DNA of 64,000 nt, from NCBI GenBank assembly GCA_037386965.1, contig JARRLN010000004.1:197-64196 (forward strand), given 5' to 3'. The translations under genes and the position numbers were made by a program. This document shows positions 1-64,000 of the stretch, piece after piece (within the stretch, counting starts at the first letter, position 1; each line of letters opens with the position of its first letter). The notes beneath the pieces were generated by a model. The model had not been told where the DNA came from. It ran no database searches and worked only from the letters and a program-made list of their open reading frames with translations. This DNA comes from Nitrospirota bacterium (GTDB taxonomy: Bacteria > Nitrospirota > Thermodesulfovibrionia > Thermodesulfovibrionales > JdFR-86).

Positions 1-138
1 CCATGTCCGAAGGAAATGGAGGGGTTATATCAGCCTGGGTGCCTCATCGGGAGATGAAAAGAGAACCTTCACAAGAAAACGCGTGATTGTCACAAATGAA
101 TCAATCTAATACGAGGCTCTCAACACGGCCCGCAACCC

Positions 139-1155
139 CTATTGCTCGAGGAAATCCATGAGCTTCGCGGTTACCCGGGCGGCGGCCCTTCGGGCGGCCC
201 TCTGCCGGGCCTCCCGCGCCGTCAGGTGGGTGGCCCTGACGGATTCCGTCACCTCCCCCAGCACCAGGCCCGCCTCGGCATCCAGCACCGAGACGACGGC
301 CGTCGCCCGGGCGTACTGCCACTCCGGATGCTCGATGCCCACCCCCTGCACATCGAGACGGCCCGTCAGGACGACGGAGGCCCTTTCCCTCTCGGTGGCG
401 ACCGGAAAGCCTTCCTCTCCGAGGGCCGCGACCAGGCTCTCCCTGAGATGCCCGGCCTCCTCGCCCGTCGTTTCCACGTACACGGGCATCCCGGCCTTGA
501 TGCTCCGCAGGTGCCGGAATACGCCCTCGATGTCATAGGGCGCGCCAGGCGTCCCGTATCCCAGCACGGTGAGCCTGCTCCGGTTTACCGTCCTTTCGAC
601 CCAGAGGCGGCTGACCTCCTTGAGGGTCCTGTAGCGCATGAGCCGGCTCTCCGTGCCGCTCAGGGCGGCCAGGCTTCCCTGCACCCGGCCGTCCAGGGCC
701 CGGATACGGTCGAGGAACTCCTCCCTGGCCTTCTGCTTCTCGAGGACGGCCAGCGCCCCGTACCGGCCGTCTTCCTCCCATGAGGCGGCTATCCTGGCCC
801 CCTTGAGCCGCACGTCCGACGTCACCCGCACCCAGGAGGTCACCTCCTGCCGGAACTCCTCCAGCCCGTCCCTGACCACCGAGCCCATCCTGTCCATGGT
901 CTCGCTTCGCACCCGGGAGTCAAAGACGCGGGAAAGCTCCGCCAGGGCGCGCCTCTTGGCCTCCTCTTGGCTGGCCCCCTCGGCCTGGGCGGCGAGGTAC
1001 CGCTCCGGAGGGTATGCCTTCATCGCGGAAGGCCTCTGGCGGACCTCCCCGCCGGAGGGAGCGCACCCCGGAAGGGCCATCAGGATGCCCAGGGCAAGTA
1101 TAAGAACGCGTTTTCTTCTTTTCACGGGAGAGGCCTCTTCAGAAAATCGTATCAA
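139..1155 (-). CDS. LPP20-like lipoprotein (338 aa)
   Basis: ORF track entry. Signal peptide ends in the lipobox-like LMALPGC. The segment YLAAQAEGASQEEAKRRALAELSRVF resembles the LPP20/FlgP-type lipoprotein domain. It overlaps the upstream lipoprotein gene by 17 nt. Confidence 0.7.
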   Translation of the reverse strand: MIRFSEEASPVKRRKRVLILALGILMALPGCAPSGGEVRQRPSAMKAYPPERYLAAQAEGASQEEAKRRALAELSRVFDSRVRSETMDRMGSVVRDGLEEFRQEVTSWVRVTSDVRLKGARIAASWEEDGRYGALAVLEKQKAREEFLDRIRALDGRVQGSLAALSGTESRLMRYRTLKEVSRLWVERTVNRSRLTVLGYGTPGAPYDIEGVFRHLRSIKAGMPVYVETTGEEAGHLRESLVAALGEEGFPVATERERASVVLTGRLDVQGVGIEHPEWQYARATAVVSVLDAEAGLVLGEVTESVRATHLTAREARQRAARRAAARVTAKLMDFLEQ

Positions 1156-2452
1156 GGAGAAGAAACCTTGTCTCCCCCGGCCCCACGCGCACCGTCCCCA
1201 GGTCCCTGCTTCTCCCCTCGCACAGCTCGGCCCGCAGGGCGTAGCTCCCCGGCGGCACGAACATCCGGGTGAAGAAAATCTCCCCGGGCAGGGTCCTCCA
1301 GGAGCGGGTGTCGGCCCGCTCCACCACCAGGTTCAAAAGGTTGAGCCCCAGCCGCGCGGCGGCCTGTGCCTCCCGGCTGCCCATCTGGCGGGAGATGCCC
1401 TCTATGGCTGCCTGCTTGGCCGCGGCCCGGGCCAGGGTCTTCAAGACGACCCTGCCCCTGCGGTCCTCCAGGTTCCTCAGGGCGATGGCATTGATGTCCT
1501 CCACCAGCTCCGTCTCCGCCCGGAACTCCCGGCCCGCCGCGGACCGGGCAACCAGGGCGCTCCCCCTGCACGCCGACGGCCACACCACAAAGCGGGGAAA
1601 GGCCAGGGTGATGGGCCCCCGGGGGGTGGGCACGAGAACCTTGTCCTGCTCCTTTACCGGGGCGCGCCCGTTCAGGTGGATGAGGACGAGCCGCCCCATC
1701 TCCCTCACGCTCTCCTGAGAGGCCCATGTGACCGGGGCCTCCGGGGACTCGAGGGCCTCGTCGAGCCTTCCCGTGGCCTCGGCCACCCGCAGGTAGTCCT
1801 CCAGAAAGACCTGCGGTACGGGCGTGCCGTACTGGGACTGATAATCTTTGAAGGCATCCATGGCCTTGTGGTAATCGATGAAGGCGTTGTCGAGGCCCTC
1901 CAGGCTCCCGGGGTCTTCCGCCTCGTAGATGGTGCCGCTGAGGTACCGGCCGAAGGCGTCTTCCTTGTAGGCGTTCTTCTTGTCCTCGTACTTGCTGTTA
2001 TAAAACTCGAGCTTGTTGTTCAGGCGGCGGCACTCCACCAGGGCGTCCTCGTAGTTGGAAAGGACCGCGTAGTTGACGGCGGAGAGCATGTTGATGAGGG
2101 CGCGCTCGAAGTCCTCGCCGCTGTAAGGGATGGTATAGTCGTTCAGAAGAAAGGCCGCGGTCTCTGCGGTCAGGCTCTTGGTCCAGAGGTCCTCCGCGTA
2201 CTGGTCGGCCAGATGGAGGAAGTCGTTGCTCTCGGCGTAGCGGCCGCAGTACATGTTGACCGCGGCGGCGTCCATCAGGTGCAGGAGCTGCTGGTTCCGG
2301 CCGTACTCCTCCGCTTTCTGCACACACCGGGTGGCCGCGGCACAGTCGCCGGCGGACATCCTGGAGGCGAGCTTCTTGTAATCGACCCCGCTCCCGCAGC
2401 CGGCCAGAAGGAGGACCAGCACAAGGGAGAGCGCGTACCCCCTGCGTCTCAT
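1139..2452 (-). CDS. Lipoprotein with helical/TPR-like N-terminal region, COG3014-like (437 aa)
   Basis: ORF track entry. Signal peptide with a perfect lipobox LLLAGC. Sits between the LpoB-like and LPP20-like genes. Family assignment is from memory of this conserved triad. Confidence 0.65.
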   Translation of the reverse strand: MRRRGYALSLVLVLLLAGCGSGVDYKKLASRMSAGDCAAATRCVQKAEEYGRNQQLLHLMDAAAVNMYCGRYAESNDFLHLADQYAEDLWTKSLTAETAAFLLNDYTIPYSGEDFERALINMLSAVNYAVLSNYEDALVECRRLNNKLEFYNSKYEDKKNAYKEDAFGRYLSGTIYEAEDPGSLEGLDNAFIDYHKAMDAFKDYQSQYGTPVPQVFLEDYLRVAEATGRLDEALESPEAPVTWASQESVREMGRLVLIHLNGRAPVKEQDKVLVPTPRGPITLAFPRFVVWPSACRGSALVARSAAGREFRAETELVEDINAIALRNLEDRRGRVVLKTLARAAAKQAAIEGISRQMGSREAQAAARLGLNLLNLVVERADTRSWRTLPGEIFFTRMFVPPGSYALRAELCEGRSRDLGTVRVGPGETRFLLLDTIF

Positions 2453-2480
2453 GACGGTGACCCCGTGTCCGGAATGTTTT

Positions 2481-3101
2481 TTACGGGCCCAGCCTGCTTC
2501 GCGAGATGAACTTCTTTATCTGCTTCTCCCCGATCCAGGCCTTCCGGTTGGTCTCGAGGTTGACGAGCTCCAGGTTCACCTGGTAGAAGCGCACCATCTT
2601 GCCGCCCTCGCGGTCCTCGATGGTGTTGATGGAGCCCTGGAGCATGAAGTCGGCGCCTATCTCCCGTCCGTGCTCCTTCGCCGTCTCCTCGGAGGAGTAG
2701 ACGGCTTGGTCCTTTCTCTCCTCGCGGATTTCCTCCCGCTCGATGCGGCTGGCGACGAAGTCCACCCGGCCGGAGTTCAGCAGAGAGCGCTCCAGGTCCT
2801 TGACGAACGTCTGGGTATTGATGTGCTCGGTGCTCCTGTTTCGGACGGTGCCCACGATGACCACGGGCCTCGCGCCGCGGGCGTCCCTGAAGTCCTCCAG
2901 CCACGGACGGCTCAGGGCATCCTGGACCATCTCCTCGGCGACCAGGCGGCTGTCGGTGTCGTTCCAGCGCCCGCTGAGGTCGATGACGTCACTGGTCTCC
3001 ACCCTCTTTACGGTCTTGCCGCAGCCCGCCAAACCGACCAGGAAAAATCCGGCCAGGAGAAGCCCGGCAAGAAGAAGCACGGCCCCACGCGTCTTTCTCA
3101 T
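2481..3101 (-). CDS. lpoB: Penicillin-binding protein activator LpoB-like lipoprotein (206 aa)
   Basis: C-terminal part of ORF 2481..4130. True start is ATG 3101..3099 (MRKTRGAVLLL...), preceded by GGAGGA. Lipobox GLAGC. GRWNDTD, VVIVGTVRNRS, FMLQGSI and YQVNLELVNLET are typical of the LpoB/YcfM family. Confidence 0.85.
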   Translation of the reverse strand: MRKTRGAVLLLAGLLLAGFFLVGLAGCGKTVKRVETSDVIDLSGRWNDTDSRLVAEEMVQDALSRPWLEDFRDARGARPVVIVGTVRNRSTEHINTQTFVKDLERSLLNSGRVDFVASRIEREEIREERKDQAVYSSEETAKEHGREIGADFMLQGSINTIEDREGGKMVRFYQVNLELVNLETNRKAWIGEKQIKKFISRSRLGP

Positions 3102-3191
3102 GAGAGTCCTCCTTCCATAGCTTGCATGCGCCCTCCACCCCAGTTTACCAGCAAGCAGGAAGGACTTTCCAGAGAACGCCTGAGCGCCGTG

Positions 3192-3220
3192 TTGCCATTC
3201 GTCACCCCGTGGTTTATAAT
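3192..3220 (+). promoter_or_regulatory. Sigma-70-like promoter for mdh (TTGCCA-17-TATAAT)
   Basis: TTGCCA at 3192-3197, 17-nt spacer, TATAAT at 3215-3220, about 30 nt upstream of the mdh ATG. Confidence 0.5.
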
Positions 3221-3251
3221 TGTTCTTCCTTCTTTCGAGGGCGTCATCCCG

Positions 3252-4181
3252 ATGAAAAGAAAAGTCACCGTCATAGGCGCAGGAAACGTGGGCGCATCCC
3301 TGGGGGAGAACATCGCCCGCGGGGGACTGGCCGACGTGGTCCTGTGCGACGCGGCCCCGGGCATTGCCCGGGGGAAGGCCCTGGACATGTCCCAGGCCTG
3401 CGCCCTCTGGGGATCCTCGGCGCGCGTGACGGGCACCGACGATTACGCCGAGACGGCCGGCTCCCACCTGGTAATCGTCACGGCGGGCATCCCCCGGAAG
3501 CCCGGCATGTCCCGGGACGACCTCCTCGGGGCCAACGCCGACGTGGTGCGCACCGTGACGGCGGAGGCGGCCAGGCACTCCCCCGGAGCCGTCCTCATCG
3601 TGGTCACAAACCCCATGGACGCCATGGCCCAGCTTGCCTGGAGCGTCTCGGGCTTTCCCCGGGAAAGGGTGCTGGGCATGGGCGGGGCGCTGGACGCCGC
3701 GCGCCTGCGGACTTTCGTGGCCTGGGAGCTCGGCGTCTCGGCGCGGGACGTGGAGGCCCTCGTCCTGGGGGGGCACGGCGACCAGATGGTCCCCCTGCCC
3801 CGGTTCACCACGGTGAAGGGCGTGCCCGTGACGGAGCTTCTCCCCCCGGCCCGGGTGGATGCCCTCATCGAGCGGACCCGGAACGGCGGAGCGGAGGTCG
3901 TGGCCCATCTGAAGACCGGCAGCGCCTACTATGCCCCTGCGGCCGGGGCATACGAGATGGCGGAAGCCGTGCTCCTGGACGAGAGGCGCATGATGCCCTG
4001 CTCCGTCCTCCTCAGGGGAGAATACGGCATTGCGGACGTCTTCGCGGGGGTCCCGGCGGTGCTGGCCGGAGGGGGGCTTGAACGGGTGGTGGAGCTCGAG
4101 CTTGCCGGGGAGGAGAAGACGGGCCTCCACGCATCGGCGCGCGCGGTGCGCGAGCTGGTGGATAAACTCGCTGCGGCATAG
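3252..4181 (+). CDS. mdh: Malate dehydrogenase, LDH-like type (309 aa)
   Basis: In-frame part of ORF 2451..4181 starting at ATG 3252. MKRKVTVIGAGNVG Rossmann motif, ITAGIPRKPGMSRDDL, VVTNPMD, GGHGDQMVP. Confidence 0.93.
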   Translation: MKRKVTVIGAGNVGASLGENIARGGLADVVLCDAAPGIARGKALDMSQACALWGSSARVTGTDDYAETAGSHLVIVTAGIPRKPGMSRDDLLGANADVVRTVTAEAARHSPGAVLIVVTNPMDAMAQLAWSVSGFPRERVLGMGGALDAARLRTFVAWELGVSARDVEALVLGGHGDQMVPLPRFTTVKGVPVTELLPPARVDALIERTRNGGAEVVAHLKTGSAYYAPAAGAYEMAEAVLLDERRMMPCSVLLRGEYGIADVFAGVPAVLAGGGLERVVELELAGEEKTGLHASARAVRELVDKLAAA

Positions 4182-4259
4182 ACATCGAAGCCTTGAAGAA
4201 GCCGGTCATCGGCGTTATCATGCCGGCTGTTTAATGCGTGGAATAATACAGGAGGAGCA

Positions 4260-4679
4260 ATGGCGGAGAGAACGCTGAGCATCGTCAAGCCCGACGGGGT
4301 CCGGAAGAACCTCATAGGCGAGGTTATCGCGCGCTTCGAGAAGCGGGGCCTCTCGGTCAAGGCCCTCAAGATGCTCACGGTGAGCAAGGAGCAGGCCGGA
4401 GGGTTCTATGCCGTCCACAGGGACAAGCCCTTCTACGGGGAGCTTACGGATTTCCTCTCCGAGGGACCCATCGTGGTCATGGCCGTGGAAGGAGACGGCG
4501 CCATAGCCAAAGTGCGCGAGGCCATGGGGGCCACGGACCCCAAGAAGGCGGCCCCCGGCACCATCCGGGCGGACTTCGCCGACAACATAGAAAGAAACAT
4601 CGTCCACGGGTCGGACTCCACCGAAAGCGCCGACTTTGAGATACCCTATTTCTTCTCGTCCGTCGAGATAATGGACTGA
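4260..4679 (+). CDS. ndk: Nucleoside diphosphate kinase
   Basis: [30 protein letters not shown] (active-site His) motifs. SD AGGAGGAG lies upstream. Confidence 0.96.
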
Positions 4680-4700
4680 GAGGGCACGGAGGAAGAGGCC

Positions 4701-5861
4701 ATGGATTATTTCCTCGACGAAGAACAGACGATGATACGGGACCTGGCCCGGCAGATAGCCCGGGAGAAGGTGGTCCCCGTGAGACAGGAGCTGGACGAGA
4801 CGGAAGAGTTCCCCTGGGACATCATGAAGACCCTGGCCCAGTCGGACCTCTTCGGGCTGTTCATCCCCGAGGAGTACGGCGGCCTGGGCAAGGGGGGCTT
4901 CGAGCTCTGCCTGGCCGTCGAAGAGCTCTCGGCGGCCTGCCTGGGGGTCTCCACCTCCTACGCGGCCAACGCCCTGGGGACCTACCCCATCCTGCTTTAC
5001 GGCTCGGAGGAGCAGAAGAAGAAATATCTCCCGGACGTGGCCTCCGGCAAGAGGCTGGTGGCCTTCGGCCTGACGGAGGCAGGGGCGGGCAGCGACGCGG
5101 CGGGCGTGCAGACCACCGCCAGGCTTGAGGGCGACGAGTACGTGCTCAACGGCACCAAGCAGTGGATAACCAACGGCGGAGAGGCCGAAATCTACACTAT
5201 CATCGCCATAACCGACCGGGCCAAGGGCGCCCGGGGCGCCAGTGCGTTCGTCGTGGAGAAGGACACCCCAGGGTTCACCTTCGGAAAGAAGGAGAAGAAG
5301 ATGGGCATCAGGTGCTCGGCCACCCGGGAGCTCGTCTTCGAGAACTGCCGCATCCCCAGGGACAACATCCTGGGCCGGGAGGGCATGGGCTTCATCGTGG
5401 CCATGAAGACCCTGGACCACTCCCGCCCCGGCGTGGGGGCCCAGGGGGTGGGCGTGGCCCAGGGCGCGCTGGACGAGGCCATACAGTTCGCCCGCCAGAG
5501 GGTGCAGTTCGGCCAGCCCGTCATAGGCTTTCAGGCCGTCCAGCACATGCTGGCCGACATGGCCACCCAGGTGGAGGCGGCCCGGGCCCTGGTCTACGCG
5601 GCGGCCAAATACATCGACAGCGGGGCCAAGGACGTCTCCAAAGCGTCGGCCCAGGCCAAGCTCTTCGCCACCGACGTCGGCATGCGGGTGACCACCGACG
5701 CCGTGCAGGTCATGGGAGGGTCTGGCTACATGCGGGAGTACCCCGTGGAGAAGATGATGCGGGACGCCAAGATACTGCAGATATACGAAGGCACCAACCA
5801 GATACAGCGCAACGTCATCGGCCAGGCCCTCATCAAGGAAGCCGCCGCCAAGGGAAAATAA
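4701..5861 (+). CDS. Acyl-CoA dehydrogenase (butyryl-CoA dehydrogenase-like, 386 aa)
   Basis: GLTEAGAGSDAAG, QWITNGG, YEGTNQIQRNVIG motifs of the ACAD family. Followed by etfBA. Confidence 0.93.
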   Translation: MDYFLDEEQTMIRDLARQIAREKVVPVRQELDETEEFPWDIMKTLAQSDLFGLFIPEEYGGLGKGGFELCLAVEELSAACLGVSTSYAANALGTYPILLYGSEEQKKKYLPDVASGKRLVAFGLTEAGAGSDAAGVQTTARLEGDEYVLNGTKQWITNGGEAEIYTIIAITDRAKGARGASAFVVEKDTPGFTFGKKEKKMGIRCSATRELVFENCRIPRDNILGREGMGFIVAMKTLDHSRPGVGAQGVGVAQGALDEAIQFARQRVQFGQPVIGFQAVQHMLADMATQVEAARALVYAAAKYIDSGAKDVSKASAQAKLFATDVGMRVTTDAVQVMGGSGYMREYPVEKMMRDAKILQIYEGTNQIQRNVIGQALIKEAAAKGK

Positions 5862-5871
5862 GGGGCACCAG

Positions 5872-5889
5872 GGGCGCCAGCGCCCTTTT
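5872..5889 (+). terminator. Weak intrinsic terminator after the acyl-CoA dehydrogenase gene
   Basis: GGGCG-ccag-CGCCC stem followed by TTTT, 11 nt after the stop codon. Confidence 0.35.
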
Positions 5890-5971
5890 CACTCAGATGC
5901 CGTGAAGGGGGCCGCCAGTGCCCGCTGGCGCCAGAGACACCGATACCTTAAAAAACGTTGCAATGGTGTTT

Positions 5972-5996
5972 GTAAAGGGGCACTGGTGCCCTTTAC
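5972..5996 (+). terminator. Hairpin (about 10-bp stem) followed by a U-rich stretch
   Basis: GTAAAGGGGCACTGGTGCCCTTTAC followed by TTCGTTT, inside the 270-nt spacer between the dehydrogenase gene and etfB. Confidence 0.35.
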
Positions 5997-6151
5997 TTCG
6001 TTTGGGGGGAAGGCGTATAATTTTCACTTCAGGGGAGGGGAGGGGCGTGCCGCCCGAACATCCCTCACGCGCGGGCCCCCTGGCAGGGCCGGACGGTGCG
6101 CGGACAGCCCGGGGAGTGCATCCGGGCTAATTCATGGAGACAGCGAGGCCG

Positions 6152-6934
6152 ATGAATATCGTCGTCTGCATCAAACAGGTTCCGGACGCGGCGGAGGTGC
6201 GGATAAACCCCGAGACGGGCACCCTGATGAGGGAAGGGGTGCCGAGCATCATAAACCCCTACGACATGCACGCCCTGGAGGCGGCCGTAAGGCTCAAGGA
6301 GGAGCGCGGAGCCACGGTGACGGTCCTTACCATGGGGCCTCCCCAGGCGGAGCAGGCCCTTCGGGATGCCATCGCCATGGGGGCGGACAAGGCGGTCCTT
6401 CTCACCGACAAGGCCTTCGCGGGCTCCGACACCTGGGCCACCTCCTACGCCCTCTCCAGGGCGGTGAAGAAGCTCGGGGCGGACCTCATCGTCTGCGGCA
6501 AGCAGGCCATTGACGGCGACACCGCCCAGGTGGGCCCGGAGATGGCCGAGATGCTGGATATCCCGCACGTGTCGTATGTCCGCAGGATAGAAGAAGTGAC
6601 GGACTCCGCCATACGGGTGCAGAGGCTCATGGACGAGGGGCACGACGTCGTGGAGGCCCGGCTGCCGGCGCTCCTGACCGTGGTGAAGGAGCTGAACGAG
6701 CCCCGTCTTCCGTCGCTCAAGGGGAAAATGGCGGCCAAGAAGGCCGAGATTGCGCACTGGAGCGCGGCGGACGTCGGCGCCGAGGAGGCCCGGCTGGGGC
6801 TCGGCGGTTCACCCACCCAGGTGAGGAGGATATTCGCCCCCGAGGCCCGAGCCGACAGGGAGATGCTCGAGGGCTCCCCGGAGGAGCAGGCCCAAAAGGT
6901 GGTGGAGAAGCTCCTGGAGCTGAAATGCCTGTAA
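6152..6934 (+). CDS. etfB: Electron transfer flavoprotein beta subunit
   Basis: MNIVVCIKQVPD is a typical EtfB N-terminus. ATG 6152 has GAGG 4 nt upstream. The ORF track gives an alternative start at 6134. Confidence 0.92.
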   Translation: MNIVVCIKQVPDAAEVRINPETGTLMREGVPSIINPYDMHALEAAVRLKEERGATVTVLTMGPPQAEQALRDAIAMGADKAVLLTDKAFAGSDTWATSYALSRAVKKLGADLIVCGKQAIDGDTAQVGPEMAEMLDIPHVSYVRRIEEVTDSAIRVQRLMDEGHDVVEARLPALLTVVKELNEPRLPSLKGKMAAKKAEIAHWSAADVGAEEARLGLGGSPTQVRRIFAPEARADREMLEGSPEEQAQKVVEKLLELKCL

Positions 6935-8121
6935 TCGTCAACAAGGAAAAATGCACGGGGTGCGAGAGCTGCCTGGCCTCCTGCCCCTTCGACGCCATAG
7001 AGATGACCGAGGGCAGGGCCCTCATCAACGAGTACTGCCAGAGCTGCCGGGCCTGCCTGGAGACCTGCCCCGAAGGGGCGATATTCGAGACCGAGGACGA
7101 GGCCCCGAAGGACGAAGCACAGCTTGCGGAGTATCGGGGGGTGTGGGTCTTCGCCGAGCAGCGGGAGGGCAAGGTGGCCCCGGTGGCTTACGAGCTTCTG
7201 GGGGCGGGCCGCTCCCTGGCCGACGCCCTCCGGGTGGAGCTCTCGGCGGTCCTTCTCGGGGCATCGGAGGCCCAGGCCCGGGGGCTCATCTCCCACGGGG
7301 CCGACCGGGTCCACCACTGTGCGGACCCCTCCCTGGAGCATTTCAACGACGAGTCCTACGCGGGGGCACTTGCCTCGCTCATCGAAAAGCACAAGCCCGA
7401 AGTGGTCCTGGCGGGGGCCACCCCCATCGGCCGCTCCTTTCTGCCCCGGGTGGCCGCGCGCCTCTGGGCCGGCCTTACGGCCGACTGCACCGGGCTTGAC
7501 GTGGACCTGGAGGATGGCAGAAGGAACCTCCTTCAGACGCGGCCGGCCTTTGGCGGAAACATCATGGCCACCATCGCCTGCCCCGGCAGAAGGCCCCAGA
7601 TAGCCACCGTGCGGCCCCGGGTCATGAAGCCCCTGCCGAGGGACGACTCCAGAAGCGGCGAGATAGTGAAGGAAGAGCTTGTGCTCCCCCCGGCCCGCAC
7701 CTCGGTGCTTGAGGTGGTCAAGGAGGTGGCCGAGAGCGCCGTCAACCTCCAGGAGGCCGAGGTCATCGTCTCCGGAGGGCGCGGGGTGGGCCAGAAGGGT
7801 TTTGCGATGCTCAAGGAGCTGGCCGACCTTCTGGGCGGCTCGGTGGGCGCTTCGCGGGCCGCCGTGGACGAGGGGTGGATACCCTACCGCCACCAGGTGG
7901 GACAGACCGGAAAGACCGTCTGTCCCAGGATATACATCGCCTGCGGCATCTCCGGCGCCGTGCAGCACCTGGTGGGGATGCAGTCCTCCGACATCATCAT
8001 CGCCGTCAACAAAAATCCCGAGGCCCCCATTTTCACCGTGGCGACATACGGCATCGTGGGCGACGTCTTCGAGGTGGTCCCCGCCCTCATCAAGAAGATA
8101 AAGGAGGCCCGGGCGCAGTGA
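6925..8121 (+). CDS. etfA: Electron transfer flavoprotein alpha subunit with N-terminal ferredoxin domain (398 aa)
   Basis: N-terminal CTGCESCLASCP and CQSCRACLETCP cluster motifs, followed by an EtfA body (VSGGRGVG, CPRIYIACGISGAVQHLVGM). Overlaps the etfB stop by 10 nt. Confidence 0.92.
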   Translation: MPVIVNKEKCTGCESCLASCPFDAIEMTEGRALINEYCQSCRACLETCPEGAIFETEDEAPKDEAQLAEYRGVWVFAEQREGKVAPVAYELLGAGRSLADALRVELSAVLLGASEAQARGLISHGADRVHHCADPSLEHFNDESYAGALASLIEKHKPEVVLAGATPIGRSFLPRVAARLWAGLTADCTGLDVDLEDGRRNLLQTRPAFGGNIMATIACPGRRPQIATVRPRVMKPLPRDDSRSGEIVKEELVLPPARTSVLEVVKEVAESAVNLQEAEVIVSGGRGVGQKGFAMLKELADLLGGSVGASRAAVDEGWIPYRHQVGQTGKTVCPRIYIACGISGAVQHLVGMQSSDIIIAVNKNPEAPIFTVATYGIVGDVFEVVPALIKKIKEARAQ

Positions 8122-9047
8122 AGCTGGCCTTCGTCTTCCCCGGCCAGGGCTCCCAGAAAGTGGGCATGGGCCGGGACCTGCACGAGGGGTTAGACGAGGT
8201 AAAACGGCTCTACGAGAAGGCCTCCGAGGCCCTGGGTTACGACGTTGCCCGCCTGAGCTTCGAGGGGCCGGAGGAGGAGCTGAACAGGACCGAGCGGACG
8301 CAGCCCTGCCTTCTTGCGGCCTCCATGGCCTCCTATCTCGCCTTGGCCTCCCGGGGCGTCAGGGCCGACATGATGGCCGGACACAGCCTGGGGGAGTACA
8401 CCGCCCTGGTCGCGGCAGGGGCCCTGCCCCTGGCTCACGCCCTCCGGGCCACGGAGCTCCGGGGCAGGCTCATGCAGGAGGCGGTCCCCGAGGGCAAGGG
8501 GCTGATGGCGGCGGTCCTGGGGCTTGAGCGGGCCAGGGTGCAAGAGGTCTGCCGCTCCGTGGCCTCGGGCTACGTGGCCCCGGCCAACTACAACTGCCCG
8601 GGGCAGATAGTCATCTCCGGAGAGCGCCCGGCCGTGGAGGAGGCGGTCGAGCGCCTGAAGGAAGCCGGGGCCAAGCGCGCCCTGGCACTGGCCGTAAGCG
8701 TGCCCTCCCACTCGCGCCTCATGGAGCCCGCGGCCGAGAGGCTCGCGGAGCATCTCCGGGAGGTGCCGATGCGGGAACCCTCCGTCCCCGTGGTCGGCAA
8801 CGCCGACGCCCGGGTGATGGGCTCCGTGCAGGAGATAAAGGACGCCCTCGTCAGGCAGCTCAAAGGCCCGGTCCTTTGGGAAGAGTCTGTGGGCCTCATG
8901 GCCCGCTCGGGCGTGGAGACTTTCGTAGAGGCCGGCCCGGGAAAGGTGCTGGCCGGTCTGGTAAGGCGGTGCGCACCCGAAGCCCGCGCCCTGGGAGTGG
9001 AAGACCGGGAGAGCCTGGCAAGCACGCTGTCCGCTCTGGCTCCCTAG
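8118..9047 (+). CDS. fabD: Malonyl-CoA:ACP transacylase
   Basis: In-frame part of ORF 7875..9047. GTG 8118 overlaps the etfA stop (GTGA). FVFPGQGSQ, GHSLGEY, SVPSHS motifs. Confidence 0.9.
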   Translation: MKLAFVFPGQGSQKVGMGRDLHEGLDEVKRLYEKASEALGYDVARLSFEGPEEELNRTERTQPCLLAASMASYLALASRGVRADMMAGHSLGEYTALVAAGALPLAHALRATELRGRLMQEAVPEGKGLMAAVLGLERARVQEVCRSVASGYVAPANYNCPGQIVISGERPAVEEAVERLKEAGAKRALALAVSVPSHSRLMEPAAERLAEHLREVPMREPSVPVVGNADARVMGSVQEIKDALVRQLKGPVLWEESVGLMARSGVETFVEAGPGKVLAGLVRRCAPEARALGVEDRESLASTLSALAP

Positions 9048-9562
9048 AAAGACCCCGTCGCCGGCTCCTTGGCCGGCTTTGTTCCCTCCCCCGGCTCGCC
9101 CTGCTTCTTTTCGTCCGGCTGCTTCGCCGGTTTTGCCTGCTCACCTGCGGAGGGCGTTTCCCCGGCGGGCCTCTCTTTCAGGGCGGGTTGCTCCAGGGCC
9201 TGCGGCGTCTCCTTTTCCGCCTTCTCGCCCTTTCTTACCCTCACGATGGACGGGTCTTGCACGAAGGGCTTGTAGCCGGGCAACGACAGGGTGACGCGGT
9301 CGCCCTCATTCACCAGAAGGTTTATCTCCGGGACCTTCTTCGTGAAGGTCACCAGGACGGCCCCCTGCTCGGTGAGGACCGTGACGAGGAGCTTGTCATG
9401 CTCCTTTTCCTTGGCCGTCACCCTGCCCTCGATGTCCTGGCCCTTGCTCTTGATGATGCTCGGCATATAGGGCTCGAGGTACCGGGGCGCAAGCAGAACG
9501 CCGGCGACACCGATGGCGATTCCGACGAGCAATGTTATGAATGCGAGGGTCGAACGTTTCAC
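9044..9562 (-). CDS. Membrane-anchored hypothetical protein with Lys/Glu/Pro-rich tail (172 aa)
   Basis: GTG start with SD GAAGGAGGA. One N-terminal TM helix (LAFITLLVGIAIGVAGVLL). High GC3. No family recognised. A TATAAT at 9599..9594 (minus strand) is a likely -10. Confidence 0.7.
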   Translation of the reverse strand: MKRSTLAFITLLVGIAIGVAGVLLAPRYLEPYMPSIIKSKGQDIEGRVTAKEKEHDKLLVTVLTEQGAVLVTFTKKVPEINLLVNEGDRVTLSLPGYKPFVQDPSIVRVRKGEKAEKETPQALEQPALKERPAGETPSAGEQAKPAKQPDEKKQGEPGEGTKPAKEPATGSF

Positions 9563-9637
9563 TCCGTCCTCCTTCGGTTTGAAATCGAGGTTTATTATAC
9601 GTGAGAGAACGGATTTTCACACGGGGCGCCTCGAAAA

Positions 9638-9669
9638 ATGAAAGGGACGGCCATGGCCGTCCCTTTCAT
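9638..9669 (-). terminator. Perfect 32-nt palindrome; intrinsic-terminator-like on the minus strand
   Basis: ATGAAAGGGACGGCCATGGCCGTCCCTTTCAT forms a 14-bp stem with a CATG loop. On the minus strand it is followed by TTTTCG; there is no U-run on the plus strand. Confidence 0.5.
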
Positions 9670-9791
9670 CGTCGGGGAGAGGCGACGCCTATTTCCGGAG
9701 CGTGGGGTATCCCTCCACGTGGACCCAGTCGGTCTCCTTGGCCGGGACGTGGCAGCCGATGCGGTCCTGCAAGCTTCACGAGGGAGTATTT

Positions 9792-9824
9792 TTGACAGGG
9801 ACGAGAAAAGTATGCAAAAATAAT
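9792..9824 (+). promoter_or_regulatory. lysA promoter candidate giving a leaderless or near-leaderless mRNA
   Basis: TTGACA at 9792-9797, 18-nt spacer, AAAAAT at 9816-9821 (or AATAAT at 9819-9824). ATG at 9832. No Shine-Dalgarno. Confidence 0.4.
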
Positions 9825-9831
9825 CATCTTC

Positions 9832-11088
9832 ATGCACCTTTTCCGCTATAGGAAGGGCGAGCTCCATGCCGAGGACGTCCCACTCCGCGACCTGGCGGAG
9901 CGATACGGGACCCCCCTTTACGTCTACAGCCGGGGCACCCTGCTCCGGCATCTCGCCGCGTACGAGGAGGCCTTCAAGGGAGTTGAGCACATCACGTGCT
10001 TCGCCGTGAAGGCCAACTCCAGCCTGGCCGTCCTGAATGTTCTGGGCAGGCACGGCGCGGGGGCCGACGTGGTCTCCGGCGGAGAGCTCTTCCGGGCCCT
10101 CAGGGCGGGCATCGACCCCCGAAAGGTCGTCTACGCGGGCGTGGGGAAGACGGAGGCCGAGATACGGGCCGCCTTGAAGGCCGGCATCCTCATGTTCAAC
10201 ATCGAGTCGGAGGAGGAGCTCGGTGAGATAAACCGGGTCGCCGCCCTCATGCGCAAGAAAGCGCCCATCGCCCTCCGGGTCAACCCCGATATCGACCCCG
10301 GCACGCACCCCTACATCTCCACGGGCTTGAGGACGCACAAGTTCGGCATCCCCATGGAGGACGCGCTGGAGTTCTACAGGCTGGCCTCGGGGCTTAAGCA
10401 CGTCAGGGTGATGGGTGTGCACAAGCACATCGGCTCCCAGATTACGCAGCTCTCTCCCTTTGTGGACGCCTTGAAGAGGGTCCTTCTGCTTGTGGACCGC
10501 CTGAGGGAGGCCGGGCTTTCCCTTACCCACATAGACATCGGCGGGGGGCTGGGCATCCCCTACATGGGAGAGAAGACCCCGGCGCCCCGGGAGCTGGCCG
10601 CAAGAATCCTGCCCCTTCTCAGGGGACGGGACATCACCCTCGTGGCCGAGCCCGGCCGCTCCATCGCCGGCAACGCCGGGGTGCTGCTGACGCGCACCCT
10701 GTACGTGAAAGAGGGGGCCGAGAAGACCTTTTTCGTCGTCGACGGCGGGATGAACGACCTCATGCGGCCGACCCTCTACGGTGCCTACCACGAAATTCTC
10801 CCCGTCAGGAAGACACGGGCCAGGCGGGCCCTGGCCGACGTGGTGGGGCCCATCTGCGAGACGGGGGACTTTCTGGCCCGTGACCGGGAGTTGCCCCGCG
10901 TAAGCCGGGGGGACCTTCTGGCCGTGATGAGCGCGGGCGCCTACGGATTTACCATGAGCAGCAACTACAACTCCCGTCCCCGGGCGGCCGAAGTGATGGT
11001 CAGGGGAAACCGGCACTTCCTCATCCGCGCGAGAGAAACCTACGACGACATCATCCGGGGGGAGCGCATCCCCGCCGGCCTTGGATAA
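9832..11088 (+). CDS. lysA: Diaminopimelate decarboxylase
   Basis: YGTPLYVYS, FAVKANS (PLP Lys), DIGGGLGIPY, EPGRSIAGNAG, GPICETGD and SNYNSRPR motifs. Confidence 0.95.
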   Translation: MHLFRYRKGELHAEDVPLRDLAERYGTPLYVYSRGTLLRHLAAYEEAFKGVEHITCFAVKANSSLAVLNVLGRHGAGADVVSGGELFRALRAGIDPRKVVYAGVGKTEAEIRAALKAGILMFNIESEEELGEINRVAALMRKKAPIALRVNPDIDPGTHPYISTGLRTHKFGIPMEDALEFYRLASGLKHVRVMGVHKHIGSQITQLSPFVDALKRVLLLVDRLREAGLSLTHIDIGGGLGIPYMGEKTPAPRELAARILPLLRGRDITLVAEPGRSIAGNAGVLLTRTLYVKEGAEKTFFVVDGGMNDLMRPTLYGAYHEILPVRKTRARRALADVVGPICETGDFLARDRELPRVSRGDLLAVMSAGAYGFTMSSNYNSRPRAAEVMVRGNRHFLIRARETYDDIIRGERIPAGLG

Positions 11089-11094
11089 AGAGCA

Positions 11095-11925
11095 ATGACG
11101 TTCGTCAAGATGCAGGCCCTGGGCAACGACTTCGTCCTCCTGGACCGCCGGGGGCAGGAGACGGGGGGCCTGGGGGAGCTGGCCCGGAGGCTCTGCCGCC
11201 GGAGGTTCGGGGTGGGGGCGGACCAGATGCTCGTCCTGGTGGACCCGGGGCGGGGGGACTTCGGGATGCGCATCTTCAACGCCGACGGCTCGGAGGTGGA
11301 GATGTGCGGCAACGGCATCCGCTGCCTTGCCAGGTACATCTGGGACAGGGGCCTGAGCGCAAAAAGCGTCCTCGAGATAGAGACCCCGGCGGGCATCATC
11401 CGTCCGGAGCGGACGGGGGACCTGGTGCGGGTGGACATGGGCCAGCCCGTCCTTGAGGGCAGGGACATCCCCGTCGCCCACGACGGAAGGGTCGTCGATT
11501 ATCCCCTTTCGCTTGACGGGCGGAGCCTCCCGATAACCTGCGTTTCCATGGGAAACCCCCATGCGGTCGTTTTCGTTCAGGACGTGGCAGCCTATCCCGT
11601 AAACACCGTGGGTCCCCGGGTGGAGAACCACCCCTTCTTCCCCGGAAGGACGAACGTGGAGTTCGTGGAAGTGGTAAACTCTGAGGAGATACGGATGCGC
11701 GTCTGGGAGCGCGGGGCGGGGGAGACCATGGCCTGCGGCACGGGTGCGTCGGCCTCCGCAGTGGCCTCCGCCCTCAGGGGGCTGACCGGAAGGAAGGTGA
11801 CCGTGCATCTGGCCGGTGGCGACCTTCTCATAGAGTGGCATGCGGAGGGCAGGGTCTTCATGACCGGGCCCGCGGAGGAGGTTTTTCAGGGGGACATAAC
11901 GGATGAAGGAGGACGCGATGTTTGA
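11095..11925 (+). CDS. dapF: Diaminopimelate epimerase
   Basis: FVKMQALGNDFVLLD, NADGSEVEMCGNGIRC, GAGETMACGTGASA (both catalytic Cys). Confidence 0.95.
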   Translation: MTFVKMQALGNDFVLLDRRGQETGGLGELARRLCRRRFGVGADQMLVLVDPGRGDFGMRIFNADGSEVEMCGNGIRCLARYIWDRGLSAKSVLEIETPAGIIRPERTGDLVRVDMGQPVLEGRDIPVAHDGRVVDYPLSLDGRSLPITCVSMGNPHAVVFVQDVAAYPVNTVGPRVENHPFFPGRTNVEFVEVVNSEEIRMRVWERGAGETMACGTGASASAVASALRGLTGRKVTVHLAGGDLLIEWHAEGRVFMTGPAEEVFQGDITDEGGRDV

Positions 11926-12793
11926 GGGTTCCATGGTACCCATCGTGACGCCCTTCAAGGGCGGAAAGGTGGACGAGAAGGCGCTGGGCAACCTCATAGA
12001 GTGGCACCTGGCCGAGGGCTCCCACGCCATCGTGCCCTGCGGCACGACCGGGGAGTCGGCCACCCTGGACTTCGAGGAGCACGCCAGGGTCGTCAGCCTC
12101 ACCGTGCAGGTGGTCAAGGGCCGCGTCCCGGTCATTGCCGGCACGGGGGCGAACTCCACGGCCGAGGCCATAGACCTGACTCTCAAGGCCAAGAAGGACG
12201 GCGCCGACGGAGCCCTTCTTGTGGCCCCCTACTACAACAAGCCCACCCAGGAGGGCCTCTACAGGCACTACGACGCTCTCGCCCGGGCGGTCAAGGGGTT
12301 CCCCCTGGTGCTCTATAACGTGCCGGGAAGGACGGCCGTCAACCTCCTTCCGGCCACGGTGGCCCGGCTGGCCGAGATAAAAAACATCGTGGGAATCAAG
12401 GAAGCCTCGGCGGACATGAAGCAGGTCAGCCAGCTCATGCGCCTCTGCGGCGACCGGATAAGCGTCTTCTCTGGGGACGACTTCACGACCTTCCCCCTCT
12501 ACGCCCTCGGGGGCAAGGGGACCATCTCCGTGACGGCCAACGTCGCGCCCCGGGAATCGGCCCGCATGTGGGAGGCCTGGAAGGCCGCCGAGGCGGCCGC
12601 GGCGCGGGACATCCACTACCGGCTGGACCCTCTGAACTACGCCATGTTCCTGGAGACCAACCCCCAGCCGGTCAAGACGGCCCTGGCCATGATGGGAAAG
12701 ATAAAGGAAGAGTTCCGGCTGCCCCTCTGCCCCATGTCCGAGGAGAACAAGAAGAAGCTCAGGAAAGTTCTGAAGGACTACAAGCTCATCTGA
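11918..12793 (+). CDS. dapA: 4-hydroxy-tetrahydrodipicolinate synthase
   Basis: MFEGSMVPIVTPF, GTTGESATL, YNVPGRT, GIKEAS (Schiff-base Lys). ATG 11918 has GAAGGAGGA 5 nt upstream. The ORF track start at 11903 is less likely. Confidence 0.93.
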   Translation: MFEGSMVPIVTPFKGGKVDEKALGNLIEWHLAEGSHAIVPCGTTGESATLDFEEHARVVSLTVQVVKGRVPVIAGTGANSTAEAIDLTLKAKKDGADGALLVAPYYNKPTQEGLYRHYDALARAVKGFPLVLYNVPGRTAVNLLPATVARLAEIKNIVGIKEASADMKQVSQLMRLCGDRISVFSGDDFTTFPLYALGGKGTISVTANVAPRESARMWEAWKAAEAAAARDIHYRLDPLNYAMFLETNPQPVKTALAMMGKIKEEFRLPLCPMSEENKKKLRKVLKDYKLI

Positions 12794-13449
12794 GAGGACG
12801 GGTGCCTCGCGGCGGCGGTGAGGTCCCTGTAGGTCCTGACCAGAAGGACCGCGGCGCCGCCGCCGAAGATGCCCGACAGAATCACGCCCGCCAACTGGCC
12901 CACCACCGGGATGACGCTCAGTACCAGGTTCAAAAGCCCGAAGGCCAGGGCCGCCACGAACAGGAAGACGAACAGGACGAATGCCTCCCGCGCGCTTCCC
13001 CGCACCACCCGGTAGCTCCTGGAGAGGGCCGTAAGCGCGCCCGCCCCGTCCACCGCCACGGCGGTCATCGCAAACATCAGAAAATAGGCGGCGATGAGCC
13101 CCGGCACGAGAAAAAGCGCCAGGCCCAGCCCCACCACGACGGAGATGATGACCGAGGCCAGGGCGAAGGGCAGGAAAAACCTTCCCGCCGCCCGGCCCGC
13201 CGTACGCAGGGAGGTGGAGCCCGACACAAGGGCCTCATCGGCCATGACGAGGGTGACCCCGTGCGCGTACAGGCTGATGACCCCGCTCAGGAAGCTCACC
13301 AGGGCGATGCCGGAGGCGTCCTCGGGCGACCCGATGATGCCCAGAGCCAGGAAAGAGACCACGAAGATGGAAAAGATGGTGGGCAGCGTGATGGTGTAAT
13401 TCCTCTTGATGAGGGTCCAGGCTTCCTTGAGGAGAGGTTCCAGGTTCAC
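12778..13449 (-). CDS. Polytopic membrane protein of unknown function (223 aa)
   Basis: About 5-6 hydrophobic helices. Starts immediately after the ferredoxin stop. Its 3' end overlaps the convergent dapA by 16 bp. Confidence 0.7.
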   Translation of the reverse strand: MNLEPLLKEAWTLIKRNYTITLPTIFSIFVVSFLALGIIGSPEDASGIALVSFLSGVISLYAHGVTLVMADEALVSGSTSLRTAGRAAGRFFLPFALASVIISVVVGLGLALFLVPGLIAAYFLMFAMTAVAVDGAGALTALSRSYRVVRGSAREAFVLFVFLFVAALAFGLLNLVLSVIPVVGQLAGVILSGIFGGGAAVLLVRTYRDLTAAARHPSSQMSL

Positions 13450-13647
13450 TTATTCCTCCACGGTTATGGCCTCAACCGGGCAGTTCTCTGCGGCGGCCTC
13501 GCAACAGCCCGCATACTCGCAGGCGTCGGGGTCCAGGACGCGGGCCTTTCCGAGGTCCTCATCGAGGAAGAAGACGGCCGGGCAGATATCGGCGCAGTTG
13601 CCGCAGCCGATGCAGGTCTCCTCGTCGATGACAACGTTCACGACCAT
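13450..13647 (-). CDS. Small ferredoxin, single-cluster type (65 aa)
   Basis: CIGCGNCADICP plus a distal CP motif. 10-nt overlap with the upstream gene. Confidence 0.85.
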   Translation of the reverse strand: MVVNVVIDEETCIGCGNCADICPAVFFLDEDLGKARVLDPDACEYAGCCEAAAENCPVEAITVEE

Positions 13648-14582
13648 TCCTCCGCGAGGGCCGCGGCCAGCAGCGGAAAGAGTATCTCGTGATGTCCGGT
13701 GAGGGCGTAGGAGGCGCCGCCCCCCAGGGTGGGGCGCCTGAGGACGTTCTCCCTCCCCCGGTACTGCTGGATGAAGTCCATGTTCACGGTGGTGATGCTC
13801 TGCACGGTGTTTCCCAGGTTGCGGGCCACGGACAGGGCCTTCAGAAAGACCTCGGGCATCACCACGGCCGAGCCCATGTTGATATGCACGCCGCCCTCCA
13901 GGTCCGCCACCACCGCGGCCAGGAGGCGGAAGTCCCTGAGGCTGCCCTCCCCGGTGGCCGCGCCCGAGACGTGCGGGTGCATGTGGATGATGTCCGCCCC
14001 CATGGTGACGTGCACGGTGGCGGGGAGCCCCAGGCGCCGAGCCGCGCCGAAAACGCTCAGATGTTTGCCCGGAAGGTCGCTCCGGTTTATGAACTCCCCC
14101 ATGCTCTCGCCGATGCCCAGGCCCTTCTGCACGCCTTCCACGATGGCCTCGTTGACCATGCGGCCCGTCTCCTCGGCCATGCCGAAGGCCCCGGTCAGAA
14201 GGGCCTCGGCCACGTCCTCGGAGGTGGTGCCCGCGAAGGCGAGCTCGAAATCGTGGATGATGCAGGCCCCGTTTCCGGCCAGGGCGGTGACGATTCCCCT
14301 TTCCATGAGGTCTATGATGAGCGGGGAAAGGCCCACCTTGATGGGATGCGCCCCCATGGCCAGGATAACGGGACGCCCCGCCTGCCTGGCCTCAAGGATG
14401 CTCCGGACCACCTTCCGGAGCGAGGCCGCCCCGAGGACCGGCGGGAGCTTGTCGAGAAACTCCCTGAAGGAGCCCCCTTTTTCGTGGGGCGTGGCCAGGT
14501 CTCCGAGGACCACCTTGCTCTTGCGCCTGGAAAGCGGATAGGTCTTGATGTCCTTGAGAGAGACCGGCTCGTAGCGCTTCAT
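13638..14582 (-). CDS. Deoxyhypusine synthase-like (DHS-like NAD-binding fold) protein (314 aa)
   Basis: Overall pattern, and the C-terminus GHHEILFPLLAAALAEE, resemble archaeal/bacterial DHS family proteins. Assignment is from memory and unverified. Confidence 0.6.
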   Translation of the reverse strand: MKRYEPVSLKDIKTYPLSRRKSKVVLGDLATPHEKGGSFREFLDKLPPVLGAASLRKVVRSILEARQAGRPVILAMGAHPIKVGLSPLIIDLMERGIVTALAGNGACIIHDFELAFAGTTSEDVAEALLTGAFGMAEETGRMVNEAIVEGVQKGLGIGESMGEFINRSDLPGKHLSVFGAARRLGLPATVHVTMGADIIHMHPHVSGAATGEGSLRDFRLLAAVVADLEGGVHINMGSAVVMPEVFLKALSVARNLGNTVQSITTVNMDFIQQYRGRENVLRRPTLGGGASYALTGHHEILFPLLAAALAEEWS

Positions 14583-14741
14583 AATCCTGAAATTGTATCA
14601 CAAAGCCCCCGGCCTCCACAGGCCGGCGCTCCGGAAAGGAATGTGACGGGCTTGCATCCATGGGTTGCCCCGTACTTCCGCTCAAGCATGTGCCCATTAC
14701 GGCCGTGACAAAATTGTATAATACGTGGGGAGGCTTTCGGC

Positions 14742-17081
14742 ATGTCGGGAAACCATAGGAGCGAGAAGTCCCATTTCCTCTCGTTCGGACGGGTTGGCGT
14801 CCTTCTCCTGGTGCTTGTCCTGGCGGGACTGTATCTGACCAGCCATGTAAGCTATCTGCTTTTTCACAGCCTGGCCGAGCTTTTCAGCGTCGTGGTGGCC
14901 GCCGGGGTCTTCATCGTCGCCTGGAACACCCGCCGCGTTCTTCAGAACAAATATCTTCTCTTTGTCGGAATCACCTACCTTGCCGTCGGCTCCCTGGACC
15001 TCGTTCATACGCTGGCCTACAAGGGGATGGGGGTCTTCCCCGGGGGCGGCTCCAACCTGGCTACCCAGCTATGGATTGCAAGCCGCTACACCGAAAGCCT
15101 CTCCCTTTTGGCTGCTCCCCTTTTCCTCGGACGCCGCCTGAGACCCGGCCGTATCCTGGGCGCATACGCCGTCCTCACCGCGGTCCTGCTCGCGGCGGTT
15201 TTCGGGGGTCTCTTTCCGGTTTGCTACGTAGAAGGCTCCGGGCTTACGCCTTTCAAGAAGACGAGCGAGTACCTTATATCGGCCGTTCTCCTCGGCGCCT
15301 TCGGCGCCCTGTACGGGCGGCGCAAGGAGTTCGAGCCCCGCGTGTTCCAACTCCTCTCGGCCTCCATATTCCTTACCGTGGGCGCGGAGCTCGCCTTCAC
15401 CTTCTACATAAACGTCTACGGGCTCTCCAACCTCATAGGGCACTACTTCAAGCTCCTGTCCTTCGTCCTGGTCTACGTGGCCCTCATCAAGACGGGCCTG
15501 GAAGAACCCTATGAGCTCCTTTACAGGGACCTGGCCCGGAGCGAGCAGGAGCGCCGCGAGGGAGAGGAACGCTTCAGGGCCATCGCGGACTACACGTACG
15601 ACTGGGAAAGCTGGCTCGCGCCGGACGGAAGGCTCCTCTGGGTGAACCCCGCAGTGCAGAGAATGACGGGCTACGGCACCGCCGAGTGCCTTTCCATGCA
15701 GGGCTACCCCCTGCCCATCGTCCAGAAAGAAGACAGGCTCCGGCTGGGCCGGGAGCTTCGGAGCGCGATTACCCTCAAGACATCGGCCAACAACGTCCAG
15801 TTCCGGGTCAGGCACAAGGACGGCACGCTCCGCTGGGTGTCGGCCTCCTGGCAGCCCATATACGATGCACAAGGCCGATACAGAGGAATCCGCTCCAGCG
15901 GGCGAGACATCAGCGAGGTTAAGGAGGCCGAAGAGGCCCTGGAGAAGAGCGAGGCCAAGTACCGGTCCCTTTTCGAGAACATGACCGACGGCTTCGCCTT
16001 CCACGAAATCGTCACCGACCAGGCCGGAAAGCCGGTGGACTACGTGTTCCTGGAGGTCAACGGAGCATTCGAGAAGCTCACGGGCCTGAGGAGGAGGGAC
16101 GTCGTGGGCAGGCGGGTCACCGAGGTCATGCCCGGCATCGAGAACGAGCCCGCCGACTGGATAGACAGCTACGGGACGGTGGCCCTCACAGGGCAGGAGG
16201 CCCGCTTCGAGCGGTATGCCGAGAAGCTGGGCAGGTGGTACGCGGTGACGGCTTACAGCCCGGCACCGGGGAAGTTCGCCACCCTCTTCGAAGACGTGAC
16301 GGCGCACAAGCTGGCGCAGGAGGCCTTGAGGGAATACGCCGAGGAGCTTCAGTCTTACTCCGAGAGACTCAAGCAGAGCAACCGGGAACTCGAGGACTTC
16401 GCCTACATCGCCTCCCACGACCTGCAGGAGCCCTTGAGGAAGGTGGTGGCCTTCGGCGGAAGGCTCCGGGAGAGGTATGAAGAAGCTTTGGACGAGAAGG
16501 GCCGGGACTATCTGGACAGAATGCTCCGGGCCAGCGAGAGGATGCAGCAGCTCATCAACGACCTCCTCCGTCTTTCGCGGGTTACCACAAAGGCCCGGCC
16601 CTTCGGGCCCGTGGACCTGCACGGGGTGGCGGTGGGCGTGCTCTCGGACCTGGAGGAGCACATCAGCCGGACGGGCGCGGAGGTGCAACTGGGGGACCTT
16701 CCCCGCGTGCAGGCCGACGCCGTGCAGATGAGGCAGCTTCTGCAGAACCTTCTCACCAACGCCCTGAAGTTCCATCGCCGGGGCGTCCGGCCCCGTGTTA
16801 AAATAGGCGCGACAATCGAGGACGGCCACGCCGTCGTCACGGTCGCGGACAACGGCATCGGCTTTGACGAGAAATACGCCGACCGCATATTCCGCCCCTT
16901 CCAGCGCCTGCACGGCAGGGGGCAGTACGAAGGCAGCGGTATGGGCCTTTCCATCTGCAAGAAAATCCTGGAAAGGCACGGCGGCCGGATAACCGCCCGG
17001 AGCAGACCGGGCGAGGGGGCCACCTTCTTCGTACACATGCCCATCGCGCGGGAAGAGGACAAGGAGCCGGCGCATGGATGA
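14742..17081 (+). CDS. Sensor histidine kinase: multi-TM (MASE3-like) domain, two PAS domains, HisKA, HATPase_c (779 aa)
   Basis: N-terminal region of about 250 aa with 7-8 hydrophobic helices. PAS segments follow. H-box FAYIASHDLQEPLR, then N/G boxes (NLLTNALKF, DNGIGF, GSGMGLSICK). TGTATAAT and GGGGAGG lie upstream. Confidence 0.9.
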   Translation: MSGNHRSEKSHFLSFGRVGVLLLVLVLAGLYLTSHVSYLLFHSLAELFSVVVAAGVFIVAWNTRRVLQNKYLLFVGITYLAVGSLDLVHTLAYKGMGVFPGGGSNLATQLWIASRYTESLSLLAAPLFLGRRLRPGRILGAYAVLTAVLLAAVFGGLFPVCYVEGSGLTPFKKTSEYLISAVLLGAFGALYGRRKEFEPRVFQLLSASIFLTVGAELAFTFYINVYGLSNLIGHYFKLLSFVLVYVALIKTGLEEPYELLYRDLARSEQERREGEERFRAIADYTYDWESWLAPDGRLLWVNPAVQRMTGYGTAECLSMQGYPLPIVQKEDRLRLGRELRSAITLKTSANNVQFRVRHKDGTLRWVSASWQPIYDAQGRYRGIRSSGRDISEVKEAEEALEKSEAKYRSLFENMTDGFAFHEIVTDQAGKPVDYVFLEVNGAFEKLTGLRRRDVVGRRVTEVMPGIENEPADWIDSYGTVALTGQEARFERYAEKLGRWYAVTAYSPAPGKFATLFEDVTAHKLAQEALREYAEELQSYSERLKQSNRELEDFAYIASHDLQEPLRKVVAFGGRLRERYEEALDEKGRDYLDRMLRASERMQQLINDLLRLSRVTTKARPFGPVDLHGVAVGVLSDLEEHISRTGAEVQLGDLPRVQADAVQMRQLLQNLLTNALKFHRRGVRPRVKIGATIEDGHAVVTVADNGIGFDEKYADRIFRPFQRLHGRGQYEGSGMGLSICKKILERHGGRITARSRPGEGATFFVHMPIAREEDKEPAHG

Positions 17082-18792
17082 CCGCAAGGAGCCCGTCATC
17101 CTGCTCATCGCCGAGGACGACGAAGACGACTTCATGCTCGTCAGGGAGGCCCTGGAGGACGGCCGCCTCGTCAACCGCACAGAGTGGGTGAAGGACGGCG
17201 AGGAGCTGATGGACTATCTCCGGAGGCGCGGGCAGTACGCCGAGCAGAGACGTGCGCCTCGCCCCGGCGTCATCCTCCTGGACCTGAACATGCCCCGGAA
17301 GGACGGCAGGGAGGCCCTGGAAGAGATTAAGAAAGACCCTTCCCTCCGGTCCATCCCGGTCATCGTGCTCACCACCTCCGGCACGGAGGAGGACGTGCTC
17401 AGGAGCTATGACCTCGGGGTGAACCTCGTCAGGGACCTCCTGGAGGAGGGGAAGAGCGATGCGGCTTTCCAGCTGCGGACCACCCCTTTGTACGAGGAAG
17501 CCCTCTCGCTCCTCAAAGACGACTCCTTCGACGTCTGCGTCCTGGACTACAGCCTGGGGGAGCGCCACGGGCTGGACCTCCTGCTGGACATCAAGGCCAG
17601 GGACATCGACGTTCCGGTCATCTTCCTCACGGGGGCCGGCGACGAGGAGCTGGCCGTCTCCGTGATGCGCGCGGGGGCCTCGGACTATCTGCCCAAGCGC
17701 AGCCTCTCCTCGGGCCTCCTCTGGGCCTCCATACGCTACGTCCTCTCCCTGAGGGAGGGCGAACGCCTGCGCCGCCAGGCCGAGGAGCGCTACCACACGG
17801 TCATCCGCACCTCCATGGACGGCTTCCTTGTGGTGGATGCGGAAGGCACGGTCCTGGAGACCAACGACGCGTACAGCCGCCTGACCGGCTTCAGCCGGGA
17901 GGAACTCCAGGGGATGCGCATCAGAGACCTCGAGGCAATAGAGACGCCCGGGGAGACGGAGCGCCACCTGAGGGACATCATCAGCACGGGCGGGGACCGA
18001 TTCGAGACCCGGCACAGGCGCAAGGACGGCACGGTGGTGGACGTGGACGTCAGCGTGACCTACCTTCCGGAGGCCGGCGGCCGCCGCATGTACGCCTTCG
18101 TCCGGGATATCACCGCCCAGAAGAAGATGGAAAAAGAGTTGAGGGCGTCCCTCAGGGAAAAAGAGCTTCTCATCAAGGAAATCCACCACCGGGTGAAGAA
18201 CAATTTCCTCACCATCTACAGCCTGCTCAGGTTTCAGTCCCGGCACCTTTCGGACTCGGCCTCCCGGGAGCTTCTCCGGGGCAGCCAGGACAGGGTGCGG
18301 GCCATGAGCCTGATTCACGAGAAGCTGTACCGCTCCGGAGACCTGCAGAGCATCGGGTTCCCCGAGTATATCGCGTCCCTGGCCCGGCAGCTCTTCTCCT
18401 CCTACCGGGTCGACCCCGGGAGCGTGAAGCTCACCCTGGATATCGAGGACGTGGCCCTCGACCTGGAGAGGATGATCCCCTGCGGGCTCATCCTCAACGA
18501 GCTTATCGCCAACGCCTTCAAGCACGCGTTCCCGGAAGGCCGGGGCGAGATAAGAATTTCGCTCCGGAGGAACTCCGACGGAGCCTGCACCCTCACGGTG
18601 GCCGACGATGGGGTGGGGTTGCCTTCCGGGTTGGACCCCATGAAGAGCGATTCCATGGGGCTTGAGCTCGTCGGCCTTCTTTCCCGGCAACTGGGCGGAA
18701 CCCTCACGGTCGAGACCGGGGCCGGGACCACTTTCGTTCTCACCTTCCCCGCCGGTACGTTTCTGGCCAAAGACGCCGCCTTCCGAGGGTAA
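17074..18792 (+). CDS. Hybrid protein: REC-REC-PAS-HisKA_2-HATPase_c (572 aa)
   Basis: ILLIAEDDEDD...ILLDLNMPRKDG (REC1), VCVLDYSLGERHG (REC2), a PAS domain, and IHHRVKNNF (HisKA_2/HWE-type H-box). The ATG overlaps the upstream kinase stop (ATGGATGA). Confidence 0.88.
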   Translation: MDDRKEPVILLIAEDDEDDFMLVREALEDGRLVNRTEWVKDGEELMDYLRRRGQYAEQRRAPRPGVILLDLNMPRKDGREALEEIKKDPSLRSIPVIVLTTSGTEEDVLRSYDLGVNLVRDLLEEGKSDAAFQLRTTPLYEEALSLLKDDSFDVCVLDYSLGERHGLDLLLDIKARDIDVPVIFLTGAGDEELAVSVMRAGASDYLPKRSLSSGLLWASIRYVLSLREGERLRRQAEERYHTVIRTSMDGFLVVDAEGTVLETNDAYSRLTGFSREELQGMRIRDLEAIETPGETERHLRDIISTGGDRFETRHRRKDGTVVDVDVSVTYLPEAGGRRMYAFVRDITAQKKMEKELRASLREKELLIKEIHHRVKNNFLTIYSLLRFQSRHLSDSASRELLRGSQDRVRAMSLIHEKLYRSGDLQSIGFPEYIASLARQLFSSYRVDPGSVKLTLDIEDVALDLERMIPCGLILNELIANAFKHAFPEGRGEIRISLRRNSDGACTLTVADDGVGLPSGLDPMKSDSMGLELVGLLSRQLGGTLTVETGAGTTFVLTFPAGTFLAKDAAFRG

Positions 18793-18827
18793 TCCGCCGC
18801 TTCACGCGGCCCGCCTCATTTCCCCTC

Positions 18828-18856
18828 TTGACATGCACAATTCATGGTTGTACTCT
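18828..18856 (+). promoter_or_regulatory. Sigma-70-like promoter (TTGACA-17-TACTCT) for the PAS/Cys-tail gene
   Basis: Perfect TTGACA at 18828-18833, 17-nt spacer, TACTCT at 18851-18856. AGGAGGAG SD lies before ATG 18919. Confidence 0.5.
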
Positions 18857-18918
18857 TCCTGTATGGGATGTAACATAAGGAGTATGAACGAAGGAAACGG
18901 CATGCCCAGGAGGAGACC

Positions 18919-19824
18919 ATGGCGGGAAACGGAACTTTTCTCTCCAGTGCCTGCGCCCCCGTGGCGCGGGACGTCAAGTTCATCGTCGACCGGGAGGGCT
19001 CGCTTCGGTTCTTGTCGGGCTCGGCGGGGGGATTTTACAAGGCGGCGCGGGAAGACGAACCGCTGCGCGAGCTTCTCACCAGGTGCATCTCGGGTCCCCT
19101 GGGCCCAAAGCTCCGCGAAGCTCTCCAAAGCGGAAGGACCAGCACCGTGGAGGGCTCCATGCCGGTGGACGGACAGAGCGAAATCGCCGACGCCGTGCTT
19201 ATCCCCCTCAGGAACGGGGATGCCGGGGCGTACGCCGTCATGGGACTCCTCCGGGTGGTCACGAAACATCGCAGTCTGAGGGACGCCGTCGCCATGGACT
19301 TCGTCTCCGCCCTGCTGGAGAGCGTCGAGGAGCCCCTGTGCGCCCTGGACGGCGACTTCAGGGTGGTGCGGGCAAACACCCCTTTTGCCCGCCTCTGGTA
19401 CTCGACCCCGGAGGCCCTGGAAGGCTCCGCATGCCATGAGATCCTCCGCGGAAAGGAATCCCCCTGCCGCACCTGTGCGGCCAGACGCACGCTTGCTTCG
19501 GGCATGCCCGCTTCGGTCGTCGAGTCCGTCCTGTTCCCCGACGGCAAGGAAAGATACGCCGAGACGCGCACCGTCCCCGTCGGGGCAGCCACGGGCCACG
19601 GCGCGGCATACGTCCTCATGCGCATGAGGATTGTCCCGGATGGAGGGCAGGCAGAGGAGGAAACCGGACATCCCTCTTCGTCCCTGTCCATCTGCGCCTG
19701 GTGCAAACGGGTGCGAAACGGCGAGGAAACCTGGGAGTCCCTGGGCGACTTCGTCAGGGCGCGCTGGCGCACGGAGCTCAGCCACGCCATCTGTCCGGAG
19801 TGCGCCTCGGAGATATCCCGCTAG
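18919..19824 (+). CDS. PAS-domain protein with C-terminal CxxC...CPxC tail (301 aa)
   Basis: PAS-like core LLESVEEPLCALDGDFRVVRANTPFARLW. Tail is SICAWCKRVRNGEETWESLGDFVRARWRTELSHAICPECASE. Preferred over the antisense ORF 18802..19881 because of its SD, promoter and domain content. Confidence 0.8.
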   Translation: MAGNGTFLSSACAPVARDVKFIVDREGSLRFLSGSAGGFYKAAREDEPLRELLTRCISGPLGPKLREALQSGRTSTVEGSMPVDGQSEIADAVLIPLRNGDAGAYAVMGLLRVVTKHRSLRDAVAMDFVSALLESVEEPLCALDGDFRVVRANTPFARLWYSTPEALEGSACHEILRGKESPCRTCAARRTLASGMPASVVESVLFPDGKERYAETRTVPVGAATGHGAAYVLMRMRIVPDGGQAEEETGHPSSSLSICAWCKRVRNGEETWESLGDFVRARWRTELSHAICPECASEISR

Positions 19825-20067
19825 GCCCTCCGCTCCGGGGCCCTTCGTACATGGCGTCTTCAAAGGGACCGCGGGAAGCACGACCGCGCTTCCCGAGCCC
19901 CCTTTGCTGCCTTCCCGGAAAACTTCCCGGCAGCTACGGAGCGCCGCGGGAATGCCCGGCCGTTCTCTCTTACCCGATTAGGCTCAAAAACATAACTCCC
20001 ATGGGCGCTTACGGCCTCTCAAGAGTCGTGCTATAATTGCAGAAATCTTTTCGGGAGAGTTTTCGCC

Positions 20068-21606
20068 ATGAAAGTCGTCACCTCGTCGGAAATCGGGGAG
20101 ATAGATAAAAAGACGATAGAATATTATGGGATATCCGCCCCGATACTGATGGAAAGGGCCGGGGTGGCCGTGGCCGCCAGGGTGAAGGAGGTCCTCAGGG
20201 AAGGCCGCATCCTGGTGCTGGCGGGCACGGGCAACAACGGAGGCGACGGACTGGTGGCGGCCCGGGAGCTGCATAACGCCGGCTACACGGTGAAGGTCCT
20301 GATTACCGGGAAGCGCAACAGGCTCAAGGAAAACGCCCGCCTTCAGCATGACATCGCCCGGAAGATGCGCGTGCCCATGGAGTTCCGGGACAAGGTGACC
20401 GCCGGGGACCTGCACGGCTCCCTGGTCCTGGACGCCGTCTTCGGCACGGGCCTGAGCAAGGACATACAGGGGCCCCTCGCGGAGGTCATTCGGGCCGTCA
20501 ACGGCTCGTCAGCCCGCGTGGTGGCCGTGGACATCCCCTCGGGCGTCTCATCAGACACCGGACAGGTGCTCGGCGCGGCCTTGCACTGCGCGGCCACGGT
20601 GACCTTCGGAGCCCCCAAGAGGGGGCACTTCCTTCATCCCGGCGCCGGGCTCTCCGGAGAGCTTTTCGTCGAGGACATCGGGTTTCCCCGGGCCCTCTTC
20701 GAGTCCGTACGCACAGCGGTGCCGTCACGGCGCGACGTGGCCTCCCTGGTGCCGGCCCGGGAGCCTTACTCCCATAAGGGCGCCTACGGGCACGTGCTCC
20801 TGGTGGCGGGCTCCCGGGGGAAAACCGGGGCCGCCATGATGGCCGCCCACGCTGCTCTCAGGTCGGGGGCGGGCCTGGTGAGCATCGGGGTCGCGGACTC
20901 CCTGCTGGGGATATACGAAGGACGCGTGACCGAGGAGATGACCCTGCCCCTGGAGGATACCGGACGGGGAAGTCTCGCCCGGGGGGCGCTCACGGGCATC
21001 CTGGAGTTCCTGGACGAGAGGGCCGACGTGCTGGCCCTGGGGCCGGGCATCGGACGGGACCGGGAGACCGCCGAGATGGTCCGGGAGCTTCTCCCCCGGT
21101 GTGCGGCCCCCATGGTGGTGGACGCCGACGGCATCAACGCCCTGGAGGGCAAGGCCGCCCTTCTGAGGAAAGCCCGGGCCCCGGTCATCCTGACTCCCCA
21201 TCCGGGGGAGTTCTCCCGCCTGACCGGGATGGGTGTGAAGGAGATAGAGTCCGACAGGGTGGAAGCCGCCCTCCGGTTTGCCAAAACCTCCGGCGCATAC
21301 ATTATACTAAAAGGCGTTCCCACGGTAGTGGCCGACCCGGCAGGAGAGGCGTTGCTGAACCCCACGGGAAATGCCGCCCTGGCCAAGGGCGGCACCGGCG
21401 ACGTCCTGACCGGCATGGTGGCGGCCCTCCTGGGCCAGGGGCTGAGCCCCCTGGAGGCCGCGGTCCTGGGTGTGTATGCTCACGGGCTGGCGGGGGAGAT
21501 TGCGGCATGCGAGAAGGACATGCGCTCGGTGCTTGCCACCGACGTCGCGGATGCCGTGCCCGGGGTGTTCGGGCGGTTGACGGAGGGCTTTGATGATATT
21601 TCCTGA
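20068..21606 (+). CDS. nnr: Bifunctional NAD(P)H-hydrate repair enzyme (epimerase/dehydratase)
   Basis: YjeF_N part (GTGNNGGDG) and carbohydrate-kinase part (HKGAYGHVLLVAGS, GGTGDVLTG). Confidence 0.93.
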   Translation: MKVVTSSEIGEIDKKTIEYYGISAPILMERAGVAVAARVKEVLREGRILVLAGTGNNGGDGLVAARELHNAGYTVKVLITGKRNRLKENARLQHDIARKMRVPMEFRDKVTAGDLHGSLVLDAVFGTGLSKDIQGPLAEVIRAVNGSSARVVAVDIPSGVSSDTGQVLGAALHCAATVTFGAPKRGHFLHPGAGLSGELFVEDIGFPRALFESVRTAVPSRRDVASLVPAREPYSHKGAYGHVLLVAGSRGKTGAAMMAAHAALRSGAGLVSIGVADSLLGIYEGRVTEEMTLPLEDTGRGSLARGALTGILEFLDERADVLALGPGIGRDRETAEMVRELLPRCAAPMVVDADGINALEGKAALLRKARAPVILTPHPGEFSRLTGMGVKEIESDRVEAALRFAKTSGAYIILKGVPTVVADPAGEALLNPTGNAALAKGGTGDVLTGMVAALLGQGLSPLEAAVLGVYAHGLAGEIAACEKDMRSVLATDVADAVPGVFGRLTEGFDDIS

Positions 21607-22243
21607 AATCTTCGACGGCCACGTCATGGGCTTCTTCACCGACAAGGAGCTGGGCGTGGACGTGCAGGGCCTGACCGAGAGGAGGGTGTACTTCCCCGAG
21701 CAGGAGCACGGCAGCAGGGTCCTCTGGGTGAAGGAGGACCTGAGACCGCGGAAGGCGGACGCCGTCCTCACCGGCCGCGCGGACATCCTCCTGGGGGTGA
21801 AGGTGGCCGACTGCGTGCCCATCCTGCTTTTCGACCGGGACAACCATGCCGTGGGAGCCGTCCACGCGGGCTGGAGGGGAACGGCGGCGGGCATACTGAA
21901 GAAAACCGTAGCCGCCCTCCGGAGTGAATTCGATACCAGGCCGGAAACCCTCCTCATTGCCCTGGGGCCCGCCATCCGCTGGTGCTGCTATCAGGTGAAG
22001 GACAACGTCCTCAAGGCCGTCATGAAAGAAACGGGCGACGGCCGGTACTGGAGCAGGAAAAACGGCAAGGTCTGCCTGGACCTGCAGACGGCCAACAAGT
22101 TGCAGGCCCTCTCGCTGGGGGTCCCGGAGCAGAATATCAGCGTCATCGACGAGTGCACCCTCTGCTCCCCGGAAAAGTACTACTCCTACCGCCGCGACCA
22201 CGACGCCACCGGCAGGCAGGGCGGCTTCATCGGGATGCCCTGA
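21593..22243 (+). CDS. pgeF: Peptidoglycan editing factor PgeF / YfiH laccase-domain protein
   Basis: VADCVPILL, HAGWRG, CTLCSPEKYYSYRRD motifs. GGAGGG lies 5 nt before ATG 21593. Confidence 0.9.
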   Translation: MIFPEIFDGHVMGFFTDKELGVDVQGLTERRVYFPEQEHGSRVLWVKEDLRPRKADAVLTGRADILLGVKVADCVPILLFDRDNHAVGAVHAGWRGTAAGILKKTVAALRSEFDTRPETLLIALGPAIRWCCYQVKDNVLKAVMKETGDGRYWSRKNGKVCLDLQTANKLQALSLGVPEQNISVIDECTLCSPEKYYSYRRDHDATGRQGGFIGMP

Positions 22244-22254
22244 GGAGAGGACGC

Positions 22255-22725
22255 GTGCTCAAGGCCCGGGACATCATGCGCAGCGACCTCACCACCGTCA
22301 ATCCGGAGATGACGGTGGAGGAGCTGGGAAGGCTCTTCATCGAAACGGGCAGGACCGGCCTTCCGGTAACGGACAGGGAGGGACGGCTCCTCGGGATGGT
22401 GACCGAGGACGACCTGGTCAGCAGCAACAAGCGCCTCCATATCCCCACCGTCCTGAGGCTCTTCGACGCCTTCATCCCCCTTGAGGGCTCCGCCGCCATA
22501 GAGCGGGAGATAAGGAAGCTCTCGGCCTCCACCGTAGCCGACATCTACACCAGCGAGGTCGTCACGGTCGCGGAGGAGGCCCCGCTGGACGAGATAGCCA
22601 CCATCATGTCGGAGAAACACCTGCACCATCTGCCGGTGGTCAGGGACGGCAGGCTCGTGGGCATCATCAACCAGCACGACGTCATACGGGGCATCGCCGG
22701 TGAGGTTTCTGACGCGGGGGCCTGA
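22255..22725 (+). CDS. CBS-pair domain protein (156 aa)
   Basis: In-frame part of ORF 21982..22725. GTG 22255 follows GAGGAGAGG. Two CBS repeats (GLPVTDREGRLLGMVTEDDL, HLPVVRDGRLVGIINQHDV). Confidence 0.85.
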   Translation: MLKARDIMRSDLTTVNPEMTVEELGRLFIETGRTGLPVTDREGRLLGMVTEDDLVSSNKRLHIPTVLRLFDAFIPLEGSAAIEREIRKLSASTVADIYTSEVVTVAEEAPLDEIATIMSEKHLHHLPVVRDGRLVGIINQHDVIRGIAGEVSDAGA

Positions 22726-23164
22726 TGAGACCATGCGCGCAGGGACCACGCTCGGGAAAAAGCTAAGGCCGGGCGACACCGTCTGCCTGGTCGGGGAGCT
22801 GGGGGCCGGAAAGACCACCTTCACGAAGGGCATCGCCGCCGCCCTGGGACTTGCTGAGAAGGACATCATCAGTGCGAGCTTCACCATCATAGCCCAGTAC
22901 GATTCCCACCCGCCCTTCTACCACATCGACCTGTACAGGCTGGACCGGCCCGAGGACGTGGAGGCCGCGGGCGTGTACGATTGCATCGGGGAGGATGGCA
23001 TCACTGTCATAGAGTGGGCGGAGAAGCTCCCCGGAAAGGACAGGGAAGGCCTCATCAACGTCAGCTTCCGGTTCGTCTCGGAGACGGAGCGGGAAATCCT
23101 CATTGAAGGGCTCGATGAAAAAGATAGGGATAGTAACCAGAAAAGACAGCCCCGAGGTCACTGA
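22700..23164 (+). CDS. tsaE: tRNA t6A37 biosynthesis ATPase TsaE
   Basis: LVGELGAGKTTFTKG, FYHIDLYR, VIEWAE motifs. Confidence 0.88.
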   Translation: MRFLTRGPDETMRAGTTLGKKLRPGDTVCLVGELGAGKTTFTKGIAAALGLAEKDIISASFTIIAQYDSHPPFYHIDLYRLDRPEDVEAAGVYDCIGEDGITVIEWAEKLPGKDREGLINVSFRFVSETEREILIEGLDEKDRDSNQKRQPRGH

Positions 23165-23969
23165 GCTCCTCGGGGGCTTCGTCCCCTGGCTCAAGAAAAA
23201 CGGGGCCGAGGTCACCCTGGAGCCCGAGGTCGCCCAAAGACTGGGCGAGAAGGGCCGGAGCCCGGAGGAGATGGCGCAGGAGGTGGAGGCCGTCATCGTG
23301 CTGGGGGGCGACGGCACCATGCTGGGGACCGCGCGCCTGATGGCCCCGAGGGGCATCCCCCTCATGGGGGTGAACCTCGGGGGGCTGGGCTTCATCACGG
23401 AGGTCTCCAAGGAGGAGATATTCGAAGCCGCCGGGAGGCTCCTCACGGACGAATGTCCCTCGGAGGAAAGGATGATGCTCGCCGCCCACCACCTGGACGC
23501 CCAGGGCGCGAAGAAAGGGGAATATACGGCCCTCAACGATGTCGTGGTCAACAAGGGCGCCCCGGGGCGCCTGATAGACCTGGAGACGACGGTGGGCGGC
23601 AGGCACGTCTCCCTGTTCCGCGCCGACGGGCTCATCGTCTGCTCGCCCACGGGCTCCACGGCCTATTCCCTGGCCGCCGGCGGCCCGATAATCCACCCCA
23701 CCCTGAACAGCATGGTGCTGACCTCCATCTGCCCGCACACCCTCGGCGTGCGCCCCCTCGTCCTGCCCGAGGACGTCACCGTGGAAATCACGCTCATCTC
23801 CCGGAGCGCGGGAGCCGTGGTCACCTACGATGGCCTGGTGGGCAACGATTATGTCGAAGGCGACACCGTGGTCGTCAAGAAGGCCCCGTACGGCGCCACG
23901 CTCCTCATGCCGGGGGACCGCGACCATTTCCGCGTGCTCAGGACCAAACTCGGATGGGGAGGCAGATGA
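23115..23969 (+). CDS. nadK: NAD kinase
   Basis: VLGGDGTML, NLGGLGF, DGLIVCSPTGSTAYSLAAGGPI motifs. ATG 23115 is preferred over the TTG at 23103. Confidence 0.92.
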   Translation: MKKIGIVTRKDSPEVTELLGGFVPWLKKNGAEVTLEPEVAQRLGEKGRSPEEMAQEVEAVIVLGGDGTMLGTARLMAPRGIPLMGVNLGGLGFITEVSKEEIFEAAGRLLTDECPSEERMMLAAHHLDAQGAKKGEYTALNDVVVNKGAPGRLIDLETTVGGRHVSLFRADGLIVCSPTGSTAYSLAAGGPIIHPTLNSMVLTSICPHTLGVRPLVLPEDVTVEITLISRSAGAVVTYDGLVGNDYVEGDTVVVKKAPYGATLLMPGDRDHFRVLRTKLGWGGR

Positions 23970-23973
23970 AGCC

Positions 23974-24651
23974 ATGACCTCGCCTGTCACGCCGGGAACC
24001 CTTCGCGAGGTCCTCCGCTTCTACCGGGCGCTGGGGTTCGAAAGCATGCCGCTCCGCATAAAGGAGACCGCCTCGGCCCCGCCCGAAAGGAAGGCCAGGG
24101 CCCTCGCGGGGCTCAAGGGGCACATGGGCACGTGCACCAAGTGCGACCTCTGCCGCGGGAGAACGAACGTCGTCTTCGGCGAAGGCAACCCGGACGCCGA
24201 GCTCATGTTCGTGGGCGAGGCCCCGGGGAAGGAGGAGGACCGGCAGGGGCGGCCCTTCGTGGGAGACGCGGGGAAGCTCCTGGACCGGCTTATCGACAGG
24301 ATGGGCTTCAGCCGGGAGGAGGTCTACATCGCCAATATCCTCAAATGCCGCCCCCCGGGCAACCGCGACCCGAAGGAGGAGGAAATAGAGGCCTGCCTGC
24401 CGGTGCTCAAGAAACAGATAGAGATTGTCGCCCCCAGGGTCATCATCTCCCTGGGACGGATTTCGGCCCAGACCCTCCTGGGGACGAAGACGCCCATCAG
24501 CAAGCTGCGGGGGAAGTTCGCCAAACTGGGCACGGTGCTGGTCATGCCCACCTACCATCCGGCTTATCTTCTCAGAAACCCCAAGGCGAAGATGGTCGTC
24601 TGGGAGGACGCGCAGCAGGTGCTCAAAAAACTGGGGAGGAAGCCCCGGTGA
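23974..24651 (+). CDS. Uracil-DNA glycosylase, family 4
   Basis: In-frame part of ORF 23830..24651. CTKCDLC, VFGEGNPDAELMFVGEAPG, PFVGDAG, HPAYLLR motifs. Confidence 0.9.
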   Translation: MTSPVTPGTLREVLRFYRALGFESMPLRIKETASAPPERKARALAGLKGHMGTCTKCDLCRGRTNVVFGEGNPDAELMFVGEAPGKEEDRQGRPFVGDAGKLLDRLIDRMGFSREEVYIANILKCRPPGNRDPKEEEIEACLPVLKKQIEIVAPRVIISLGRISAQTLLGTKTPISKLRGKFAKLGTVLVMPTYHPAYLLRNPKAKMVVWEDAQQVLKKLGRKPR

Positions 24652-25133
24652 AGGTACTCTGGGCCCCCTGGCGCATCCAGTACATCCTCTCCCGCAAGGG
24701 GCCCGGCTGCATCTTCTGCGAGATGTCCCGCGAGGACAGGGACAGGGAGAACCTCATCCTGTACCGCGGGAGGCAGAACTACGTCATCATGAACCGCTTC
24801 CCCTATACCGGGGGGCATCTCATGGTGGTCCCCTACGAGCACTCCTCCTCCCTGGAGGGCTATGCCGGCGGGGTCCTCGACGAGATGATGGCCCTGGCCC
24901 GGTACTCCCTGGAGTGCCTCTCCGAGGTGCTCAGGCCCGAGGGGTTCAACACCGGCATCAACATAGGACAGGCCGCGGGGGCCGGCATCGAGGAGCACCT
25001 GCACATGCACATCGTGCCCCGGTGGGTCGGGGACGCAAGCTTCATGGCCGTGCTGGACGAGGTGCGGGTGGTCCCCGAGCACATCACGGCGACCTACGAC
25101 AAGCTCCGTCCGGTGTTTCAGAGGAATGCTTAA
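24648..25133 (+). CDS. HIT family protein (161 aa)
   Basis: In-frame part of ORF 24132..25133. GTG 24648 overlaps the udg stop. Histidine triad HLHMHIVPR. Confidence 0.88.
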   Translation: MKVLWAPWRIQYILSRKGPGCIFCEMSREDRDRENLILYRGRQNYVIMNRFPYTGGHLMVVPYEHSSSLEGYAGGVLDEMMALARYSLECLSEVLRPEGFNTGINIGQAAGAGIEEHLHMHIVPRWVGDASFMAVLDEVRVVPEHITATYDKLRPVFQRNA

Positions 25134-26769
25134 GGAACTGCGCGTCAGAAATTTCGCCATCATCGAGGAGCTCTCCCTGGGCTTCGGGCCGGGGCTCACC
25201 GTCCTGACCGGGGAGACCGGGGCGGGCAAATCCATCGTCGTGGGAGCCCTGGGGCTGGTGCTCGGCGAGCGGGGCTACACCGAGATGATCAAGACCGGCA
25301 GCACGGAGGCCGTGGTGGAAGCCTTCTTCGACACCCCGGGGCACCCCTTCCTGAGCGAAAGAGGCATCGCCTCCGACGAGGGCATCGTGGTCAGGAGGCA
25401 CGTCTCGGCGGCCGGCCGCACCAGGGCATACATAAACGACACCATGGTAACCGTCCAGGCCCTCCAGGAGCTGGGGAAAACCCTGGTGGACATCCACGGC
25501 CAGCACGCCCACCAGAGCCTTCTGAGCCCCGAGGTGCAACTGCGCCTCCTGGACGTCCTGGGCGGCCTCGAGGAGGAGAGGGAACGGGTCTCCGGGGCGT
25601 ACGCGGAGGTCTCCGCCCTGGAGAAAAGGCTCGAGGAACTCCGCCTGGGCGCACGCGAGCGTGCCCAGAAGACGGACCTCCTCAGTTTTCAGGCCGGCGA
25701 GATAGAGGCGGCCGGGCTTGCTCCCGGCGAGGAGGAGGAGCTCCTCCGGGAGCGGAACATCCTGGGAAACCTCGCCCGCCTGGGTGAGCTGGCCGAGGAG
25801 GCCTACGCCCTCCTGTACAGCGCCGAGGGCGCGGCCACCGAGGACCTTTCGGGGGCCTTCGGCAAGCTGGAGGAAATAGCCGGCATAGACGGGGAGGCCC
25901 GGGAGGCCCGGGACGTCCTGGGACAGGCCCTTCCCCTGGTGGAAGAGGCGGCCCTGGCCCTCAGGGGCCTCAGGGAGAAATACGACGCCGACCCCGCCCG
26001 GCTGGGCATGCTGGAGGAGCGCCTGGAGCTCATCCGGGGCCTCAAGAGGAAGTACGGCGACACCGTGGAGGCCGTCCTGGCGCACGGCGAGCAGGCCCGG
26101 CGGGAGCTTGAGGAGCTGGAGGTCGCGGAAGAAAGGGCCGAGGGGCTCGAGAAGGACCTCGAAGAGAAGCGGTCGGCCCTCGCGGAGGCGGTCCGGCGCC
26201 TCACGGCCGGAAGAAAGAAGGCCGCCCGGAGACTTGCCGAGCAGGTGGCCAAGCGCCTGCCGCAATTGGCCCTGGAGAAGGCGGCCTTCAGGGTGTCCCT
26301 CTCCGAAGCCCCCGTCTCGGCGCAGGGAGCCGACCAGGCGGCCTTTCTCTTCTGCGCCAACCCGGGCGAGGTCCTCAAGCCGCTGGAGAAGGTCGTCTCC
26401 GGGGGCGAGCTCTCCCGGGTCATGCTGGCCGTCAAGGGGGCCCTGCGCGGGGCCGACGACGTGCCTGTGCTCGTCTTCGACGAAGTGGACGCCGGCATCG
26501 GCGGCGCCGCTGCACGGAACGTGGCGGAAAACCTCAGGGACCTCTCCAGGGGCCGGCAGGTCCTCTGCATCACCCACCTCCCCCAGATAGCCTCTCTGGC
26601 CGATGCCCATTTCGTCATAGAGAAGGCCGCCCGGGCGGACAGGACCACCGTCTCGGTGCGGGAGGTCTCCGGAGCGGTCCGCGAGGAGGAAATCGCCCGC
26701 ATGCTCAGCGGCGCGGTCACCGAGACGTCGCTGGGCCACGCCCGGGAAATCATCCGGAGGCGCTCATGA
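25126..26769 (+). CDS. recN: DNA repair protein RecN
   Basis: LTGETGAGKS Walker A, long coiled-coil region, SGGELSRVMLA signature, LVFDEVDAGIGG. Confidence 0.95.
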   Translation: MLKELRVRNFAIIEELSLGFGPGLTVLTGETGAGKSIVVGALGLVLGERGYTEMIKTGSTEAVVEAFFDTPGHPFLSERGIASDEGIVVRRHVSAAGRTRAYINDTMVTVQALQELGKTLVDIHGQHAHQSLLSPEVQLRLLDVLGGLEEERERVSGAYAEVSALEKRLEELRLGARERAQKTDLLSFQAGEIEAAGLAPGEEEELLRERNILGNLARLGELAEEAYALLYSAEGAATEDLSGAFGKLEEIAGIDGEAREARDVLGQALPLVEEAALALRGLREKYDADPARLGMLEERLELIRGLKRKYGDTVEAVLAHGEQARRELEELEVAEERAEGLEKDLEEKRSALAEAVRRLTAGRKKAARRLAEQVAKRLPQLALEKAAFRVSLSEAPVSAQGADQAAFLFCANPGEVLKPLEKVVSGGELSRVMLAVKGALRGADDVPVLVFDEVDAGIGGAAARNVAENLRDLSRGRQVLCITHLPQIASLADAHFVIEKAARADRTTVSVREVSGAVREEEIARMLSGAVTETSLGHAREIIRRRS

Positions 26770-26987
26770 AAGGCAGGGTGGTCATCGACCCCTTCCGGTG
26801 CACCGGCTGTAACTACTGCCTTCTGGCCTGCCCCAAGGACGTGCTCGCCCTCCGGATGGAGGACACCGCCGAGGGCTACTTCCCGGCCTACGCCGCCCGC
26901 ATGGAAAACTGCACCGGCTGTGCCCTCTGTGCCGCGGTCTGCCCCGAGATGGCCATCGAGGTCTGGCTCGATTATCCCGCTGGCTGA
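26766..26987 (+). CDS. 2x[4Fe-4S] ferredoxin (73 aa)
   Basis: CTGCNYCLLACP and CTGCALCAAVCP. ATGA overlap with the recN stop. Confidence 0.85.
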   Translation: MKGRVVIDPFRCTGCNYCLLACPKDVLALRMEDTAEGYFPAYAARMENCTGCALCAAVCPEMAIEVWLDYPAG

Positions 26988-27146
26988 CCAGCCCGCTTTA
27001 TACCCGGCGGCGAAGCCCCGTGCTTGTTCCCGGCCGGTGCCGCCGGCAGCGCCGACCGTTTAGAGCAATCCAACTCAACCTGTGGCCGATTTAAGGGAGA
27101 AGGAGAAGAGGTGGGTTAGGGAGTCAGAAGAGTTGCATTGTTATTA

Positions 27147-27178
27147 CGGGGCGCTCCGCCCCCGGCCCCGGTTTTTTT
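27147..27178 (+). terminator. Intrinsic terminator (GC hairpin + T7)
   Basis: GGGGC-gctcc-GCCCC plus CCGGCCCCGG, followed by TTTTTTT at 27172-27178, about 160 nt after the ferredoxin stop. Confidence 0.55.
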
Positions 27179-27205
27179 AATTATCTATCTCCCCAACTCA
27201 TTCAT

Positions 27206-27244
27206 CCTCTCTTCCCCTCTTTGTTCAAAAGAGGGGAAGAGAGG
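27206..27244. repeat. Perfect 17-bp inverted repeat (polypyrimidine/polypurine hairpin)
   Basis: CCTCTCTTCCCCTCTTT - gttca - AAAGAGGGGAAGAGAGG. No clear U-run on either strand. Confidence 0.8.
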
Positions 27245-27504
27245 CTTATTCGGCGGCAAGGAGTTTCATTACTGTCCGGGCGGCCTTATATGAGTGACGA
27301 ATGGGTGGAACAGCCGCTTGAAACGCCCTGCACCGGCCCTATCGGGCCGGAACGTTCGCAGACCTTTTTCTTTATGCAACGGCGGCCGCCCTCCATAGGC
27401 AGTTCCTCCAAAGGAGCCACTGCCAAGCCGCCTCAGGTCAAACGGCAACGACAAGGAGGCCCTCGGCTACATAAATTTATTGAATTGCTCTGATGCGCCG
27501 AGGT

Positions 27505-28920
27505 TCAGAGAAGGTACTCGGCCAGGTTTATCTTGTACTTGCCCGGGTCCATGGTCTTCATGATGGAGCGCTGGTAGGCGCCCGCCTGGTCCTTCTCTGT
27601 AAGGTCCACCAGGGCGCCGGAGGCCTTGTTTCCCTCCGCGTCGGTGACGACCATGACCTTGGGCCTGTCGGGAAAGGTGGGGTTGTTTCCGTAGACGAGG
27701 GCGAGCTGCCTGGTGTTCAAGAGGACCGCCGTGCCCACCGGGTAGAGGCCCACCATGTTGATGAAGAACTTGAACAGCAGGGGGTCCAGGGAGCTTCCGG
27801 CCCTCTCCATCATGACGCTGAGCGCCTTGTCCGGGGCCATGGGGGTCCGGGAGTAGACGCGCGCCGAGGTCATGCCGTCGTACTGGTCGGCAAGGCTCAC
27901 GATGCGGGAGTACAGGTCCACCTCCTCGGGGTGCCTCCGCTCGGGATACCCTCCCTTGTCGTACCGGATGTGGTGCTCGAAGGCCGCGATGGCGCTCCGC
28001 ACGGAAACCATGTCGAAACCCTTCATCTTCAGGATGGCCCGTACGCCCCAGAATGGATGCTTCCGGACGATCTTCCACTCCTCCTCGGTAAAGGAGCCGG
28101 GCTTGTTCAGGACCTCCGGGGGAACGTCGGTCTTCCCGATGTCATGGAACAGAGCCACCATGCCGAGCTCCAGGAGGGACTGCTTGGAAAAGCCCAGCTT
28201 CTGCCCCAGGGCCATGGACAGGATGCTCACGTTGACGCAATGGTGATACGTATAATCGTCGTAGTCCTTGATGGCGCTCATCCCCAGGACCAGTTCCTCC
28301 TCGCTCAACAGAAGGTCCACCATGGACTGAACGACGCGCTTGGCCCGTCTGACGTTTATCTTCTCGCCGGACTGTATCTTGGTCATCACGCCCTTGGTGA
28401 AGGAGACGGCGTTGAAGTACGTGTGCTTGACCGTCCTTCTGATGTCGTACTCGTTGTCCCGGGTCTGTATCTTCCGGGGAGGGGCTATCCGGATGCCGGG
28501 GATATCGTCCAGGCCTTCGGCCAGCTCGACGTAGGGGTCCGAAGAGAAGGAGGCGGAGAGGAAGGCCTTCAGGAACCGCTGGATGTCCTCCTTGGAGAGT
28601 GTGCCGAGGAAGCTCACGCTGCCCAGGTCGTGCTTGCGGAACTCCCGCATGAGAAAGTCGAAGTTCACCAGGTACTCCATGGAGAACTTCACGCGGGATT
28701 CGTTGAGATAGAAATACTCCCCCACCATCTCCAGGGAGATGCCCTCGGCCGCCGCCGGGGAGTCCAGGAGGGCGTTGACGAGCGTGATGAACTTCTCTAT
28801 CCCCTGCATGACCGCCACGTTGGAGGGGTCGTGAATCTGGGAGGTGCGGATGATGGCGGCCAGCTGATTGACGATGTCCTTGGCGGACCTGTCCAGCTCC
28901 GTCCTATCGCTGTCGGCCAT
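27505..28920 (-). CDS. HD-GYP domain protein, putative c-di-GMP phosphodiesterase (471 aa)
   Basis: HHCVNVS, LFHDIGK, HHIRYDKGGYP, ADQYDGMTS motifs. N-terminal region of about 130 aa has unknown function. Confidence 0.9.
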   Translation of the reverse strand: MADSDRTELDRSAKDIVNQLAAIIRTSQIHDPSNVAVMQGIEKFITLVNALLDSPAAAEGISLEMVGEYFYLNESRVKFSMEYLVNFDFLMREFRKHDLGSVSFLGTLSKEDIQRFLKAFLSASFSSDPYVELAEGLDDIPGIRIAPPRKIQTRDNEYDIRRTVKHTYFNAVSFTKGVMTKIQSGEKINVRRAKRVVQSMVDLLLSEEELVLGMSAIKDYDDYTYHHCVNVSILSMALGQKLGFSKQSLLELGMVALFHDIGKTDVPPEVLNKPGSFTEEEWKIVRKHPFWGVRAILKMKGFDMVSVRSAIAAFEHHIRYDKGGYPERRHPEEVDLYSRIVSLADQYDGMTSARVYSRTPMAPDKALSVMMERAGSSLDPLLFKFFINMVGLYPVGTAVLLNTRQLALVYGNNPTFPDRPKVMVVTDAEGNKASGALVDLTEKDQAGAYQRSIMKTMDPGKYKINLAEYLL

Positions 28921-30571
28921 AGCTTATCCTCTTGACGGCGGCTCCGGCCTGCTCGCTGAGCATCCTGTTGCGCGCGTTGCGCAACCCCTCCAGCACGGGA
29001 AGGGCCTCGGGGTTTCCCAGGAGGCCGAGGGCGTAGACCGCGCAGGCCTTGACCTCTTTGTACTTGGACCGCCTGAAGAAAGGCTTCCGCGTGAGCAACC
29101 CCATCAGGAAATCGTAGATGTCCCGGTCCTTCCAGGCCGAAAGGGCCTCGAAGTACTCCTTCATCTCCCGGAACTCGGTGGCCATGAGCCGCCTCTGGGG
29201 CATCCGCTCCAGGAGGGCGGCCTTGGCCTCCTCCGAGCCCACCGCGGCCAGGGCCTTGGCCGCCGTCATGCGCACGGAGGGGTCCCCGTCCTCCAGGCAC
29301 AGGGCGACGGGCTGCACGGCCTTCGGCTCCTTGAGCTCTCCGAGCCCCTTGAGCACCTCCTTGCGCACCCGGGGCTCCGGATGGTTGACAACCCTGACGA
29401 GGTAATCGACGGCACGGGGGTCGCCCATGCGCCAGAGGATGTAGACGATGTTGCGCACCACGAACCATCGCGGGTCGCGAAGCCCCCGGGCCAGCGCGTC
29501 CACGTCCTTCCTTCCCAGGACGACCAGCGCGTCGATGGCGCTCTTGCGCCCGCCGATGGTCTCCAGCTCGCCCAGCAGGGAGATGAACGAGGCTATGGCG
29601 TTGGACTCGAGGTTGCCGACGTAACGGCTGCAATCCTCCTCGTCCGGACCTCCCTTGGTGTCCAGCCACTCGCCGATGACCTTGACCACCTGCTCCGAGC
29701 CCCCGAAGGCCAGGACCATGCCCAGGTTCTTCCTTACATGGGGGGAACGGGATTTCTTCAGAAGAATCCGTATCCGCCGGAAGATGTTCGCCGGGGTTTT
29801 GAGGTCGCCCCTCCGCACCGAAAACTCCACGGCGTTCATCATGATGCGGGTGATGTCCTTGAACTCCTCCAGGGTGTCCGCCCCGTAGAGCATGTCAAAG
29901 AGGATGCCCATGAGCTTGGACTGCTTGTTCTCCTCCATGTCCTTCTCGACCTCCGAGGCCAGGGCCTTGAGGTCGGCGTCCGTTATGGACATGGGCACGT
30001 GCTGCCCGTCCACGTCCTCGGCCTTGAAGGCGTCCTCATACGCCTTCCTGAGGCCCTCGTCGGTGGAGGCGTCTTCCTTGGCCTGGCTGACCGCCTTCTC
30101 CTCGTACCCGTCGTCCTCCATGAGGACGGTCTCGTCCACGGTGTACCGGATGAAGCGGAAGTCCCTCTCCCAGAGCAGCGTGACCAGGTCGTCCTCGACG
30201 TCCTCGCGGTCGAAGTCGTAGGAAAGGACGCTCAGGAAGTCCTGGAACTCCTCCTTCCCGAGCCCCCGGACGAAGCTCAGGGAGCGCAGGCCGTCACGGA
30301 AGAAAAAAAGGGCCAGGTTCTCGTCCTTCTCCTCGCTCCGGTAGACGGACTCTCCGGCCACGCTTATGTCGTTACGGCTGATGAGCAGCTCCAGGGACTC
30401 CTCGGCGGCAAGGATGTCGTCCACGCGCTTGAAAGTATCCTCAACCGTGCGCGTGTACATGGGGTTGTTCACGGGGTACAAACGGAGGTTCTTTCTGGCC
30501 TTCAGGAGGGATTGGACGAGTTCGCGCGCTTCCTTGCCCAGTTCCGTCTTTATCTCGTCCTGGCCCGGCAT
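28904..30571 (-). CDS. HEAT-repeat protein (555 aa)
   Basis: The C-terminal half has repeated D/E-P-x-VR helical HEAT units (DPRWFVVRN, EPRVRKEV, DPSVRMTAAKAL). It overlaps the HD-GYP start by 17 nt. Confidence 0.85.
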   Translation of the reverse strand: MPGQDEIKTELGKEARELVQSLLKARKNLRLYPVNNPMYTRTVEDTFKRVDDILAAEESLELLISRNDISVAGESVYRSEEKDENLALFFFRDGLRSLSFVRGLGKEEFQDFLSVLSYDFDREDVEDDLVTLLWERDFRFIRYTVDETVLMEDDGYEEKAVSQAKEDASTDEGLRKAYEDAFKAEDVDGQHVPMSITDADLKALASEVEKDMEENKQSKLMGILFDMLYGADTLEEFKDITRIMMNAVEFSVRRGDLKTPANIFRRIRILLKKSRSPHVRKNLGMVLAFGGSEQVVKVIGEWLDTKGGPDEEDCSRYVGNLESNAIASFISLLGELETIGGRKSAIDALVVLGRKDVDALARGLRDPRWFVVRNIVYILWRMGDPRAVDYLVRVVNHPEPRVRKEVLKGLGELKEPKAVQPVALCLEDGDPSVRMTAAKALAAVGSEEAKAALLERMPQRRLMATEFREMKEYFEALSAWKDRDIYDFLMGLLTRKPFFRRSKYKEVKACAVYALGLLGNPEALPVLEGLRNARNRMLSEQAGAAVKRISYGRQR

Positions 30572-30579
30572 CCCTCGTT

Positions 30580-30609
30580 AAAATAACACCCGCGCAAAAA
30601 ATGTGTCAA
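30580..30609 (-). promoter_or_regulatory. Promoter for a leaderless HEAT/HD-GYP transcript (TTGACA-18-TATTTT-8nt-ATG)
   Basis: On the minus strand: TTGACA at 30609..30604 (overlapping the TGA stop of the 90-aa ORF), TATTTT at 30585..30580, ATG at 30571. No properly spaced SD. Confidence 0.5.
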
Positions 30610-30878
30610 TAAATACGCATACGTCTCTGCTTTGCGTAATTCCTGATGACCATGGAGGCGGTGTGCAGGCGCTGGAGCTTCATGTTGCGCATCCTGATGC
30701 CCTGGATGTCGCCGGTGGGGAAGGCGGCCGCCCTCATGGCCGCCTGGGCGCGCCCGACTTCCTGAAGCAGGCCCTTTATGGTTTCCTCGTCCAGGGGCTT
30801 GAGGAAAATGGGATTGACGGTGACGTATCCCTCGGCGATGTCGAAGGCGATGGCCTTAAGGTTCTTGCCCCGTATCAC
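30606..30878 (-). CDS. Small hypothetical protein (90 aa)
   Basis: ORF track entry. GTG start overlaps the tatC 3' end by 23 nt. Very high GC3, like bona fide genes here. No family recognised. Confidence 0.6.
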   Translation of the reverse strand: MIRGKNLKAIAFDIAEGYVTVNPIFLKPLDEETIKGLLQEVGRAQAAMRAAAFPTGDIQGIRMRNMKLQRLHTASMVIRNYAKQRRMRIY

Positions 30879-31647
30879 TTTCCGTCTTCCTCCTGCCGAA
30901 GAGGCGCGAAGCCAGTATCCCGGCCTCGTACAAAACGATTATGGGACCCGCCATCAGGACCTGCGTGAAGGCGTCCGGCGGGGTGAGAATGGCCGCGCCC
31001 ACGAAGGCCAGCAGAACCGCGTATTTTCTGTTCTTGGCCAAGGACTTGGGCGTGACCACGCCCAGGCGGGCAAGGAACACGGTGATGACGGGGAGCTCGA
31101 AGACCCCACCGAATGCGAGAATCGAGGTGAGGCAGAAATCCACGTATTTCTGCACCGAGAGCATGGGGACCAGGGAGGCGGTCTTGTAGCCCAGGAGGAA
31201 CTTTATGGCGAACGGCAGCACAATGACGAAGCAGAACGCCGTTCCCGCCACGAAAAGCCCCGAGGTGACCAGGACGAAAGGGACGGCGAACTTCCTTTCC
31301 CGGGGATGAAGCCCGGGGGAGATGAATTTCCAGGTCTGCTGAAACAGCACGGGCGAGACGGCCACGACGGCGGCGATGAGGGCTATTTTCAGGTGTACCC
31401 AGAAGGCCTCCGTAGGGGCGAGGAAGACGAGCTCCTTGAGGGCCCCCGCCCTCTCGGCCAGAAAGACGTAGGGGGGCCGGGCCTTGATGGTGATGGTGGT
31501 GTGAAGCGGGAGGATGAGAAGGTCGTAGATGTTCTCCGAGAAGTTGAAGGCGACGATGAACCCTATGATGACGGCGCCGACGGAGACGAAGAGCCTGCGC
31601 CTGAGCTCGGAGAGGTGCTCCGTGATGGGCATCTTCTCTTCGGCCAT
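30856..31647 (-). CDS. tatC: Twin-arginine translocase subunit TatC
   Basis: MPITEHLSELRRRL N-terminus and a six-TM pattern typical of TatC. Confidence 0.93.
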   Translation of the reverse strand: MAEEKMPITEHLSELRRRLFVSVGAVIIGFIVAFNFSENIYDLLILPLHTTITIKARPPYVFLAERAGALKELVFLAPTEAFWVHLKIALIAAVVAVSPVLFQQTWKFISPGLHPRERKFAVPFVLVTSGLFVAGTAFCFVIVLPFAIKFLLGYKTASLVPMLSVQKYVDFCLTSILAFGGVFELPVITVFLARLGVVTPKSLAKNRKYAVLLAFVGAAILTPPDAFTQVLMAGPIIVLYEAGILASRLFGRRKTESDTGQEP

Positions 31648-32034
31648 TCAGATGCCTTCCCCATCCTTCTCGGCCTCGCCGGAAGAGGGGCTTTCCTCGC
31701 GCCGCCCACCGCTCCCGGAACCTTCCTCCGCCCCCTGCCGCTCCTCGGCTGAAGCCTGCGGCTGCTGCCGCTCCTCCTCCCGGGGCTCCTCCGCCTTCTC
31801 CGGGGCCCCAGCGGTTTCCTCCTTCCAGGCGGGGACGTCGAGCTGCCTGCCGGGCTTCTCCAGGATATCGAACTCCTTGTCCATCTCGTCCTTCACGTCC
31901 GTCATGGCCCGCTTCAGCTGCGCCACGCTCTTGCCCAGGGTCCGGGCCAGCTCCGGAAGCCTCTTGGGTCCAAACACCAGGAGGGCGACGACGAAAATGA
32001 CGACGAGCTCCTGCATCCCCAGGTCGAACATCAC
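31648..32034 (-). CDS. tatA: Twin-arginine translocase TatA/TatB-family subunit with acidic tail (128 aa)
   Basis: ELVVIFVVALLVFGPKRLPELARTLGKSV hinge/amphipathic motif. Glu/Gly-rich C-terminus. Confidence 0.88.
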   Translation of the reverse strand: MMFDLGMQELVVIFVVALLVFGPKRLPELARTLGKSVAQLKRAMTDVKDEMDKEFDILEKPGRQLDVPAWKEETAGAPEKAEEPREEERQQPQASAEERQGAEEGSGSGGRREESPSSGEAEKDGEGI

Positions 32035-32813
32035 TCACCCTTTTCGTAAACTTTCTCTATGTACCTCTGCCTCGGAGAGAAAATGAGGGAGACGGCCACG
32101 ATGAGCCTGTATTCGGGCTTCCGGTCGTTGATGCCGATGCCCGCCCCCAGGGTCGTATAGAAGCCCTCCAGGGACTGGATGCGGTACCCGATGCGCAACT
32201 CGCTCCGGTCCACCTTCCCGGAGAAGTAGCTCTTTTTCACGAGGAACTCCGAAAGCAAATCGATGTTGTGGGCGGCGGCGAAATCCATGCCCACCGAGGC
32301 CCTGATCTCCTCTTCGAGGTCCGACTTCCAGGGCTCCAAGTATATGAAGTTGACAAGCCCCTTCACCGGCCCCAGGCGCTTTGTCAGGATGACTCCCGCG
32401 CCCAGGGCGCCGTCGGTGCTCAGTTGCTCGGTGCTGCTGGAGAGGGTAGCCGCCACCAGGTAAGCGAGAGAGAAACCGTAGTCTTCCTCGTCCAGGACAC
32501 GGTGCTTCAGGCTGAAGGCGATGTCCTCCAGGCCCGAGGCCCCGTCGTCCTGGTACGGTATGTTGACGTCCAGCTCGAGATGCTCCGTGACCCCCAGCCC
32601 CAGCTGCGAGGATACCCTCGTGAAGTCCGGCTGGCCGGCCTTCTCGATGGAAAAGGCCACGGCCGCCTCGCCCACCGCCGGCGTCTCCGCGCTCATGGTG
32701 CTGAAGACGGAGAAGGGCGCGGGGGACTGGGGGCCGCTCAACTCGACGCCGTAAGATGTTCCCGCGAGCAATAGAACGACGAGAAGAGTCCCAGGCAGGA
32801 TTACGGTTCTCAT
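32031..32813 (-). CDS. Outer-membrane beta-barrel protein, function unknown (260 aa)
   Basis: Signal peptide (LLVVLLLAGTSYG). Alternating beta-strand pattern. 4-nt overlap with tatA. Confidence 0.7.
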   Translation of the reverse strand: MRTVILPGTLLVVLLLAGTSYGVELSGPQSPAPFSVFSTMSAETPAVGEAAVAFSIEKAGQPDFTRVSSQLGLGVTEHLELDVNIPYQDDGASGLEDIAFSLKHRVLDEEDYGFSLAYLVAATLSSSTEQLSTDGALGAGVILTKRLGPVKGLVNFIYLEPWKSDLEEEIRASVGMDFAAAHNIDLLSEFLVKKSYFSGKVDRSELRIGYRIQSLEGFYTTLGAGIGINDRKPEYRLIVAVSLIFSPRQRYIEKVYEKGE

Positions 32814-32821
32814 CGTCTAAA

Positions 32822-32851
32822 AAAATACCAGATAGTTTCGAAGACTGTCAA
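32822..32851 (-). promoter_or_regulatory. Promoter for a leaderless OMP-tatAC transcript (TTGACA-18-TATTTT-8nt-ATG)
   Basis: On the minus strand: TTGACA at 32851..32846, TATTTT at 32827..32822, ATG at 32813. No SD. Confidence 0.5.
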
Positions 32852-32944
32852 TTATTCTGAAAAGGGGCCGCGGCCGCGAGGACGAAAGAAAACTCACCCG
32901 TTCGCACAGCGCTCCCCTCCGCCGGGGCTTCCCGTGTCCCGACC

Positions 32945-35900
32945 TCATCCGCCCGGGGGGCCGCCCGCGGCCCTCGAGAGAGCCTCCAGGGCGGCCCCGG
33001 TCTCCTCGAACAGGTCGCCCTCGGCCGAAAGCTCAAAGCCGTTGGGCAGAAACCGCACCCTTCCGTTCAGGGCCGAGAGGATGTCCCCCGGGGAAAGCTC
33101 CGTATCCGGCGAGAGGGTGAAGCGCACCGCGGCGTCCCGGGCCGTGATTTCCGTCATGTGCAGCCTCTCCGCCGCGATTCCCAGCGAGCGGACGCGAAGG
33201 AGGTTTCCAAACGGGGGCGGCGACGGACCGAAGCGGTCGGCCATCTCGGCCTCTATGTCCTCGAGGTCCTCCGGGCTCCGGGCGCCCGAGATGCGGCGGT
33301 ACACGCTCAGGCGAAGCGCCATGTCCTCGATATAGTCGTCCGGGACGTAGGCGTCCACTCGAAGGGAGATCTCCGTGCGGACGGCCTCCTTCACCTCGAG
33401 CCCCCTGAGCCCGGCGACGGCCTCCTCCAGCATCTCGACGTACAGGTCGAAGCCCACAGCGTGGATGTTGCCCGACTGCTCCGGCCCCAGGAGGTTTCCC
33501 GCCCCGCGTATCTCCAGGTCGCGCATGGCCAGCCTGAAGCCCGCCCCCATGTAGCTGAGGTCCTGTATGGCCTGAAGCCTCTTGCGCGCCTCGTCGGTGA
33601 GGACGCGCTCCCCCGGGATGATGAAGAAGGCGTAGGCCCGCACGTTGCTCCGCCCCACCCTGCCCCTGAGCTGGTACAGGTCGGCCAGGCCCATCCGGTG
33701 GGCCATGTCCACGATGATGGTGTTTGCCGTGGGTATGTCCAGCCCCGCCCCCACGATGGCCGTGGAGAGCAGGACGTCCACCTCCCGGTTCAGGAACCGG
33801 AGCATGATTTCCTCGAGCTTCCCCTCGGGCATCCGCCCGTGGGCCACCGCGATGCGGGCCAAGGGGACGATGTCCCTGAGCCGCGCGGCCACCCCGTCGA
33901 TGTCCTGGATGCGGTTGTGGACGTAGAAGACCTGCCCGCGCCGGTCCACCTCCCTTTGGACCGCCGAGCGGATGAGGTCCCGGTCGAAGGCGCTCACGGC
34001 GCTCTGCACGGCCAGGCGCTCCTCCGGGGGGGTCTCGATGAGGCTCATCCCCCGGATGCCCGAAAGAGACATCTGAAGCGTGCGGGGAATGGGCGTGGCG
34101 CTCAGGGACAGCACGTCCACGCCGCGCTTCAGCTCCTTGATGCGCTCCTTCTGGCGCACGCCGAAGCGATGCTCCTCGTCGATGACGAGGAGACCCAGGT
34201 CGCGGAACTCCATGTCCCGGCGCAGGAGGGCGTGGGTGGCGATGACGATGTCCACCTCGCCCCGCTTGACCTTCCGCAGGGTCTGCCGCCTTTCCCCGGG
34301 TGTCTTGAACCTGCTCAGGCTGTCTATGGTGACGGGGAAGGCGGCGAAGCGCTTCGTGAATATCCGGTGGTGCTGCTCGCACAGGAGGGTCGTGGGCACC
34401 AGCACGGCCACCTGCTTGCCGTCGTAGACGGCCTTGAAGGCCGCGCGCATGGCCACCTCCGTCTTTCCGTAGCCCACGTCCCCGCAGAGAAGGCGGTCCA
34501 TGGGGCGGGCGGACTCCATGTCCTCCTTTATCTCCCGGACGGCCCGGAGCTGGTCGGGGGTTTCCTCGTAGGGGAAAAAGCTGTCGAACTCCCGGTGCAT
34601 TTCGGTATCCGGGCTGAAGCGGAAGCCCTCGGCCACCTCGCGCTCGGCATAGACCTTGAGGAGGCGCGAGGCCAGCTCCTGGACCTTCTTTCTGACCCGC
34701 TGCTTCGTCCTTTGCCACCTCCGGGAGCGGAGGCTGTCCAGCTCCGGGACGACGCCCTCCTCGGCGTGGTATTTTCGGACCCTGTCTATGGCGTCCAGGG
34801 GGACGTAGAGCCTGTCGCCCTCGGCGTAGCGCAGCACCAGCATGTCGTACTCCACGTCCTCCACGCTCTGCCGCACCAGGCCCTCGAACCGCCCGATGCC
34901 CCTGTCCGAGTGCACCACGTGGTCGCCCACGAGGAGGTCGTCGACGTTTCGGAGGAGGCCGGAGACCCGGGATTTCCTCAGAGGCCTGTAGGCCGGACGG
35001 CCGCCGAATATCTCCTTTTCCGTCAGGACCAGGAGCCCCCGGAGGAAGAGGCCCTCGGAGAGGCCGCCCACCGTGATGGCGTACCGCCCGGCGTATGAGG
35101 CGACCTCCTCCAGGGGCACCCGCGGGACGATGAGCCCCCCGTCCAGAAAAACCTGTCTCAGCCGCTCCGCCTGCCCCTCCGAAGAAGAAACGACGATGAC
35201 GCGGTGCTCCTTGCCCACCTCCTGAAGGACGCCGGGGAGGGAATAGACGTCCTTTCTCTCCCCGGGGAGGATGCCCAGGCCCGCAATGCTCAGGGCCGGG
35301 GCCTCGATGCCCTCCCCGGCGAACCCGTAGCGGGAGAGGACCACGGCACCGGCGGGGGGCTCGGCGTGGTTGTCCCCGGACCAGAGGACGGGCACGCCGG
35401 TGAGGAGGTCGAGGATGCCGGGGCCCTCCCCGGGCTCCACGGCGGGCATCACCAGGACGCCCTCCACCTCGGCCACCGAGCGTTGGGTGTCCACGTCGAA
35501 GGCCCGGATGTTTTCTATCTCCTCGCCGAAGAACTCCACCCTCATGGCGCGGGCGTCCGTGGAGGGGTAGATGTCCAGGATCCAGCCCCTCAGGCTGTAC
35601 TGTCCCGGCTCCGTCACCAGGGGGGCCCGCCGGTAGCCCAGCCCGTGGAGCCTCCGGGCGGCCTCCTCGCGGGCAATCTCGTCCCCCGCCCCGAGGGCCA
35701 GCACCCGCTCGGCCAGAACCCGGGGCTCCCACTGGGGGGCCTCCAGGGCGCCCTCGGAGGTGATGAGCATGGGCGAGGCCGTCCCGCCTTCCGGGAGGCC
35801 GTAGAGCGCCTCGGCCCTCCTGCCGGCCAGTTCCGGGCCGTCGGGCTCGGGGAGGCGGCGAAGGGGTACGGACGTTCTGCCCAGGAGCTTCCGGAAGAAA

Positions 35901-36082
35901 AGCACGTCCTCCCCGAGGACGCGGGACACCTCCTCGGTGTGCTCCACCATGAGGAAGGGCTCCTCCCGGAGGGCGAGCAAAAGGGCCGCGGCCGAGCCCG
36001 CCAGGTTGTACAGGCGCGGCGCGGCGGGCCTCAGGGAGGAATAAAACTCGTCGAGGATGCTGCGGAGCTTGCTCTCTTTCAT
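32945..36082 (-). CDS. mfd: Transcription-repair coupling factor Mfd
   Basis: CarD-like segment GDHVVHSDRGIGRF, helicase motifs GDVGYGKTEVA, DEEHRFG, SATPIPRT, and a TRG/TRCF C-terminal region. Confidence 0.95.
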   Translation of the reverse strand: MKESKLRSILDEFYSSLRPAAPRLYNLAGSAAALLLALREEPFLMVEHTEEVSRVLGEDVLFFRKLLGRTSVPLRRLPEPDGPELAGRRAEALYGLPEGGTASPMLITSEGALEAPQWEPRVLAERVLALGAGDEIAREEAARRLHGLGYRRAPLVTEPGQYSLRGWILDIYPSTDARAMRVEFFGEEIENIRAFDVDTQRSVAEVEGVLVMPAVEPGEGPGILDLLTGVPVLWSGDNHAEPPAGAVVLSRYGFAGEGIEAPALSIAGLGILPGERKDVYSLPGVLQEVGKEHRVIVVSSSEGQAERLRQVFLDGGLIVPRVPLEEVASYAGRYAITVGGLSEGLFLRGLLVLTEKEIFGGRPAYRPLRKSRVSGLLRNVDDLLVGDHVVHSDRGIGRFEGLVRQSVEDVEYDMLVLRYAEGDRLYVPLDAIDRVRKYHAEEGVVPELDSLRSRRWQRTKQRVRKKVQELASRLLKVYAEREVAEGFRFSPDTEMHREFDSFFPYEETPDQLRAVREIKEDMESARPMDRLLCGDVGYGKTEVAMRAAFKAVYDGKQVAVLVPTTLLCEQHHRIFTKRFAAFPVTIDSLSRFKTPGERRQTLRKVKRGEVDIVIATHALLRRDMEFRDLGLLVIDEEHRFGVRQKERIKELKRGVDVLSLSATPIPRTLQMSLSGIRGMSLIETPPEERLAVQSAVSAFDRDLIRSAVQREVDRRGQVFYVHNRIQDIDGVAARLRDIVPLARIAVAHGRMPEGKLEEIMLRFLNREVDVLLSTAIVGAGLDIPTANTIIVDMAHRMGLADLYQLRGRVGRSNVRAYAFFIIPGERVLTDEARKRLQAIQDLSYMGAGFRLAMRDLEIRGAGNLLGPEQSGNIHAVGFDLYVEMLEEAVAGLRGLEVKEAVRTEISLRVDAYVPDDYIEDMALRLSVYRRISGARSPEDLEDIEAEMADRFGPSPPPFGNLLRVRSLGIAAERLHMTEITARDAAVRFTLSPDTELSPGDILSALNGRVRFLPNGFELSAEGDLFEETGAALEALSRAAGGPPGG

Positions 36083-36107
36083 TGTCTCAGAAGGCGCCGG
36101 GCGATTC

Positions 36108-36572
36108 CTATCCGAGGCGGCGAATCCTCTCGATGATGGCCGATGTGGAGATGCCCTCCAGGTAAGGGAGGCTGTACGTCTCCGGGACGAGGTCGGAGCC
36201 CACTATGTCCCCGGGAGCCCAGTCCCCTCCCTTCACCAGCACGTCGGGCGCGAGGAGTCTGATGAGCTCGTAGGGGGTGTCCTCCCCGAAGACGGTCACG
36301 TAGTCCACCATCTCCAGGGCCGAGACCACCTCGGCCCTCTGCGCTTCGGGCACCACCGGCCGCCCGGGCTTCAGGCGGCCGGCCGAGCGGTCGGAGTTGA
36401 CCCCGACCACCAGGACGTCCCCCAGGCGCCCGGCCTCCCTCAGGTAGCGCACATGGCCCAGGTGCAGGATGTCGAAGCATCCGTTGGTGAAGACGACCTT
36501 GCGCCCGGCGGCCCGTTCGGCCTTGAGGAGCCGCCTGAGCTCATCCCGGTCGAGGATGATTTTCGCCCGCAT
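36108..36572 (-). CDS. rfaE: D-glycero-beta-D-manno-heptose-1-phosphate adenylyltransferase (RfaE domain II)
   Basis: [17 protein letters not shown] cytidylyltransferase motif; KGGDW near the C-terminus. Confidence 0.88.
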
Positions 36573-36578
36573 CTCCTT

Positions 36579-37661
36579 CTACGGAATCTCCTGCCCCGTG
36601 ATAATCCGGAGGATGTCGTTATAAAGGGCGAAGGCCATGATCATGATAAGCACGACGATTCCCACCTTCTGGGCCAGGGCGATGGTCTTCTCGCTGAGGG
36701 GCTTGCGCCTGACGGCCTCGATGCCGAGGAAAAGGAGATGGCCGCCGTCCAGGACCGGGATGGGCAGGACGTTGATGATGCCCAGGTTGATGCTGATGAC
36801 GGCCATGAAGGTGAAGAAATCCAGGGCGCCCCGCTCAGCCGTCTGGCCGGCCAGCTGAAAAATGAATATGGGCCCCCCGATGGTCTTGGCGGGAACGACC
36901 CTCTCGATGAGCTTGACGATGGCCACCACCGTGAGGACGCATATCTCCCCGGTCTTCTGAACGCCCGTGACCACGGCCTCGGGGGGGCTCAGCTCCTTGG
37001 TGTACTGCGCCCCGGAGGGCCGGATGCCGATGAGTCCCACCTCCCGGGGCTCGCCGAAGATGTCCTTGACGGTCTTTTTCTCGGGGGTGATGGTGAGGGT
37101 GAGGGTCCTGCCGTCCCTCTTTACGGTGAGGGCAAGCTCCTTGCCCGGGCTCTTTTGAATGACGGCGGACATGCCCGACCACTCGGTTATGGGTGTGCCG
37201 TCTATGGAGACGATTTCGTCGCCCTTCTGAAGCCCGGCCTGCGCCGCCGGCGTGCCTTCCATCACCTCGCCCACCTCGCTTTTCAGGACCGGCACGCCGC
37301 TCATGAAAAGAAGGATGAAGACCACGGCGGCAAAGACGATGTTGAAAACGGGCCCGGAGAAGACGATCAGGAACCTCTTCCAGACGGGCTGGTGGTTGAA
37401 GGCCCTCCTCCTGTCCTCCTCGCTCAGGGGCCGCTCGGCCTCCTCGCCGGGGGATTCCCCCAGCATCTTGACATACCCCCCCAGGGGAAAGGCGCTTATC
37501 ATGTATTCCGTCTCTCCCCGCTTCATCCCCACGAGCTTGGGTCCGAAGCCCAGAGAGAACTTCTCGACCTTCACGCCCACGACCTTGGCAAAGAGGAAGT
37601 GGCCCAGCTCGTGGACGAAAATGAGGATGCCCAGCAGTATGACGGCGTAAAGCAGCGTCAT
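36579..37661 (-). CDS. rseP: RIP metalloprotease RseP (site-2 protease)
   Basis: True start MTLLYAV at 37661 (ATGA overlap with the dxr stop). HELGHF zinc motif, a PDZ segment, and a NLLPIPVLDGGH-like motif (NVLPIPVLDGGH). Confidence 0.92.
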   Translation of the reverse strand: MTLLYAVILLGILIFVHELGHFLFAKVVGVKVEKFSLGFGPKLVGMKRGETEYMISAFPLGGYVKMLGESPGEEAERPLSEEDRRRAFNHQPVWKRFLIVFSGPVFNIVFAAVVFILLFMSGVPVLKSEVGEVMEGTPAAQAGLQKGDEIVSIDGTPITEWSGMSAVIQKSPGKELALTVKRDGRTLTLTITPEKKTVKDIFGEPREVGLIGIRPSGAQYTKELSPPEAVVTGVQKTGEICVLTVVAIVKLIERVVPAKTIGGPIFIFQLAGQTAERGALDFFTFMAVISINLGIINVLPIPVLDGGHLLFLGIEAVRRKPLSEKTIALAQKVGIVVLIMIMAFALYNDILRIITGQEIP

Positions 37662-38836
37662 CTGCGGGCCCTCGTGCGCCCCTGGGAGGACGAGGCGGTT
37701 CCCACCAGCTCCAGAGCCCTCCCGGCCGCCCACCGGTGGGCCTCGAGGACCGCCTCGAGGTCGTCCGCCCGGGCGGCCGTGTGCTCTCCCATGCTCTGCC
37801 GTATGACGACCGGGATGTCCGTAAAGGCCAGCCTGCCCTGGAGGAACGCCTCCACGGCGACCTCGTTGGCGGCGTTCAGCACCGCCGGCATCGTCCCGCC
37901 GGCCCGGAGGGCCTCGTAGGCGTAGGCAAGGCAGGGAAAACGCTCCGTATCGGGCTCATGGAAGCTCAGTGTGCCCACCTCCGCCAGGTCCAGCCTTTCG
38001 ATGACGCCGTCCAGCCTCTGGGGATAGGACAGGGCATAGGCGATGGCCCCCCGCATGTCCGGGACCGAGAGCTGCGCGAGCAAGGAGCCGTCAACGAACT
38101 CCACCAGGGAGTGCACGATGCTCTGGGGATGTACGACAACGCCGATGCGCTCGGGCCCCAGGTCGAAGAGGTGGTGGGCCTCGATGACCTCCAGGCCCTT
38201 GTTCATGAGGGTGGCGGAATCCACGGTAATCTTTCGGCCCATGCTCCAACTGGGATGCCGGAGGGCTTCCTCGGGGGTGACTTCGCGGAGCTCCCCGGCG
38301 CTTTTGTGGACGAAGGGCCCGCCCGAGGCGGTCAGCACGATGCGCCGAAGGTGCTCCCGGCCCCCGCCCTCCAGGCACTGAAACACCGCGCTGTGCTCGC
38401 TGTCCACCGGAAGGATGCGGGCGCCGTGCTCCCGCGCGGCCCTCCGGACGACCGCCCCGGCGATGACCAGGGTCTCCTTGTTCGCCAGCCCCACGGTCTT
38501 TCCCGCCCCAAGGGCGGCCAGCGTGGGGGCGAGGCCCGCGGAGCCCTCAATGGCGGAGATGACAATGTCGGCGCCCGGGTGGCGGGCCACCTCCTCAAGC
38601 CCTTCGGGCCCGTCGAGGACGGGCACCCGGCAGCCGGCCTTCACGGTGCGGGCCGCCTCGCCGTCGAAGACGGCCACCACCTCCGGTGAGAAATCCCGCA
38701 CCTGCCTGAGGAGCAGGTCGTGGTTGCGCCGTGCGGCGAGCCCCACCACCCGGAACAGGCCGGGGTGCTCGGCCACCACAGAGAGAGTGCTCCGCCCGAT
38801 GGAGCCCGTGGAACCAAGAACGACTATGTTTTTCAT
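37658..38836 (-). CDS. dxr: 1-deoxy-D-xylulose-5-phosphate reductoisomerase
   Basis: VLGSTGSIG, LANKE, DSEHSA, and HPQSIVHS-like motifs. Confidence 0.95.
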   Translation of the reverse strand: MKNIVVLGSTGSIGRSTLSVVAEHPGLFRVVGLAARRNHDLLLRQVRDFSPEVVAVFDGEAARTVKAGCRVPVLDGPEGLEEVARHPGADIVISAIEGSAGLAPTLAALGAGKTVGLANKETLVIAGAVVRRAAREHGARILPVDSEHSAVFQCLEGGGREHLRRIVLTASGGPFVHKSAGELREVTPEEALRHPSWSMGRKITVDSATLMNKGLEVIEAHHLFDLGPERIGVVVHPQSIVHSLVEFVDGSLLAQLSVPDMRGAIAYALSYPQRLDGVIERLDLAEVGTLSFHEPDTERFPCLAYAYEALRAGGTMPAVLNAANEVAVEAFLQGRLAFTDIPVVIRQSMGEHTAARADDLEAVLEAHRWAAGRALELVGTASSSQGRTRARR

Positions 38837-38978
38837 TGATTTTCAGGGCCGAACACGCGGCCCTCTATACAATACCATAAGCCCGGGGCAAAGAAAACGC
38901 GCCCCCCGCGCTCCGGGGAAAAAGGACGCAATGCCGGGAGAACAGCAGAGCCCAACCCCCCTGGGCCGCACACAGGGC

Positions 38979-39470
38979 TTACCGGACCTCGAGCTGGACT
39001 TTCTTCTCCTTGGCGGCCGCCGTCTTGGGAACGCGGACCTCCAGGACGCCGTCCTTGAAAGCGGCCGTGGCCTTGTCGCTCTGCACCTCCGCCGGTAGCG
39101 GCAGAGACCGCGTGAAGGCCCCGTAGGAGCGCTCGACGCGATAGTAGTCCTTTCTCTGCACCTTCTCCTGCATCTTCTTCTCCCCGGAGATGGTCACCAC
39201 GGTATCGTCCACGCTGACGTCGATGTCCTCTTTCCGCACCCCCGGCAGCTCCGCCTTCACCACCACCTGGTCATCGTCCTCGTACATGTCCACCGCGGGA
39301 AAGGCCGTCTCCGCCGTCTCGGCCCATCGCGGGGAAGGCAGCCACCGGCGGCCGAAACGCCTGCCGAAGAACGTCTCGAACATCCGGTCCATCTCCTCGA
39401 AAAGCGACGGCGCGCCCCAGTTTCCCCCGTAGGGCCCAATCTCACCCTTTCCCTTTTTCTCCCGAGCCAT
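38979..39470 (-). CDS. Hsp20/alpha-crystallin small heat-shock protein
   Basis: PAVDMYEDDDQVVVKAELPGV, ERSYGAFTRSLPLP, GVLEVRVPK motifs. SD GGAAGGAG. Confidence 0.92.
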   Translation of the reverse strand: MAREKKGKGEIGPYGGNWGAPSLFEEMDRMFETFFGRRFGRRWLPSPRWAETAETAFPAVDMYEDDDQVVVKAELPGVRKEDIDVSVDDTVVTISGEKKMQEKVQRKDYYRVERSYGAFTRSLPLPAEVQSDKATAAFKDGVLEVRVPKTAAAKEKKVQLEVR

Positions 39471-39584
39471 GTTTACTCCTTCCGTATTGATATGTTGCTC
39501 CGAACGGTCCCGTTCACAGGGAAAAGCCTATCACAGAAACACCAGCGGGAGAAGGTTCCCGCGTTGACGAAAGCGGTCCCTCCC

Positions 39585-39959
39585 TCAGAACGTGAGGGCC
39601 TGCCTCTCAAGGAGCATCTCCCCGAGAAAAGAGCCGGGCTTTATCTCGGCATTGGCGATGAGCTCGGCCTGGTCCAGGCCGTAGTGCTTCACGCAAGAGG
39701 CGCAGACGTAAAAGGTCACGCCGAAGTCCTCCACGAGGGTCTTCATCAGCTCGTGGATGGGGGAGAACTCGTCCTTTTTCTGCCACGTCAGGGTTTCGGC
39801 GAACCCCTTCCTGGCCAGGGGGGCGGCGTTGTCCATGAGAAAGAAATCCAGCTCGATGTCCAGGGCCTTCATGTTGGTGGCAAGCTGCAAGGCCCCGGCC
39901 GTGACGTCGGGCCTGTCGAAGGACGAGGTGAGGATGAAGACGAACTTCTTGTTCTCCAT
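39585..39959 (-). CDS. DsrE/DsrF-like sulfur-relay family protein (124 aa)
   Basis: KFVFILTS...FFLMDNAAPLA...FYVCASC pattern of the DsrE-like fold. Starts 2 nt after the DUF134 stop. Confidence 0.75.
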   Translation of the reverse strand: MENKKFVFILTSSFDRPDVTAGALQLATNMKALDIELDFFLMDNAAPLARKGFAETLTWQKKDEFSPIHELMKTLVEDFGVTFYVCASCVKHYGLDQAELIANAEIKPGSFLGEMLLERQALTF

Positions 39960-39961
39960 GG

Positions 39962-40288
39962 TTAGCCTCCTTTGGGTTTTTTCTCCGTATCGCGGTTCTT
40001 CGCGCAGACGGTCTCCTCAAGGACGATGGCCCTGCAGTCGGTCAGGGCCAGGGCAGCCTTGCCCCGTGCGCCGGTCAGTATCCGCTGCACGGTGCCCCGG
40101 GAAACGCCCATCCGCTTGCCGGCCTCCTCCTGGGTGAGGCCCTCCCGGTCGCAAAGGCGGAGGGCCTCAAGCTCGTCGGGGTACATGGTCACCGTCCGAA
40201 GCTCGGCCAGGGGGATGCCCGCGGGCTTGAAGGCCTCTCCCTTGAAGACGCACCGGCAGCGGCGGGGTTTCTTCAGGCGGGGGGACAC
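39962..40288 (-). CDS. DUF134 (UPF0251) putative DNA-binding protein (108 aa)
   Basis: FKPAGIPL...DELEALRL.D.EGL.QEEA...MGVSR.T..RIL pattern. GTG start with AAGAGG SD. Confidence 0.85.
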   Translation of the reverse strand: MSPRLKKPRRCRCVFKGEAFKPAGIPLAELRTVTMYPDELEALRLCDREGLTQEEAGKRMGVSRGTVQRILTGARGKAALALTDCRAIVLEETVCAKNRDTEKKPKGG

Positions 40289-40304
40289 GGGCGCGCCTCT
40301 TTTT

Positions 40305-40346
40305 TGTGCATATGCACATTTTAAGGCTTATGAGGCGGCTTGTCAA
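40305..40346 (-). promoter_or_regulatory. Strong sigma-70 promoter (TTGACA-17-TAAAAT) with an abutting 14-bp perfect palindrome operator candidate
   Basis: On the minus strand: TTGACA at 40346..40341 and TAAAAT at 40323..40318. The palindrome TGTGCATATGCACA at 40318..40305 covers the predicted TSS. Confidence 0.6.
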
Positions 40347-40365
40347 ACAAAAGGAGGGCCGGGAG

Positions 40366-40428
40366 AAAAACCGCCGGCCCCCCTCCGGGGGCCGGCGGAG
40401 CAAAAATCGCGGGCGCCTTCAGGCGCCC
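40366..40428 (-). terminator. Tandem intrinsic terminators after the P460-DUF2892 unit
   Basis: On the minus strand: GGGCGCC-tgaa-GGCGCCC followed by GCGATTTTT, then CCGCCGGCCCCC-ggag-GGGGGCCGGCGG followed by TTTTT. Confidence 0.75.
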
Positions 40429-40481
40429 TGGCCTTCTTTCTTTTCCTTGTGGGTGCTTATCCCGAGCACCGCCCAGAGCGG

Positions 40482-40640
40482 TCAAAAACTGACAAACGCG
40501 GTGACAACGAGGATGGCGCCCACGACCACCAGAACAACCTCTCCCCAGGTGGCCATGGAGACGACAAGACCGATAACGATGCCCGCGATGCCCAGGACGA
40601 TGCGCACCACGCGGTCAAGGCCGCCGACGTTTTTCTTCAT
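40482..40640 (-). CDS. DUF2892 (YgaP-like) small membrane protein, 52 aa, absent from the ORF track
   Basis: Manual translation gives MKKNVGGLDRVVRIVLGIAGIVIGLVVSMATWGEVVLVVVGAILVVTAFVSF. SD GGAGGGAGG. The N-terminal MKKNVG.DR..RI..G motif is typical of DUF2892. Confidence 0.7.
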   Translation of the reverse strand: MKKNVGGLDRVVRIVLGIAGIVIGLVVSMATWGEVVLVVVGAILVVTAFVSF

Positions 40641-40669
40641 GCCTGCTCACCTCCCTCCGAGACGGGGGT

Positions 40670-41188
40670 TCAATAAGGGGCCACCTTGCCCGTGAAGATG
40701 AAGTCGTTGTTTTCCCTGGTCCCGTGGCAGTCGATGCAGGTCTTCACCTTGCCCCCGGCCTGGACCTCCCCCTCGGGCGTGTACTTCGCGAAGAACCAGT
40801 CGTCTGCCGAGGGGTTGTAGCCCTTTATCTTGTACATCACCGTGATTGCCACCAGTTTCTTCTCCGGGTTGTAATTTTCCTTGACGAGGATGGCCCCGTC
40901 CTTCATCCGGGAAGCGTACTGCGCGGCGAAATGCGCCGTGTCGTTCGTGTAAAGCGTCAGGTAGGCGCCGTGGGGCTCCCGCCCCTCGTAGAGCTTTCCC
41001 TTCCCCGGCCAGAGGTCCCACTGATGGTACGGGTCGGTCCTGCTGATATACGTCCACAGGCTCCCGGCGTCCGCCCGGGGCAGGGTCTTGGCACTTTCGG
41101 CGGGCTGGGTCTCATGGATGGCGAAGGCCGCAACCGTCAGGCCCAGGATAACGGCCAGAATCAGAAAAATCTTCGATACATTACGCAT
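40670..41188 (-). CDS. Cytochrome P460 family protein (172 aa)
   Basis: Signal peptide. DGAILVKE...DWFFAKY...CIDCH heme-binding motif near the C-terminus. Confidence 0.75.
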   Translation of the reverse strand: MRNVSKIFLILAVILGLTVAAFAIHETQPAESAKTLPRADAGSLWTYISRTDPYHQWDLWPGKGKLYEGREPHGAYLTLYTNDTAHFAAQYASRMKDGAILVKENYNPEKKLVAITVMYKIKGYNPSADDWFFAKYTPEGEVQAGGKVKTCIDCHGTRENNDFIFTGKVAPY

Positions 41189-41211
41189 TTTCGTGCCCTC
41201 CTTATACTAAG

Positions 41212-41239
41212 AGTTTACAACCCCGAGAGGGGATGTCAA
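41212..41239 (-). promoter_or_regulatory. Sigma-70-like promoter (TTGACA-16-TAAACT) for the P460 gene
   Basis: On the minus strand: TTGACA at 41239..41234 and TAAACT at 41217..41212. SD AAGGAGGG lies before ATG 41188. Confidence 0.5.
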
Positions 41240-41351
41240 GGGCCGGATACAGGGGACATTACCGTATTGGGTGGCCTCGTATTTCTTTCCTTGGGCTGGC
41301 GAGAATAAAGACAAGGACAGGCGGCGACCGGCCATTCCAGGTGTCCGCATT

Positions 41352-42047
41352 TCAGCCTCCCTGCGTCTGTCTCGACCTGTCCACGATATCCATGACCTCC
41401 TCGTCCGTCAGGTCATGCCAGTGCATGTAGGCCTCGGCCACGGCGAAGGGAAACCCGCTGCGGACATTGAGGCAGGCCACCAGGTCGGCCTCTCTCTGCA
41501 CCGTCCGGACGGTGCGCAGGGAGGCCGTGGGCACGGCCACGACGAGGGAGCCCGCCCCGCGGCGCCCGAGGAACCCCAGGGCGGCCAGCATGGTGTAGCC
41601 CGAGGCCAGGCCGTCGTCGGTCACGATGACCCGGCGGCCCCGGACATCGGGAAAGGGCCTTCCGTGCCGGTACGTCTCGTTGCGGTGCTCCATGACCTTC
41701 CTGGTCCGCTCGGCCTCGCGCTCGATGTCCTCCCTGCCCAGGCCCAGCCCCCTGAGCAGCGTGTCGTTCAGAACCATGCGGCCGTCGGGGGCCAGGGCCC
41801 CGAAACCGGCCTCGGGATTGCCGGGAATCCGGAGCTTGCGCACCACCAGGAGGTCGAACGCAAGCCCGAGACCCTTCATAAGCGCGTAGCCCACCGGCAC
41901 GCCTCCGGCCGGTATGCCCAGGACAAGCTCGTCCCCCCTCGCCTCCGCCCTCAGAAACTCCGCCAGGCGCCTGCCCGCATCCACCCTGTCCCGGAAGATG
42001 AACCTCCGGTCCCTCAGCGTCCTGTCCTCCAGAAGCCTTCCCGCCAC
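41352..42047 (-). CDS. Phosphoribosyltransferase-family protein (231 aa)
   Basis: VLGIPAGGVPVG and the PRPP-binding loop VIVTDDGLASGYTM. Confidence 0.85.
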   Translation of the reverse strand: MAGRLLEDRTLRDRRFIFRDRVDAGRRLAEFLRAEARGDELVLGIPAGGVPVGYALMKGLGLAFDLLVVRKLRIPGNPEAGFGALAPDGRMVLNDTLLRGLGLGREDIEREAERTRKVMEHRNETYRHGRPFPDVRGRRVIVTDDGLASGYTMLAALGFLGRRGAGSLVVAVPTASLRTVRTVQREADLVACLNVRSGFPFAVAEAYMHWHDLTDEEVMDIVDRSRQTQGG

Positions 42048-42075
42048 TACCCTCCAGGGCCTTCCGGCCCCCTGG

Positions 42076-42813
42076 TCAGAGCGTATTCAGATACGCCACG
42101 ATGTCCTCCAGCTGCTTCTTGTCCAGGTAGGCGAAGGAGGGCATCTTCCTATAGGGATGCTGGAGCTGCTTGACCACGTTTTCAACCGTTGCCGGCCTGC
42201 CGCTCACCGGCAGCACCTCCCTCTTGAGAATGCCCTTGTGCCCGGGGCCCACCACCGTCTCCCTGCCGTTGGGGTCATGGCAGAAGGTGCACTTGTCCTC
42301 GTAAAGCCTCCTTCCCGCCTGGATGCTCGCCTCATCCGTCTTGAGCACGATGTCGGCGGGCTTGACCATGGCCCCGGCCGGCGGCGGGGGCCTGAGCTCC
42401 CCGAAACCCACCACGAGCATGTAGTACCCTCCCGAAACGCCGACCATGGCCAGGCTCAGAAGGCCGATGAGGATGCCCAGGACCTTGGCCTGCTCGTAGT
42501 ACTTCCTGTAGAAGTGAATGGAGACGACCTTGAGCAGAAGGAGCAGGAAGACGCCGAGGGCCAGGAGCCCGTGCAACGCCACCCGCGGGGAGGGCTCTGC
42601 CTGGCTCCTCTTGAGGTACCCCAGGCAGAGATAGCCGATGTAAAGAAACAGGATGACATAGAGGACGCCGTTTATCTTGTGCAGCCGGATTATCTTTCGG
42701 GCGTCGTACCTGGCCTCGGCCTTGCCGAAGACCTCGAACATCGTGAACATCCCGAAGAGGACGGTGGCCAGAAGCACGATGGAAAGGAGCGATTTATAAA
42801 GGAGTAAAGGCAT
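42076..42813 (-). CDS. Membrane protein (4-5 TM) with C-terminal mono-heme c-type cytochrome domain (245 aa)
   Basis: Hydrophobic N-terminal two thirds. C-terminal GRRLYEDKCTFCHDPNG (CxxCH) and a distal Met (YRKMPSF). Confidence 0.75.
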   Translation of the reverse strand: MPLLLYKSLLSIVLLATVLFGMFTMFEVFGKAEARYDARKIIRLHKINGVLYVILFLYIGYLCLGYLKRSQAEPSPRVALHGLLALGVFLLLLLKVVSIHFYRKYYEQAKVLGILIGLLSLAMVGVSGGYYMLVVGFGELRPPPPAGAMVKPADIVLKTDEASIQAGRRLYEDKCTFCHDPNGRETVVGPGHKGILKREVLPVSGRPATVENVVKQLQHPYRKMPSFAYLDKKQLEDIVAYLNTL

Positions 42814-43017
42814 CTCCCCCGTCTCGGAAGTCCGAACTTACCACCGGTTAGTTTTTATCTTCGCATTGAAGCCCTGAAAACACCTTATACTCCATGCACT
42901 TTAGGGCATTGATACGTGAACCATATCATGCTCCCGGTAGTAAGGCGATTGTAGCAGAGGCAGGGGGGTGCCGCAACGCGATACGTGCCTGATGAGCCTT
43001 CCCCCGTAAGCACGGGT

Positions 43018-43467
43018 TCAGTAGGTGGAGGGGTCCTCCGGGGGGAGCTCCTCTTCGTCGAAGGGAAGGACCCCGAGCTGGGTGAAGACGTCCTCCAGCT
43101 TGCCGAGCATGCCCTCCCGGTCGAAGCCCTCCTCGAGCCTGAAGGCCAGGGCGCCGTCCACCATGTCCGTCACCTCCTGGTAGTCGAGCCGCCCGTCCAG
43201 GACGCCCGAGCGGACCAGGATGCCGTAGACGGTGCGCTCGTCCCCGAGGTCCTCGCCCTCCCTGATGTCCAGGCGCGCACGAAGCTCGGGCTTGAGGAGG
43301 TGCCACTCCATGGCGTGCACGAGGGCGTCGTAGAGGGTGATGAAGGCGTAGGAGACCTTCCCCTGCCTCAGGCGGCGCCGTCCCGCCCGGATGTGCAGCT
43401 TCGCCCGCATGAGGGCGGCTCGCTCCGGTCCCAGGGCATCGGCATCCATGAGGCCGAAATGGGGCAT
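43018..43467 (-). CDS. Hypothetical protein (149 aa), apparently leaderless
   Basis: ORF track entry. High GC3. TATAAT at 43479..43474 lies exactly 6 nt upstream of the ATG, and there is no SD. No family recognised. Confidence 0.6.
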   Translation of the reverse strand: MPHFGLMDADALGPERAALMRAKLHIRAGRRRLRQGKVSYAFITLYDALVHAMEWHLLKPELRARLDIREGEDLGDERTVYGILVRSGVLDGRLDYQEVTDMVDGALAFRLEEGFDREGMLGKLEDVFTQLGVLPFDEEELPPEDPSTY

Positions 43468-43518
43468 GGCCCTATTATACTCCCCTGGGGACGGGGGTTT
43501 TTATTTCCTGCCGAAAAG

Positions 43519-43547
43519 GTGATTTTAATCACATTTTGCGCTACAAT
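43519..43547 (+). promoter_or_regulatory. Promoter for the leaderless Cys-rich small gene, with a 5-4-5 inverted repeat
   Basis: GTGATTTTAATCAC at 43519-43532 over the -35 position. TACAAT at 43542-43547, then 6 nt, then ATG 43554. Confidence 0.45.
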
Positions 43548-43553
43548 AGGGTC

Positions 43554-43763
43554 ATGAAGAGGGATTTGCTCAGAGAGAAGAAATTCTCGGAGACGACGGG
43601 CAAGCTGCATCTCCCCTGCCCCCACGAGGGGCGCTCGGGAATCTGTGTGCATGTCGTCCTCCGGGACGGCTGCTGCTACCGGTCCGACCAGTGCCTGGTG
43701 ATGGACTGCAAGTACAACAGCACCCAGAGCGACCTGCGCAAGATCCTCTCCCTCACGTGGTAA
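43554..43763 (+). CDS. Cys-rich small protein (69 aa)
   Basis: MKRDLL...LPCPHEGRSGICVHVVLRDGCCYRSDQCLVMDCKY has 7 Cys and 2 His. The ORF-track TTG start at 43536 would include the -10 box, so ATG 43554 is preferred. Its stop lies 11 nt before the DUF763 gene. Confidence 0.55.
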   Translation: MKRDLLREKKFSETTGKLHLPCPHEGRSGICVHVVLRDGCCYRSDQCLVMDCKYNSTQSDLRKILSLTW

Positions 43764-43774
43764 CCTGAGAGAGC

Positions 43775-44842
43775 ATGCCCCGTAGCGGTACGGCGATACT
43801 GCCGCTTCACCACGGCAAAGCGCCCGCCTGGCTTTTCCGCCGGATGGCGGCCCTGTCGCGCGAAATCCTCACCCTGACGGTGGCGGAGTTTGGCGCGGAC
43901 GCATTCCTTCGGATGCTCTCGGACCCCTGGTGGTTTCAGGCCCTGGGCTCGGTGCTGGGCTTCGACTGGCACAGCAGCGGGCTGACTACGACGGTGACCG
44001 GCGCCCTCAAGGAAGGCATCAGGGGGCTGGAGGGGGAGTTGGGCGTGCACTTCGCCGGCGGCAAGGGGGCTGCCTCGCGAAAGACCCCCGAGCACATCCT
44101 CCTGGCCGCCGAAAAGACCGGGACGGACCCCGCCGGACTGGTTCATGCAAGCAGGATGGCCGCCAAGGTGGATAACGCGGCCCTTCAGGACGGCTACCAG
44201 CTTTACCACCACGTGTTCGTCTTCACCACCCGGGGCTCCTGGGCGGTGATTCAGCAGGGCATGAACCCCCTGGACAGGACCGCCCGGCGGTACCACTGGC
44301 TCTCGGAGGGCCTCGAGGACTTCGTGGTGGAGCCCCACAGGGCGGTCTGCTCCGAGCAGCGGGGCGGAGCCGTCCTGAACATGACGGCCCGGGAGAGCCG
44401 GGCGGCCAGGGAGGCCGCGGCCCTGCTGGGCCGCGAGGAGCCGGAACGGCTCATCCGGGAGCTCACGATGCCCGCGCGGCATAACCTGGACCTCTCGGAC
44501 CTCAGGCCCGAGCGCTTGCGAAGCACCTTCCTCAGGACATACGAGAACCAGCCCCAAACATTCCAGTCCCTCCTGGGCCTCCAGGGAGTGGGGCCCAAGA
44601 CGGTGCGGGCCCTGGCTCTCCTCTCGGAGCTCCTCTTCGGGGCCCCCGCCAGTGTTCGGGACCCGGCACGCTTCAGCTTCGCCCACGGGGGCAAGGACGG
44701 CACCCCCTACCCGGTGGACAGGGAGACATACGACGGAACCATCGGCGTCATGAAGAAGGCCATCCGGTCGGCCAGGGTGGGAAACCGCGACAAGGTGGAA
44801 GCCTTCAAGAGACTGCATACCTATTTCGGGGAGGCGGCATGA
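43775..44842 (+). CDS. DUF763 family protein (355 aa)
   Basis: LPLHHGKAPAWLFRRM, LSDPWWFQALGSVLGFDWHSSGLTTT, and the HhH-like LLGLQGVGPKTVRAL. Family recalled from memory. Confidence 0.8.
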   Translation: MPRSGTAILPLHHGKAPAWLFRRMAALSREILTLTVAEFGADAFLRMLSDPWWFQALGSVLGFDWHSSGLTTTVTGALKEGIRGLEGELGVHFAGGKGAASRKTPEHILLAAEKTGTDPAGLVHASRMAAKVDNAALQDGYQLYHHVFVFTTRGSWAVIQQGMNPLDRTARRYHWLSEGLEDFVVEPHRAVCSEQRGGAVLNMTARESRAAREAAALLGREEPERLIRELTMPARHNLDLSDLRPERLRSTFLRTYENQPQTFQSLLGLQGVGPKTVRALALLSELLFGAPASVRDPARFSFAHGGKDGTPYPVDRETYDGTIGVMKKAIRSARVGNRDKVEAFKRLHTYFGEAA

Positions 44843-45276
44843 ATTATCAGATGGGCAGAGCGGGACGGGTTACGGTGGTGCGTTTTGACGACGGCGACGA
44901 GGTCCTGGGCAACATCGCCCGCATCGCCAGGACGGAAAACATCCGGGCCGCCGTCCTTTACCTGGTGGGCGGCATGCGCAGGGGGCGTTTCGTGGTGGGG
45001 CCCGAGACGGAGAACGAGCTTCCCCCCAGGCCCCTCTGGCGCGAGCTGGCCGAGAGCCACGAAGTGCTCGGCGTGGGGACGGTCTTCTGGCAGGGCGAGG
45101 AGCCCAGGGTGCACCTGCACGGGGCCTTCGGAAAGGGCGACCGGGTGCGGGTGGGCTGCCTGAGGGAGCAGACCGAGACTTTCCTCGTCCTTGAGGCCGT
45201 CATCATCGAGATAGAGGGTGTCACCGCGGTGCGCGAGATGGACCCCGCAACGGGGATGGCCCTGCTCAAGCTCTAG
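44839..45276 (+). CDS. PPC (DUF296) domain protein (145 aa)
   Basis: GRVTVVRFDDGDEVL...VHLHGAFG...LEAVIIEIEG pattern of PPC/DUF296. 4-nt overlap with the DUF763 gene. Confidence 0.75.
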   Translation: MNYQMGRAGRVTVVRFDDGDEVLGNIARIARTENIRAAVLYLVGGMRRGRFVVGPETENELPPRPLWRELAESHEVLGVGTVFWQGEEPRVHLHGAFGKGDRVRVGCLREQTETFLVLEAVIIEIEGVTAVREMDPATGMALLKL

Positions 45277-45358
45277 GGCGCCTTGGCCCCGGCGGGGTGC
45301 GGGCGAAGCGCGGCAGTATGCATGGTATGGGGGAGCGCACGGGGCGGAAGGAGCAGAC

Positions 45359-45874
45359 ATGGACGTGATGGCCGCTGTCAGAGGGAGGCGGAGCGTCCGG
45401 CGCTTTGAGGACCGCCCGGTGCCGAAAGCCCTGGAGGACAAGCTCGTCGAGGCCCTCCTCTGGGCCCCCAGCGCCGGAAACCTCCAGTCCCGGAAGTTCT
45501 ACCTGGTGCGGAACAAGGACGTGAAAAAGCACCTGGCGGAGGCGGCCCTGGGGCAGAGCTTCATCGCCCGGGCGCCCCTGGTCGTGGTGGGCTGCACGGA
45601 CGCCGGGATAGGCGCCCGGTACGGCGAGCGCGGAACCTTCCTGTACACCATACAGGACGTCGCGACGAGCATCATGTGCATGATGCTTGCGGCCCACGGG
45701 GAAGGGCTCGGCTCGGTCTGGGTGGGCGCCTTTCAGGAAGCCCGGGTGGCCCGTGTCCTGGGTCTCCCCGGCCACCTGCGGCCGGTGGCCGTCGTGCCGG
45801 TGGGCTATCCCGCCAGGGTCCCCGCGGCCCCGCCCAGGGTCTCGCGCGAAGAAGCGGTGGTGGAGATAGACTGA
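45359..45874 (+). CDS. Nitroreductase family protein (171 aa)
   Basis: In-frame part of ORF 45218..45874. RRSVRRF, APSAGNLQ, and GLGSVWVGAF motifs. GGAAGGAG SD. Confidence 0.88.
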   Translation: MDVMAAVRGRRSVRRFEDRPVPKALEDKLVEALLWAPSAGNLQSRKFYLVRNKDVKKHLAEAALGQSFIARAPLVVVGCTDAGIGARYGERGTFLYTIQDVATSIMCMMLAAHGEGLGSVWVGAFQEARVARVLGLPGHLRPVAVVPVGYPARVPAAPPRVSREEAVVEID

Positions 45875-45929
45875 CCGCCCGGAAGCAGGCCGCGGCACGG
45901 AACCCCGGAGAGGGGGCTCTCCCGCCGGC

Positions 45930-46622
45930 TCACCCGGAGGGCGGGCCTTCCTCGCCCTCCTGTTTCTTGAAGGGGGCCATGTGCCGGATGATCCTGCCCT
46001 CTATCATGTAGATGACCATCTCGGCGATGTTGGTGGCGTGGTCGCCCATGCGTTCGAGGTACTTCGAGATGTAGGTGATTTTCGTGGCCCGGTAGACGGT
46101 GGTGGGGTCGCGGCTCATGATGGCCGAGAGCTCCTCCACCACGGCCTCGTTGAGGTCGTCCATCTCGTCGTCCCGGAGGATGACGTCCATGGCCAGGCGC
46201 TTGTCGTGGTTGACGAAGGCGTCTATGGCGTCCTTGACCATGCGGCGGGCGATGTTCGCCATGGTGGGGACGTCGACGTAGGGCTTCAGGATGGGCTCCT
46301 GGTTCAACTCCAGGGCGCGCTCCGCTATGTTGACGGCGTTGTCCCCGATGCGCTCCAGGTCCGTGGTTATCTTCATGGCCGTGGTGATGGTCCTGAGGTC
46401 CGAGGCCACGGGCTGGATGAGGGCCAGGAGGCGGATGCACTCCTCGTCTATGTGGACGTCCACGGCGTTTATCTCGTGGTCGCCCGCGATGACCTCGCGG
46501 GCCATGTCGTCGTCCCTTTCCACCAGGGAGTGGACGGACTTCTTGATGGCCGTCTCCACCATCGCCGCCATCCGGACGAGCATGTCGCTCAGCCACTTGA
46601 GCTCGTTGCCCCGCATCACCAT
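45930..46622 (-). CDS. phoU: Phosphate signaling complex protein PhoU
   Basis: C-terminal 230 aa of ORF 45930..47258. The ATG shares one nt with the pstB stop (TGATG). Two PhoU repeats (DLERIGDNAVNIAE, YLERMGDHATNIAE). Confidence 0.92.
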   Translation of the reverse strand: MVMRGNELKWLSDMLVRMAAMVETAIKKSVHSLVERDDDMAREVIAGDHEINAVDVHIDEECIRLLALIQPVASDLRTITTAMKITTDLERIGDNAVNIAERALELNQEPILKPYVDVPTMANIARRMVKDAIDAFVNHDKRLAMDVILRDDEMDDLNEAVVEELSAIMSRDPTTVYRATKITYISKYLERMGDHATNIAEMVIYMIEGRIIRHMAPFKKQEGEEGPPSG

Positions 46623-47452
46623 CAGCCGAATCTCCCCGTGATGTAATTCTCCGTGAGCTTCTCCCTCGGGTGGATGAAGAGCGCCTCCGTGTCGGTGTAC
46701 TCGATGAGCTCCCCCAGGTACATGAAGGCGGTGAAATCCGAGACCCGGGCCGCCTCCTGCATGTTGTGGGTGACGATGACGATGGTGTAATCCCGCTTGA
46801 GCTCCACCATGAGCTCCTCTATCTTTCCCGTGGCCAGGGGGTCCAGGGCCGAGCAGGGCTCGTCCATGAGGAGAATCTCGGGCTCCACGGCTATGGCCCG
46901 CGCGATGCACAGGCGCTGCTGCTGTCCGCCCGAGAGCCCCAGGGCGCTTGCCCCGAGCCGGTCCTTCACCTCGTCCCAGAGGGCGGCGTCCCGGAGGCTC
47001 CGCTCCACGAGCTCGTCCAGGTCCTCGCGCCCCCGGACGCCCGCTATCCGGGGGCCGTAGGCGACGTTTTCGTAGATGGACTTGGGAAAGGGGTTCGAGC
47101 GCTGAAAGACCATGCCCACCCTCTTTCTGAGCTCGGCCACGTCCACCGAGGGGTCGTAGATGTCCCTGCCGCCTATCGTCACGGTCCCCTCGATGCGCAC
47201 CCCGTCGACGAGGTCGTTCAGGCGGTTCAGGCAGCGAAGCAGGGTGGACTTCCCGCACCCGGAGGGACCGATGAAGGCCGTCACCCGGTTTGCGGCCATG
47301 TCCATGGAGATGTCCTTCAGGGTATGGCTCTCGCCGTAGTAGAGGTTCAGGTCCCTGACGGTGACGACGGGGTCCTGGATGACCTCCCCCTTCGGGGGGG
47401 CCGGCTCCGCCGAGACCCTTTTCCCTGTCCTCTCTTTGCTCTCTAAGGCCAC
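46622..47452 (-). CDS. pstB: Phosphate ABC transporter ATP-binding protein PstB
   Basis: [37 protein letters not shown] 47452 follows GAGGAGG. The ORF-track TTG at 47464 is the upper bound for the start. Confidence 0.92.
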
Positions 47453-47492
47453 GTGCCTCCTCAAAAGAAAACGCGCCGGGCGCCCCCTCCCA

Positions 47493-49139
47493 TCAGAACG
47501 CCGACGCGGTGTACTTCTTCCTGAGCCTGTTGCGTATGGCGATTGCCGCGAGGTTCAGCACCACCACAATAAATAATAACAAAAATGTGGTGCTGTACAC
47601 CATGGGCATGGCCGCCTCCACGTTGGGGGACTGAAAGCCCACGTCATAGATGTGAAACCCCAGGTGCATGAACTTCCGCTGGAGGTGCACGAAGGGGAAC
47701 GTGTTGTCCACCGGAAGGGCGGGGGCGAGCTTCACCACGCCGGTAATCATGAGCGGGGCCACCTCGCCGGTTGCCCGGGCGATGGCCAGGACCATGCCCG
47801 TCAGGATGCCGGGGGCCGCGCTGGGGAGAACCACCTTCCAGATGGTCTCGAACTTGGTGGCCCCCAGGGCCAGGGAGCCGTGCCTGAGCTCCTGTCCCAC
47901 GGCGGCCAGCCCCTCCTCGGTGGAGACGATGACCACAGGCAGTGTGAGGAGGGCCAGGGTGAGGGAGGCCCAGAGGATGCCCCCCGTGCCGAAGGTGGGC
48001 GTGGGCAGCGAGTCGGCGAAAAACAGGCGGTCGATGGTCCCGCCCACCCCGTAGATGAAAAACCCCAGGCCGAACACCCCGAAGACGATGGAGGGCACCC
48101 CCGCCAGGTTGTTCACGCAGATGCGGACCACCCGCACCACCGCGCCCTGCCTGGCGTACTCCCGGAGGTACAGGGCGGCCAGCACCCCCAGGGGCATCAC
48201 GGCAACGGTCATCAGAAGCACCAGCATCACCGTCCCGAATATGGCGGGGAAGACGCCCCCCTCGGTGTTGGACTCCCGGGGGTCGGCCGAAAGGAACTCC
48301 CAGAGCCTGGCGGCGTAAAGGCCGAGCTTCCCGCCCACGCCCATGGTGTTGGGCTTGTACGCCCGGACCACGTCGCCGAGGGGAAGCTCCTTCGTGCGCC
48401 CGTCGATGCTCTCGAGGACCACGGTGTGCTTCTTGAGCGTCCGGTAAAGCTCATCCAGGCGTCCTTCAAGCTCCCCGTAGCGGCGCTGAAGCTCCTGCAT
48501 CCGCCCCTCCAGGGGGGCCAGGGCCTCCCGGCCGCCTTCGGCTCCGCCCGACCGCGCCTTGCGCATCCGGAGCTTGAGCCTCTTCATCCGATGGTTGATG
48601 TCCCCTATCCGGTCCTTCTCTATGTGGCGAATCCGCTCGCGGAGCTTCCGGGCCTCGGGCAGAAGGGAAAGGAAAAGCCGGTACGATTCCCTCTCGCCTC
48701 TTGCCAGGACGACGTCGCCCATCCGCACCTCCCGGACGAACCCGAAAAAGTCTCCCCATTCCTGCCTCTGCAGGACCACGGCCTCGGGAGGACGGCTCCG
48801 GGAGACGATGTCGGCCTCTTTGACCCAGGTGAAGTCCAGCCCGTAGAGGTCCCTGTTGGCGATTTTCAACTGCACCCTGTACCCCTCCGATACGTCCTCT
48901 CCCTCACCAAACGCCGGTATTTTTTCCCTGTCGGTCACCATGCCCAGGAGCTGGCGGCCGTCGGTGAGGGTGAGGGCCACCAGGTCGGACGTCCAGAAAG
49001 AGCCCAGGGCCTTGGAGGCGATGAGGTAGAGGAGCCCGCCCACCATCATGAGGCTCACCACCAGGGTGCCGCCCGTCAGCCAGACGAAGGGAGAGCCGCT
49101 GGCCCAGTAGTTTTTCAGCCGCCGCCTATAGCTTCCCAT
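47493..49139 (-). CDS. pstA: Phosphate ABC transporter permease PstA, long form (548 aa)
   Basis: The C-terminal region of about 280 aa is a typical PstA core ([29 protein letters not shown]). The N-terminal region of about 260 aa is an extra domain between TM1 and the core. Confidence 0.9.
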
Positions 49140-51435
49140 ACTTTTCCCTCAGCCTGGTGCGGACGACCTCGGCCACCGTGTTGACGATAAACGTGAGCGC
49201 GAAGAGAAGGAGCGCGGCCAGGAAAAGCACCCTGTAGAGGGTGGCTCCATGGGGGGCCTCGGGTATCTCCACGGCGATGTTGGCCGAGAGGGCCCGGAAA
49301 CCGTTGAAGATGTTCCAATCCATGATGGGAGTGTTTCCCGTGGCCATGAGGACTATCATGGTCTCTCCCACGCCCCGCCCCAGGCCGATCATCATGGCCG
49401 AGAAGATTCCGGCGCTCGCCGTGGGGAGCACCACGCGCACCGCCGTCTGCCACCTGGTGGCCCCCAGGGCCAGGGAGCCCGAGATGAGGTGCCGGGGCAC
49501 GTTGGAGAGGGCATCCTCGGAAATGGTGAAGATGATGGGGATGATGGCAAACCCCATGACAAACCCCACCACCAGGGAGTTTCTCTGGTCGAAGCCCAGC
49601 CCGAGGGAATTATAGAGCCAGGCGCGGAAGTCCCCGCCGAGGAAGAAGCTCTCCACGGGCCCGTTGAGCTTGAGGCAGATATAGACCCCTAGGGCGTAGA
49701 CCGGCACGAGAAGGAGCACTTCCGTCCCCTCCCTGAACCACTTTCTCACCCCCTGGGGGAGGCGGTTCCAGAGAAAGAGGGAGACGAGGGTGAGCACCGC
49801 AAGCACGGGGGGGATGAGGAAGACCGCCGGGACCTTGTCCTCGATGTAGGGGGCGAGCCACAGGCCCCCCAGGAAACCGAGCACCACGCTCGGAAGCGCG
49901 GCCATAATCTCCACCACGGGCTTGACGTAGCTCCTCACCACCGGGTGCATGAACTGCGAGGCGCTGAGCGCCCCCATGATGGCCATCGGGATGGCGAAGA
50001 CCAGGGCGTAGAGGGTCCCCTTGAACGTGCCGAACACGATGGGGGTGAGGCTCAACTTGGGCTCGAAGTCGTCCCCGTACCCGGTGGACTGCCAGACGTA
50101 TGCGGGCTTGTTGTACCCCTCGTACCAGACCTTCCCGAAAAGCGTCTTGAGGGTGACCTCGGGGTACTTGTTCTGGATGTCCCAGTCGTAGAGTTTTCCC
50201 CGGTTATCCAGGGCCACGGCCCCGTCGCCCTTGGGCGCGAAGGCCATCAGGCGTATGGGGGCCTCGCCCCGGAGGGTGAGGAGCTTCCGCTCGGTGGTGG
50301 CGTGCTGAAGATATATCGTCCCCCTCTGGTCGGCGCTCAGGAAGCTCCGGTTCCGGACGCTTGCGGCGAACCGGCGCACGGGCGCCCCGTGGCGGGCCAT
50401 CCGGTGGGCGCGCACCAGGCCCCTGCCGGTGGGCGAGTCCGGCTGCTCCACCTGAAACCAGACCGAGACGTTGCCCTCCTCGTCCCCCACGAGCAGGGAG
50501 CGCTCCCCCACCAGAAACCCCAGGGAGGAAACGGCCGCCCCGCCCTCTCCGGCGTCATGGACGGCAACAAGCACGGGCTCCTGCCCGGGGGAAAGGCTCC
50601 AATGAAAGAGCTTTCCGTCCGCGGTGCCCGCATAGAGGTTCTCCAGATACGTATCCAGGGCCACCGAGACCGGAACGCTCCCGCCGAGGTCCCCGGTGAG
50701 GTCGAACCTTCTCCGGCTCACCTCGCCCTCGCCGAAAAGGGTCTGCTCCACCTCCTCGGAGACCAGGAGAAGCTCTCCGGTCTCCGTGAGGGCGGCCACC
50801 GCCCGGGACCCTCCGTCGGGGAGGGCCTTGTAGGTGGCCGCCTTGAGGGGAAGGTTCGTGACGCTCATCAAATCGCCCTCCCTCACGTGGGGGATGAGGG
50901 TGCGCTCGAGCTCCTCGCCGAAGCGGACGTCGAACTCCACCCATACGGGCAGGACGTGGCCGTCCGCCGTTGCCAGGGTGTAGAAGGAACTGTCCGGGGA
51001 GCCCCTGGCCGCGGTCACCCGCCTGCCCTGGAGGGCCTCGAGGGTCACCTCCTTGAGCGCCTGTCCCGTGTCGATGGAGAAAAACCGGACCACCCCGTCC
51101 CGGGTGATAACATAGGCCACCTCCCGCAGCTCCTCCACCCCCAGGGCCACCGGGGCGGCCTCCGGGGCGGGCCCGCCCGGGGCGGCGGAGGCCAGGAGGC
51201 CTTCGCCCGAGAGGGGATAGGAGGCCCTCAGCGAAGACCGGGCTCCCCGGGCGAGGGGAAAGGTTTCGGCGGAGATGAAATACAGGATGGCCAGGATGCT
51301 GGCGATGATGACAACACCGCCCACGGTGATGACCACCCGGGCAGTGCCGTCAAACAACCTCCGCCGGCGGAGGGCCGACCGGGTGAAGCCCCTGTTCAGG
51401 CGCCCGTTCTTTCCCTCCGGCGACAGAAGCTCCAT
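49126..51435 (-). CDS. pstC: Phosphate ABC transporter permease PstC, long form (769 aa)
   Basis: C-terminal permease core (SLALGATRWQTAVRVVLP). N-terminal TM helix followed by an extracytoplasmic region of about 400 aa with repeated ...G.L..W... beta-propeller-like units. Confidence 0.9.
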   Translation of the reverse strand: MELLSPEGKNGRLNRGFTRSALRRRRLFDGTARVVITVGGVVIIASILAILYFISAETFPLARGARSSLRASYPLSGEGLLASAAPGGPAPEAAPVALGVEELREVAYVITRDGVVRFFSIDTGQALKEVTLEALQGRRVTAARGSPDSSFYTLATADGHVLPVWVEFDVRFGEELERTLIPHVREGDLMSVTNLPLKAATYKALPDGGSRAVAALTETGELLLVSEEVEQTLFGEGEVSRRRFDLTGDLGGSVPVSVALDTYLENLYAGTADGKLFHWSLSPGQEPVLVAVHDAGEGGAAVSSLGFLVGERSLLVGDEEGNVSVWFQVEQPDSPTGRGLVRAHRMARHGAPVRRFAASVRNRSFLSADQRGTIYLQHATTERKLLTLRGEAPIRLMAFAPKGDGAVALDNRGKLYDWDIQNKYPEVTLKTLFGKVWYEGYNKPAYVWQSTGYGDDFEPKLSLTPIVFGTFKGTLYALVFAIPMAIMGALSASQFMHPVVRSYVKPVVEIMAALPSVVLGFLGGLWLAPYIEDKVPAVFLIPPVLAVLTLVSLFLWNRLPQGVRKWFREGTEVLLLVPVYALGVYICLKLNGPVESFFLGGDFRAWLYNSLGLGFDQRNSLVVGFVMGFAIIPIIFTISEDALSNVPRHLISGSLALGATRWQTAVRVVLPTASAGIFSAMMIGLGRGVGETMIVLMATGNTPIMDWNIFNGFRALSANIAVEIPEAPHGATLYRVLFLAALLLFALTFIVNTVAEVVRTRLREKYGKL

Positions 51436-51441
51436 AAGACC

Positions 51442-52407
51442 CTAGAGGACCTTCTTCCGCATCTTCTTGACGACGCTTGCCGGAAGGGGCTGATACCCGG
51501 ACTTGACGACAAGCTGCTGGCCCTCCCGGGAAAGGATGAACGAGACAAACTCCCGCACCAGAGGGTCCAGGGGCCGGTTGGGCGGACGGTTGATGTAGAC
51601 GTAGAGGAACCTCCCCAGGGGGTACCGCCCGCTCAGAAGGTTCTCGGCCGAGGGCTCCATGAAGCTGGTGCTCCCCTTCTTGGCCAGGGGGACCGTCCGC
51701 ACGCCGGAGGTAATGTAGCCGATGCCGCTGTAGCCGATGCCGTAGCGGTCCTCGGTCACGCCCTGCACGACGCTGGCCGAGCCGGGCTGCTCCTTCACCT
51801 CGTCCCTGTAGTCGCCCTTGCACAGGGCGTGCTCCTTGAAGAAGGCGTACGTGCCAGACGCGGAGTTCCTCCCGTAGAGGCTTATAGGGTGGTTCTTCCA
51901 GTCCCCGGTGAGGCCGAGGTCTCCCCAGGTCTCGACCCTCTTGCGGGCCCCGCACTTGCGGGTCTTGGAGAAGATGGCGTCCAGCTGCTCGATGGTGAGG
52001 CCCTTGACGGGGTTGTCCTTGTTGACGTAGACGGCCAGGGCGTCCAGGGACGTGGCCACCTGGGTGGGCTTGTAGCCGAATTTTTTCTGGAAGGCGTCCA
52101 CCTCGGAGCTCTTCATCTGCCGGGACATGGGCCCGATCTGGGCCGTCGCCTCGATAAGGGCGGGCGGTGCGGTGCTGGAGCCCTTCCCCTCTATCTGGCA
52201 CCGCACGCTGGGGTAGAACCTGGCAAACCCCTCGCACCAGAGGGCCATCAGGTTGTTCATGGTGTCGGAGCCCACGGCGTTGAGGCTCCCGGAGACCCCG
52301 CTTACCTTCTGGTAGGCGGGTATCGCGGTGTCCACATTCCCGGCATAAGCACCGGCCGAAAAGACGGCCAGCACCAAAGCCACGGCCAAAAACATGTGCT
52401 TCTTCAT
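51442..52407 (-). CDS. pstS: Phosphate-binding protein PstS
   Basis: Signal peptide; GSDTM, SASGTY-like, and GIGYSGIGY motifs. SD AGGAGG lies 8 nt upstream. Confidence 0.92.
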   Translation of the reverse strand: MKKHMFLAVALVLAVFSAGAYAGNVDTAIPAYQKVSGVSGSLNAVGSDTMNNLMALWCEGFARFYPSVRCQIEGKGSSTAPPALIEATAQIGPMSRQMKSSEVDAFQKKFGYKPTQVATSLDALAVYVNKDNPVKGLTIEQLDAIFSKTRKCGARKRVETWGDLGLTGDWKNHPISLYGRNSASGTYAFFKEHALCKGDYRDEVKEQPGSASVVQGVTEDRYGIGYSGIGYITSGVRTVPLAKKGSTSFMEPSAENLLSGRYPLGRFLYVYINRPPNRPLDPLVREFVSFILSREGQQLVVKSGYQPLPASVVKKMRKKVL

Positions 52408-52428
52408 TCAGAAAACCTCCTGCTTCGA

Positions 52429-52484
52429 ATTTTAAGCCTCGATTGTTACAGAAACGTTACAAACCCGTGATGATTCCGTTACGA
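52429..52484 (-). promoter_or_regulatory. Pho-box module 3 (proximal pstS promoter)
   Basis: On the minus strand: TCGTAAC-ggaa-TCATCAC-gggt-TTGTAAC-gttt-CTGTAAC at exact 11-bp phase, then 10 nt, then TAAAAT at 52434..52429. Confidence 0.7.
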
Positions 52485-52516
52485 GGGGCAACCCCCAACC
52501 GCTGCTCGTGCTTCCC

Positions 52517-52572
52517 ATTATAAGCTTCCGGTGTTACAGGACTGTGACAGCCTCATGAAGGTTCCGTGAACC
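52517..52572 (-). promoter_or_regulatory. Pho-box module 2 (embedded in the 3' end of the 71-aa ORF)
   Basis: On the minus strand: GGTTCAC-ggaa-CCTTCAT-gagg-CTGTCAC-agtc-CTGTAAC, then 10 nt, then TATAAT at 52522..52517. Confidence 0.7.
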
Positions 52573-52749
52573 CTCCACAGCCGTCGAAGCCCGGCCCTGC
52601 CCCTCGGCGTTCCTGCAAACAGGGCACTTGGCCGGGCTTTGCAGGCAGACCATGCGCTCGTAGGACGGCACGACGGGGAGGCCCCGCCCGCAGCCGTCCC
52701 TCTTTCCCTCGAAGTAAGGACACGTCGGGCTTTCTCTTTCGATGTTCAT
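52534..52749 (-). CDS. Cys-rich small ORF (71 aa), predicted leaderless and Pho-controlled
   Basis: ORF track entry MNIERESPTCPYFEGKRDGCG...MVCLQSPAKCPVCRN. The ATG lies 6 nt after a -10-like TACTCT that follows four Pho half-sites. No SD. Coding status is uncertain. Confidence 0.45.
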   Translation of the reverse strand: MNIERESPTCPYFEGKRDGCGRGLPVVPSYERMVCLQSPAKCPVCRNAEGQGRASTAVEGSRNLHEAVTVL

Positions 52750-52755
52750 GAAGAC

Positions 52756-52811
52756 AGAGTACCGGACGGATGTGACGGGATTATGACGGGGTGGTGAAAA
52801 TTCGGTGAAAG
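52756..52811 (-). promoter_or_regulatory. Pho-box module 1 (distal)
   Basis: On the minus strand: CTTTCAC-cgaa-TTTTCAC-cacc-CCGTCAT-aatc-CCGTCAC, then 10 nt, then TACTCT at 52761..52756. Starts directly after the phoR stop codon. Confidence 0.7.
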
Positions 52812-54566
52812 CTACGCCGTGGCGTCTTCGGCCCTGAGAAGGACGGTCACGGTGGTGCCGTGGCCCACCTGGCTTCGGAAGGCCATCTCCCAGCCGTGGG
52901 CCTTCACCAGGTGCTTGACGATGGCCAGCCCCAGGCCCGTGCCCCCGAGCTTCCGGGAGCGGGAGGGGTCCACGCGGTAGAAGCGCTCCCCCAGGCGGCG
53001 TATGTGCTGGGGGGCGACGCCGATGCCGGTGTCCTCTACGGCGATAAAGGGGCGTCCGTCCCCGGCCAGGCCGGCCCTGACGGTGACCCCTCCCCGGTCG
53101 GTGAACTTTATGGCGTTGTCCACCAGGTTCGTCAGTATCTGGATGAGCCGGTCCCGGTCGGCCCGCACCTGCCGGGCCCCCTCCGCGACGGACTGCGCGA
53201 GCGAAAGCCCCTTGTCCTTTGCCCGCCCGGCCAGGTTCTCCAGGACGTGCTCCAGAACGTCGCCGAGGTCCACGGGGCGCTTCTGCACCTTGATGACGCC
53301 CAGCTCTATCTTCGATATGGTCATGAGGTCGTCCACCAGGGTGTTGATGCGTTCGCTGTTGGAGGAGATGATGCCCAGGAACTTCCGGGCGTTCTCCTCG
53401 TCCTCCAGGGCCCCCATGAGGAGGGTGTCGGCAAAGCCCTTGATGGAGGCGATGGGGGTCTTCAGCTCGTGCGAGAGGTTTGCGACGAAGTCCTTCCTGA
53501 CCTGCTCGAGCTTCTTTATCTGGGTGATGTCGTGGAAGATGGCCACCAGGCCCGGGGGCTCCTCCTCATCGTAGAGCAGGGGGGAGACCTTGACGGTCAC
53601 GTACTTTTCCTCCGGGTAATCCAGCGTGAACTCCAGGTCCTCGGTGGCCCTGCTCCGGCGCACGCGGTCCAGCATGGCGAAGAACTCGGGGCTCCGCACG
53701 ACCTCCGCAAGGGGCCTTTGCGCCACGGGAGAGACGCCGAAGAAGTTCCGGGAGGCCGCCGAGGACATGACGATGTCGTCCTCGGGGCTCACGATGAGGA
53801 GGGCGTCGGGGATGCTCCGGAGGATGACGTTCAGCCGCTCGTACTCCTCCTTGCCCTGGGCAATGGTCTCCCGGAGGCGTCCGGCCATGGTGTTGAGGTT
53901 CTCGGCTATCTCGCCGAAGTCGCCGCCCTCTTTCAGCGTGAGCCGCCGCTCCAGGTTCCCCCGGGCGAGGGCCCGGGTAAACCGGGTTACGTCCCTCACC
54001 AGGCGCTGCAGCCGCCCGGTCTGCACGATGGAGACCCCCCCGGTCACGAGGAACACCAGGGCGAAGGCGATGAGGAGTTTCATCCTGAGCCTGTTGACCG
54101 ACGCGTTTACCTCCCGAAGCGGCACGGAGAGGCGGATGAAGCCGAGGGTCCGGCCGGCTTCTTCCACGCGGAGGGCCGAGAAAAGGGCCTCTTGCCCGTC
54201 CACAGAGGTGCGCACCGCATACCCCGAGCCCGCAAACAGGGCCTCCTTCAGCTCGGGGTCCGTAAGCACCTTCCGCCCGCGGACCCCCCGGTCCGAATCG
54301 GCCAGGATGGTGCCGTCCGGGGCGATGATGCTCAGCCGGGCGCCGGTCTTCTCATGCACCATCCGGACCAGCCGCTCCCGGTCGGCCTCCGGCCCGAAGG
54401 GCTCCAGGCTCGCCGCCAGGGAGGCGTGCATCCGGAGGGTCTGGGCCAGCTCCTCTATGCGGGTTTCCCTGACCACATGCGTGACGTAGACCAGGGCGAC
54501 CAGGAGGCCCAGGACGAGGACCAGCGCATAGACGTTGAAAATCCTGCTGAAGACCCCCTTCCTCAC
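52812..54566 (-). CDS. phoR: Phosphate regulon sensor histidine kinase PhoR
   Basis: Two TM helices, HAMP, PAS, H-box FVANLSHELKTP, and HATPase (DNAIKF, DTGIGV, GGTGLGLAIVK). Adjacent to phoB and pst. Confidence 0.9.
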   Translation of the reverse strand: MRKGVFSRIFNVYALVLVLGLLVALVYVTHVVRETRIEELAQTLRMHASLAASLEPFGPEADRERLVRMVHEKTGARLSIIAPDGTILADSDRGVRGRKVLTDPELKEALFAGSGYAVRTSVDGQEALFSALRVEEAGRTLGFIRLSVPLREVNASVNRLRMKLLIAFALVFLVTGGVSIVQTGRLQRLVRDVTRFTRALARGNLERRLTLKEGGDFGEIAENLNTMAGRLRETIAQGKEEYERLNVILRSIPDALLIVSPEDDIVMSSAASRNFFGVSPVAQRPLAEVVRSPEFFAMLDRVRRSRATEDLEFTLDYPEEKYVTVKVSPLLYDEEEPPGLVAIFHDITQIKKLEQVRKDFVANLSHELKTPIASIKGFADTLLMGALEDEENARKFLGIISSNSERINTLVDDLMTISKIELGVIKVQKRPVDLGDVLEHVLENLAGRAKDKGLSLAQSVAEGARQVRADRDRLIQILTNLVDNAIKFTDRGGVTVRAGLAGDGRPFIAVEDTGIGVAPQHIRRLGERFYRVDPSRSRKLGGTGLGLAIVKHLVKAHGWEMAFRSQVGHGTTVTVLLRAEDATA

Positions 54567-55267
54567 GGGCCCGCCTCGAAGTAATACCCGATTCCCCTCC
54601 GGGTCTTTACGTACCGGGGGTCCGAGGGGTCGTCCTCGATATGGGCCCGGAGACGCCGCACATGGACGTCCACGGTGCGGGGCTCCACGTAGCCCTCGTC
54701 CTTCCAGACGGCGTCCAGGAGCTGCTGGCGGGTGAAGACCCTGCCGGGGCGCTCGGCCATGTACGAAAGAAGACGGAACTCCGTGGCGCTCAGGTCCACG
54801 GGCTTTCCCTTCTTGGTCACCCGGTAGGTCTCCCTGTTGATGGTGAGGTCTCCGGCCACCAGGGTCGCCTCCCCGCCGGGGACCTTCTCGCCCGCGCGCC
54901 TCAGGACCGCCTTCACCCGGGCCACCAGCTCCCGGGGGCTGAAGGGCTTGGTCACGTAGTCGTCGGCCCCGAGCTCCAGGCCCAGGACACGGTCGACCTC
55001 CTCGGTGCGGGCCGTCAGCATGATGACCGGCAGGGAGCGGGTGGCCTCGCCGCCCCGGAGGATGCGGCAGAGCTCCGTGCCCTGGATGCCCGGGAGCATG
55101 ATGTCCAGGACCACCAGGTCGTATCCGCCGGCCCTGAGCATCCGGAGGGCGTCCTCGCCGTTTGAGGCCGAAGAGACCTCGAAGCCCTCCTTCCGGAGGT
55201 TATAGGCGATGAGCTCCACCAGGTCGGGCTCGTCGTCCACGACCAGTATCTTGGCCTTTGGAGACAC
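54563..55267 (-). CDS. phoB: Phosphate regulon response regulator PhoB (OmpR family)
   Basis: C-terminal 234 aa of ORF 54563..55690. GTG 55267 (VSPKAKILVVDDEPD). REC domain plus a winged helix (LSATEFRLL, TVDVHVRRLR). The start codon is uncertain. Confidence 0.88.
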   Translation of the reverse strand: MSPKAKILVVDDEPDLVELIAYNLRKEGFEVSSASNGEDALRMLRAGGYDLVVLDIMLPGIQGTELCRILRGGEATRSLPVIMLTARTEEVDRVLGLELGADDYVTKPFSPRELVARVKAVLRRAGEKVPGGEATLVAGDLTINRETYRVTKKGKPVDLSATEFRLLSYMAERPGRVFTRQQLLDAVWKDEGYVEPRTVDVHVRRLRAHIEDDPSDPRYVKTRRGIGYYFEAGP

Positions 55268-55298
55268 GTTGTTCTTATAACACTTTTCTCCGGGGGAT

Positions 55299-56234
55299 TC
55301 AATCCGGACGGGCCAGGGCGTCCAGGCGCTCCAGGGCCTCGCGCATGTCCGCGGGCACCGGGGCCGAGAACTCCACGCGCCCGCCGGTCGCCGGATGCCT
55401 GAAGCCCAGGAGCGCGGCATGGAGCATCTGCCGGGGGAAGAAGACCCTTTCCCCCCTGATGTCCAGGGACGTCTTCCGCCCGTAGACGCGGTCCCCCAGA
55501 ACGGGATGGCCCACCGAGGCGAAATGCACCCGTATCTGGTGCGTCCTGCCCGTGGCCAGGCGGACCTCCAGGAGCGTGGCGAACCCGTAAGAGCGGAGGG
55601 CCCGCCAGGCAGTGCGCGCCTCCCTCCTCTGGCGGGACCGGGTGGACATCTTCTTCCGGTCCTTCTCGGAGCGCCCGATAGGCATGTCAATCTCTCCCTC
55701 CTCGCCCATGTCGCCGAGGACCAGGGCCCTGTAGCTCCGCGTGGTCTCCCGGCTCCGGAACTGCTCCACCAAGTCGTAATACGCCCGGCTGCTCCTGGCC
55801 ACGACCATGACCCCGGAGGTATCCCTGTCCAGGCGGTGCACCACCCCGGGCCTGAGCGGCCCTCCCACAGGGGCCAGGCCGCCCACGCGATAAAGGAGGG
55901 CGTTCATGAGCGTTCCGGTGGGATGGCCCGCGGCGGGGTAGACCACGAGCCCCGGGGGCTTGTTGACGACCACCACGTCGTCGTCGGCAAAGAGGATTTC
56001 CACCGGGATGTCCTCGGGAACAAGCTCTTCCGGCGGGGGCGCGGGCACCGAGACCTCGATGCGGTCGCCCTCGCGGACCCTGTAGCTTGCCCGCACGGGC
56101 CGCCCGCCCACCAGAACGCCGCCCTCCTCGATGAGGTGCTTGATGCGGGAGCGGGTCAGCCCGTCCTTGCGCTCGGAAAGAAACCGGTCGATGCGCTCCC
56201 CCTCCTCTCCGGGGGCGACGACGAGGCGGGCCAC
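55299..56234 (-). CDS. rluD: RluA-family 23S rRNA pseudouridine synthase RluD
   Basis: S4 domain followed by HRLDRDTSGVMVVA and GRTHQIRVH motifs. Confidence 0.92.
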   Translation of the reverse strand: MARLVVAPGEEGERIDRFLSERKDGLTRSRIKHLIEEGGVLVGGRPVRASYRVREGDRIEVSVPAPPPEELVPEDIPVEILFADDDVVVVNKPPGLVVYPAAGHPTGTLMNALLYRVGGLAPVGGPLRPGVVHRLDRDTSGVMVVARSSRAYYDLVEQFRSRETTRSYRALVLGDMGEEGEIDMPIGRSEKDRKKMSTRSRQRREARTAWRALRSYGFATLLEVRLATGRTHQIRVHFASVGHPVLGDRVYGRKTSLDIRGERVFFPRQMLHAALLGFRHPATGGRVEFSAPVPADMREALERLDALARPD

Positions 56235-56236
56235 CC

Positions 56237-57097
56237 TCAGATGTCCCTGTGAGCGACCTGCACGGTGAAAGGCCCGTCTTTCATGCGTGAGGCCATCTCC
56301 TCGGCCAGGGCGATGGAACGGTGGCGTCCTCCCGTGCAGCCGATGCCCACGGTGAGGTAGCTCTTGCCTTCCTTGCGGTACTGGGGGATGAGGTACTCCA
56401 GGAGGGCGCCGAGCCGGGTGAGGAACTCCTCCGTCTCGGGCTTCCCCAGGACGAAGTCGCGCACGGGCCCGTCCTTGCCGGTGAGGTCCTTGAGCTCGGG
56501 GACGAAGTGCGGGTTGGGCAGAAACCGCACGTCAAAGACCAGGTCCACGCTCTGGGGGACGCCGTACTTGAAACCGAAGCTGAGGAGGGTCACGTTCATC
56601 CCTCCGGCCGGGGCCCCCTCCGCGGCGTACAGGGACATGACGTGCCGGCGGAGCTGGTGCGGGGTGAAGGAGGAGGTGTCGATGACCGCGTCGGCCAGGT
56701 CCCTGAGGGGCTCCAGGAGCTCCTTCTCCCGGGAGATGGCCTCCGGGAGGCCGTCCATCTCGGGAGCCATGAGGGGATGGGGGCGGCGGGTCTCCTTGAA
56801 TCGCCTGAGCAGGACGTCCTGGTCGGCCTCCAGAAAGACGATGCTCAGTGCGTATTTCTCTCGCAGGGCGGGGAGCCGGGAGGTAAGGACGTGGAGAAAC
56901 TCCTTCCTCCTGATGTCGATGCCCACGGCGATGCGGGCGGCGTGGCCGTCCCCGCCGGTGATGGTGGCGGCAAAGGACTCGATGAGCTGCGGGGGAAGGT
57001 TGTCCACCGAGGTGTAGCCGCCGTCCTCGATGGCCCTCAAGGCCACTGTCTTGCCCGAACCGGAAAGCCCCGTTATGATGACGATGGTCGGCTTCAC
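56237..57097 (-). CDS. rapZ: RNase adapter protein RapZ (YhbJ)
   Basis: ITGLSGSGKT Walker A, DVRFLPNP, and GCTGGRHRS motifs. Confidence 0.93.
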   Translation of the reverse strand: MKPTIVIITGLSGSGKTVALRAIEDGGYTSVDNLPPQLIESFAATITGGDGHAARIAVGIDIRRKEFLHVLTSRLPALREKYALSIVFLEADQDVLLRRFKETRRPHPLMAPEMDGLPEAISREKELLEPLRDLADAVIDTSSFTPHQLRRHVMSLYAAEGAPAGGMNVTLLSFGFKYGVPQSVDLVFDVRFLPNPHFVPELKDLTGKDGPVRDFVLGKPETEEFLTRLGALLEYLIPQYRKEGKSYLTVGIGCTGGRHRSIALAEEMASRMKDGPFTVQVAHRDI

Positions 57098-57128
57098 GCG
57101 AAAGCGCCCGGCACCCCCTCGGTCCCGG

Positions 57129-57674
57129 TCACTTGTGGACCGGCTCGATGAGCCCGAAATTGCCGTCGCCGCGCTTGTAGATGACGTTGACGTCCCCGCT
57201 TTCGGAGTTGGTGAAGACGAAGAAGCTCCTCTCCGCGCCGTCCAGCTCCAGGGCGGCCTCGTCCGGGGCCATGGGCTTGGTGGCGAACTGCCTGCGCTCT
57301 ATGATGACGCCGGTCTCCGGGGGGGTTGCGGCCTGGACGGCGGCGGCCGCGCTGCTGGCCTCCACCCGCCCCACGTTCTCCGCCCGGCGGCGATCCTTGA
57401 GCTTCTCCTTCAATTTCTTGACCTGCTTGTCCAGCTTGTCGGAAACCTCGTCTATGGAGGAATAGAGCTCCTCGGTAACCCCCTCGGCCTGAAGGAGAAT
57501 GCCGTTGGCCTTGATGAGGACCTCGGCCTTGTGCATGTATTTCTGGATGCTCAGAGTGACCACGGCCTCCGTAATGTTGGAGAGGTACCTCTCGAACTTC
57601 CCGATTTTTTCCTCGGCGTACTTTCTGAGGGCGGGCGTCACGTCCACGTTGCGTCCATTGACGACGATGTTCAT
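57129..57674 (-). CDS. hpf: Ribosome hibernation promoting factor, long form (181 aa)
   Basis: C-terminal part of ORF 57129..58619. ATG 57674 follows GGAGGG. MNIVVNGRNVDVTPALRKYAEEK N-terminus and a long-HPF dimerisation C-terminus (FFVFTN...VNVIYKR). Confidence 0.92.
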   Translation of the reverse strand: MNIVVNGRNVDVTPALRKYAEEKIGKFERYLSNITEAVVTLSIQKYMHKAEVLIKANGILLQAEGVTEELYSSIDEVSDKLDKQVKKLKEKLKDRRRAENVGRVEASSAAAAVQAATPPETGVIIERRQFATKPMAPDEAALELDGAERSFFVFTNSESGDVNVIYKRGDGNFGLIEPVHK

Positions 57675-57691
57675 AGGTCCCTCCTTCACCG

Positions 57692-59149
57692 TTAGTCCAT
57701 CTTTTTTCTCATGTTCTGGGCAGCGATGTTCAGCTCGTCGCGGTACTTGGCCACGGTCCTCCGGGCAACGGAGATGTTCAGCTCCTTGAGCATGTCGGAG
57801 ACCTTCTGGTCGCTCAGGGGCTTGCGGGGGTCCTCCTCGCCGATGATCTTGCGTATCATGTCCTTGACCGAGGTGGAGGAAACGCTGCCGGCTCCGTTGT
57901 CGCTGCGCACCCCGCTGGAGAAGAAGTAGCGGAAGCCGAAGAGGCCGTGGGTGCATGAAAGGTACTTGTTCGAGGTGGCGCGCGATATGGTGGACTCGTG
58001 CATGTCCAGGTCCTGGGCCACGTCCCTGAGGTTCAGGGGCTTCATCTGCGAGACTCCCTTGTCGAAGAAGTCCCGCTGAAACTTCAGGATGCTCTCCGTC
58101 ACGCGGTAGATCGTCTTGTTCCGCTGGTCCAGGCTCTTCAGGAGCCAGACCGCCGAGCGGAGGCGCTCGTTCAGGTACTCCTTCTCCTCCCGGCTCAGGG
58201 TGTTCTTCTGCACCAGGAGCTTCCTGTAGTAGCTGTTTATCCGTATGTTGGGAATGCTGTCGTCGTTGAGGATGATGCGGAAGTCCTCCCCGTCGGGGAC
58301 GACGAAGACGTCGGGCTTGATGTAGACGGGCTGGCCGCTGGAAAACCCCCTGCCGGGCTTGGGCTCGAGGCCCTCGATGACCTTGAGGGCGCCTCTTATC
58401 TCCTCCAGGGAGCAGCCGTACTCGGTTGCCAGGCGCTGGTAGCGCCGCTTCTCGATGTCCGGCAGGTTCTTGCGGATGAGGTTTTCCACCAGGGTGCCCT
58501 CCAGCTCCAGGGGCCTCAGCTGAAGGAGCAGGCACTCCTTCAGGTCGCGCGCCCCCACCCCCGGGGGGTCGAACGTCTGCACCAGCCGGACGGCCTTCTC
58601 CGCCGTCTCCGGCGGGCACTCGGCGAACCGGCCGACGTCCTCCGCGGAGGCCACCAGGTAGCCGTTTTCGTCGATGTTGCCGATGACCACCTCGGCCGCC
58701 GCCCTGACGTCCTCCGGGGCGGTGGAGAAGCGAACCTGCCAGTTCAGGTGATCGTACAGGTCGGTGCCCTGGCTGACGTACTGCTCCAGGGACTGCGTGG
58801 CCGCTGTGTCCACGTCGGGGGCGAAGTATCCCAGGTCGCGCCCGTCGTAGCTTCTGTTGTCGAAGTACTCGTCGGTGCTGCCGAAGCCCATGAGCCTCTC
58901 CAGGGGGGCCTCCGCATCCTCGGCCCCGGGGGCATAGGGCTCCTCCTCGGACACCTCGTTGCGGTCCTGCTCCGGCGGGGATTCTTCCGCGGCTTCTTCC
59001 AGGAAGGGGTTTTCGACCAGCTCGTTATTGAGCATCTGGGAGAGTTCGAGCTGGGGAAGCTGCAGAAGCTTGATGGCCTGCTGAAGCTGAGGGGTAAGTA
59101 TCAGCTTCTGCATCATCTTGACTTCCAGCCTGTGCTCCAGAGCAGCCAT
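57692..59149 (-). CDS. rpoN: RNA polymerase sigma-54 factor
   Basis: LKMMQKLILTPQLQQAIKLLQL region I and the RpoN box ARRTVAKYR. Confidence 0.96.
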   Translation of the reverse strand: MAALEHRLEVKMMQKLILTPQLQQAIKLLQLPQLELSQMLNNELVENPFLEEAAEESPPEQDRNEVSEEEPYAPGAEDAEAPLERLMGFGSTDEYFDNRSYDGRDLGYFAPDVDTAATQSLEQYVSQGTDLYDHLNWQVRFSTAPEDVRAAAEVVIGNIDENGYLVASAEDVGRFAECPPETAEKAVRLVQTFDPPGVGARDLKECLLLQLRPLELEGTLVENLIRKNLPDIEKRRYQRLATEYGCSLEEIRGALKVIEGLEPKPGRGFSSGQPVYIKPDVFVVPDGEDFRIILNDDSIPNIRINSYYRKLLVQKNTLSREEKEYLNERLRSAVWLLKSLDQRNKTIYRVTESILKFQRDFFDKGVSQMKPLNLRDVAQDLDMHESTISRATSNKYLSCTHGLFGFRYFFSSGVRSDNGAGSVSSTSVKDMIRKIIGEEDPRKPLSDQKVSDMLKELNISVARRTVAKYRDELNIAAQNMRKKMD

Positions 59150-59871
59150 TAGAGGCAGAACTCCTTTCCCAGATAGACGTCCTTTACCTTCGCGTTGGCC
59201 ACCAGCCTTTCGGGGGAACCTTCGTCCAGTATCTCTCCCTCGCTCAGGATATACGCCCTGTCCGTTATGGAGAGTGTATCCCTCACGTTATGGTCCGTGA
59301 TGAGAACGCCCAGTCCCCTTTCCCTAAGATATTCTAACATCTTTTTGAGCTCTATTATAGCGATGGGGTCTATCCCGGCGAAGGGCTCGTCAAAGAGGAT
59401 GAACTTCGGTTCCGTGGCGATGGCCCGCGCTATTTCGGTGCGCCGGCGCTCCCCGCCGGAAAGGTACGCCCCCTGCCTCTCGGCGAACCTCCGGAGGTCG
59501 TACTCCTCAAGGAGCTCCTCGATGCGGGCCTCCACCTCCGCGTGGGGGAGCCCCTTGATTTCCAGCACGGCCCGCAGGTTGTCGCGCACCGAGAGCTTCC
59601 TGAAGATGGAAGGCTCCTGGGGCAGGTAGCTGATGCCCTTCAGGGCCCTGCGGTACATGGGCAGACGGCCTATCTCCTCCCCGTCCAGGGCGACGCTTCC
59701 CTCATCGGGGGCGACCATGCCGGTGACGATGTAAAACGTCGTGGTCTTCCCCGCGCCGTTGGGCCCCAGGAGACCCACGATCTCCCCCGAGGAGACCGCA
59801 ACGCTCACGTCCGTGAGCACCCTGCGGCCGCCATAGGTCTTGGAGAGCCCGGAGGCCAGGAGGCGGTGCAT
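59149..59871 (-). CDS. lptB: LPS export ABC transporter ATP-binding protein LptB
   Basis: GPNGAGKTT, LSGGERRRTEIAR, ILFDEPFAGIDP. Synteny lptCAB-rpoN. Confidence 0.94.
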   Translation of the reverse strand: MHRLLASGLSKTYGGRRVLTDVSVAVSSGEIVGLLGPNGAGKTTTFYIVTGMVAPDEGSVALDGEEIGRLPMYRRALKGISYLPQEPSIFRKLSVRDNLRAVLEIKGLPHAEVEARIEELLEEYDLRRFAERQGAYLSGGERRRTEIARAIATEPKFILFDEPFAGIDPIAIIELKKMLEYLRERGLGVLITDHNVRDTLSITDRAYILSEGEILDEGSPERLVANAKVKDVYLGKEFCL

Positions 59872-59872
59872 C

Positions 59873-60370
59873 TCAGTCGTCCTCCGCGGGCGGGGCGTCC
59901 TTGCCCTCGAGGAAGACCCGGCTGTCCTGGACCACGAACCTGTCCTCGGCCATCATGTAGGTCATCCTGGTCCCCGTCACCACGCTCTGGCCTTCCACGG
60001 CGCGGGGGTTTCCGGTGAAGACGGCCGTCTGGTCCCGGGCGGTGTAGACCGCGTGCTCCGCGGTCACCACCTGCCCGCCCCGGATGAGCTTGACAGCGCC
60101 TTCCGCGTCGATTTTCCGGACGCCGCCGTCCTCGGCGTAGAAGACCGTCATCCGGTCGGCCATGAGGGTCATCTCCTCGCTCTTGGCCACCACGGAGCCC
60201 TCGAAGTGGGCCACCCCGGCCTTCTGGTCGGCCGAAAGGCTCTCGGCGGTAATCACGATGGGGCCCTTCCCCAGGGCCTCCCTCTGGGCGCCCCGGGCCG
60301 CCGGCGCAAGGAGCAGCAAGAGAAGCGGAAAAAGGAATACCGCCCTAAAAGAACTCGGCCCTGACGTCAT
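59873..60370 (-). CDS. lptA: LptA / OstA-family periplasmic LPS transport protein
   Basis: Signal peptide and an OstA-like beta-jellyroll pattern. Position between lptC and lptB. Confidence 0.8.
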   Translation of the reverse strand: MTSGPSSFRAVFLFPLLLLLLAPAARGAQREALGKGPIVITAESLSADQKAGVAHFEGSVVAKSEEMTLMADRMTVFYAEDGGVRKIDAEGAVKLIRGGQVVTAEHAVYTARDQTAVFTGNPRAVEGQSVVTGTRMTYMMAEDRFVVQDSRVFLEGKDAPPAEDD

Positions 60371-60842
60371 GGAGCACCTTAACCGTATTTTCTCGGGCTT
60401 CCATTCCCCGCCCCGTCACCCGGAAGCTCCGGGCCGTAAGGAGGACGTCCTGGTCGGTCCGCACGGTGCCGGTCCGGGAATCCACGCGCACGGCGGGGGC
60501 GGTCACAACGAGGTCCCCGGTCTCGGCACGGACCTCGCCGGAGAGGGCGAGGTTGCCCGCGTCGAAATCGTAGACGCCCTCCCGGGCGGCGACCTTCATG
60601 CCGCGCTCCGGAAAGGTAAGCAGGACGCCCCGCATGCGGGCGGCGGCCCCGTCTTGGGCCAGGCGCACCCCCGCGGAAGACAGCCTCCAGCGGCTCTGGC
60701 CGTCCTCCCGGCTGACGATGGTCACATCCCGAAGGAACGAGCCGGTTGCCGCCCCGGCCTCATGCTCCTTCGGCCCCCCGGGGGCCAGCACGATGAGCAC
60801 GGCCAACAAGGCGACACCGAAAAGAACGAGTGCAATCCTCAC
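60345..60842 (-). CDS. lptC: LptC-like LPS export protein
   Basis: Single N-terminal TM helix and a beta-rich periplasmic domain. Position upstream of lptA-lptB. Confidence 0.7.
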   Translation of the reverse strand: MRIALVLFGVALLAVLIVLAPGGPKEHEAGAATGSFLRDVTIVSREDGQSRWRLSSAGVRLAQDGAAARMRGVLLTFPERGMKVAAREGVYDFDAGNLALSGEVRAETGDLVVTAPAVRVDSRTGTVRTDQDVLLTARSFRVTGRGMEARENTVKVLHDVRAEFF

Positions 60843-60896
60843 TAAGGCATTTTATCACAGGGGCCGGAGGGAGGGCTATCAAAAAATGTGCCACCC

Positions 60897-61727
60897 CTAC
60901 CGGAGGCCTTCCCTGAGGGCCCGGAGCATGACGTCATGAGGAGGCTCCCGGCCTGTCCAGAGGGCCGAGGCCAGCACCCCCTGCCAGAGGAGCATCCCCA
61001 GGCCGTTGAACACCTCGCACCCCAGGCGGGCCGCCTCCCTCTGAAGGGGGGTCTCGACGTAGATGAGGTCTCCCACGACCTGCCCTTCCCGGGGAGAGAA
61101 AGGCAGGGGGTCCTCCCCGGGGTGAAGGCCGAGGGGGGTGGCGTTTATGACCATGTCGGCTCCGGGCAGGCTTTCCTCGAGCCTCTCGGGGACCGGCACC
61201 TCCACCCCCCGGACGTCCTTGAGGTCGGCCGCTAGGCGCTCGGCCTTGGGCCTGTCCAGGTCAAAGAGGGCGAGGGAGGCCGCCTCGACGCACAGGTAGT
61301 AGCTTATCGCCCGGGCCGCCCCTCCCGCCCCGACGACGAGGACCTTCTTCCCCGCGGGCTCTATGCCCTTTTCCCCGAGGCTCCGCATGAAGCCCCGCCC
61401 GTCGGTGTTGTGGCCCACGAGCTTTGCCCCCTGCTTGACCACCGTGTTGACCGCGCCGATGAAGGCCGCCTCGCTGTCTATGGTATCCAGAAAGGGCATG
61501 ACGGCCTCCTTGTGCGGGACCGTGACGTTGAGCCCTTCAAGCTCCAGGGCCCGCACGCCCGCCACCGCGTCCCTCAACAGTGCGGGCGGCACGTCGAAGG
61601 CCACATAACAGTAATCCAGGCCCATCCGCTCGAAGGCCGCATTGTGCATCCCGGGCGAGAGGCTGTGGGCCACGGGGTGCCCGATGAGCGCCACCACCCT
61701 GGTCTTTCCGCTTATCGTCATGCGCAA
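60897..61727 (-). CDS. aroE: Shikimate dehydrogenase
   Basis: IGHPVAHSLSP, NVTVPHK, NTDG, and GAGGAARA motifs. Confidence 0.94.
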   Translation of the reverse strand: MRMTISGKTRVVALIGHPVAHSLSPGMHNAAFERMGLDYCYVAFDVPPALLRDAVAGVRALELEGLNVTVPHKEAVMPFLDTIDSEAAFIGAVNTVVKQGAKLVGHNTDGRGFMRSLGEKGIEPAGKKVLVVGAGGAARAISYYLCVEAASLALFDLDRPKAERLAADLKDVRGVEVPVPERLEESLPGADMVINATPLGLHPGEDPLPFSPREGQVVGDLIYVETPLQREAARLGCEVFNGLGMLLWQGVLASALWTGREPPHDVMLRALREGLR

Positions 61728-63007
61728 ACCCCCTTTATCAGTCCTTGCGGCGTGGATTCGACGACAACCACCTTCCTTTTCAGGGCCCGGGCCAGGTCCG
61801 GGACGGCGAGGTCGTCGAGAAAGATCTCATCGCCCTCCCGCAAAAGCACGTCCGGCAGGAGGAGGACGTCGAACCGCTCCCTCAAAGGGGAGGCCGCCGA
61901 GACGACGTCCCGGCCGGTCAGGAGGCCGGCCACCGTGACCGAGGGTCCGAAGAATGCGTTTTCTACCGGGAGGGCCTCCACCCGGTGGCCCTTTTTCCCG
62001 AGCCTTTCGACGAGCCTCCGGAGGAAGGGCTCAAAGGACGTCCCCGTCACGGCGAGAAAGCGCGGAGCCCCCCGCCGCGCACGAGGGATGCGGGCCTTCA
62101 GGGCCTCATCCAGAAACAGCGGCACCATGCCCACCCCGTTAGCAACCTGGGGGAGGTCGCCGTAGCCCTCCAGGGGCGGCAGCTCCCGCCCGGCCTTGAT
62201 GTACAGCTCGTCGGCCCCGTGCACCAGGGGGTCTCCGAGTTCCCTTTTAAACCTTTTCCGGAGGTCCTCGACGATGCCCAGGGCGTCCCGCGCATCCCGG
62301 GCGGCCACGGGGCGGAGCTCCTTTTTCCTGTGGGCGGTAAGCCCCACGGGGACCACGGCCACCGAGAGCAAGGCGGGATAGAGGGAGGCCAGGTCGCGGA
62401 GGGTTCTCTCAAGGCCGGGGCCGTCGTTCAGGCCCGGGCAGAGGACGATCTGTGCGTGCATCCCGATGCGGTGCCGGGCGAAAAAGCGAAGCTCCTGCAT
62501 CACGTCCGGGGCGTCAGGGTTTCCGAGGAGGGCGTTTCTCACCCGGGTGTCCGTGGAGTGGACCGATATGTAAAGCGGGCTCAACCTCTGCCGCACTATG
62601 CGCTCCTTGTCCCCGGCACCGAGGTTGGTAAGGGTGATGTAGTTGCCGTAGAGGAAGGACATGCGGTAGTCCTCGTCCCGCACGTAGAGGCTCCGCCTCA
62701 GGCCCCGGGGAAGCTGGGCCACGAAGCAGAAGACGCACTTGTTCCGGCAGGTGCGCACGGGGAAGGGGCGAAGCTCGATGCCCGGGTCGCCCTCCCCGCC
62801 CATCTCCAGGCGGACCGTCCTCTCCCTGCCACGGCGGGAGACGCACAGGGCGGGGGCCGGGCCGTCGGCGAGGAACATGACGTCGATGGCGTCTGCCACC
62901 GGCTCGCCGTCTATGGCCGTCAGGACGTCGCCGGGGCGGAGCCCCTCCCGGTGGGCCGGGCTTCCCGGCGCGACGGACTCTATGACTGCTCCCCTCTTAC
63001 GCGGCAA
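61718..63007 (-). CDS. PDZ + radical-SAM-like + DUF512 protein (429 aa)
   Basis: N-terminal PDZ (GLRPGDVLTAIDG), CRNKCVFCF cluster motif, and a DUF512-like C-terminus. Confidence 0.8.
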   Translation of the reverse strand: MPRKRGAVIESVAPGSPAHREGLRPGDVLTAIDGEPVADAIDVMFLADGPAPALCVSRRGRERTVRLEMGGEGDPGIELRPFPVRTCRNKCVFCFVAQLPRGLRRSLYVRDEDYRMSFLYGNYITLTNLGAGDKERIVRQRLSPLYISVHSTDTRVRNALLGNPDAPDVMQELRFFARHRIGMHAQIVLCPGLNDGPGLERTLRDLASLYPALLSVAVVPVGLTAHRKKELRPVAARDARDALGIVEDLRKRFKRELGDPLVHGADELYIKAGRELPPLEGYGDLPQVANGVGMVPLFLDEALKARIPRARRGAPRFLAVTGTSFEPFLRRLVERLGKKGHRVEALPVENAFFGPSVTVAGLLTGRDVVSAASPLRERFDVLLLPDVLLREGDEIFLDDLAVPDLARALKRKVVVVESTPQGLIKGVCA

Positions 63008-63530
63008 TCTTCATCCCCCTGTAAATGTAATGGAGCCCCGAGAGCACCGTGAGCGCAGCGGTCAGAGCGATGAGCACTCCCTCCACGGACGGCGCCGGGC
63101 CGTAGTTTATCTTTAAGAGTACATAAACCAGGAGGATAAATTGAAGCGCGATGGCGGCCTTTCCCGATATGGTGGGCTCCACCCTCGGGGTTCCTCCCGC
63201 GAGGGAAAGGGCCGCCGCCCCGGTCACCACCAAGGCGTCACGGCTCACCACGACGATGGCGAGCCAGGCGGGCAGATACCCCCGGTAGGCGAGGTAGAGG
63301 AAGGAGCTTACGAGCATGAGCTTGTCGGCCACGGGGTCCAGCACCCTGCCCAGGGTGGTCTTCTCCCCCAGCCGCCGGGCCGCCAGGCCGTCCAGCGCGT
63401 CGGTGGCCGCGGCAAGGGCGAACACATAAAGGGCGAGGTCGTACCGGGCGTACTCAAGCGCGGTGATGAAGGCCGGGACGAGGACGATGCGAAGGGCGGT
63501 GAGGGCGTTGGCGAGGGTGAGGGCTTCCAC
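62997..63530 (-). CDS. pgsA: CDP-alcohol phosphatidyltransferase (PgsA-like)
   Basis: DALDGLAARRLGEKTTLGRVLDPVADK matches the D-x2-DG-x2-AR-x8-G-x3-D-x3-D signature. Confidence 0.88.
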   Translation of the reverse strand: MEALTLANALTALRIVLVPAFITALEYARYDLALYVFALAAATDALDGLAARRLGEKTTLGRVLDPVADKLMLVSSFLYLAYRGYLPAWLAIVVVSRDALVVTGAAALSLAGGTPRVEPTISGKAAIALQFILLVYVLLKINYGPAPSVEGVLIALTAALTVLSGLHYIYRGMKIAA

Positions 63531-63541
63531 GGGCCGGGCCT

Positions 63542-64000
63542 TCAGGGAATGGCCAGCGGGATGCCGTCCTGCCGGAGGCTCACGCCGAGCCTCCCGTAAC
63601 AGGCGCTCCGGGCTTCGCCCTCCATGGCGGCCTCAAGCGCCCGGGAGTGGCAGAGCTCCAGGGCGAAGCCCCACCGGGCGGCCTCCCGGCGGGCCGCCAG
63701 AACGCTCCTCATGGCCGCCCCCCCACGGCCTTCGAGAAACGCCAGCTCGGCCAGGGAGAGCCTCACGTAGACGAGCCCCCGGGGGTCCCTGGTCTTTTTG
63801 AAGAGTTTGCGGGCCTCAAGGAGATATTTCCGGGCGAGGGCGGCCCGGCCCACGGCCATATGGGTCTCGGCCAGGCTCCAGAGGGTGTAGGCGTAGCTCA
63901 CCTTGTCGCCGATGCGTCGATAGAGGCGGACGGCGCGGCGGAAGTGCCCGAGGGCGCCGGCATGGTCTCCGAGCATCCTCAGGGCATTGCCGATGCCGCA
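63542..64000 (-). CDS. TPR-repeat protein, 5'-truncated by the window edge
   Basis: ORF 63542..63976 has TPR-like helical repeats. The reading frame stays open to position 64000, so the true start probably lies outside the window. Confidence 0.6.
   Translation of the reverse strand, partial: CGIGNALRMLGDHAGALGHFRRAVRLYRRIGDKVSYAYTLWSLAETHMAVGRAALARKYLLEARKLFKKTRDPRGLVYVRLSLAELAFLEGRGGAAMRSVLAARREAARWGFALELCHSRALEAAMEGEARSACYGRLGVSLRQDGIPLAIP

Follow-up and report, generated by a model that had tools for sequence, protein, structure and literature searches.

The window, by which is meant the whole 64,000-nucleotide stretch of Nitrospirota DNA that was analysed, carries on its minus strand a gene for a phoR-type sensor histidine kinase followed by pstS, with pstC, pstA, pstB and phoU downstream of pstS on the same strand. 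PstC, PstA and PstB, like PstS, score above their NCBIfam cut-offs, and the PhoU domain is located at ~45930-46613. The putative PhoR and PhoB are assigned by best match together with synteny with pstSCAB-phoU: the top NCBIfam match of the response regulator is PhoB (TIGR02154, 277.7 bits, below the cut-off of 296.2), and those of the kinase are PnpS and phoR_proteo, both under their curated cut-offs. The putative phoB lies at 54563-55267. The phoR gene starts with GTG, and phoB probably does too (its start is not fixed). The spacer between phoR (TAG stop at 52814-52812) and pstS is 404 nt long in a genome of 65% GC, and module 1, the first of three arrays of putative Pho-box half-sites, begins right after the phoR stop. 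The features of the locus are the following:

52812..54566, minus strand: gene of the phoR-type histidine kinase (Pfam domains HAMP, PAS, HisKA and HATPase_c)
52772..52811, minus strand: module 1, four phased half-sites, the two putative Pho boxes of the microprotein promoter P1 (24.1 bits, rank 3)
52756..52761, minus strand: putative -10 hexamer of P1, TACTCT, 10 nt past the last half-site and 6 nt before the ATG at 52749
52534..52749, minus strand: gene of a 71-aa Cys-rich microprotein, with a predicted leaderless start at the ATG at 52749
52618..52722, minus strand: conserved core of the microprotein, residues 10-44, with C10, C20, P25, C35, P39, K41, C42 and P43 invariant
52533..52572, minus strand: module 2, GGTTCAC, CCTTCAT, CTGTCAC and CTGTAAC, putative distal pstS promoter P2 (24.5 bits, rank 2)
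52517..52522, minus strand: putative -10 hexamer of P2, TATAAT, 10 nt past module 2, read directly
52445..52484, minus strand: module 3, TCGTAAC, TCATCAC, TTGTAAC and CTGTAAC, putative proximal pstS promoter P3 (31.4 bits, rank 1)
52429..52434, minus strand: putative -10 hexamer of P3, TAAAAT, 10 nt past module 3, read directly
52417..52567: tandem duplication that gave modules 2 and 3 (copies 52417-52479 and 52505-52567), from a repeat search
52416..52421, minus strand: Shine-Dalgarno sequence of pstS, AGGAGG, read directly (pstS ATG at 52407)
51442..52407, minus strand: pstS (TIGR02136, above the NCBIfam cut-off)

An earlier note on this DNA had described the spacer as three modules of four 7-nt sites at an exact 11-bp phase, each followed after 10 nt by a -10-like hexamer, and every string and coordinate of this layout was found on the minus strand as claimed. 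The half-sites of module 1 are CTTTCAC (52811-52805), TTTTCAC (52800-52794), CCGTCAT (52789-52783) and CCGTCAC (52778-52772). They are of the TCAC/TCAT rather than the TGTAAC kind, and the P1 hexamer TACTCT is a weak -10. For scoring, a 7-mer matrix was derived only from the Pho-box arrays of other organisms and summed over four positions 11 bp apart. With this relatives' matrix, modules 3, 2 and 1 were the top three sites of the 64 kb on both strands, at their exact starts, and the highest tetrad score outside the phoR-pstS intergenic region of the window was 3.2 bits; the maximum score in 30 dinucleotide-preserving shuffles averaged 4.3 (sd 3.4, largest 18.3). The pattern TGTMAY-N5-TGTMAY occurs twice in the 64 kb, both times in the phoR-pstS spacer, against an expectation of 0.01. 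No Pho-box tetrad was found elsewhere in the 64-kb window, the region upstream of phoB included. A consensus scan of the region returned a single sigma-70-type -35/-10 pair (TTCACC-18 nt-CATAAT, 52809-52780), which lies within module 1 and involves none of the three TAnnnT hexamers.

The same architecture is found ahead of pstS in dozens of relatives (their loci are designated here by L numbers), as 11-bp-phased repeats followed by 10 nt and TAnnnT. Four-repeat 11-bp arrays precede pstS in L001-L028, to which module 3 is equivalent in position, and the 10-nt gap to TAnnnT holds for all three modules of the window and for nearly all of the relatives' modules that were read. Conversely, a matrix built from the 12 half-sites of the window has matches in relatives exactly upstream of pstS and of homologues of the 71-aa open reading frame (ORF). 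The independent matrix and the spacing kept before pstS in dozens of relatives support the earlier suggestion that the arrays act as Pho boxes.

B. subtilis PhoP sites are TTAACA-type repeats, and Pho boxes sit 10 bp from the -10. The textbook PHO box is built of direct-repeat units, each with 7 conserved and 4 less conserved nucleotides, to which PhoB binds head to tail (PMC4415409). Like the PHO-box promoters of E. coli pstS and ugpB and of B. subtilis PhoP, the promoters proposed here each have several repeats at an 11-bp pitch in the -35 position, 10 nt from the -10, before pstS and beside the putative phoBR genes; unlike known PHO-box promoters, three of them are stacked within 404 nt and one abuts a start codon, and the half-site consensus is [CT]TGTAAC or TTTCAC as against the classical CTGTCAT. 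As judged from their sequences, the arrays have the repeat units, the 11-bp period, the apparent replacement of the -35 and the position before Pho genes that characterize PHO boxes, and what lies between phoR and pstS looks like three real, putative phosphate-starvation promoters.

Modules 2 and 3 are copies of each other, contained in a duplication of 63 nt at an 88-nt pitch with 71% identity between the copies. It is conceivable, if rather unlikely, that only module 3 works as a pstS promoter and that module 2 is a functionless remnant of this 88-bp duplication, in which even the Shine-Dalgarno region of pstS recurs in degenerate form (GAAGCACGAG versus GAAGCAGGAG); identity between the half-sites of the two modules (19/28) is no higher than that of the whole repeat (71%), as would be the case for a remnant. 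However, module 2, ~29% diverged, still scores 24.5 bits, with its substitutions confined to the allowed A/C and C/T degeneracy, and it retains the exact 10-nt spacing and a perfect TATAAT. Moreover, L065, L074 and L078 likewise have two Pho-box modules upstream of pstS, which argues for P2 and P3 as tandem pstS promoters.

Between module 1 and pstS lies the 71-aa ORF, with cysteines at residues 10, 20, 35, 42 and 45. Its 3' end overlaps module 2, as the earlier note had pointed out, the overlap extending over the last 12 codons and the stop. A word-based protein search with the ORF alone, misleading at first, returned only the ORF itself, and in a Pfam search nothing reached E <= 1 except two matches at chance level. 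Exhaustive phmmer search recovered seven small homologues (E 9e-6 to 7.5e-4), and a profile search extended these to a family of 17 clusters, all of 50-76 aa. Eight residues are invariant across the family alignments, and the family motif is C-x(9,11)-C-x2-G-[LM]-P-x9-C-x3-P-x-K-C-P; none of the eight is missing from the window protein, which matches the family HMM with 72.6 bits (E 9e-21) in a six-frame search. The length of 71 aa is not conserved, only ~37 core residues being so, and the CPVC motif singled out in the earlier note did not hold up as a family feature: C45 is lineage-specific, and the family motif there is K-C-P-[VL]. The family has no match in NCBIfam and no sequence or profile match in the PDB. 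The earlier note knew of no described microprotein of this kind, and Pfam, NCBIfam, PDB and the literature searched yielded no account of the family.

Scans of genomes and metagenomes with PstS gave relatives no closer than 69%, whereas the protein database gave relatives at 73-77%; among the latter, L068, L069, L070 and L073 have neither the phoR-pstS arrangement nor the ORF. Neither tblastn nor an HMM search of the six-frame translations of 83 sequences brought to light any additional hidden copy ahead of pstS. The family's carriers are uncultured bacteria.

High-GC DNA yields many spurious ORFs, and in this 65% GC genome three further ORFs of 52-61 aa overlap the 71-aa ORF, whose frame is open for 272 codons upstream of the ATG at 52749, the sole in-frame ATG, GTG or TTG. 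These observations, the word-based search that returned only the ORF and an RNA fold z-score of -1.86 would be accommodated if the region were purely regulatory, a long Pho-regulated 5' leader or sRNA with stacked PhoB sites in which the 71-codon frame is an untranslated accident. We hold this to be most improbable. The homologues occur in genomes of 46-62% GC and share the eight invariant residues, and each invariant Cys, Pro, Lys and Tyr varies between two or three codons of the same meaning. Compared in pairs, the codons differ by 0.37, 0.39 and 0.62 at positions 1, 2 and 3, respectively, the only pair that is not saturated (L065 versus L080) has a dN/dS of 0.24, and within the conserved core of the window copy GC at codon position 3 is 0.84, versus 0.58 at positions 1 and 2. 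The fold z-score is unremarkable (4 of 100 shuffled sequences reached an equal or better fold); Rfam has no relevant match at E <= 1 in 51000-54000 and none at the gathering score in L065, L076 or L080. An RNA element was accordingly rejected as the main explanation on the Rfam result and the modest z-score, and the leader or sRNA of roughly 340 nt that the earlier note had offered as its alternative is not favoured. With 17 clusters, synonymous variation and a dN/dS of 0.24, the ORF is kept as a protein in relatives, not interrupted, as the earlier note's reading of it as a gene would have it, and most likely it is a real gene.

The order phoBR-ORF-pstS is found in the window, L065, L080 and L076, and the order ORF-alkaline phosphatase (phoA)-pstSCAB in L074 and L078; the ORF is the first cistron of a Pho operon after a Pho-box array in the window and at five of the six remaining loci; L081 is the exception, which belongs to a distant subfamily and has neither Pho-gene linkage nor Pho boxes. 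The arrays ahead of the homologous ORFs resemble module 1 in L065, L080, L076 and L078, and that of the L074 ORF scores under the scan threshold. Module 1 appears, from position and sequence, to drive a small four-cysteine protein of an undescribed family.

Like leaderless bacterial genes, the ORF has a TAnnnT hexamer ending 6 nt before its ATG and no Shine-Dalgarno sequence (no GGAG-type motif is present in the 25 nt before the ATG at 52749); a -10 signal ~10 nt upstream of the start codon is an in silico signature of such genes (PMC3160421). With a hexamer ending 5-6 nt before the ATG, this geometry is found in four lineages, the window, L065, L080 and L076, the last three having TAAAAT +5 nt, TAATAT +5 nt and TAAACT +6 nt, respectively, and the start codon is ATG in all seven loci read (7/7). 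Unlike typical leaderless genes, this one would depend on an activator, with Pho boxes in place of the -35, and here the leaderless signature is conserved for one gene across lineages, other members of the family using Shine-Dalgarno leaders. L074 and L078 have a leader of ~35 nt with a G-rich, Shine-Dalgarno-like run, and in L076 an internal ATG after GGAGG could be the start on a 33-nt leader. The earlier prediction of a leaderless gene is supported, the geometry recurring in L065, L080 and L076; it is not family-wide.

The start sites are predicted from hexamer spacing only, TACTCT is a poor -10, and phoR ends 62 nt upstream of the ORF with no terminator-like site between, so that a real, Pho-controlled ORF might still have a 5' leader, through phoBR read-through or a start further upstream, with translation beginning at the ATG at 52749 without a Shine-Dalgarno sequence. 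The leaders of L074 and L078 and the internal ATG of L076 are in keeping with this, which we nonetheless think quite unlikely: the hexamer is retained 5-6 nt before the ATG in four lineages despite otherwise differing spacer sequences, Shine-Dalgarno-like runs are missing exactly in the leaderless-type loci and present exactly where a leader exists, and in the L065 group an N-terminal extension, 'MM.S..GKK', is conserved from the first ATG, ATG being used throughout. The geometry of P1 fits a leaderless mRNA.

The window copy is a divergent one (nearest relative E 9e-6), in which CPYF replaces C[RK]Y[YF] and the F-x-W-K tail is missing, and is the most divergent of the Pho-linked members. A sister-strain variant, P0139, has P8R, C35Y and C45Y in the ORF and a PstS that is 100% identical; with C35Y, one otherwise invariant cysteine is lost. 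The three amino-acid changes in 71 codons beside an unchanged PstS could mean that the family is real but that this lineage's copy is dispensable or in decay and the promoters serve pstS only, a reading to which we give little credence. Against it, the window copy and three contigs of the same species have an intact frame, the eight invariant residues and high position-3 GC, the three contigs are identical over all 471 nt compared, ORF included, and module 1 has no plausible target besides the 71-aa ORF.

PhnA/YjdM has an N-terminal zinc ribbon, and PhnA is encoded among phosphorus-scavenging genes. Like small Cys4 zinc-ribbon or zinc-finger microproteins, the protein has a core of ~40 residues with four invariant cysteines and is likely to bind metal; unlike zinc ribbons, its cysteines are spaced C-x9/11-C-x14-C-x6-C and do not form two CxxC knuckles. 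Membership in the zinc-ribbon/CxxC-knuckle class was rejected: the cysteines are isolated, CPVC is unconserved, and neither Pfam, NCBIfam and the PDB nor Foldseek gave a match. The core of ~37 residues most probably binds metal, as its four invariant cysteines suggest, these, not arranged as CxxC knuckles, being the sole ground for the proposal. AlphaFold2 models from alignments of 17 and 19 sequences had pLDDT of 48.5 and 65, and with the structure model Foldseek had no PDB match below E = 3.8; no fold is assigned.

YtfK is PhoB-regulated, and YoaI is under PhoB control. Among small proteins tied to phosphate starvation, DUF1127 proteins such as YjiS bind to PhoR and lower the expression of pst (PMC12501420), YoaI mediates cross-talk among signalling systems (PMC11429745), and YtfK contributes to SpoT-dependent (p)ppGpp accumulation (PMC8600398). 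The protein described here resembles these in its size and its tie to phosphate starvation, any regulatory role for it being conjecture; unlike DUF1127, YtfK (DUF1107) and YoaI, to which it has no sequence relationship, it is Cys-rich, soluble and the first cistron within the phoBR-pst cluster. Membership in any of these groups was rejected: the ORF matches no Pfam family and has no hydrophobic stretch (YoaI has a transmembrane helix).

From the computed sites, their geometry, the protein family, its purifying selection and its Pho-gene linkage we infer the binding of PhoB, the transcription starts, translation of a leaderless mRNA, the binding of metal and the function, in a model that as a whole we consider probable: three PhoB-type promoters, of which P1 would give a leaderless microprotein mRNA and P2 and P3 would be tandem promoters of pstS. 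The minus-strand spacer would hold three activator-dependent promoters, in each of which two tandem Pho boxes replace the -35; such a pair, four 7-nt half-sites at an 11-bp pitch, would leave room for two PhoB dimers arranged head to tail. When phosphate is limiting, PhoB in its phosphorylated form would bind the arrays and recruit RNA polymerase. Transcription from P1 is predicted to begin at, or within one base of, the A of the ATG at 52749, and the leaderless mRNA would be translated into a soluble microprotein of 71 aa. In the window, L065 and L080 the stretch from the ORF to pstS has no terminator-like site, and because there is no terminator after the ORF, P1 transcripts probably run on into pstSCAB-phoU. 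P2 and P3 would have arisen as tandem pstS promoters from the old 88-bp duplication.

The most likely role of the microprotein would be that of a phosphate-starvation-specific accessory factor. The leading guess is that it modulates the PhoR/Pst/PhoU signalling complex, and an alternative is that it serves in metal handling for phosphatases. A broader proposal, put forward tentatively and on balance doubtful, is that a Cys4 metal-binding microprotein family, hitherto unrecognised, belongs to the core of the PhoB-activated phosphate-starvation regulon in Nitrospirota and in uncultured anaerobes close to them. The protein would be translated from a leaderless mRNA, the promoter of which would take up the whole phoR-ORF spacer, and would act as a modulator of PhoR/PstSCAB/PhoU or as a metal-allocation factor for Zn-dependent phosphatases; a sister subfamily would play the analogous part in nitrogen regulation (P-II/sigma-54).

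Few bacterial stress circuits have been studied as thoroughly as the Pho regulons, and small proteins that tune two-component systems (DUF1127-PhoR, YoaI, MgrB) are a fast-growing topic. To these the present analysis adds a conserved, unannotated microprotein family whose gene, in several uncultured lineages, takes the most prominent place in the Pho operon, and whose clear regulatory grammar predicts activator-dependent leaderless expression. Such genes escape gene callers and word-based homology searches, and this family surfaced only by exhaustive HMM search. If it is true that the protein modulates PhoR/Pst signalling or ties phosphate starvation to metal use, it would constitute a new layer of control; otherwise, the locus would still be a clean case of stacked Pho-box promoters that could anchor prediction of the Pho regulon in Nitrospirota.

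The minus strand of the window (GC 65%) carries rapZ, an rluD-like gene, phoB, phoR, a 71-codon Cys-rich ORF, pstS, pstC, pstA, pstB and phoU, in that order. PstS, PstC, PstA and PstB score above the NCBIfam cut-offs, and the best NCBIfam matches of the response regulator and the kinase, to PhoB and PnpS/PhoR respectively, fall just under them. A PstS identical to the window's is on record at NCBI from a Nitrospirota MAG. The phoR-pstS spacer contains three arrays of four 7-mer half-sites (modules 1 to 3) with their predicted promoters (P1 to P3), the strings and coordinates being exactly those of the earlier note.

Features of the window locus
54563-55267 (-): phoB, between the rluD-like gene and phoR
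52814-52812 (-): stop codon TAG of the phoR-type kinase gene, read from the sequence
52811 (-): start of module 1, 24.1 bits, rank 3
52761-52756 (-): P1 hexamer TACTCT, 10 nt after module 1
52534-52749 (-): ORF, 71 codons, ATG at 52749, Cys at residues 10, 20, 35, 42 and 45
52572 (-): start of module 2, 24.5 bits, rank 2
52522-52517 (-): P2 hexamer TATAAT, 10 nt after module 2
52484 (-): start of module 3, 31.4 bits, rank 1
52434-52429 (-): P3 hexamer TAAAAT, 10 nt after module 3
52407 (-): pstS start, read from the sequence
49126-51435 (-): pstC, product 769 aa
47493-49139 (-): pstA, product 548 aa
46622-47464 (-): pstB
about 45930-46613 (-): phoU

In every module the four 7-mers have an 11-nt pitch, and a TAnnnT hexamer stands 10 nt beyond the last of them; by our estimate from GC content, the chance of such a hexamer at a fixed offset is about 0.005 for each module. 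Module 1 begins at the first base past the phoR stop, and modules 2 and 3 derive from an old tandem duplication whose copies align over 63 nt with 71% identity at a pitch of 88 nt. The motif TGTMAY-N5-TGTMAY occurs twice in 64 kb, both times in this spacer, against an expectation of 0.01. To avoid circularity, tetrads were scored with a matrix of 40 7-mer half-sites from other organisms only, summed over four positions 11 bp apart. With both strands of the window scored, the top three tetrads were the modules, at their exact reported starts; the highest score outside the spacer was 3.2 bits, and maximum tetrad scores in dinucleotide-preserving shuffles had a mean of 4.3 (sd 3.4, largest 18.3 bits). 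The only other near-threshold dyad in the whole-window scan (CCGTAATAACAATGCAAC at 27149, minus strand, 14.4 bits) is within shuffle noise. Neither a Pho-box tetrad nor a convincing dyad was found upstream of phoB (55267-55300), a gene that follows tightly on the rluD-like and rapZ genes.

A word-indexed protein search with the ORF matched nothing beyond the ORF itself. L065, the locus whose PstS is nearest to that of the window (75% identity), repeats the order phoB-phoR-ORF-pstS, with an ORF of 73 codons starting 60 nt past phoR, and the two products have in common C-x-Y-x-F...C-G-x-G-L-P-V...S-Y...C...S-P-x-K-C-P-V. Exhaustive phmmer against 1.84 billion representatives yielded seven more small proteins (E 9e-6 to 7.5e-4), and a profile search gave a family of 17 clusters of 50-76 aa, every one unnamed or 'hypothetical'. 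With 17 clusters among 5.8 billion proteins the family is rare; no copy is present in the more than 60 other pstS loci examined, and the window copy is its most divergent Pho-linked member. Two family alignments (A1 and A2) show C10, C20, P25, C35, P39, K41, C42 and P43 as invariant and Y30 as nearly so (numbered as in the window protein). The Cys-rich ORF with a CPVC motif described in the earlier note does have five Cys, but C45 is not conserved and CPVC is lineage-specific.

Across seven loci (GC 46-66%), invariant residues other than Met are each encoded by 2-3 synonymous codons, and pairwise codon differences at positions 1/2/3 are 0.37/0.39/0.62. Between L065 and a second relative's locus, L080, the only pair with synonymous divergence low enough for a reliable estimate, dN/dS is 0.24; GC3 of the window core is 0.84 versus 0.58 at positions 1 and 2. 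These four lines support protein-level selection on the predicted ORF and, with the 17 clusters and eight invariant residues, answer the homologue search and dN/dS test proposed in the earlier note with conservation as a protein. No start codon other than ATG 52749 could take in both C10 and C20, and the 272 codons upstream of it contain no in-frame ATG, GTG or TTG. The ORF's frame is open over these 272 codons through phoR, in another frame (52537-53565, minus strand), and three other ORFs of 52-61 aa, on both strands, overlap the microprotein ORF; such long open frames and overlaps are typical high-GC shadow frames. Two variants of the window ORF were found: P0139 (JGI), in its 90%-identity cluster, has P8R, C35Y and C45Y, and P0140 has P8S only. 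The PstS linked to P0139 is 100% identical to that of the window, and its source is probably a sister strain; C35Y removes one family-invariant Cys in that near-identical strain.

Genomic context was read at six other family loci, listed here with arrays and -10 hexamers.

Family loci in relatives
L065: phoB-phoR-ORF-pstS and onward; array upstream of the ORF homologue at 3424; tandem modules upstream of pstS at 3770/3927; -10 hexamer TAAAAT
L080: phoB-phoR-ORF-pstS and onward; array at 4951; -10 hexamer TAATAT
L076: phoB-phoR-ORF-pstSCAB-phoU, PHO4/PhoU_div pair nearby; array at 4950; -10 hexamer TAAACT
L074: ORF-alkaline phosphatase-pstSCAB, PhoX upstream; tandem modules at 6999/7100
L078: ORF-alkaline phosphatase-pstSCAB; array at 4915; tandem modules at 6918/7132
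L081: distant 50-aa member, flanked by a P-II gene and a small HTH_8 gene

The pst operons at these loci are of two types. In the window PstC, the permease match is confined to the last 220 or so residues and the N-terminal ~540 aa have weak WD40/beta-propeller matches only; long PstC also occurs in the closest relatives L065, L069 and L070 (770, 788 and 762 aa), which share the long PstA form as well, whereas PstC (311-313 aa) and PstA are short at the other microprotein-bearing loci. Since both types carry the ORF, it is tied to the Pho regulon and not to a single pst lineage. Upstream of phoB, L065 and L080 share a divergent Peptidase_M56 (BlaR-like) gene, and their PhoR is short (413 aa, with PAS and without HAMP), although their pst operons are of different types. 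In a distant 50-57 aa subfamily (P0127, P0128, P0137 and P0138), CPL replaces CPV. At its one locus read, P0127 (L081 800-952, also L082) is without Pho-gene linkage, and a Pho-box array scan of L081 found none; the gene is separated by 9 nt from a downstream 69-aa HTH_8 gene, has a divergent P-II gene adjoining and a GAF-sigma-54 activator near, and may represent a nitrogen-regulation counterpart.

PstS relatives (Dadabacteria, Thermodesulfobacteriota, Geobacter-like and other MAGs) have 2-4 repeats of TTAAC, TTCAC or GTAAC at 11-bp pitch just before pstS. A PHO box consists of direct-repeat units of 7 conserved and 4 less conserved nt to which PhoB binds head-to-tail, with the core CTGTCAT in E. 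coli (PMC4415409), and the predicted arrays of the relatives and the window fit this definition. A reciprocal scan of relatives, its matrix built from the 12 half-sites of the window, found above-threshold arrays upstream of the ORF homologues in L065, L080, L076 and L078 and upstream of pstS, nearly all followed by 10 nt and TAnnnT, as are most of the tandem pstS modules of L065, L074 and L078. Thus the full layout, a predicted ORF promoter followed by a distal and a proximal one for pstS, is found again in L065, and the tandem pair before pstS also in L074 and L078. The distal pstS module of L065 is a duplicate of the ORF promoter, not of the proximal pstS promoter, so the duplications were independent. 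In L076 (5205-5235) the microprotein stop TAA falls within TTGTAAC, one of the half-sites of the pstS Pho box, a coding sequence/operator overlap that parallels module 2 and the ORF in the window.

The leaderless start without a Shine-Dalgarno sequence predicted in the earlier note has a recurrent geometry: 5-6 nt separate the -10 hexamer from the ATG in the window, L065, L080 and L076 (6 nt for the window's TACTCT), and none has a Shine-Dalgarno there. Computational calls of leaderless genes rely on a -10 signal placed about 10 nt before the start codon (PMC3160421). At the L074 and L078 loci the box-10 nt-hexamer unit is 41-42 nt upstream of the ATG, which is preceded by a G-rich Shine-Dalgarno-like run. 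Such presence with a leader and absence without one is the pattern expected if promoter position were to set the translation mode. The ORF starts with ATG in 7/7 loci read; window phoR, and likewise the candidate phoB starts read, have GTG. For L076 an alternative start may be an internal ATG downstream of a GGAGG. We nevertheless lean towards leaderless translation of the microprotein. No terminator-like site was found between the ORF and pstS in the window, L065 or L080, so the predicted P1 transcripts probably run on into pstS.

The microprotein has no sequence match in Pfam, NCBIfam or PDB and no hydrophobic segment in the window copy. With a shallow family alignment as input, AlphaFold2 reached pLDDT 48.5 on the window protein and 65 on the 53-aa P0123 (core 71-74), modelled as a beta-hairpin then two helices; Foldseek against PDB returned nothing better than E = 3.8. 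The four invariant Cys are singly spaced (C-x9/11-C-x14-C-x6-C-P), which suggests a metal site or redox function, and any specific function would be doubtful. Small proteins connected to Pho signalling include DUF1127 proteins, which bind PhoR (PMC12501420), YoaI, which mediates signalling-system cross-talk (PMC11429745), and YtfK, which acts on (p)ppGpp through SpoT (PMC8600398); the family has no sequence relation to any of them. The literature searched contained no description of a Cys-rich microprotein heading pst or phoA operons, and the earlier note was not aware of a described Pho-controlled one ahead of pstS.

The window promoters are ordinary PHO boxes in kind, unlike the usual ones only in their three-deep stacking and in one abutting a start codon. 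Independent comparative evidence favours the main reading, in which three PhoB-type promoters are quite probably present and P1 would drive a genuine conserved microprotein gene. Within the limit set by the absence of a cultured carrier, the locus is of relevance to small-protein and Pho-regulon research.
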